Below are positions 1-36,011 of a stretch of 36,011 nucleotides of DNA, piece by piece. Source of the DNA: Sanchytrium tribonematis (Eukaryota); the NCBI GenBank assembly GCA_018985235.1, contig JADGIG010000035.1, positions 1 through 36,011 of the forward strand. The letters run 5' to 3'. Position 1 is the stretch's first letter, and each line of letters starts with the position of its first letter. The notes under the pieces are model-generated. The model searched no databases. It had not been told where the DNA came from and was given only the letters and a program-made list of their open reading frames with translations. Made by a program: the position numbers and the translations under genes.

Positions 1-3000
1 ACTTTGCATATACCCGGAACACAATTTGGCTTTAATGGGCCAGTACGTGCATGCACTGAATGCTTTCGTAATTTGCCTAAACCTGTAATACCCCCTGGAC
101 TACAACCAGTCTCACTACATAGAAATTCATCTGTTGAGACATTTGACGTATATAGCGATTCAAGTGACAGTGACTCCGAACCATTTTTAAGTTTTAAAAA
201 TGTGAACGAGCCGGAGATTATTAATTATGAATTACAATTAAGAAGATCCGCTTCTACAAGATCAAATATGTCCTTGAGAAGACGTAGTGTCAGTTCAAAT
301 TCTTCGATTATAGACACCAGTGATACGGCAGATCAATCAACTGCAAACCATTTGATGGATTTAAGTTTACAAATATTTCAAAATGAATACCTTGATGCTA
401 AAATTGCAAGCGAAATTGGCTGGCATGCGTCAAAAATGGTCGACCTTCCAGATATTACAGACGTTAGGGAAGTAATTAAAATTAAAACCTTACGAGGATT
501 ATTTTCGCAAAGTCAAGTCATCGATGGCTATGTATTTACCAAATTTATAGCTCATAACAAGATGGAAACCTCATTTGTGTCTCCAAGAATACTTTTGGTT
601 GCTTTCCCCCTTCATTTTTACAAAAAGGAATTTACTAGTCTTGATAATTTATTGAATTTAGAAAAAGAATTTTTGACAAAATTGGTTAATAGAATATGTA
701 ATTTGAACCCGAATGTACTGATATGTGGTGATACTGTTAGTCGATTGGTTGTAGAGATGCTTTTAGTTCGAAATATAACTCTTATTTACAAAGTCAAGTC
801 GAAGGTTATGAAGGATATTGCCAGAACTACCAATGCTGATATAATTACAAGCATTGATAGGTTAGCATTGAATCCGAAAGTAGGAATGTGCGGGTCTTTC
901 AATGTTGAATATGTACTAGATTATAAAACAAACCAAAGAAAGTCTCATATCTTTTTAAAACATTGTAAACAAGGAAGTGGACTAACCATTTTACTATATA
1001 CACAAAAAGAAAATACTCATGAAGTTAAGCAAAATCTTAAATTTTTAACATTAGCTGCATATTCATTAAGACTTGAAAAGTCAATCTTGCTTGATATGCA
1101 GTCACATTATAAGCATATCCAGCATGAGGAGGTCGTCATGTCTCCAAGTGACAATTTGATTTTGGACAATAGCAGCTCCACGTTATTAAATATCACCACC
1201 ACAATTGAAGAAAATGAAGCGAAGGAATTATTTTTTAAATTGAATGATAAAATACAATCAATAAGTGATAAAATCCTATCCACAAGCCCTGATATATCCT
1301 TCGGAGTCCCAAATCTCTTAAATCAATATAAGAGAGACTTGGAAGAGCTCATTTTACTATTTGAAATTAAAAATGAAGATGAGCTCGTAATTTTTGCGAA
1401 AAAGTATGACCGATTAAAATGTAACATTTTATCGGTGTTGGACATGGACTTTAAATTAAGCCCGTTGGAGCATCAACAAATATATGTACTCTACACCACC
1501 CTAGACAAGAAAATTCATCACAAAGTACCAGAGTTACTCCATATAGATTACTTTTCATTAACAGATACTTGCTTAGGACAGTATATCGAAGATTTGGTTT
1601 ACGAGGCCAAATCTTCAAATGAAATGCCCATAAAATCTTATGCGCACAATACCTGCAAATTTGTTATATCAGTCGAAAATCACGATGATGGTAGCAGTAC
1701 GAACGCAATATTGATGTGGACTGAGTGTAAAGAATGCCATTCTGCTAGTATGAAAACAATTATGAATGATTTAACATGGAAATTTTCATTTGGGAAATTT
1801 TTAGAATTGAATTTTTATAATCGAAATGTGTATAGTGTTTGCGAACATAATGTATTTCAGTACCACACTAAAAAATTCCTATTTGAAAAACATTTGGTTC
1901 AATGTAAGATTGAGAAAATTCAGGCTAGCAGAGTTGAAATACCTGACATTAGACCAAAACTGAATTTGCTGGATCATTATAAGCTTAAAAATGAAGAAAC
2001 GGATTTTATGAGAGAGAAGATTACATTGTTTTACAACAATCTTCAAGAAAAATTAAAGTCGCAACTAATCATTCTTATGGAAGTCATTGACAATCGATTT
2101 ATAGAGCAAACTCAAAAGGAATTTGCTGATTTGCACAACAAATTGCAGGTTGAAAATGCGAATACCATGAAAGAGCTTCAAAATATTTATATCAGTTCTG
2201 AGGTAAGTGATGTTTTGACTATTTCTAAATTTATTTTTCGCCTAAATTCCTTATATAATGATTGGAATCAAACAATACAGACGCTGACAAAATACTTACT
2301 GCCTGATTCTAAGAAAACAACTAATCTTCCCAACGTGATCAAAATTATCCAGGATTCCAAAGACATGTACCTGCCCAGCCCAACCACTCAGCAAAAGTAT
2401 GCTATCAGACATGACACATTCTTTAGAAATCCGTTAATTCATGTTACCGACACACTAGAACCAGTTAAAATATTTAATGAAACCACAGAACCAAAATCAA
2501 ACGAAGTGATTGTGTTTCCACAGCTTAAGCAAAGTCCTTCAAATTCATTTCTAGAGAGTGAAGCTTTGGAAGGATTAGAGGAAGACATATTGAATTCTGT
2601 ATCCAGTCTCATACAAAACTCTTCCATTACTGATGTCAAGAAAAGAAAATTCTCATTGAAACACAATTTAATGGAGTCTCTTGAGAGCACCTTTATCGAT
2701 TTCCCAATTATCGGTAGTCTAATACCTGGGGATGAAAAGAAAGTTGAAAAGGAGTCTTTGACTGTTTTGACCAAAGCTCCCACCATTCTCACTCAAGATT
2801 TGGATGATTTTCTGTTACCTACTGAATATTTTAATCCGAATTCCCCAATTGTCATCAAGGATTATGAAATTAGTAGCACAATAGCATTTGGAATCAGTCA
2901 TAAACAATACAAAGATCAATTGGTCAACATCCCCGATAAATTTGAAAATGATTTGAAGGATTTTCAAAATATGATGGCCTCACATTCCGAATTAAAGGAA

Positions 3001-3948
3001 GATATCGAGATTGACTCTGCTGATAGATACGACGACAAAATTTATCAACAACATCATGCAAAGATTGTTGAGCAAGATTCTAAAGTTAAACTCGAATTGA
3101 CTTGTTATTACGCAAAACAATTTAAAAATGTGCGCACTAATTGTGAAATCAACACTTGGTATATTGTTTCTTTACTAAAATGCACAGAATTTAAAAATAG
3201 TGGTGGGAAAAGTAAGAGTTGGTTTATGAAAACTGCTGATGATAGATTTATTATTAAGAGTTTACCCCGACAAGAATTTGACGCTTTCTTAGGATTTGCT
3301 CCGTTTTATTTTGAGTATATGAATCGCGCAACATTTTATTCGTTGCCTACTATTCTTGCAAAGATTTTTGGATGTTACAAAATCAATTATAGAAATAATC
3401 AAACCGGTCATACAGTGAAGATGGACGTTATAGTTATGGAAAATATATTTTACAATCAAAAGATCTCGAAAATTTATGATTTGAAAGGAAGTTCAAGAAA
3501 TAGGCACAAAGATAGCACCGGGAATCAAAGTGAAGTTTTATATGACGAAAATTTATTAGAGCATTATTTTGATAGTCCTCTGAATATAAGGGAACATGCA
3601 AAAAGAGTCCTTCGGGCTTCTATCTGGAATGACACCCTATTTTTAGGAAGTCAAAATGTAATGGATTATTCTATTTTAGTAGGGATAGTCCAGGACACCA
3701 ATGACCTAGTGGTTGGTATTGTTGATTTTATTAGAACTTATACATGGGATAAGCGATTAGAGACCGTTTTTAAAGAGAAAGGCGGAAGTTTAATTGGCGA
3801 AAATCGGGAACCAACAATCATTAGCCCAAAGCAATACAAGAAAAGATTTCGAGAATGTATTGAAAAGTATTTTCTGCTTTTGCCGGATAAATTTTGCAAC
3901 TCGAGGCTTCAAAAGAAAATCTCACTTCAACAAACTGAAAATGAGTAA
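1..3948 (+). CDS. FAB1: Fab1/PIKfyve phosphatidylinositol-3-phosphate 5-kinase (5' end outside the window)
   Basis: Frame is open from base 1. It has the tail of a FYVE finger (VRACTEC), a CCT/TCP1-like domain (IKIKTLRG, VFTKFIAHNKM, PRILL), a Cys-rich region (TWKFSFGKFLEL) and a C-terminal PIPK domain (GGKSKSWF, DDRFIIK, YDLKGS, MDYSILVG, GIVDFIRTYTWDK, PTIISPKQYKKRF). Confidence 0.95.
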   Translation, partial: TLHIPGTQFGFNGPVRACTECFRNLPKPVIPPGLQPVSLHRNSSVETFDVYSDSSDSDSEPFLSFKNVNEPEIINYELQLRRSASTRSNMSLRRRSVSSNSSIIDTSDTADQSTANHLMDLSLQIFQNEYLDAKIASEIGWHASKMVDLPDITDVREVIKIKTLRGLFSQSQVIDGYVFTKFIAHNKMETSFVSPRILLVAFPLHFYKKEFTSLDNLLNLEKEFLTKLVNRICNLNPNVLICGDTVSRLVVEMLLVRNITLIYKVKSKVMKDIARTTNADIITSIDRLALNPKVGMCGSFNVEYVLDYKTNQRKSHIFLKHCKQGSGLTILLYTQKENTHEVKQNLKFLTLAAYSLRLEKSILLDMQSHYKHIQHEEVVMSPSDNLILDNSSSTLLNITTTIEENEAKELFFKLNDKIQSISDKILSTSPDISFGVPNLLNQYKRDLEELILLFEIKNEDELVIFAKKYDRLKCNILSVLDMDFKLSPLEHQQIYVLYTTLDKKIHHKVPELLHIDYFSLTDTCLGQYIEDLVYEAKSSNEMPIKSYAHNTCKFVISVENHDDGSSTNAILMWTECKECHSASMKTIMNDLTWKFSFGKFLELNFYNRNVYSVCEHNVFQYHTKKFLFEKHLVQCKIEKIQASRVEIPDIRPKLNLLDHYKLKNEETDFMREKITLFYNNLQEKLKSQLIILMEVIDNRFIEQTQKEFADLHNKLQVENANTMKELQNIYISSEVSDVLTISKFIFRLNSLYNDWNQTIQTLTKYLLPDSKKTTNLPNVIKIIQDSKDMYLPSPTTQQKYAIRHDTFFRNPLIHVTDTLEPVKIFNETTEPKSNEVIVFPQLKQSPSNSFLESEALEGLEEDILNSVSSLIQNSSITDVKKRKFSLKHNLMESLESTFIDFPIIGSLIPGDEKKVEKESLTVLTKAPTILTQDLDDFLLPTEYFNPNSPIVIKDYEISSTIAFGISHKQYKDQLVNIPDKFENDLKDFQNMMASHSELKEDIEIDSADRYDDKIYQQHHAKIVEQDSKVKLELTCYYAKQFKNVRTNCEINTWYIVSLLKCTEFKNSGGKSKSWFMKTADDRFIIKSLPRQEFDAFLGFAPFYFEYMNRATFYSLPTILAKIFGCYKINYRNNQTGHTVKMDVIVMENIFYNQKISKIYDLKGSSRNRHKDSTGNQSEVLYDENLLEHYFDSPLNIREHAKRVLRASIWNDTLFLGSQNVMDYSILVGIVQDTNDLVVGIVDFIRTYTWDKRLETVFKEKGGSLIGENREPTIISPKQYKKRFRECIEKYFLLLPDKFCNSRLQKKISLQQTENE

Positions 3949-4008
3949 ATTTTGTTTCTAGATTGTAATCAGCCCCTATTATACACCGTCCAGGACTCTA
4001 CACTAATT

Positions 4009-4016
4009 TGATTGGT
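4009..4016 (-). promoter_or_regulatory. CCAAT box (ACCAATCA) about 55 bp upstream of the ATG at 4071
   Basis: tgattggt on the + strand; the same motif recurs at a similar distance in several promoters in this window. Confidence 0.45.
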
Positions 4017-4070
4017 GTAAAGTCAATTTTGTAGCACACTTAAATATACGCAATTGGATTTTTAAGGGAA

Positions 4071-4400
4071 ATGGAATACTCAAGTTTGCTAAAATCTAAA
4101 CCGAGTGAACCAAAATATAAATTGGTGAGATCTACATCAAATTTAAGAAGCTGCAACATTGATAAAGCTTTGGGAATTTTCATGATATTAGTGGGAATTG
4201 CATTTTTGTATTTAGAAAATTCATCTGGAGCTCTTATATTGATTGCTGGAATTTTAGTTTATTTATTCAAGGATTTATTCACATTTCTAAAATCCTCAAC
4301 AATTGAAGAAGTTCCACTGAATGCGGTGCCAGAAACCGTTGACTCCAACAAAACTACGTTGAGACAAAGAAGTCCTGGATCTGATTTGGCGTTGGACTAG
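4071..4400 (+). CDS. Small membrane protein (two hydrophobic helices), function unknown
   Basis: 109-aa ATG ORF with two adjacent hydrophobic segments, AATAAA directly after the stop and a CCAAT box upstream. Confidence 0.65.
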   Translation: MEYSSLLKSKPSEPKYKLVRSTSNLRSCNIDKALGIFMILVGIAFLYLENSSGALILIAGILVYLFKDLFTFLKSSTIEEVPLNAVPETVDSNKTTLRQRSPGSDLALD

Positions 4401-4548
4401 AATAAAATCATTTATTTAAATATACTGTAATTATAATCCTCAACTAATGCCAAATTGCTACTCTATATCCCTTTCCCATCCGTAGAATTCCGTATATTCT
4501 ATATAAGGCGATGGAAGAAGAGCTTCCTCAAAGATCCAAAAAAAGATT

Positions 4549-5871
4549 ATGTTTCAAAGTTTCAAGCAATTTTCAACCACTTTGAATAGGCCAAAACCAA
4601 GTAGAAAAGCGGAACTCAACTTACGACTGAAAAGCATGAGTGATTCTTTCATTCAGCAGTTTATATTTTTAAAGTCCGACCCGTTTACTAGAGAATTGTA
4701 TTCTGGGCAGTATAATCAAGTTCGAATCGGAAAATTATTAGAAAATCTGGATGCCTTGGCAGCAGCAGTGAGTTACCGTCATTTAGATGATGGCGTTATT
4801 ATGAAATCGCAAGACATGGTTATTTCAATCGTAACAGCATCAGTCGATAGAATCGACTTGCAAACAATGCCTAGTTTTAAATATGACATGAAAATATACG
4901 GAAACGTTACTTATGTTGGTCATTCTAGCATGGAAATTACCTTGAAAATAGTTCATGTTGTTTATGATAAAAACTATAAATTACCAGATTTGTCAATTTT
5001 TGACGAGACAAGTATCCCAATTTATACTGCGGCATCTCCTGAAAGTAGTGATATTTTAACCAGAGTTTATATAGACAGTGGAAACAAGTCTGTAGAAGAC
5101 TTAAATAACAACATCGTGAAAGAAATAAAAGTAATGGAGGCAAAATTTTGCATGGTTGCACGATGCGGGTTTTCCGGGATCTCCGTTCAAGTCCATCCTC
5201 TAAAATTGGAAAACGAAATCGAGCATAGTACTTATAATAAAGGAGCCAAATTAAGGCAAGTCAAGAAAGTTCAAAATCAATTGTCACTTGTCAAGCAACC
5301 TCCAACATCTGATGAGCTTGAACACATACATAATTTGTTTATTACGCAATTAAATGGAGACACACTTCATGGTCTTCCACAGCCTTTAAATGGTATGTTT
5401 ATGTCTGAGACTGGTTTGGAAACAACTTTGCAAATGCAATCTCAAGACAGAAATGTACACAATTTCATATTTGGTGGGTATTTACTTAAAACAGCATATG
5501 AACTGGCTCTATGTACGTCACTACTGTACACCAAAAGTCAAATGGTTGATTTTATGGCTATGGATGATGTTTGGTTTAGAAGACCAGTCCCTGTGGGAAG
5601 TATTGTTCAATTCCAATCAAAGGTCATTTACAGTGTCTTACCAAAAGACAAGTCTTCCATTCCTAATCCCTGGAAAGATACATTTATTGTCCAAGTTATT
5701 GCAAATGTGATGATAAAGAACAAATTTGACACCTCAAATGTGTTTTTGTTTACATTTAAACCATCCGATATTGTGGATTTAAAATACATAATACCAAACA
5801 CCTACCAAGAAAGTATGCTTTATTTAACTGGAAAACGAACTTTTGATCAAGGAATAAGAAATCAATTTTGA
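4549..5871 (+). CDS. Acyl-CoA thioesterase, ACOT9-like double hotdog fold, probably mitochondrial
   Basis: Motifs RIGKLLENLDALAAAVSYRH, IVTASVDRI, YVGHSSMEI, QDRNVHNFIFGGYLLKTAYELA and FRRPVPVGS; basic N-terminus. Confidence 0.88.
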   Translation: MFQSFKQFSTTLNRPKPSRKAELNLRLKSMSDSFIQQFIFLKSDPFTRELYSGQYNQVRIGKLLENLDALAAAVSYRHLDDGVIMKSQDMVISIVTASVDRIDLQTMPSFKYDMKIYGNVTYVGHSSMEITLKIVHVVYDKNYKLPDLSIFDETSIPIYTAASPESSDILTRVYIDSGNKSVEDLNNNIVKEIKVMEAKFCMVARCGFSGISVQVHPLKLENEIEHSTYNKGAKLRQVKKVQNQLSLVKQPPTSDELEHIHNLFITQLNGDTLHGLPQPLNGMFMSETGLETTLQMQSQDRNVHNFIFGGYLLKTAYELALCTSLLYTKSQMVDFMAMDDVWFRRPVPVGSIVQFQSKVIYSVLPKDKSSIPNPWKDTFIVQVIANVMIKNKFDTSNVFLFTFKPSDIVDLKYIIPNTYQESMLYLTGKRTFDQGIRNQF

Positions 5872-5876
5872 ATAAA

Positions 5877-6905
5877 TCAACCCCAAATTCTTATAAATAT
5901 TAAATGCTCAACTATCATGAGTACTACAAATAAGCTTGTTATAACAATTAAAAATGTTGTAAATGAGGTGAATAGATATCCACAAGTCATTGTAAATATT
6001 CCTAAAATCACTCTCAAAATTAATTTGATCCTTTTACCCGGCTCAATATCCAAGCAATTCGCAATGCTTGTGCAAAATAGCATTCCACTGATGCTAACAA
6101 TACTGTAGGTCTGATTTTCTCCAAAAAGAGACATAAAAAAATTAAGTAGTAAATGGACCACAATCCAAATAAACCGATAACTAAATTTAGTTTCCACTCT
6201 GTCTAGTTTCGTGCAGTAGTAGTAGTTGTGCCAAAATGCAAATATCAATATGCAATACAAAATATTTAGTCCAACATCTTGAACTTGAAAAGATTCTCCA
6301 AAATAATTGATTTTGGTCACTATTGAGAATAATCCCATTCCTAGCAAACTGATTGTAAACAAGCTAAATTTTTCATTAAAATAGCCAAAACTGGTAGGTA
6401 TGTCGCAACTGAGTGCATAAACACTTGCTAGTTTTTCCAAAATAGTCCCTACTCCCCAATAATAAAGTCGGTTTGGATTGTCAATCGATATTCCCCAAAG
6501 AACAAATTCGACTAAACATGCAATAAATAATGGTATAAGTGAGATTAAATGTTTTCTTCTGTAAAAAAATATAGTCACAAAAAAAGGGAAAACCAAAATC
6601 AGCTTCGTTAATATAAACAATATGGTGACAGTCAACGGATCTATTGAATCAAATGGAGAGATGGAAGACAAAAATAATAAATTCGTGATATGCATTGCTG
6701 TATCTATAAATGGGTGCATTATATACCTAGAAGTTAATAATAGCTGAGCAAACCACAATTGGTGATATATTGCATAATTGATGACGTAAGTGATACTCAC
6801 GACTTTAAGCTGATATATAGATAATGAGACTGCAAAAATATTGATGAGCTGTAGCCAGTTGGAATAAATATGACTTCGAGTAAAATTTTTAGTGAGGGGA
6901 ATCAT
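5877..6905 (-). CDS. Polytopic membrane protein, LtrA (low temperature requirement A)-like
   Basis: Many hydrophobic helices. SNWLQLINIF and YFNEKFSLFTISLLG resemble the LtrA motifs WLELFFDL and ERFGLFTIIVLGE, but are divergent. Confidence 0.5.
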   Translation of the reverse strand: MIPLTKNFTRSHIYSNWLQLINIFAVSLSIYQLKVVSITYVINYAIYHQLWFAQLLLTSRYIMHPFIDTAMHITNLLFLSSISPFDSIDPLTVTILFILTKLILVFPFFVTIFFYRRKHLISLIPLFIACLVEFVLWGISIDNPNRLYYWGVGTILEKLASVYALSCDIPTSFGYFNEKFSLFTISLLGMGLFSIVTKINYFGESFQVQDVGLNILYCILIFAFWHNYYYCTKLDRVETKFSYRFIWIVVHLLLNFFMSLFGENQTYSIVSISGMLFCTSIANCLDIEPGKRIKLILRVILGIFTMTCGYLFTSFTTFLIVITSLFVVLMIVEHLIFIRIWG

Positions 6906-6961
6906 TTGTCTGAGACTTTGTGATTGAGTTTAAAAATTATCGAATTATGTTACACAAAAAA

Positions 6962-8161
6962 TCAATATTTATTTCGAATTACATAGTCATATTTGCAGCT
7001 ACAATGAACTTGGACAATATTATAGAAAGAAGTGGAGTGCCGCTTTGCATTGTAAAAAGCTTGCAAATATCTAGATCGATTTTGTGGAAAAGGTTCGCTG
7101 GCATAAGGGGTATGTTCCCACAAAATGTGAGCTTCCAGCATCTTTTGAACAGTCTGCTGCAAATTGAATTGAGAATTTCCATTAATGTAAGAGGCACACA
7201 ATGTTGAGTCGTCCCGAATCCGAAGCCCGTTAGCAGACATAGCTGCAGATAATTGGTCAGCTCGTCTTTGCCCAGCTTCTACTTCTCGACGATACTGCTC
7301 TTCTCTTATTGGAGCCTCTGCCTCCCATTGCAGTCTTTGGCGTTCCAATTCTTCTTGCATCAAGGCCATTTTTTCTTGCCTCTTTATTTCATTGATTGCT
7401 TGCCGTTTTTCCCTATTTTTCTTTTTCTTTTCCAATTGCTCGGGAGAATATTTTTCTTCGACTAATCTTTTTAAAGTAAAATAACACATATAGTATTTAA
7501 ATCCGTACATTTGATTATAAGCTTTTGCGAACTTGACAAGGCCGGAATCTCTCCATTTTTTTATACATGGTCCAGTAACATTCAGCTTTACAATTGCATC
7601 TTTTTGCATTATAACCCCACCCTTTTCAGGATTCTTGAGACACTTTTGACATAGCCGCTTTTTTACATCTATTGGGTTTTCTTTGGAAGTTTTTGATTTA
7701 CAACCAAAAGCACCACACCTTCCCATATCGCTTTTTATTTCTTCAAAATCGACTAAATCTGAGATAAATTCTCTTAATTTTGAATTAAGGATACTCAAAC
7801 GAACCAGAGCCAATTTAGACTTTTTATCATGAATATTATCATAAATATGATTGATGATGATTCTCCAAAGTTCTTCCGGAAAACCTTTAAATTCACCATA
7901 TTTGTCTGTATCATACATTTCCATCTTTGCCTTCTTAGATTTTCTATTTGTTAAAGCTGTTCTTTTTGTAGGCTTGGGATATATAGACAGTTTACTTGTC
8001 TTTTTATGTGATATGTCGATTTGAAGATCAAAATTCTTCGCAGAACCTGTCAAGTCAATTGCTTCATCTCTTATTTCCGGTGTTAATTCAAATTTTGCAT
8101 TTTTTGCCAAACTATCCTCATTGTAGTATATTTTTTTAACATTTCTTCGCGGTCTTGACAT
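6962..8161 (-). CDS. F-box-like protein with Cys cluster, coiled coil and C-terminal LRxDSxLCxxYI domain
   Basis: F-box-like FPEELWRIIINHI, CGAFGC...LCQKC, a charged coiled coil, and LRIRDDSTLCASYING...HILWEHTPY. Confidence 0.6.
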   Translation of the reverse strand: MSRPRRNVKKIYYNEDSLAKNAKFELTPEIRDEAIDLTGSAKNFDLQIDISHKKTSKLSIYPKPTKRTALTNRKSKKAKMEMYDTDKYGEFKGFPEELWRIIINHIYDNIHDKKSKLALVRLSILNSKLREFISDLVDFEEIKSDMGRCGAFGCKSKTSKENPIDVKKRLCQKCLKNPEKGGVIMQKDAIVKLNVTGPCIKKWRDSGLVKFAKAYNQMYGFKYYMCYFTLKRLVEEKYSPEQLEKKKKNREKRQAINEIKRQEKMALMQEELERQRLQWEAEAPIREEQYRREVEAGQRRADQLSAAMSANGLRIRDDSTLCASYINGNSQFNLQQTVQKMLEAHILWEHTPYASEPFPQNRSRYLQAFYNAKRHSTSFYNIVQVHCSCKYDYVIRNKY

Positions 8162-8567
8162 TTTCCTTGTTTTACAATTAGCTCCTCTAAAGCATCGTTA
8201 GCAATACGTCCATCAATTGCAATATTGAATAAATGTTTAGGTATCAGGATAACTACCTGATTTTGAAATAAATGTAATTTTAATCTAAATTAGGATATCA
8301 AAATTTTCGACCGAGCATTATCAAACCATGATAAACTGATTTATAATTGCTTAAATTGTGCGAGAATTGTAAGCTTTGATCACCTGTTTCTGTAACATTT
8401 TAGTCACGAGGGACGGGATGGCGCTCTAATCGCAATTCACCATTCTATTGGCAGTCTATTCAGGCCCTATAATGCGGCGCTGAGGCTTGGTTCTCGTCGC
8501 TTATACATACACAAGACACAAAATGGATTCTTCAATTTCCCTGTCAAGGAGCTGAAACCCTTGATTC

Positions 8568-10259
8568 ATGTCAATCCAACCAACGCGTGAAAGATCCGAA
8601 ACCGAGCTGGCAGCAAGTCTTTCAGCTTATTTTAGGCTGAAAAACAAGCCCTTGGCAAGTCCAAAATTAAATAATGTTACCGTTTCTTTACCCAAGCTAT
8701 ATTTTCAAGTATCAAATTTAGGCGGCTACGAGCACTGTAGTTGGGAAAACTGCTCCATAGGCATGATGGGAGAGCCAAAATACGCTTTAGATATTAAGAA
8801 AATTTATGATGAACATTTGGCTGATTTTGAGGAACAGTTGAAGAAAAAAGATCCATTGGATGTATTTTACACTGAAAGTGAAGTTTTTAAAGCTAGAAGT
8901 TACAAACCATTTGATGGAAATATGATACTAGATAGGTATGGTCCACTTCCACTGAAAGAATTAAATGCGTTTTTAGTAAGCCGGAATTATGGATTTAATT
9001 TTATGATGCAAGACAGATTATCCAACATGTTGCGACCAATCAATGATCCAGCAAAGGTTGCCATAATGTCAGATCTGGGTATAATAGACACTCTAACAAT
9101 TTTGAAAATGTTGGAAAGTGGAATATCAGACGAAATTCGAGAGGCACTTGCAATTATTAATCTTTGTTCACTCGAGCCAAATATTGATATTTATTGGGTG
9201 GAAAATCCAGAACTATTTAAGTATATAATGCAATTATTAAAAGATTATACCACAGATATAGAGAATGGAAACACCAAGAGTTGGCCATTTATAGTTACTA
9301 TAGTCACAACCTTTTCAAATATATCTAATAGAAAAGAATTACATAAGTGGCTTGTCGCGACTGATTTGCTGGATACCGTCTTAAAACTATCTTCACAAAT
9401 TCTATACTTTTTACAATATAATCTTAAGAAACAGATATTCATAGATTTAGACCATAGGCAGAGGGCAGAATTAAAGCTTGAGTATTCTTTTGAACTTCTT
9501 CATGAAATCATTAATTTGTTGTATCAAACTAGTTGTATAGCTAGTCAGCTGTGTTGTAATATTCCTCTGAGTCCAAGTAGAATCTGTTCTTTATTTATGC
9601 TGCTTTCGTTCGGACAGCTTCGGATATTTGAAGATTATTTGGTAGAATCCAGTCTTCAAAATTTGGGGGCCTCTTACATTCTAAGTTTCTTGGAAGAGAC
9701 AAACAAAAATATGCTATTTACTTACGGGAACCTGTTGATACTGCACGAAAATGTGCAATGTCTAAATGCAATACTATCAAAATGCAAACAAGCAGAACTA
9801 TTTTCAAAGTTTCTATTTGAAATTACAAAGTTTTTCCCTATCAACGATACGACAAGCATATCGGATAAATTGACTGAAAGATATTTTGAAATACATTGCT
9901 TCCACCGTTTGATATGCAAAGAGTTGTTAACACTAGTAGAATTTCAGGATTTTTTTAATTTGACCAAGTTGGTTCAACAATTAACTTGTTTAATTGTTCA
10001 ATCCTGCCCACATGCATCATTTAGCTCTATTCAAGATAAAGCATTATTTATTATCAGAAACATCACAATGTGGGCATCCACTCGCATAAAAAATAATACA
10101 AATAGTCCGAGGATAGTGAAGCCATTAAATCCATTATTTTTGAATTGGGAATTAGTTGAATCTTGGTTATTAGAGATTCTTAGTGACTCACGAATCATTC
10201 ACAAACGCAAAGCCTTGCCACTTTTATCAATCATATCGAAGCTCAATATGAGCCAGTAA
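8568..10259 (+). CDS. ARID-domain SWI/SNF subunit, Swi1/ARID1-like
   Basis: N-terminal ARID (LPKLYFQVSNLGGY...W...IKKIYDEHLADFE). DLGIIDTLTILKMLESGISDEIREAL resembles the start of the Swi1/BAF250 C-terminal helical domain. Confidence 0.7.
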   Translation: MSIQPTRERSETELAASLSAYFRLKNKPLASPKLNNVTVSLPKLYFQVSNLGGYEHCSWENCSIGMMGEPKYALDIKKIYDEHLADFEEQLKKKDPLDVFYTESEVFKARSYKPFDGNMILDRYGPLPLKELNAFLVSRNYGFNFMMQDRLSNMLRPINDPAKVAIMSDLGIIDTLTILKMLESGISDEIREALAIINLCSLEPNIDIYWVENPELFKYIMQLLKDYTTDIENGNTKSWPFIVTIVTTFSNISNRKELHKWLVATDLLDTVLKLSSQILYFLQYNLKKQIFIDLDHRQRAELKLEYSFELLHEIINLLYQTSCIASQLCCNIPLSPSRICSLFMLLSFGQLRIFEDYLVESSLQNLGASYILSFLEETNKNMLFTYGNLLILHENVQCLNAILSKCKQAELFSKFLFEITKFFPINDTTSISDKLTERYFEIHCFHRLICKELLTLVEFQDFFNLTKLVQQLTCLIVQSCPHASFSSIQDKALFIIRNITMWASTRIKNNTNSPRIVKPLNPLFLNWELVESWLLEILSDSRIIHKRKALPLLSIISKLNMSQ

Positions 10260-10265
10260 ATTGTT

Positions 10266-11276
10266 TTATTTAAATTTTTGAATTACCTCTAACAGAGACT
10301 GGTATTGATTCTCCAATACAGTTAACGCTAAAATCCTTTTACCTTCATTGTTGAGTTCTTTTACCAAATTATGCGAGACTAATTCTTCCAAAACCGCATT
10401 GATAGTTGTAGAACTGACCAATTTTGATTTGAAATAAGTCATCATTGATTTGCGACTAACTGTAACATTCTCAATATGTTTATCAACAATATATTTGAGA
10501 ATTTTGGGAGCGTCCTTGTTTAATTTAGATAAAATTGATTCTACACCAGAAATGGTAATCGTTCGTTTTTCTGTCTTTTTTGAATTAGAAATGGGAGTGG
10601 TATAAGATGCACCAGTCGTTATATTGTGAAATACACATGATGGAATTACAAGGGAAATAATCGCCATAGGATCATCTAAAGTTATCAGCATTCTTCGCTC
10701 TAAGCGAAAGGCAAGTCGAAGGCATTTTATAGAAAAGACATCTGTACAGAAAACTTCGATTCCTTGCACTACGATAATACTAGCTGGTTGATTATTAATA
10801 TATTCCTCAAAATAATCCACGTTGTCTTCAAGCTCTAAATCATCGTCTGAATCATATTCTTCTTTTTGAAGCCTTACCAAATGTTTAAATGCATTTTTGT
10901 CTTCGTATCCATTGACATGAAGCATCGGCAGATTACACTGCTTGTCAAAATCTTTTATAACTTCTTGCTTATTACCCACTCCATATAAAATTATATTGAA
11001 TTTGTTTTTTAGTTCAAGTATCCATTGTTTGTACATATTTCTATAGGCATTTAGAAGTTCCAGTGGAATTGTACGAGTGAATTTTTTAATTGCTTGCTGT
11101 TTCTTGGCTCCTTCTAAAGGTTCAATTAACTCTAGAGAGTTTTTTGATTTCCCTCTTCGTTGCTTGGAATCGAAGAAAGTTTCATTGTCTGAGAAAGTGT
11201 CTGAATCAAGAGCACTGACACCGGAATCCATTAAACAAGGAGATTTTGCCAATTTCAATTCAAAAATAGCACTCAT
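10266..11276 (-). CDS. ORC2: Origin recognition complex subunit 2 (short, divergent)
   Basis: Orc2 signature QWILELKNKFNIILYGVGNKQ, plus LHVNGY, FHNITTGASY, GVESILSKL and a winged-helix end (LEELVSHNLV). Confidence 0.75.
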   Translation of the reverse strand: MSAIFELKLAKSPCLMDSGVSALDSDTFSDNETFFDSKQRRGKSKNSLELIEPLEGAKKQQAIKKFTRTIPLELLNAYRNMYKQWILELKNKFNIILYGVGNKQEVIKDFDKQCNLPMLHVNGYEDKNAFKHLVRLQKEEYDSDDDLELEDNVDYFEEYINNQPASIIVVQGIEVFCTDVFSIKCLRLAFRLERRMLITLDDPMAIISLVIPSCVFHNITTGASYTTPISNSKKTEKRTITISGVESILSKLNKDAPKILKYIVDKHIENVTVSRKSMMTYFKSKLVSSTTINAVLEELVSHNLVKELNNEGKRILALTVLENQYQSLLEVIQKFK

Positions 11277-11377
11277 TCATATATTGCTGGAACAATGGGT
11301 ACCATCTAAATCAGCAGGTTTTTTTAAAATAGATGGAAGAAATCAAGAGTTTTAGCTTGAAAGGGTCAAATTAGGAG

Positions 11378-11701
11378 ATGGCTCGAAAAACCAAAAAAGT
11401 CAAGAAGATAATTGTAGATAAAGTACGAGAGAATAAATTAAGTAAGCAGAAATTAAAAAAGCCAATTATGAAAATGGATGCAATGATTGACACGCTGAAT
11501 GAAATCAATACCAAGCCAAAAGAAGTCCGAGTTTCAAAGAAATACAACAGATCTCAAAGAAATGCTGAATATTCTGCGAATACATCTAGATTTATAGAAA
11601 ACAGCAAATCTACTCTGATCAAGCAAGATCCTTTGGGTTACATCAAACTGTACTCTGAAAAATTACAAAATGACAAATTGAGAAATAAGGTGCAATTATA
11701 A
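11378..11701 (+). CDS. Small basic protein, possibly an Slx9/FAM207A-like ribosome biogenesis factor
   Basis: Lys-rich 107-aa ORF divergent from ORC2. The C-terminal SRF...QDPLGYIK pattern only loosely resembles Slx9. Confidence 0.45.
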   Translation: MARKTKKVKKIIVDKVRENKLSKQKLKKPIMKMDAMIDTLNEINTKPKEVRVSKKYNRSQRNAEYSANTSRFIENSKSTLIKQDPLGYIKLYSEKLQNDKLRNKVQL

Positions 11702-11781
11702 ATTATTTAATATAAATTTTCAGCCGCAACTTGATAATTTTTAATGGTGCTGTCAAATTCTTTTACCTTAAGTGTATCAAC

Positions 11782-11794
11782 GATTGGATTGGCT
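11782..11794 (-). promoter_or_regulatory. Tandem CCAAT boxes about 60-70 bp upstream of the ATG at 11852
   Basis: gattggattggct on the + strand. Confidence 0.45.
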
Positions 11795-11851
11795 GAGTTG
11801 TAATTTAGTATTATATAAACTTTTCCACACCATTTTAAAGCTAGAATTTTA

Positions 11852-12319
11852 ATGAAGAAAACACTAAAATATGATAATTTGATGCAATTTTACATGCCAA
11901 AATGTTACGAGCTTTTTCAAAACCATCAAATTAGATCAATAATTACAACAACCTTGATGCTTTTACTTTGGTCAGCAGCTACAATATGGGGTGCTCAAAA
12001 CCACTATATCTCTCTTGTATATATTGGCTTGTTGGTTTTAACTTTAATTATTCTTCAAATATCTTATCCTGAATTATACAAAATATTATTCAGAAGTTCG
12101 CAATCTTTGTTTAGCGCAAAATATGATAGAACAATGATTCTTAATTTTCTTTTGGTTTCCGCAGTAATAGCGGTCTTTTTTGGTATTCATTCTCGGGAAA
12201 TTTCAATATTAATAACAGGAATCACTATTTTTATTGTCTGGTCCAGATTAATCTCAACCGGTCCTGATAGGTTCAGATCACCAAATATTGATTTGGTGCA
12301 AAGTTTTACAAACCAATAA
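11852..12319 (+). CDS. Four-helix membrane protein, function unknown
   Basis: 155-aa ORF with two pairs of hydrophobic helices; the stop overlaps AATAAA. Confidence 0.6.
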   Translation: MKKTLKYDNLMQFYMPKCYELFQNHQIRSIITTTLMLLLWSAATIWGAQNHYISLVYIGLLVLTLIILQISYPELYKILFRSSQSLFSAKYDRTMILNFLLVSAVIAVFFGIHSREISILITGITIFIVWSRLISTGPDRFRSPNIDLVQSFTNQ

Positions 12320-12395
12320 AATTTGTCTCATTAATAGCTATAAATATCAAATGTGATAAAAATAGCAGCTCTCTTCCTTTTACAAAATATCGGAT

Positions 12396-13661
12396 TTATT
12401 TGTAGGAACGCTCCCAATTATGAATTTCGTATACACTTAAATGCTCAAATGACTGATTACTTTGGAAAGAATCAGAAACACGCAATTTGATATACTTTTC
12501 AGTCCATTCATGAAAAGTCTCAAAATCCAACAAATCTCTATTTTCAACACAATTGATCCCATCTAATCCAACCATACCAGTCTGATTCAATTCAAACATT
12601 CTGGCCATACATCCACTGCCGTATGAAAACATTAATATATTTTTGTGATTGGTGTTTGAACTTAACAGACTGAATAAAGATGTGTAAAGTGATGAACAGT
12701 ATGAATTACCTACTAATTTTGGTAATGCCAGTCCGTCTTTGCTTTTGTTGCTGATGAATTCGTTGCAAATGTTAAGGCACTCTTTCATTGCAAGTTTGTT
12801 ATTTAGCAAATCTAGAGCATGACAAATATTGTGGGAATTCAGGATATCGAATAGCTGAATTTCTAAACCTGTCTTGGAATTATTAATGAGTGCATCAGAG
12901 ACCTTTAATAAAAGTATACCTTTTTCGACTTGTTTGGCAAAAGGAGCGTGCATACAAATAGAATCATAATTATCCACTCTTTGTATTTCTTGCTTCGCTT
13001 TGAAGTCTTCGTAACAGCTTAGAAGGGCATTAAAGTAACATTTTATAGAAAGTTGACCATTCACAACTGGTAATCCATCCAGAGGATTTGGCTTGAAGAA
13101 ATCATATTGATGCTGGATAAAATTAGAATATTTGTGGTTGAGCTTGAGGTGAGCATTCGGACCAATTATTAAGCAGACTGCACCCGCGCCACCTGTTGCG
13201 TTAGGAGTTCCATTATAAATAGCTATATCCGATGTAATAACAAGTGCAAATTTGTTATTATAAAATGGTGAATAACACCAGTTAAAGGCATTAAACAGAG
13301 CAGCTGTACCGCCAAAGCAGGCATTTGTACAGTCTATTCCTTCTATATCTGTCACATTAAGTAATTGTTGCAAATGGGACACAATCGACTTAGATGAATC
13401 AGTTCTAGTTTCCGTTCCGACATCTATCCTCCCGATTTGGCTAGCCGGGATATTTGTAGCTAGCAACGCATTTTTAACCACTGTCATCGCCATTGAGACT
13501 GAGTCCTCTGTAAAATGATTAACAGAACGCTCTAATTGACCCAAACCCTTTGTGTATTTACCTGGACAATTATCATGCTGCTCCAGTACTGATTGCTTTA
13601 TGGCGTACGGTGGGGTGTATAATTGGATATGTAGAATCCCGAAATCAGAATTTGATAGCAT
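12396..13661 (-). CDS. ERG13: Hydroxymethylglutaryl-CoA synthase
   Basis: Motifs GKYTKGLGQ, IGRIDVGTET, EGIDCTNACFGGTAALFNA (catalytic Cys), TGGAGAV, HAPF, GNSYCSSLY and FSYGSG. Confidence 0.95.
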   Translation of the reverse strand: MLSNSDFGILHIQLYTPPYAIKQSVLEQHDNCPGKYTKGLGQLERSVNHFTEDSVSMAMTVVKNALLATNIPASQIGRIDVGTETRTDSSKSIVSHLQQLLNVTDIEGIDCTNACFGGTAALFNAFNWCYSPFYNNKFALVITSDIAIYNGTPNATGGAGAVCLIIGPNAHLKLNHKYSNFIQHQYDFFKPNPLDGLPVVNGQLSIKCYFNALLSCYEDFKAKQEIQRVDNYDSICMHAPFAKQVEKGILLLKVSDALINNSKTGLEIQLFDILNSHNICHALDLLNNKLAMKECLNICNEFISNKSKDGLALPKLVGNSYCSSLYTSLFSLLSSNTNHKNILMFSYGSGCMARMFELNQTGMVGLDGINCVENRDLLDFETFHEWTEKYIKLRVSDSFQSNQSFEHLSVYEIHNWERSYK

Positions 13662-13714
13662 TTTTAAACCTGAAATTTGGAGCGAATTCTGTAATTACTC
13701 AAAAATTCAAAGTT

Positions 13715-13737
13715 GACCAATCAACGATAGCCAATCA
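13715..13737 (+). promoter_or_regulatory. Two CCAAT boxes (GACCAATCA, AGCCAATCA) upstream of ERG13
   Basis: Two consensus RRCCAATCA sites about 55-75 bp upstream of the ERG13 start. Confidence 0.55.
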
Positions 13738-13782
13738 GATTAAATTTGCAAAAAGGCTTGGAAATCATAGTTGGTAAAATAT

Positions 13783-15256
13783 TTATTGTGGCGTACCTTT
13801 GAATCGTAGAGCAAGAATGATCAGAATCACATTGCTCACAGCACTAATAATACTAAACACTAACAAATTTTGAGATTTGGTCAGATGGTAGGGTTCCATG
13901 GCTTCTTCCACAAACACAACCATCATGTTACCTAATGTTACTAGCAAGAGCCAGAAGCTACTGCTTGTTGATTTCATTCTCTTTCCAGCATACTGGTAAG
14001 CAAATTCGTTTCCTAAATAAGTTGAAACTACCCGTTGGACTGAAGAAAGACTCTCCTAGATTAAGTAAAATCCATTGTGGTAATTGGTATGCAGCGTGTA
14101 AACATTTTCCGGGTGCGCATATATATCTCTGGGTTTTTGGATCTACGGTTCCATTAAATCCCGAATCCACGTAGATTTCCAAAAAGCTGCTGAGAAAAAA
14201 ACTTAGTGTGACAAGTATAGCACCAATACAGATACGCTTCAGTGGCCCAAATGGCACACCTTTTTTTTCAAAAAGTGGATAAACCCAGGTCGCTAAAATA
14301 TAAACCATAATAATGACTAACAATGGGTTAAATACAGCAACAAACATTTCGTCTGTAATATTCACACCAAACCATGTTCCGTCCATTCTGGAATACTGTT
14401 CTTGCCAAGCTGTAGCATTTTGTTCATAAACCATCCAGGTAAACAAAAGTGGTAAAATCACCACAAACATTCTTATAAAGGCTCTTACTTCTTCAACAAA
14501 ATCATAGTCATACTCAGGTGATGCATTATCGAGGAAATCTACTTTTTTGTTGATAACTTTGGTCGTCTGTTTATTAGTTATTGAATTTTTGATTGCACTA
14601 AAAATTAATAGAATAGCTTTAAGTGGTAGAAATTCCCCAAGTGGTGGAACAAATACGTAATACTTATATCCAGCCACGAAGCATATAATGGCAAAGACAA
14701 ATAGAATTGCAGGAACTAAAAATCCAAGAAAATAACATGGTCCACCAAAACAAGTGATTTCATCTTTTAACAATGGAGTTATGAAGCCCGACATAACTGC
14801 GCCAATATTGATGCTGACATAAAAGTATGAGAAAAATTGTCTCATTAAATGTGCATCTTCGGCCTTAAATAGATCACCACCAAAAGAACTGACACATGGC
14901 TTAATACCTCCTGTACCGACTGCAACAAGCAGCAAACTTGCAGAAATAGTATATAGGGACTGAAATGCAGGCATTGATGTGACAGCTAAACCGACGAGAC
15001 CAAGCGCATAAACTATGGCAAGATATAAAATGGTTCTGTATTTTCCAAGAAAAGAATCACTAATAGCGGCCCCTATTAAAGGGAAAAAGTAGCAAATCAT
15101 ACTAAACATATGGGTATATTCTTTAGCTTTTACATCATCCGATCCGATAAATCGGAAATAATTAAAAAGTAATGGCCTAATTCCATAAAAGGAAAATCGC
15201 TCCATCAACTCCACAACGATAATAAAATACACAGCTTTAGGCATAGAAGATGTCAT
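13783..15256 (-). CDS. PTR2: POT/PTR family proton-coupled oligopeptide transporter; exons 15256-14032 and 14012-13783 (484 aa)
   Basis: Motifs ELMERFSFYG, GTGGIKPCVSSFGGD and FSYFYVSINIGA. Removing a 19-nt intron gives FSPTGNEFAYQYAGKRMKS, the conserved PTR 'GLEFAYxQAPxxMKS' region, and joins the two listed ORFs. Confidence 0.93.
14013..14031 (-). other. 19-nt spliceosomal intron GTAGTTTCAACTTATTTAG in PTR2
   Basis: GT-AG ends; removal restores frame and a conserved motif. Confidence 0.85.
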
Positions 15257-15635
15257 TTTATGGAATTGTAAGAAGGGTTATGGCAAATCCAAATTGATGA
15301 TCACAAGTGGCGATTTGGCGCACAAAGAGTTCAAGTTGTGAAATTATAGACCATTGAAATTTTATCATGATGCAATCTCTGATATCCAATGGATACAGCA
15401 AAAGCCATCCATGGTTGAATTCTGTATAAAATTAGTTGAAAATATCTTTAAGTTATAGCACTATTCCCCAAGTGGGGAACCTCAGCTGACCAACATGAAA
15501 TAAAAATCATGAAAGGTATTATTTTCAGTTGCATTTAATGGCTATCGCCTTTTACTTAGTGTGTATATTTGTGTAATTTAAACATCATTGAGAACAAGTT
15601 GGGACACTACAAGTAAACATATTTACTAAATTTCA

Positions 15636-17678
15636 CTAAATTTGTCTTGGATACGGATTGTACTTTTGCAACAATACAAATCCCCCGCCGTATTTCTTTC
15701 TGATCACAATGATTACGACAATAACAATAATTATAAATCCGACTACTCCTCCAATAATTCCAGCTGTCATGGCAGTCTGATTAGCCACACTTTCACTGCT
15801 TGTCATACACATTTTTTGGCTTCTGTTGCTAAAATTGTTGTTCCTGGTGGACGCAAAACACTGCGATCCTACGTCTTTGATTTCTGCCATGTGACTAAAA
15901 TAAGGACCACTGGCTCCATTTAAATATTGGCAACTCATTGGATCTTGTTGCACGTTGTTGTCATCGACATTTGCATTCATGTCTGCCATTTTAGCAACCG
16001 AGTAGCAATTGGTTTGATTTATCCAAGCTAATGCCTTCAAGTCTTCTTGACTCATCAGATTAACATTAGCAACAGGAGCAATCAAATTTCCTTGTATGTT
16101 TCCTAAAGGGACCAGATTACTTCTGTCTGTACCGGCTAATCCTTGTCCTGCGTTGTTTTTATCATTATAATCGGAACCACACCATTGAAAATGTACCAAA
16201 TCTCCTCTGTTTACATTGACTTCACCTGGAACAAAATCGTATTCGACGCAATTTCTGACTTGTGCAATATTTCCTCTTTTTCCTCTAATATTTACATTAA
16301 TAATGTTTTTGTTTTCCAAATCGCTTGTTCTTTTCTTAATTTTGAAGACATAAGATCTATCTTCAAAAGTTCTAGAGTTTTGATTTGTATTCAAAGTAAT
16401 TTTCAAAGGAATTACATCCTCTGGTGCATTTCCGTTCTGGTAATCTCCTGCGTTGATCAATGGCTTGTTTTTTACAGCTTGATTGTCTTTGCTGGTGAAT
16501 GTTCTAGGCACTTCACTTGTGGAGATATTATATCGCAGTCTTAATGTGCAACGCAAATCATCTTTGGAAGTAAATGTACTAAGCTTTGGAATTCTCCATT
16601 GATAACTCTGAAGCTGGCCGCCTTGACCTACGGCAGAATCGTCTGATTTAGACATGACAACCTGTCCCAAGTGATTGTCGAGCAAATAAGGAGCTTGTAC
16701 ACAATCAGGCGCATTTATTCCCCAGCTGGGTGCAGAAACCCATTTTGCATTGACTCTAGGAGCGTTTTGTGTGGTGGTTTCGCAGTCCTTTTGATTATTG
16801 TACATCCAAAAGGATTTATCAGTTGGATCATTTTGATTAACACATTCTCCACGGCCTAGCACATTCTGAGAATTTTGCTGAATTTCGTTACAAACACTCG
16901 TATCACTTGTTAAGACAGCAATGTCTCTCCATGGAGTCCAATGAAAATATGGATAATAATCTCTTTCTTCGGTACATTCATATCCATGTCTGTCTCCATT
17001 TGCATTTTGTCTGGTAAATCTAGCACTCATGCGATTAGTATCAGTTGGGCTCAAATTGTTTGCAACATAAAGACCCATATTTCGATTTCTGGTTCGACAT
17101 TTATCGTAATATCTAAATGATTCGTGCTGTCCATAAGTAGCCATTTTTCTTGGAGAACATTTGCAAGCATCGCTGTTAAACGTGTCTCTGTTTTTTTGAA
17201 CGGTCAAATCCAACGTTGCACATTGATCTTGGCTTGTATTTGCAGTGCATTCTTCAGGAAGTGGTTTAGTTTGAGTACAACTTCCAGTTCCATCTGCATT
17301 TTTATAATCCACTGGAGAACGACCGTCAGTCAATACATAATCATTTAATTGAACTGTCCCCATATCCATTCCAAAAGCATCTTCACATCCTAATTGTAAA
17401 ATCATTTGACAGGTGTTTTTTTCTGGAAATAGTGGATCGTTTTTGGTGGCTCTGCCATTTCCACAAGCATGCTGTGAAGTCCATTGAATGTTCATAGTAG
17501 TATCTTCATAATATTCCATCTCTTTATTACAGATTCCATAGCCTCCAGCAGCATTATTCTGTGAATCAAATAACCGATTGTCGTTATTTCTGTCATTGGA
17601 TGCTTCATCACATCTGTCATTACTACCACGAGGATAATGCATGTACACATCTGCATAGACCAGCAGTGAGATAAGCAT
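15636..17678 (-). CDS. DD3-3-like type I membrane protein (signal peptide, Cys-rich ectodomain, C-terminal TM)
   Basis: Motifs DVYMHYPRGSND...NRLFDSQNNAAGGY, HGYECTEERDYYPYFHWTPWRDIAVL, LRLRYNIST, RGKRGNIAQVRNCVEYDFVP and TRNNNFSNRSQK are typical of the Dictyostelium DD3-3 family. The first ATG (17678) gives a short signal peptide. Confidence 0.8.
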   Translation of the reverse strand: MLISLLVYADVYMHYPRGSNDRCDEASNDRNNDNRLFDSQNNAAGGYGICNKEMEYYEDTTMNIQWTSQHACGNGRATKNDPLFPEKNTCQMILQLGCEDAFGMDMGTVQLNDYVLTDGRSPVDYKNADGTGSCTQTKPLPEECTANTSQDQCATLDLTVQKNRDTFNSDACKCSPRKMATYGQHESFRYYDKCRTRNRNMGLYVANNLSPTDTNRMSARFTRQNANGDRHGYECTEERDYYPYFHWTPWRDIAVLTSDTSVCNEIQQNSQNVLGRGECVNQNDPTDKSFWMYNNQKDCETTTQNAPRVNAKWVSAPSWGINAPDCVQAPYLLDNHLGQVVMSKSDDSAVGQGGQLQSYQWRIPKLSTFTSKDDLRCTLRLRYNISTSEVPRTFTSKDNQAVKNKPLINAGDYQNGNAPEDVIPLKITLNTNQNSRTFEDRSYVFKIKKRTSDLENKNIINVNIRGKRGNIAQVRNCVEYDFVPGEVNVNRGDLVHFQWCGSDYNDKNNAGQGLAGTDRSNLVPLGNIQGNLIAPVANVNLMSQEDLKALAWINQTNCYSVAKMADMNANVDDNNVQQDPMSCQYLNGASGPYFSHMAEIKDVGSQCFASTRNNNFSNRSQKMCMTSSESVANQTAMTAGIIGGVVGFIIIVIVVIIVIRKKYGGGFVLLQKYNPYPRQI

Positions 17679-17915
17679 AGAACAGATTGATTGACTCAAA
17701 TAGGGAAATTGGACTATTTATCTAGTCACATGTGAGACGTAAGAGATGGTTTGAGATGCAAGAGACGCTTATTAACTGTACGAGACATGGATATACTTTT
17801 GAGGATATATCCGAAGCATTATATGATTCCTACAATAAAATGGGATTTTTGCTTGAACGAGCCTCACTTGAATTTGGAAATTTAATCAGTTTCGAAGTCG
17901 ATCCATTTCAAAATT

Positions 17916-19502
17916 TTAACGGTGTTTACTAAATCCTTTAATTTTCATCAAAACATCTCTAGAATGTTTCCTGTCTTTATCGGTTATAGCGATTCCGTCC
18001 AAAATTTCCACCTTACTGTCAATCATCATGGACGCTCTGTATATCATTTTTTGAATATGCACAACATCATTTTCATGACTTTGGTTTTCATGCTGAAGTC
18101 CCTCATCATCATAATTTGTTCCATTATTAGGTGGATAGTAAGTAGCGTTTAAGATGTTATATCTCAAGTCTAAATCCTTGATAAATCTTAAACCCAAAAT
18201 CATTTTAAAGGATTTGATTCTATTTCCAGACAAATTAAGTTTACAAAGTGAGTGTAATTGGTACAGCGGAACAATATCGCTTATATTGTTGTAAGATATA
18301 TCTAATTGAGTCAAAGGCATTAAATTGGATATACCTTTGCTTGATATTCTTTTTAGATGCGATTGCCGCAGCTGAAGCTCATTTGTAATTTGCAAATGAT
18401 GCTTATTTTTAAGTTTATTATGAATAGATTTGAACGAAATGCACTTGATAAAATTTAAAACAATGTGAGGCGTGTGTTGATGTCCTATATCCAATAAACG
18501 CATATTCATGTTAGCAATCGAGTGTATTTGATTGTCGTGAATAACCAATTCTTTTAAATGGGGGTATTCTTTTCCATTTAAAATTTGAACTTGATTAAAA
18601 TTGATTAATAATCTACAAAGTGTTTTGGTCTCTTTGATAAATAACAAATCAACAAGCATATTATGGTTTAAATTGCATTCAATGACATTTGGAGGTAATT
18701 TAATCGATTGTAGATGATTATGCGCGACGTTAAGTGTTTTGCAATTCACATATTCTGACAAGTTTAATTCATTGTGATCGTGATTTGATAAATCCAAGGT
18801 AGTAATTTGAGCAATATCTATGGTTTTTTTAATATTCAAATTTGATATTTCTGGTGCTTTTCTATCTAATTCATCTGGGACAATAGCTTTATTCTTTTCA
18901 ATTCTACTTTGCTTTCTCGAATTGTTATTTATGGTGACTTGTAAATTTCTAATCTCATCGTTGATCTGTTGCATATTTATCTCATTATCTTTACTGTATG
19001 GATCAATTAACTGATTTAAAATATTGTGGAAATGCGAGGGATTCATATCTAAAATATTACTCAATGACGAAATCGAGTGATACGATGATTCATTCAAGGT
19101 TTCATTGTTTTCGAGGTTTTCATTGTTATTTTCATTGGGAGCTTCCACAAGCTGTTCAGCGGGATACGGAAATTGAAAATGATTCACGGTTTCTCGGTTG
19201 GGCGATGGAGGAGCGGATTCATTTGTCTTTTTCAATGTCTTTATTTTGTCTAGTAAAGAATTTTGACGAATATTACTTCTCTCTTGTGGTATTTGATCGA
19301 TTATAGCATTTAAATCAAAATCATTTAATTGGGAATTTACATGGCCATTAACAGTATCGCTTACTATAAGCTCATTTATTTTGTCACTTTCTTCTATTTC
19401 TTCATCTGGTGGTATTAATATGGATATATTATCATTATCGATAAAATCCAAATTGAATGAATCCAGCGAAAGATGTGACATGGAGAAATTTTGGATATTC
19501 AT
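17916..19502 (-). CDS. Leucine-rich repeat protein, Nud1/Cdc11 (SIN/MEN spindle-pole scaffold)-like
   Basis: Acidic, disordered N-terminal half; C-terminal LRRs (LDISYNNI, LNLSGNRI); LRR cap LDLRYN...YYPP...YR...ILDG. First ATG at 19502, alternative at 19481. Confidence 0.6.
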   Translation of the reverse strand: MNIQNFSMSHLSLDSFNLDFIDNDNISILIPPDEEIEESDKINELIVSDTVNGHVNSQLNDFDLNAIIDQIPQERSNIRQNSLLDKIKTLKKTNESAPPSPNRETVNHFQFPYPAEQLVEAPNENNNENLENNETLNESSYHSISSLSNILDMNPSHFHNILNQLIDPYSKDNEINMQQINDEIRNLQVTINNNSRKQSRIEKNKAIVPDELDRKAPEISNLNIKKTIDIAQITTLDLSNHDHNELNLSEYVNCKTLNVAHNHLQSIKLPPNVIECNLNHNMLVDLLFIKETKTLCRLLINFNQVQILNGKEYPHLKELVIHDNQIHSIANMNMRLLDIGHQHTPHIVLNFIKCISFKSIHNKLKNKHHLQITNELQLRQSHLKRISSKGISNLMPLTQLDISYNNISDIVPLYQLHSLCKLNLSGNRIKSFKMILGLRFIKDLDLRYNILNATYYPPNNGTNYDDEGLQHENQSHENDVVHIQKMIYRASMMIDSKVEILDGIAITDKDRKHSRDVLMKIKGFSKHR

Positions 19503-19643
19503 TATGACTTCGACAACATACAGAATCAAAATTACAAGAGTTGCTTCAAAGAGAATCTTTATGCTTGGTATAGATTTAAATTGTATCAAAAGTGGTGAAA
19601 ATCTTATTTGCAAATTGCGGAGAAAGTTTCAAAATTTTATTCC

Positions 19644-22600
19644 ATGATAGATCAGCAGTTTTACGATCTTCTGCAGAAAATAAATGCAAAAGACGGTCCT
19701 GTGGAGGTTGTACTTAGTCACATAAATAACACTGAATTTATAGAATTGCTAGACGCAGTCAAAGAAACATCTTTAAACGATGACTTTAAAGTTGGGATGG
19801 CTGCTATATTTAGTGGCTATACTATATCGGTCAAAGAGGTGACAATGCAGCAATTTGTTGACTATACTAGCGCGTGTATGTATTCATTTACAAATTACAA
19901 AATCAAACTGAAAACTCAAATTTTTGCAGAACAGTCTGAAAAGATCTTGAAAATTCAAAAGCATGGAGAGATCGAAGTTTTGAGGTCGAAAGTTGTAGAA
20001 CTTCAAAAGCATGTCGTTTCTTTGAGGAATACCAAAATCACAAATAATCAAAACCGGCGGGCTGGTGACCAATTACAAATTCTAAGCATTTTAAATTCTC
20101 TCTTGCTGAAGACCCCACTGTCAAATATCAGTGTATATTCTCACCCTTTACAAGAATATACCTTTGAATGGAAGATGAACAATACAGGTTTTAATTTTTC
20201 TTCAAAATTATACCCTGATGAGATATATACCATTGAAACACTTGTATTTTTATTAAGCCACATCAACGGGGATAATATGCTCATTTTGACCAGGATATTT
20301 GATGCATGTGGCCCCTTCTTTGCAAAATTCTCCGACAGATGTCATTTACTTAGCAGTAACCTGATAGTAAGCTCTTTAAAACGCTCCCTTCGTCGCAATA
20401 TATCGAGAAAACGGAGAAAATCAATTACCACAATGAGCTCTTTTACCCTCAGTAGAAGCGGTAGCGAAATCAGTTTGGCATCCATGAATTACCACGGCAA
20501 TTCAAAATTTCTTTATTCATATGTTGCCGTATTTGTTAAATTCTTTTTAAGCTATAAAAATGAGTTAATGCAACAAGACGATAATTTTCAAAGGAAAATG
20601 TTTCGATTCATGTTGTATTTTTTGGCATCAATTAATTTGGACGTACTCGAGAACTGTGGGACAGACAAAATATTATCATTTTCAGACCTTTCCGTAGTTT
20701 ATGAATTACTGCATCACTCTGCAAGAGATGAGAGCATTTTTAAAAAGATGATGCTCACAGAATCTCCAATGATATCGGCCGAAATTATGCACAATTTATA
20801 TCAGTTAGAGCTGCATATCAAGCGTCACAATAGTAATAATTTGATTTTAGTTCACGAATTCAATTTTGACACCCTTTACGATTTTTATCAACCAATTGCC
20901 TGTGAGCATATCGAGCAACTCGTATCTTACGATTTTTCAGTTTTTCATCCTGAATTACAAAATTATTTTGTATTTGAGATAGAACACAGGTTGGAAGGAT
21001 TATTTCAACATATTCAAGAAAGTATGCCAGAAGCGTATTTTATGCCACTCTTCTCTTTACTACACACTGGTGATATTCAATACTTTATTACTCATCACAA
21101 AATAATGAAATATCATCACAATTTATGGATTGACCCAAAATTATTTCTAACTATTTTAGTTATGATTTTTGAGCCTTTAAGATCTCCAGTATTTGGTCAA
21201 GCTTTGGTTTTATTGCAATTTTATCATTATTGTGCACCCACTACTGTCAATTTCGACAAAATTGCAGATATATTTGATCTTGATTGTGACCCTCTCATTT
21301 TTGCAATTTTGATGCAACTTTTTCAAAAATTATTTTTACTAAAAAGGAAACAAAAAGTTTTTTTGTACGAATTGTTGAAGCAGGCCATTAAGTACAAACA
21401 TGCTTCAATTGACATATCTCCGATAACTCAAATTTATGAAAATCATGCTCCAGAGTTGCTTGTAGATATCCAGAAATTTCCCAAGCACACTCTGGACCAC
21501 TTAATAGAAACCATTTCAATAGCATTTGTTCACTGTGATAAATCGCAATTAGAAGAATTGCTAGACATCTGTAATGATTTGCTTTGGGACCATCCAACTA
21601 TTGCAAGTTTCATTTTTCAGCTATTCGATAAATTTCCAAAGCAGGTGTACCGCTATTACGTTAATTATGGAAAGAACAGCAATGCTGCATTTATACTATT
21701 TCATTATAGAAACTACTTGAATACTAAACAAAAATTACTTAAGAATCAACTTTTATTTATTCCCATTGAATTGGGCACCATGCAAGAAATTATGTATCCA
21801 AATTACCTTCAAGTTCTTAAACAAGAATATATGCAACTAAACACCGAAATTGTAGAAGACCCAGATGAAACTTTTCGACATTTGAAGTCCATGCCAACCA
21901 TTTCTACTCAAAACAAACCGATGCCTCATTTCCTAGGTCTTTTATTTCTTAGACTGAACAATCCTATTGTTTTAGAATTTATATGCAGAGATGATCCATT
22001 CTTTATTATAAAAGTTGCATTTATGGAAATAGAAAATTCGAATATTTGCTTTCTTTTAAACAAATTAATTTTGATAGATACCGTCGCCATGAATCAACTG
22101 TGTACCATTCTTTTGAACTACATTGTAGGATATCTGAGAAAATTGAAAGCACCGCCTCTCAGCGTTCTCATGCCAATGTGTGAACTGCTCACAAATTGTT
22201 TAAAATACGGAAATGCCATTAATTTAAAAGATTTGATTAAAAACAAAGTTGTGCACTATCTAATACCGTCAAATGAACAGCCATATACAGATATGGATAA
22301 TGAGCACAATTACATTTGCTTTAATAGCTGTCAAAATCTAAATATTTTTTATTTGAAGCACCACCAGCCTTTGCAATTGATTCCATGTGTCAAGGAATTT
22401 GAAACAACTTACTATTCTTCATTTTTGCTCGCCAATCTACATTCTACGTATATGCATTCTTTGCTACCACTTCTTCTCAGTCAAGATTTGAATATCATTC
22501 GAAATACGACTGGTTTTTTGTTGTTTTTGTTTCAAAAGCAGCCCTCTTTATTAGATGAAGTCATGTTGCAGCAAATTTGCACGCAATTATTATTATTAGA

Positions 22601-24041
22601 GATTAAAAACGATTTGATTAAGCAGTACAGTTACTATTTTATTTACCACGTCTATCAAATTCATTCTGATTATTTTATATTTGCTTGCATCTCTAGTAGT
22701 TGTGCCCAGATACATCAACCAATGATCAAGAGAGAAGATATGCCAGATATCCACCCAATTAACGTGTTTTTAGAAAATGTAATTGATGCTTTGAAATTTA
22801 ACCACCAGCAATTTGTTATTGAAAATATCAACAACCTTTTGGAAAATTTCAGAACTTCTCATTTTATACAAATAGAGCCTTTGCAGCAAGACGTCATTAA
22901 AGATGCTTTTACGCTGAATATGCTCACAAAATTACTTGTTAATTTAATTTGCGAGTTTAATTTTAAATCACCGCAATTAATGGGAATGTACAATATTGTT
23001 TGTCAAAATTTTGAAGATGAATGTTGCCAGCAAGGATTTGCCCAAGTCATGCATTTAATGGCCAAAAACATCAAGAAGATATATTTTAGAGAGTCCCAAC
23101 AAAGCAGAGAATTAATCGAATTTGCTTTTCAAAATCAGTGGCTCCATTTATCTATTTTAGCTGACGTTTTAGCTATTTTGAAAGTTTACTTGAAATATGC
23201 TCCTGTTATAAAACTTGGCGAATTTGAGATTCAGATGAAGGAATTTCACAATATTCATTACACTGACAATGACATTACTTCTATATTTACTGCAATGGTT
23301 GAAAGCAAGAATCCAAGTGTTATAGAAGTGCTATTTCGACTTTGCAAAAATCTCAAATGTGATTCATCTAGTTTTGAGCCAATTTATAAAGGAATTATTG
23401 AGAAGCAAAATCATTTGCTTTGGGTTTTGAAGATTATCTCGCCTGAAAATGTGGTAAAGCAAATGGATATTACGCCATCATATCAAAGTTTGATCGAAGT
23501 GTTGTTTCCTCTAGGCTACACACATGGAAATATTGAATTTATGAAATTATTAAGCAATTTTTTTAGTCCACTGCTAGGCCATCAATTATTGGTAATTTAC
23601 AAAACTTCAAATGTAAAACTAAATTCTGTAGAATTTGAGAAATATTATTTGCTGTTACTTCTTATTTGCGTTCAAAAATCATTAGCCAGTCCATCAAATT
23701 GCACGTTTTTTACAATTTTGTTTAACGAGCTAATTTCAAAATCAGATCATTATGATATTTTAGAACTTGGCAAACAATATGTCAAACTTTCCGCCGCTAA
23801 TTATTCTCAAACCCTTTTTATTCATGAGATCAAGCAATCAAAAATGAACAGAGCTCTGGTTCTTGCAGCCAGATTTAAAAAAGCATATCAATCCAGTAAA
23901 ATAATAGGCAGACGGGGCTTGACTGTTTACGACTGTCAGATGACGATTGACCAAGTGAACGAAGAATTATCTGATTTCATTCTGAAAGAATTTAAGCAGG
24001 AATCCATCCAAATACCAGCATTTTTAAAAGAAGATGCATGA
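19644..24041 (+). CDS. Large helical-repeat protein, UNC80-like (tentative)
   Basis: Intronless ORF of about 1465 aa. CRDDPFFII, ILLNYIVGYL and INLKDLIKNKV resemble UNC80 segments (CLxEDP, LFNYLVG, xFRDLK) recalled from memory. Confidence 0.45.
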   Translation: MIDQQFYDLLQKINAKDGPVEVVLSHINNTEFIELLDAVKETSLNDDFKVGMAAIFSGYTISVKEVTMQQFVDYTSACMYSFTNYKIKLKTQIFAEQSEKILKIQKHGEIEVLRSKVVELQKHVVSLRNTKITNNQNRRAGDQLQILSILNSLLLKTPLSNISVYSHPLQEYTFEWKMNNTGFNFSSKLYPDEIYTIETLVFLLSHINGDNMLILTRIFDACGPFFAKFSDRCHLLSSNLIVSSLKRSLRRNISRKRRKSITTMSSFTLSRSGSEISLASMNYHGNSKFLYSYVAVFVKFFLSYKNELMQQDDNFQRKMFRFMLYFLASINLDVLENCGTDKILSFSDLSVVYELLHHSARDESIFKKMMLTESPMISAEIMHNLYQLELHIKRHNSNNLILVHEFNFDTLYDFYQPIACEHIEQLVSYDFSVFHPELQNYFVFEIEHRLEGLFQHIQESMPEAYFMPLFSLLHTGDIQYFITHHKIMKYHHNLWIDPKLFLTILVMIFEPLRSPVFGQALVLLQFYHYCAPTTVNFDKIADIFDLDCDPLIFAILMQLFQKLFLLKRKQKVFLYELLKQAIKYKHASIDISPITQIYENHAPELLVDIQKFPKHTLDHLIETISIAFVHCDKSQLEELLDICNDLLWDHPTIASFIFQLFDKFPKQVYRYYVNYGKNSNAAFILFHYRNYLNTKQKLLKNQLLFIPIELGTMQEIMYPNYLQVLKQEYMQLNTEIVEDPDETFRHLKSMPTISTQNKPMPHFLGLLFLRLNNPIVLEFICRDDPFFIIKVAFMEIENSNICFLLNKLILIDTVAMNQLCTILLNYIVGYLRKLKAPPLSVLMPMCELLTNCLKYGNAINLKDLIKNKVVHYLIPSNEQPYTDMDNEHNYICFNSCQNLNIFYLKHHQPLQLIPCVKEFETTYYSSFLLANLHSTYMHSLLPLLLSQDLNIIRNTTGFLLFLFQKQPSLLDEVMLQQICTQLLLLEIKNDLIKQYSYYFIYHVYQIHSDYFIFACISSSCAQIHQPMIKREDMPDIHPINVFLENVIDALKFNHQQFVIENINNLLENFRTSHFIQIEPLQQDVIKDAFTLNMLTKLLVNLICEFNFKSPQLMGMYNIVCQNFEDECCQQGFAQVMHLMAKNIKKIYFRESQQSRELIEFAFQNQWLHLSILADVLAILKVYLKYAPVIKLGEFEIQMKEFHNIHYTDNDITSIFTAMVESKNPSVIEVLFRLCKNLKCDSSSFEPIYKGIIEKQNHLLWVLKIISPENVVKQMDITPSYQSLIEVLFPLGYTHGNIEFMKLLSNFFSPLLGHQLLVIYKTSNVKLNSVEFEKYYLLLLLICVQKSLASPSNCTFFTILFNELISKSDHYDILELGKQYVKLSAANYSQTLFIHEIKQSKMNRALVLAARFKKAYQSSKIIGRRGLTVYDCQMTIDQVNEELSDFILKEFKQESIQIPAFLKEDA

Positions 24042-24089
24042 CTACAACAATAAAAGCATATGAATTATTACTCCGTCTTTCTCCTAAAA

Positions 24090-24728
24090 ATGCTTTCCGA
24101 ATTTTCGTGTCAAGTTGCATCTCGATTACCAACTCTCTTTGGTGATGTCTATCTACATTATTATGACAGTCATCATCTAGCCATCACGAAGCATTATAAA
24201 TCTTTATCACTTTTGAGAAATTATGAATTGTCACAGGACGAAACCATATTGCCACCAAATTATAAATTTAAAAATGGCATTACAAAAAATATTCCCAGAG
24301 TGAGAATACATTCATCTTGCTTCACAGGTGAGGTCCTTGGTTCCCTGCGCTGTGATTGTGGAGAGCAATTGGTGCAGGCTGTTGAAGATTGTGAATTAGT
24401 TATATATTTACACCAAGAAGGTCGAAATATAGGACTTTTGAATAAGCTCAGAGCTTACAACCTGCAAGATAAAGGACATGATACTGTTAGTGCAAATGTT
24501 GCTTTGGAATTACCAATTGATAGTCGCGAGTATAAAATGGCAGCATCAATGCTCGAGGACTTAGGGATTAAGCGCATAAAACTCATGACTAATAATCCAG
24601 AAAAGATAAATCAGATTGAGAGAAATGGTATAGAGGTTGAAAGGATTCCCAGTGTTGTTCATAATAGCCATCCAGAAATGGAACGTTATTTAGAAACAAA
24701 GAAACTGAAAATGTCACATCTTTTGTAA
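24090..24728 (+). CDS. RIB1: GTP cyclohydrolase II
   Basis: Motifs VRIHSSCFTGEVLGSLRCDCGEQL, YLHQEGRNIGLLNKLRAYNLQDKGHDTV, LMTNNPEK and YLETKKLKMSHLL. Start is 24090 or 24060. Confidence 0.95.
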   Translation: MLSEFSCQVASRLPTLFGDVYLHYYDSHHLAITKHYKSLSLLRNYELSQDETILPPNYKFKNGITKNIPRVRIHSSCFTGEVLGSLRCDCGEQLVQAVEDCELVIYLHQEGRNIGLLNKLRAYNLQDKGHDTVSANVALELPIDSREYKMAASMLEDLGIKRIKLMTNNPEKINQIERNGIEVERIPSVVHNSHPEMERYLETKKLKMSHLL

Positions 24729-24804
24729 TTTGGTCTTTGAAATGCTAATATATAGAACTTAACATAATAAATTAATTTGGTTAATAGAAGTGTGGCACCC
24801 CTTT

Positions 24805-25062
24805 ATGACAAATAAGCGAGGTCCATTTTTACAAATTCCAAAGAGGAAGTCTTCCATCCCACCATTGTGTATACCGCAACTAAGTGCTATGTTGAGTTGC
24901 TGGTCTGCTTCAAGTCAAATACAATGTCAAGCACAAACAAAAGATTTTTTAGATTGCATGAAAACTTCTAATTCGAAAAAGAAAGTTATTCCCCCAGATA
25001 CAAACAAATCACTTCGAAAGTATGGAATACCGCAGCTCAATATTCCAAGATACAATAAATAA
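24805..25062 (+). CDS. Twin CX9C protein, mitochondrial ribosomal mS37 (Mrp10/CHCHD1)-like
   Basis: C-x9-C (CIPQLSAMLSC) followed by W, then a second C-x9-C (CQAQTKDFLDC); basic flanks. Confidence 0.7.
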   Translation: MTNKRGPFLQIPKRKSSIPPLCIPQLSAMLSCWSASSQIQCQAQTKDFLDCMKTSNSKKKVIPPDTNKSLRKYGIPQLNIPRYNK

Positions 25063-25071
25063 TAATACATT

Positions 25072-25692
25072 TTATTTTGTTTTGAAAATGGTGTCATTTT
25101 TGTGAACAAATCCTTTCTCTGAAAAGACTTTCAGAATTAACTCAACCTTCTCATCGCTTAATGGTAATTTTTCTTTCAAATCATCTATCTCCCATTTGTC
25201 TTGTTGCTGCAACGTATTGTAAACCAGCGTTACTTGGTTTTTGGCCTCAGCTTGTCTGAATACATCCGGTAATAATTGAATATCAAATTTTCGTTTAATC
25301 GGAGTCACTATACTATTTGGAGAAGACATGGCAGTACTTGGAGTGTATTTCGCAGCTGGCGTCCGAAAATAAGGTATTCTAGGCATCGAATGGCTACTTC
25401 CAGTTGCAAAACTTTCATCGTGTTTGGGTAATGGAGTCTTGAAATTAGGCAAACTGGGTATATCGCTACTTCTGGGCCTTCTCTTTTGAGCTTCGGGTGT
25501 TTTAGGCTCTGGTGTATAAAATTCTTGTTTTTGATCAGTTATTGGAGTCACTTGCAGTTGTTGAAATTGTTTTGTTGTATCTAGCCGTTCTTTGAGAGTC
25601 TCCAGTTCACGCTTAATAACTAGAAGATCTTGCTCGTATTCTGCATAATCGTTTTTTATTAAAACATCGATTCCAGTGAGTATTGCATCCAT
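25072..25692 (-). CDS. Hypothetical protein: N-terminal coiled coil, S/T-P-rich linker, C-terminal winged-helix-like domain
   Basis: 206-aa ATG ORF filling the space between neighbouring genes; eight S/T-P sites. Confidence 0.65.
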   Translation of the reverse strand: MDAILTGIDVLIKNDYAEYEQDLLVIKRELETLKERLDTTKQFQQLQVTPITDQKQEFYTPEPKTPEAQKRRPRSSDIPSLPNFKTPLPKHDESFATGSSHSMPRIPYFRTPAAKYTPSTAMSSPNSIVTPIKRKFDIQLLPDVFRQAEAKNQVTLVYNTLQQQDKWEIDDLKEKLPLSDEKVELILKVFSEKGFVHKNDTIFKTK

Positions 25693-25744
25693 TTAAAATT
25701 TCCTTGTTTGAAAAATTGAATGTTTTTCAAAATAGTGAGTCACA

Positions 25745-27544
25745 TCAGTCCTTTTTCATCAACTGCATGAAAACTTCTTGCGAGATTCTGACTTGGCCTA
25801 TTGCTTTTAGCTTTTTCTTACCTTCCTTCTGCCGCTGTAGCAATTTCATTTTTCTTGTTTGGTCTGATCCACTTTTAATTTTTGCCGTAACGTCTTTTCT
25901 ATAAGCATTAATTTTTTCTCTGGCTAAAATCTTTTTTCCAACTGCAGCTTGAATAATGATTTCAAATTGTTGTCGATCCAACAAATCTTTCAGCTTCTTT
26001 GTTATGATTCTCGCAGTGTATTCAAGAGACTGTCTATGGATGATGCAACTAAGTGTATCTGTAACTTTTCCATTGATCAAAATATTCAATTTTACCATGT
26101 CAGATTTTACAAAGCCAGCTTCATCGTAAGTCAGACTTGCGTAGCCAGAACTATATGATTTTAATTTGTCATGAAAATCTAACGCTATTTCTGCTAAGGG
26201 AAGGGTACAACGAATCAACAACTGCTTTTCGAGATATTTCTGTTCTATTAATGTTCCTCTGCGGCTAAATATTAATTCGTTGATATCCCCTTCATAGTCT
26301 GCAGGTGTAACAATTTCAGCTGTAACCACTGGCTCAGTTATGTGGGAAATTTTTGCTAGTTCGTTAGCTTCAGGAAAGTCGGATGGAGAGTCGATTGCTT
26401 TGACGGACCCGTCCTTGTATTCCACTTGATATCTGACATTTGGAGTTGTACAGATGGCGTCGACCATATATTCGTCTTTAAGCCTGGAAACAAATATCTC
26501 CATATGCAAGGAACCCAAGAAACCTAATCGAAACCCTTGCCCGAGACTGCTTGAACTTTCTTTTTGAACAACCACGCTGGAATCATTCAAAATTAGTTTG
26601 GAAATGCTTTCGTCTAACTTTTTAAAGTCATTATTATCTATCGGGAAACACCCACAGAAAACCATTGGCTTCATGGGTTTAAATCCAGGTAACGCTTCAA
26701 CTGGAATTCCTACTTCGAAAAATGTGTCTCCGACTAATGCTTCTTTGATTTCACGCATATTTGGTATTATGTAGCCCACCTGCCCAGCAAATAATTCTTT
26801 TGTTCTGATTTCCTCAGGCGAGAAAATACCAATTTGACGAATCTCATAAGACTTACCAGATGCGCAAGATTCCAGCATCATTCCTTCCCTGATACTTCCA
26901 CCGCGTATGTTTACAAGACAAACTACTCCATTATATTGATCAAACCACGAATCCATCAAGGTTACTTTTACCGGATCACGCCTGTCAACTTTAGGAGGAG
27001 GAATATTTGAAGTGACAGCTTCCAATACTTTGTCCACATTCACATTGTTTTTGGCAGAAGTATATATGATAGATTCTAAAGGTATGTTGAAGACTTCATT
27101 TATACTTAGAGCACACCGATCTGGATCTGCCAAAAGATTGTCAATTTTGTTCACTACAGGTATGATTTTATGATGTGTCAGCAATCTGTGATTTGCAACT
27201 GTCTGGGCTTGTATACCTTTGACGGCATCCACGACTAGTATGACACCATCACAACTTTCCAAAGATTTGCGTACTTCATAATTAAAATCGACGTGTCCTG
27301 GAGTATCAATCAAGTTGAGTAAATAGCCATTATAGAACATAGAAGCTGTTTGAGCTTTTACGGTGATTCCTCTTTGTCGCTCAACCAACAATTTATCAAG
27401 ATATTGTTTCTTGGCATCCATTGGCAAGCACCCAGTTAATTTCATAAGAGCATCGCTAAGAGTAGACTTACCATGATCAATGTGAGCAATAATTGCAAAG
27501 TTTTTAATTTTTGTAGGCATGATATTTTTAAGTTTTGAGATCAT
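25745..27544 (-). CDS. GUF1: Mitochondrial translation factor GUF1 (LepA/EF4)
   Basis: Motifs NFAIIAHIDHGKSTL, ERQRGITVKAQ, LIDTPGHVDF, NKID, GFRLGFLGSLHM and RKMKLLQRQKEGKKK. First ATG at 27544. Confidence 0.96.
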   Translation of the reverse strand: MISKLKNIMPTKIKNFAIIAHIDHGKSTLSDALMKLTGCLPMDAKKQYLDKLLVERQRGITVKAQTASMFYNGYLLNLIDTPGHVDFNYEVRKSLESCDGVILVVDAVKGIQAQTVANHRLLTHHKIIPVVNKIDNLLADPDRCALSINEVFNIPLESIIYTSAKNNVNVDKVLEAVTSNIPPPKVDRRDPVKVTLMDSWFDQYNGVVCLVNIRGGSIREGMMLESCASGKSYEIRQIGIFSPEEIRTKELFAGQVGYIIPNMREIKEALVGDTFFEVGIPVEALPGFKPMKPMVFCGCFPIDNNDFKKLDESISKLILNDSSVVVQKESSSSLGQGFRLGFLGSLHMEIFVSRLKDEYMVDAICTTPNVRYQVEYKDGSVKAIDSPSDFPEANELAKISHITEPVVTAEIVTPADYEGDINELIFSRRGTLIEQKYLEKQLLIRCTLPLAEIALDFHDKLKSYSSGYASLTYDEAGFVKSDMVKLNILINGKVTDTLSCIIHRQSLEYTARIITKKLKDLLDRQQFEIIIQAAVGKKILAREKINAYRKDVTAKIKSGSDQTRKMKLLQRQKEGKKKLKAIGQVRISQEVFMQLMKKD

Positions 27545-27720
27545 ATTAACAAAATTATTGTCAAAGTTGACAATAGATTTCAAGGAGTGTTGAAATGCAC
27601 AAGCTTGTCAACAGATAAATAATCTTATCATAAAGTTCGATATAATCATAATTGACATTTCTTTCGATTACTATCGTGAGATTTGTTGATCAGTAGAGAT
27701 CTAAATTTAAACTCCTTGAA

Positions 27721-28320
27721 ATGTTATTATGGGCTTTTCCCGTCACTACTTTTGGATTAGGCACTTGGCAGGTATATAGATATTATTGGAAGAAAAATTT
27801 AATAAAAAAAGCAGAGGAAAGTTTAAGGAAAGATCCAGTTGATGGGTTGACCACGGAGGAATATCGTAAAATGAAATTAAATGGAATCATGCATGAAGAA
27901 TTAATACCTGTAAACGGAATTGAAGGTGGTATTCGCGGCAATTATATAATCCAGCCATTTACACTAAAAGACGGAACTCGAATTTTGGTACAACGAGGTT
28001 TTATTCGAGATAATGGAAATTTAACAACATCTAGTGACGAGGGTATAGTTTTAAGAAATGAAAAGCAAGGCTTTAGGCCTGATAATACTCCTAAAAATTG
28101 GTATTGGAAAGATGTTGATAACATTGCAAGATTATTTCAAACCCAGCCAGTTTTGGTGGGAATGGTCAAGACTCCGGAGCACAGGGCAGGGATTGTCCCC
28201 AAGCCGTCTTACCATAATAACCATATGCAATACATAATTACTTGGTTCTCGATATCGGCCATTACAAGCCTAATGCTCTGGAATAGAAGAAAGCCAATTT
28301 TATATAAAAGATCATTTTAA
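27721..28320 (+). CDS. SHY1: SURF1/Shy1 cytochrome c oxidase assembly factor (short form)
   Basis: Motifs FGLGTWQVYR..WK, ILVQRGF, WYWKDV and NNHMQYIITWF. Confidence 0.92.
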   Translation: MLLWAFPVTTFGLGTWQVYRYYWKKNLIKKAEESLRKDPVDGLTTEEYRKMKLNGIMHEELIPVNGIEGGIRGNYIIQPFTLKDGTRILVQRGFIRDNGNLTTSSDEGIVLRNEKQGFRPDNTPKNWYWKDVDNIARLFQTQPVLVGMVKTPEHRAGIVPKPSYHNNHMQYIITWFSISAITSLMLWNRRKPILYKRSF

Positions 28321-28353
28321 TTACTTTTTATTATTTGGATTTTTGATGGGCAT

Positions 28354-28497
28354 TCACATAATGGTGCATCCGCCTTGTTGAATTTCGTGTCCCTCATTTG
28401 AGGCAGTTCCTGGTATAGGTGGTGATGCTGGTGTATTAGGGCTGGGAATCGAAATTGGAATAGCTGACATTGAAAGCATTAATAATTGCGTCTTCAT
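28354..28497 (-). CDS. Small ORF ending in a CaaX motif (MKTQLLMLSMSAIPISIPSPNTPASPPIPGTASNEGHEIQQGGCTIM); candidate prenylated peptide or pheromone precursor
   Basis: 47 codons, with alternative ATGs at 28479 and 28470. Below the ORF-track cutoff; GC-richer than its flanks. In-frame stop upstream, CCAAT box at 28535-28542 and AATAAT/AATAAA downstream. Confidence 0.6.
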   Translation of the reverse strand: MKTQLLMLSMSAIPISIPSPNTPASPPIPGTASNEGHEIQQGGCTIM

Positions 28498-28606
28498 TTG
28501 ATTTGGAACCGGCAATAGATATCATGATCAAGTTTGATTGGAAAGAAACCTGCACAAAATGTCACAATAGGAAAGTACAAGAATAAAGTATTTTGAGCCA
28601 AGATAT

Positions 28607-29540
28607 TTATTTTGTAAATGCCAATAAATCTACCATAGTTTTTAATGTCAAATCTAAGTTTTCTTGAATAGATTCATTTGCAGCATCCCTCAAATGTCTT
28701 TTTGGGTCTTGTTTGCCAACGTGTCTAGACTGCAATTCTTCCTCTGTCATTTTCAGTTCTTCTTGGACTGATTTGTTGTATAATTCTGCCAATTTGAGCA
28801 TATGCGTCATTTGTTCAGCGGTGTGTTTGTTATGTGTTTCCATATCTTTTTGAAATTTAAGAGGATATGACCATTCTTTTTGGTGCACATTAAGCAGCAT
28901 TTTTTCTTCTAGTTCATTTTTCTTGTATGATATTGGCATCGAGTAATAGTGTCTATTCAAACCGTGCACCAAAGCCTAAGTTATTTCTAATTACTTGTAT
29001 TGAAGGCTTATTCAAATGACCAAGATTGCTGCTGGTTTGTCTCGCTTCTTGTCCAGTCATCATGGTCTGCGGGCTAATTAAACGAAATGCATCTATAACA
29101 ACTTTCCCTGGAACACTTTGAATAGGGTCAACTACGACGGCAACGGCACGATTGTTTAGTTGTTCAAATGATTGCTGGGTATTAATGTCAACACTACTCA
29201 ACCAACATCCAAATCCGGGATGTGAGTGGTACCAACCAACTACATTTTCCGGCCTACCAGTCAGTTTTAACATATCCATCATTTGAGTTTGAAAAACTGG
29301 ATCCACAGCTTCAACGCTGACACCAGTGCCGCTTTGAGGCATGGCAAAAACATCGATAACCTGGACTGTGTACTCGTCAACAAATTCTCCAAGCATCAAT
29401 CCCATCACTTCCATTGGAACTCCGGCACGACCATGCTTCAACATTTTTAATAATGCTAGGGAGGATATGTATATGGTTTCTGAAGTATCTGTATCTACAG
29501 CAGCAGCACCTTGTTGGCCAAATAAACTATTAAAATCCAT
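28607..29540 (-). CDS. RPN11: 26S proteasome lid deubiquitinase Rpn11; exons 29540-28995 and 28975-28607 (304 aa)
   Basis: [25 protein letters not shown] and JAMM motif [17 protein letters not shown]. Splicing gives the canonical [17 protein letters not shown]. Confidence 0.97.
28976..28994 (-). other. 19-nt spliceosomal intron GTAATTAGAAATAACTTAG in RPN11
   Basis: GT-AG ends, phase 0; removal restores the near-invariant [13 protein letters not shown] with no residue gained or lost. Confidence 0.92.
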
Positions 29541-29657
29541 TGTTACAAAAATTATTGGCAAAACAAATTGAAATTGTTGAGAAAGACTCTAAACTGTAAG
29601 TATAGCCTAATTTTCTCAGCTAATTTATTGTAGTCTGATCAAACATGTGAATAAAGC

Positions 29658-29691
29658 AGCCAATCATTACGCAATTTTCAACTGCCAATCA
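29658..29691 (+). promoter_or_regulatory. Two CCAAT boxes (AGCCAATCA, TGCCAATCA) upstream of RPN11
   Basis: Two GCCAATCATT copies 25 bp apart. Confidence 0.5.
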
Positions 29692-30459
29692 TTTTGGGCT
29701 TGTTAGAGCTAATAAGCGAGAACGGATCTTGCTTTAAGATGTTACTTTTGTTTCTCGCTGTGATGATGGCTATTGTAAGAGTACCTAAAAAATTCGGAGA
29801 ATCCAATGGGAAATTTAAATCTAGAACTCTCGGACGCGCAAAGCCAAAGCAGGATGATGAATCAATCGAGAAAGATAGCCCATCAGTGCCTATATTGATA
29901 AGTCAAAGACGTCCTGGAAATTACTCCGACAGCGCAAAAGAGGGGTTCACTGAATATTCTGATAGTGCAACTCATAAAAATTCTGTATTTGTGCTTCTGG
30001 CAGTATATTATTTACATTAGTAAAAGTTTTCAAATTTTTCTTTGACATTTGGTCTAAGTTAGAATTCATGCGGTGATTGCCCAACCACATGCCGCCGAGT
30101 CAAGGGGGTCGGTTAGTTTGCCTTGTGTTCACACTTTTGTTCAATTTTGAATAGACAATATAAAATTCGACCTTCTATAAAGTCAAGGCAAGGTAAAGTA
30201 AATGTCTTTTCAAGCTTGAAAGACATTGATTTGCGCTATTTTAAGCAATAACATTGCGGCGCTGATATTTGCAGTTCTTTAATCTAATAAATATCATTAA
30301 AGCTGCTTCACATATCAAATCATTCCACATATGCCAACTATTTCTTCGAAATTGGCGGACAAATCCTCCTCGTTGCGGGACATTTGTTTGTTTTAAACAT
30401 GGTCTATTTTTAGAGTGTCTAAAAATGGGTATAAAATGTAAAGTTTCCCCAATTTATCA

Positions 30460-31458
30460 ATGAGCTCTCAAAACAATCAAGGAATTATCTCAAGCGTAAC
30501 TGAAAAAGCTAAAGAATTAGTTGGCATGGCTGGTGACACAGCCGGTGATGTTAAAAACAGTGCACAATCTCAAGCTAATAGCACTTCTAGACAGGCGAAG
30601 GGTGCTGCTGAAGACACTAAAAATAAGGCTAATTCTCAAGCCAAGGATGTCAAAAGATCTGCTCAACAAACTGCCAATCAGGCTCAAGACAAGACTGAAG
30701 AGGCCGCAAATACTATCACAGGCAAATTGTCAGATACTTACGAATGGGCAACTGGCCAAGGAAAATACTCCAACGAACCTAGTGTCGGAGAAACTGCTGA
30801 AAAGAAATTAGGCCAAGCTAAAAATGAAGCTGGAAGAACAGCAGAAGATAAGAAAGAAAAAATTGGTCAAAGTATTGAACAAACAAAACAAAGAGCAGGT
30901 GAGGTAGCTGAAGATACAAAACAAAATGCTGAAGAAAAGAAAAACATTTTGACAGAAAAAATCGCTGATACCTATGAGTGGGCAACTGGTCAAGGAAAAT
31001 ATTCCGATGAGCCTACTATGGCTGAGACAGCTCAAAAGAAGCTTGGCCAAACTAAGGATAGTGTAGCCGAAACTGCTCAAGAAAAGAAACAAAATTTGGA
31101 TAAATCTGTTGAGAACACTAAGAAAATGGCTGGTGAGAAATATGACAACGCGAAAGAGTATGCACAGGAAACTGCTGATAGTACACAGAAAGCTGCAGAA
31201 GAAAAGAAAAATGTTATCACTGAAAAAGTTACTGACACATATGAGTGGGCAACTGGCCAAGGAAAGTATTCAAACGAGCCAACTATCGGTGAACAGGCTT
31301 CTGACAAACTCTCTGATGCTAAAGAAAATATGCAGTCAAAAGCTAAACAAGCTCAAGACTCTGCAACTGGTACTGCTAAAGAGGCAAAGAAAGACACTAG
31401 ACAAACCGCTCAAAAGGCTAAAAAGGAAACAGACAAAAAGACTGGATTATTCTCTTAA
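30460..31458 (+). CDS. LEA (group 3-like) hydrophilin with internal repeats
   Basis: Rich in A/K/E/T/Q with 11-mer periodicity (e.g. AQETADSTQKA), and three copies of DTYEWATGQGKYSxEP. Confidence 0.8.
   Translation: MSSQNNQGIISSVTEKAKELVGMAGDTAGDVKNSAQSQANSTSRQAKGAAEDTKNKANSQAKDVKRSAQQTANQAQDKTEEAANTITGKLSDTYEWATGQGKYSNEPSVGETAEKKLGQAKNEAGRTAEDKKEKIGQSIEQTKQRAGEVAEDTKQNAEEKKNILTEKIADTYEWATGQGKYSDEPTMAETAQKKLGQTKDSVAETAQEKKQNLDKSVENTKKMAGEKYDNAKEYAQETADSTQKAAEEKKNVITEKVTDTYEWATGQGKYSNEPTIGEQASDKLSDAKENMQSKAKQAQDSATGTAKEAKKDTRQTAQKAKKETDKKTGLFS
30733..31272 (+). repeat. Three copies of a 39-nt coding repeat (DTYEWATGQGKYS) at 30733, 30967 and 31234
   Basis: Identical peptide with only synonymous differences; spacings are 234 and 267 nt. 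Confidence 0.9.
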
Positions 31459-31491
31459 TAAATAAACATATTTTTTATTCTGTCAATCTGC

Positions 31492-32349
31492 TTATATCCA
31501 CTTGTACGAATTTTCTTTAATTTCCATTGCTTCTGTGAGCAATTCAGGCAAAATTTTGCTCATATGTGCATCAATCTTTATGTCGAATTTATCGTCTTTT
31601 CTTGTGGGACCTAGATTGATGCAGCTGGCAAAATTACCTCTCTCTTTGACATAGTGCAAAAATCGAAACGCAGAATAAGTGGTTAGCGTGCTTCCAATAA
31701 CAAGAAGAAAGTCAGAGTTCTCCACTAGTACATCTGCCTTCCTTCGAGTTCTAGTATCTATATTTTCTCCAAAAAATACAACTCTCGGTTTCAAAATTCC
31801 ATTGCACTTTGTACAATTAGGTAGATTAATAAAATCATAAGAATCCAACTCAACTGGTGCATCACCATCTGGGTTCACCCTGTCATTCCACTTCAATTCG
31901 TCTGCTTTTGGGTTTAGATCAGTAAATCTCTGCTGAAATACTTTGCGGTCACTCAAATCGCCGCAGTTTTGACATTGAACCTCAAATAATGAACCGTGAA
32001 GCTCTAGCGGATCACTTCCGGCCTTTTTGTGCAATGAATCTACATTTTGGGTAACAATTGATCCTCCTAAATACTGCAATCGTGTAATATTAAAATGATT
32101 TGGATTGGGATTGGCATTCAAAATTGTTTTCCAACCTAAATAAGATCTTAACCAGTATCTCTTTCTGTTTCTCTCATTTTCCATAAAGTATTGAATCGTA
32201 ATAGGTTTAAAATTCTTATTTACAACGTAAGCACCTTTAGCACCTCTGTAGTCTGGTATATTCGAATCGGTTGAGACTCCCGCACCACACAAAATTACAG
32301 GATGCTTTGCTTTCATAAATTCACTGGCAATCTTCTGAATTGGCGTCAT
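31492..32349 (-). CDS. NAD-dependent sirtuin, class II (SIRT4-like)
   Basis: Motifs GAGVSTDSNIPDYRG, RKRYWLRSYLGW, TQNVDSLHKKAG, ELHGS, Zn Cys pairs, NPDGDA and LKPRVVFFGE. Confidence 0.9.
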   Translation of the reverse strand: MTPIQKIASEFMKAKHPVILCGAGVSTDSNIPDYRGAKGAYVVNKNFKPITIQYFMENERNRKRYWLRSYLGWKTILNANPNPNHFNITRLQYLGGSIVTQNVDSLHKKAGSDPLELHGSLFEVQCQNCGDLSDRKVFQQRFTDLNPKADELKWNDRVNPDGDAPVELDSYDFINLPNCTKCNGILKPRVVFFGENIDTRTRRKADVLVENSDFLLVIGSTLTTYSAFRFLHYVKERGNFASCINLGPTRKDDKFDIKIDAHMSKILPELLTEAMEIKENSYKWI

Positions 32350-32518
32350 CGGAGAAGATGTAATTTCAAACTTTATCGGAAAAGTCCTAAATTTTAAAAC
32401 TATGCAAAGTAGTAAAAATTTTAGCTCAGGTGCTCAATATAACAAATGCCACATACCAAGGACATTTTTGTAATCTTATACCGTCGTGAAATGACTATCT
32501 ATCTTATCAGTGATTGCC

Positions 32519-32527
32519 GACCAATCA
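32519..32527 (+). promoter_or_regulatory. CCAAT box (GACCAATCA) about 55 bp upstream of DBP2
   Basis: Consensus match in the divergent sirtuin/DBP2 promoter. Confidence 0.5.
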
Positions 32528-32532
32528 AATAA

Positions 32533-34359
<1,827 letters not shown>

Positions 34360-34426
34360 TTGTTAGTAAATATTGATTTATTATGAGAAGAATGAAGCTA
34401 CAACAAATAACCTAAACCATTAAAGT

Positions 34427-34735
34427 TTAAAAGCAAATATCAGAAAATTCAATGAAGCCTTTCAACTTGGATCTCAAATCTTCGTTGCTTGTCTGCTTTG
34501 CAAGTCTCTGTGCAAAATCATAATGATAGATTCTTCCGGTGAAGATTTTCACATTCATAAATACCTCGAAATCAAATTCTCGCTCAGAGAATTTGTTTAC
34601 AAAACTGTCTAGGATTTTTTCCACACCGTGTTTCAAACTCTCATCAAAAAGTTGAAATAAAAACAGACTCGCTGATTGGTTGTTTGGAAATAGCCGCTCA
34701 AAGATTAAAATTTGAACATCTCTGATTAACTGCAT
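34427..34735 (-). CDS. Hypothetical protein or gene fragment
   Basis: 102-aa ATG ORF convergent with DBP2; no recognisable motif. Confidence 0.35.
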   Translation of the reverse strand: MQLIRDVQILIFERLFPNNQSASLFLFQLFDESLKHGVEKILDSFVNKFSEREFDFEVFMNVKIFTGRIYHYDFAQRLAKQTSNEDLRSKLKGFIEFSDICF

Positions 34736-35353
34736 TATTTTTCATACTTTTATTTCTTTAGCTATTATTTTTTTAAATTTATTTCGACTCTGTCAAATAT
34801 TATTTAGGGTAGACCTATGCTCTGACCGGGTTTCGAACATCCAATGTCTGAGTTCATTCCTTATTCAAAAACCACATCCAAATTATCAATTTTTAACTTT
34901 GTTGAGTATCTCAAACCCAGAAATATTTAGAGGTAATGAAAAGTGAATTCTATTATTTGAAACTGGAGTCCCAAACATGAAAACTGATGCAAATATCAAA
35001 TCATTTGGTCTGAAAGTATCATACTTATCTTGACAGTTGTTTGAGCAATTTCTCGGTTTTATAAAAAATGTTGTCTTATTACAGACCTCATTTTATCGCG
35101 AAATAGTTAATTTTAAAATCGCTCTAAGTATTCATATTCGAACAAAGAATTATTTTTGTTTTCACAGAGTAACTTGATCTTCTTCTGATGTCAACTTCCT
35201 TAAAAAAAGGCTCCTCGGAATGAAAAAATATCCGGATAACTTTTGTCCTTAACATCACCCCATGTTGTGCAAATTGTCAGCTGATTTAGATGATAGATTG
35301 TCTAAATTTTAGACAGAGTCTTACATAAAGAAATCAGCCTCATTCCTAAGAAT

Positions 35354-35530
35354 ATGAATACTCAGGATCATCGTATTTTAAAAAGATCTGATAGTAAAGT
35401 GTATGGTCAACCTGAAGGTTCCGGATTAGGTGCTCATCAGGAAGAGTTTAAGCCAACAAATCGATTAAGGAGATCAAATAGTATTGGAGAAGAAACATGC
35501 GCTAAATTGTTTGGAACAAATGACATTTAA
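35354..35530 (+). CDS. Possible 58-aa small protein (MNTQDHRILKRSDSKVYGQPEGSGLGAHQEEFKPTNRLRRSNSIGEETCAKLFGTNDI)
   Basis: ATG-TAA ORF just under the track cutoff, followed by AATAAA at about 35538. Confidence 0.35.
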   Translation: MNTQDHRILKRSDSKVYGQPEGSGLGAHQEEFKPTNRLRRSNSIGEETCAKLFGTNDI

Positions 35531-35731
35531 AATATATAATAAAACATTGCCTCAATTTATGAAACTATGAAATAAAAAGACAATTATTGTGACTGTCGTA
35601 AAAATTTAAATGAAGAGGTGTGACTGTTTGTAATGTAATCAAATTGTAAATTAATCATCAAAAAGTTATACTATTGATGCATCATATATTTGAAGGCAAA
35701 ATGGAATTGCAATTTAAAGAAAGTTACAAAC

Positions 35732-36011
35732 ATGGAGGTCAATTCGTCTTTCGTCTTTGATGATGAACAGCCAGTTGTGGAGTATCCAAAGTCTGCTATT
35801 GAAACAATCTTAGAGCAAAAAATCCAAATAAATGATGAGGTTGAATCAGATGATTCCAATAAAGAATCGGAAATGGAGATTGATTCTGCAAGTGAATTAA
35901 GCGAATCTGATGCAGAATCAACTCATTCATTGTCTATTTTTGAACAAGCAGATCCAGTTGATGTAAATAACGCTCAATTTGATAAAATGAATCTAAGTAG
36001 ACCCATTCTAA
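35732..36011 (+). CDS. 5' part of an acidic, low-complexity protein running off the window
   Basis: Frame open from ATG 35732 (MEVNSSFVFDDEQPVVEYPK...) to the window end with D/E/S-rich codons. Confidence 0.6.
   Translation, partial: MEVNSSFVFDDEQPVVEYPKSAIETILEQKIQINDEVESDDSNKESEMEIDSASELSESDAESTHSLSIFEQADPVDVNNAQFDKMNLSRPIL

Follow-up and report, generated by a model that had tools for sequence, protein, structure and literature searches.

The locus studied here raises the question of whether a 19-nucleotide (nt) segment within RPN11 is an intron removed by the spliceosome and, if so, how an intron of this size came to be present in its lineage. The segment lies in a 36,011-nt stretch of DNA, all of which was analyzed and which we refer to as the window. 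A first-pass annotation had proposed a 19-nt intron at positions 28976..28994; the sequence at these positions was confirmed, on the minus strand, and the gene is organized as follows.

28995..29540, minus strand: RPN11 exon 1, with the ATG at 29540, 182 codons, last residues KPSIQ and the JAMM/MPN domain (PF01398).
28976..28994, minus strand: predicted 19-nt RPN11 intron, phase 0, with the 5' site GTAATT and the 3' end TAG; the same site occurs in relatives.
28981, minus strand: predicted branch-point A of this intron, at intron position 14 (-6 from the 3' end), within TAAC.
28607..28975, minus strand: RPN11 exon 2, with 122 codons and TAA, starting ALVHGL and carrying the Rpn11 C-terminal domain (PF23594, E 7.8e-21).

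The segment begins with GT, ends with AG (28994-28976, minus strand) and separates codons 182 and 183. Without the 19 nt, the gene encodes a normal Rpn11 of 304 amino acids, whereas read-through adds 13 codons before a stop and yields a product of 195 amino acids. Both flanks are conserved: 153-154 of the 182 exon 1 residues are identical to those of Paraphysoderma, Spizellomyces and Parasitella, and in exon 2, whose reading frame is open, 61-67 of 119 aligned residues are identical to those of three named fungi. The junction falls in a motif that runs from KP.[IV]Q to [AS]LIHGLNR without a break in 110 of 121 Rpn11 relatives (8 of the 121 leave it with V, and it is absent in 3). We scored every deletion of 1-60 nt that began no more than 30 nt from the junction. 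Four 19-nt deletions in adjacent registers came out on top, and a single one of them (score 1095) is GT...AG; the next GT/GC-AG candidate scored 758. The earlier claim that exact removal restores the protein was therefore borne out. GT...AG was found in 182 of the 71,984 19-mers of the window (0.25%) and GT...AG with an A at -6 in 59 (0.08%), and a looser 19-21-nt motif had 26 matches across the window. Because the motif is common, the evidence lies in its coincidence with the sole break in a near-invariant protein. From this comparison of DNA and protein, we consider it very probable that the segment is a spliceosomal intron.

Sanchytrids are a group of algal parasites, and the nearest named Rpn11 and PTR2 proteins were those of the sanchytrid Amoeboradix gromovi (EukProt). 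Two quick single-gene trees, of 25 rows each, were built. The PTR2 tree joined the window protein, A. gromovi and three ENA proteins in a clade (SH-aLRT 100) that was sister to Blastocladiomycota (96), and the Rpn11 exon 1 tree united six read-through proteins (SH-aLRT 98). The PTR2 placement agrees with the position published for Sanchytriomycota (PMC8371127). Thus, the fungus-like lineage that had been suspected is, by the nearest names and both trees, that of the sanchytrids, and these sequences assign the window to Sanchytriomycota, grouping with A. gromovi and sister to Blastocladiomycota.

Published sanchytrid genomes are single-cell assemblies (PMC8371127), so one might suspect that errors of assembly or sequencing produced the 19 nt, or else that they are a frameshifting insertion in a pseudogene. 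However, three sources (EukProt, ENA and Logan) supply five other entries that are interrupted at this codon, by inserts that differ. These relatives are 85-94% identical to the window over exon 1, and pairwise identities among the sanchytrid read-through proteins over that exon are 79-97%; the ends of the inserts are kept and their inner sequence differs. A shared break codon combined with unrelated inner sequence speaks against assembly error, and likewise against a pseudogene or a frameshift. In addition, exon 2 is open, conserved and matched by Pfam, and an artefact would have no reason to favor GT...AG with an A at -6, a combination present in so few 19-mers (0.08%). An artefact or pseudogene is therefore highly improbable.

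Intron lengths in the relatives were back-translated from predicted proteins rather than read from DNA, as the GT...AG length that lets the remaining tail encode the expected exon 2; applied as a control to the window's own two tiny introns, the method yielded 19 for both. By this procedure the RPN11 insert is 19 nt in A. gromovi P0004 (20/20 downstream codons match), 19 nt each in P0005 and P0007 (7/7 codons each) and 23 nt in P0121 (6/6 codons). The P0003 tail ends after six codons, and its insert is 21 nt provided that the stop is the terminal TAG. When the method was run on 122 short Rpn11 entries, seven were resolved, comprising five clade members (19-23 nt) and two outsiders (43 and 79 nt). 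This run left out lengths divisible by 3, tails of <3 or >45 amino acids and entries ending near the C-terminus; since most outside tails stop inside the intron, it does not rule out tiny introns elsewhere. Matches to a degenerate pattern of sanchytrid Rpn11 at three loci in JGI metagenomes were rejected as chance matches in non-RPN11 DNA.

These lengths also bear on the idea that no splicing takes place and that ribosomes shift frame at, or bypass, the 19 nt. An insert of 19 nt amounts to a +1 shift after six codons, but the inferred lengths of 19, 21 and 23 nt span all three frames, and one insert contains an in-frame stop. Moreover, the six extra residues vary among relatives inside a motif that is otherwise unbroken in the 110 of 121 homologs. 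We find such recoding scarcely credible, and a spliced intron remains the preferred explanation.

Two further introns in the window have homology support.

14013..14031, minus strand: second 19-nt GT...AG intron, phase 1, in PTR2 (PTR2/POT peptide transporter), with an A at -6 (14018).
33716..33832, plus strand: 117-nt DBP2 intron, phase 1, with a hairpin at intron positions 15-105 and an A at -6 (33827).

Without its 19 nt, PTR2 encodes 483 amino acids, and SPTGNEF is restored as in Blastocladiella, Catenaria and Sorochytrium. At the same site, relatives have 20 nt in P0123 (12/13 codons) and, provided that the stop is TAG, 20 nt in P0124. P0128 has 20 nt at a different site (31/34 codons), and the A. 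gromovi entry P0125 breaks at another site and reaches a stop four codons later. The breaks of P0125 and P0128 both fall near YEQNAT but are 7 nt from each other, in a region that lacks an intron in the window, P0123 and P0124; it is possible that this difference reflects recent gain, loss or sliding of an intron within the clade. The DBP2 position is widely shared, its junction reading ARGL-D in 77 of 99 and ARGL-G in 18 of 99 proteins (50% representatives), among which no close sanchytrid DBP2 entry was found. RPN11, PTR2 and DBP2 thus account for the three supported introns among ~25 genes, though weakly conserved genes could have further introns close to their ends that this count misses. 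Neither a blind scan for open-frame GT...AG segments nor a scan of ORF ends, each with many candidates, gave further convincing introns in the window. Motif matches at the ends of a 693-codon ORF (15654-15636) and a SIR2 ORF (31507-31488) added no coding length and were dropped.

As to the class of the RPN11 intron, it has GT...AG ends, its exact removal restores a conserved reading frame and, at the sequence level, a branch-like A lies near the 3' end within a motif compatible with U2 (TAAC, A at -6). Minor (U12-type) introns have the 5' site RTATCCTT; the 5' sites of the window introns are GTAATT, GTAGTT and GTATGA, none of which fits this motif. By these features it probably belongs to the major (U2-type) class, as an ordinary member of it that occupies an ancient position. 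Removal outside the spliceosome, through Ire1 cleavage and RNA ligation, would be another way to excise so short a segment, as fungi do remove HAC1/XBP1 introns of such size (19-26 nt in general, 19 nt in C. albicans and 20 nt in filamentous fungi; PMC2606855). The likeness is one of size only: HAC1/XBP1 introns are Ire1-dependent, bordered by repeats and structured, and none of these properties was seen in the RPN11 and PTR2 introns. The CTGCAG-like border repeat is absent, and neither tiny intron folds better than its shuffles (z +0.65 for RPN11 and +1.20 for PTR2), which argues against removal of this kind, as do the GT...AG ends, the branch-like A and a position common to plants and animals. 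We therefore give Ire1-type removal very little weight, and return to the U2-type spliceosomal intron.

An A at -6 was present in all three window introns. In the relatives it is forced by the codons in six of eight inferred introns, a count that includes P0003 (21 nt) and P0124 (20 nt), both on the assumption that the stop is the terminal TAG; the codons leave the other two open, and none is incompatible. The RPN11 intron has no room for a pyrimidine tract. In the mechanism that we propose, U1 and then U6 would pair with GUAAUU (intron positions 1-6), a two-base linker would follow the 5' site and U2 would pair with the bases around the predicted branch-point A (position 14). A 14-nt lariat loop would then be closed in the first step, leaving a 5-nt tail, and the AG would be selected through its constant spacing from that A. 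PTR2 (19 nt) shows the same geometry, as does the 3' end of the 117-nt DBP2 intron, so a spliceosome restricted to a single intron length is unlikely. Among the rows listed in the A. gromovi annotation table (PMC8371127 supplement 4), there are entries for Prp8, Brr2, Snu13, SF3B1, U1-70K and the U2AF small subunit. No snRNA genes (Rfam) and no tRNA genes were found in the window. Further entries of the A. gromovi table stand under the identifiers for the U2AF large subunit and SF1.

If left unspliced, RPN11 RNA would reach a stop 13 codons on and lose the Rpn11 C-terminal domain; since this is a core proteasome subunit, efficient splicing would be needed. It should be noted, however, that the short introns of E. 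cuniculi are on average <20% spliced (PMC6349667), so high efficiency should not be assumed for RPN11. The intron may be genuine but, as in microsporidia, inefficiently removed and left in most transcripts; decay of unspliced RNA would then either hold Rpn11 at adequate levels or have a regulatory role. We hold this to be possible but rather doubtful; it modifies the best explanation and still assumes splicing. The V. culicis median of 25.3% (PMC4435813) points the same way, as does the scarcity of introns in the window (3 introns in ~25 genes), given that intron-poor reduced genomes tend toward retention (PMC6009652). On the other hand, introns of 18-21 nt in the B. natans nucleomorph are >90% spliced (PMC6009652), and the U1-70K and U2AF rows are kept in A. 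gromovi, whereas no U1 snRNA was found in E. cuniculi (PMC3629993).

Whatever its efficiency, the splicing proposed for RPN11 would act at an old site. Among 116 short Rpn11 entries from other organisms than the clade, 29 exit the motif with V at the same break codon; Linum, Dreissena, Ixodes and Timema are examples. The simplest reading of these predicted proteins is that the intron position predates the split of plants, animals and fungi. Because the position is common to plants and animals, an old intron would have shrunk, and the sanchytrid novelty would be shrinkage and not gain. The first-pass annotation had suggested an independent origin of tiny introns in this lineage; this stands for the shrinkage, but not for the intron itself, which is not new. 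It is likely, from the sequence comparisons, that the RPN11 intron has shrunk in sanchytrid fungi to near the smallest size that a spliceosome can handle.

The DBP2 intron folds into one long near-perfect hairpin (-48.7 kcal/mol, z -8.9, 0/200 shuffles), flanked by 14 free nt on the 5' side and 12 nt on the 3' side. Its 3' arm contains a second CTAAT and AG, ending at 33816, 16 nt upstream of the true 3' site and also with an A at -6; use of this alternative site leads to a stop three codons on, giving 381 amino acids instead of 553. The last 20 nt of the intron (33813-33832) likewise read GT...AG with an A at -6. Rfam gave only a weak MIR8675 match to the hairpin (29 bits against a cut-off of 90.8). 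In the plant DDX5-like helicase DRH1, a hairpin over an alternative 3' site mediates negative feedback (bioRxiv 10.64898/2026.01.23.701338), and the DBP2 intron is like this plant DEAD element in layout, with a hairpin over a second branch-like site and AG. Our hypothesis, drawn by analogy from one sequence, is that DBP2 may be controlled by a similar feedback loop.

The introns have consequences for annotation. EukProt entries correspond to unspliced products, of 195 and 209 amino acids for RPN11 (304 when spliced) and of 432 and 290 for PTR2 (483 when spliced), and the window's own read-through products of 195 (RPN11) and 432 (PTR2) amino acids are among them. The expectation that such genes are mis-annotated was thus correct as to the outcome, truncated read-through proteins, but it had blamed the minimum intron length of gene finders. 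In the sanchytrid genome paper, proteins were predicted with TransDecoder on assembled contigs (PMC8371127 section 18), and in A. gromovi the truncation goes back, as far as that source describes it, to this ORF calling on genomic contigs and not to a minimum-intron setting. Since the EukProt sanchytrid proteins that we checked were truncated at introns, claims of gene or domain loss in the phylum that rest on those sets need a splice-aware recheck.

Several other features of the window were noted. Intergenic spacing is very short throughout, and the window is gene-dense. A cysteine-rich ORF of 693 codons (15636-17717, minus strand) has a C-terminal hydrophobic stretch and no Pfam match; we take it to be reminiscent of DD3-3-like proteins. 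At 30442-31458 (plus strand), a hydrophilic repeat protein of 338 codons has three YEWATGQGKYS repeats and an apolipoprotein match below the cut-off, and is presumably LEA-like, judging by its appearance. The LRR gene at 17916-19628 (minus strand) and the 1480-codon ORF at 19599-24041 (plus strand) are divergent, and their stop-to-stop frames overlap. Three regions (30030-30130, 8200-8560 and 34745-35300) have no clear long ORF and no Rfam or tRNA match and are partly richer in GC than their surroundings; divergent non-coding RNAs might lie there, or else small genes.

Among known tiny introns, those of heterotrich ciliates and chlorarachniophyte nucleomorphs had been named as precedents by the first-pass annotation. 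Both hold, but the list was incomplete, lacking mikrocytids (16-17 nt), Paramecium (20-34 nt), E. cuniculi (22-76 nt) and myxozoans (median 22 nt). Reported lengths are 15-16 nt in heterotrichs, 16-17 nt in Mikrocytos and 18-21 nt in nucleomorphs (PMC10245619, PMC6009652), and 20-34 nt in Paramecium (PMC6009652). In Stentor coeruleus, introns of 15-16 nt have the branch A at position 10 of 15 or 11 of 16, i.e. at -6 (PMC9505925). These heterotrich introns resemble the sanchytrid ones in being GT...AG and AU-rich, with an A six bases from the 3' end and a 5-nt lariat tail, but belong to an unrelated lineage and number in the thousands, whereas the sanchytrid introns described here are few and of 19-23 nt, with one of 117 nt as well. 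The recurrence of the A at -6 in ciliates and sanchytrids suggests a shared geometric floor. Chlorarachniophyte nucleomorphs share the size range, AU-richness and a reduced genome (PMC6009652, PMC10245619); however, they are relic endosymbiont nuclei with >800 introns in ~300 genes and only GU-AG as a motif, whereas the sanchytrid introns sit in a fungal nucleus and have their branch-like A at a fixed place. Mikrocytos mackini is also parasitic, its gene set is reduced and its introns are tiny (16-17 nt; PMC10245619), but it is a rhizarian with 224 near-uniform introns and a spliceosome of 17-19 proteins, and the sanchytrid table has U1-70K and U2AF rows. Microsporidia are fungal-side parasites with few short GT-AG introns (22-76 nt in E. 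cuniculi; PMC3629993), though their minimum is longer than that of sanchytrids; because sanchytrids branch with Blastocladiomycota, far from Microsporidia (PTR2 tree; PMC8371127), shrinkage would be separate in the two. Myxozoans and dicyemids are opisthokont parasites with introns <30 nt (lowest animal median 22 bp; PMC13644364), but they are animals, and their putative branch A lies farther from the AG in longer introns, whereas the sanchytrid A stays at -6 where it can be read.

Our search of the literature on sanchytrids, Sanchytrium, Amoeboradix and Sanchytriomycota found no published report of tiny sanchytrid introns; subscription papers and some supplements lay outside it, and a prior mention is possible. 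In two sanchytrid papers, the word 'intron' occurs once each, in the reference list. The available parts of PMC8476143, PMC4435813, PMC6349667, PMC10158995, PMC11613528 and PMC9730499 give no fungal spliceosomal intron <22 nt and no intron lengths for Blastocladiomycota, and sanchytrids are unmentioned in that of PMC13644364. The RPN11 segment, likely a real intron, is shorter than any fungal spliceosomal intron that we found in print. What would be new here is the presence of tiny introns in a further, truly fungal lineage; tiny introns as such were already known.

On a broader and more tentative view, to which we give less than even credence, the sanchytrid spliceosome would be tuned phylum-wide to introns of 19-23 nt whose branch A has a fixed place at -6. 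As a class these would be the shortest introns of any fungus or animal, and they would have arisen by contraction of introns that date back to the last eukaryotic ancestor, with U1 and U2AF proteins retained. A long intron would persist only if folded to that scale (in DBP2, a single hairpin with ~26 unpaired nt about it), and the hairpin would also hide a second 3' site, creating a helicase-sensing feedback loop parallel to the plant DEAD element. Introns below ~22 nt have been reported from few lineages, namely heterotrich ciliates, mikrocytids, chlorarachniophyte nucleomorphs, Paramecium and myxozoans. Tiny introns inside true fungi, beside Blastocladiomycota, would offer a way to examine how small an intron the spliceosome can sterically accommodate, with orthologous intron positions in close relatives for comparison.
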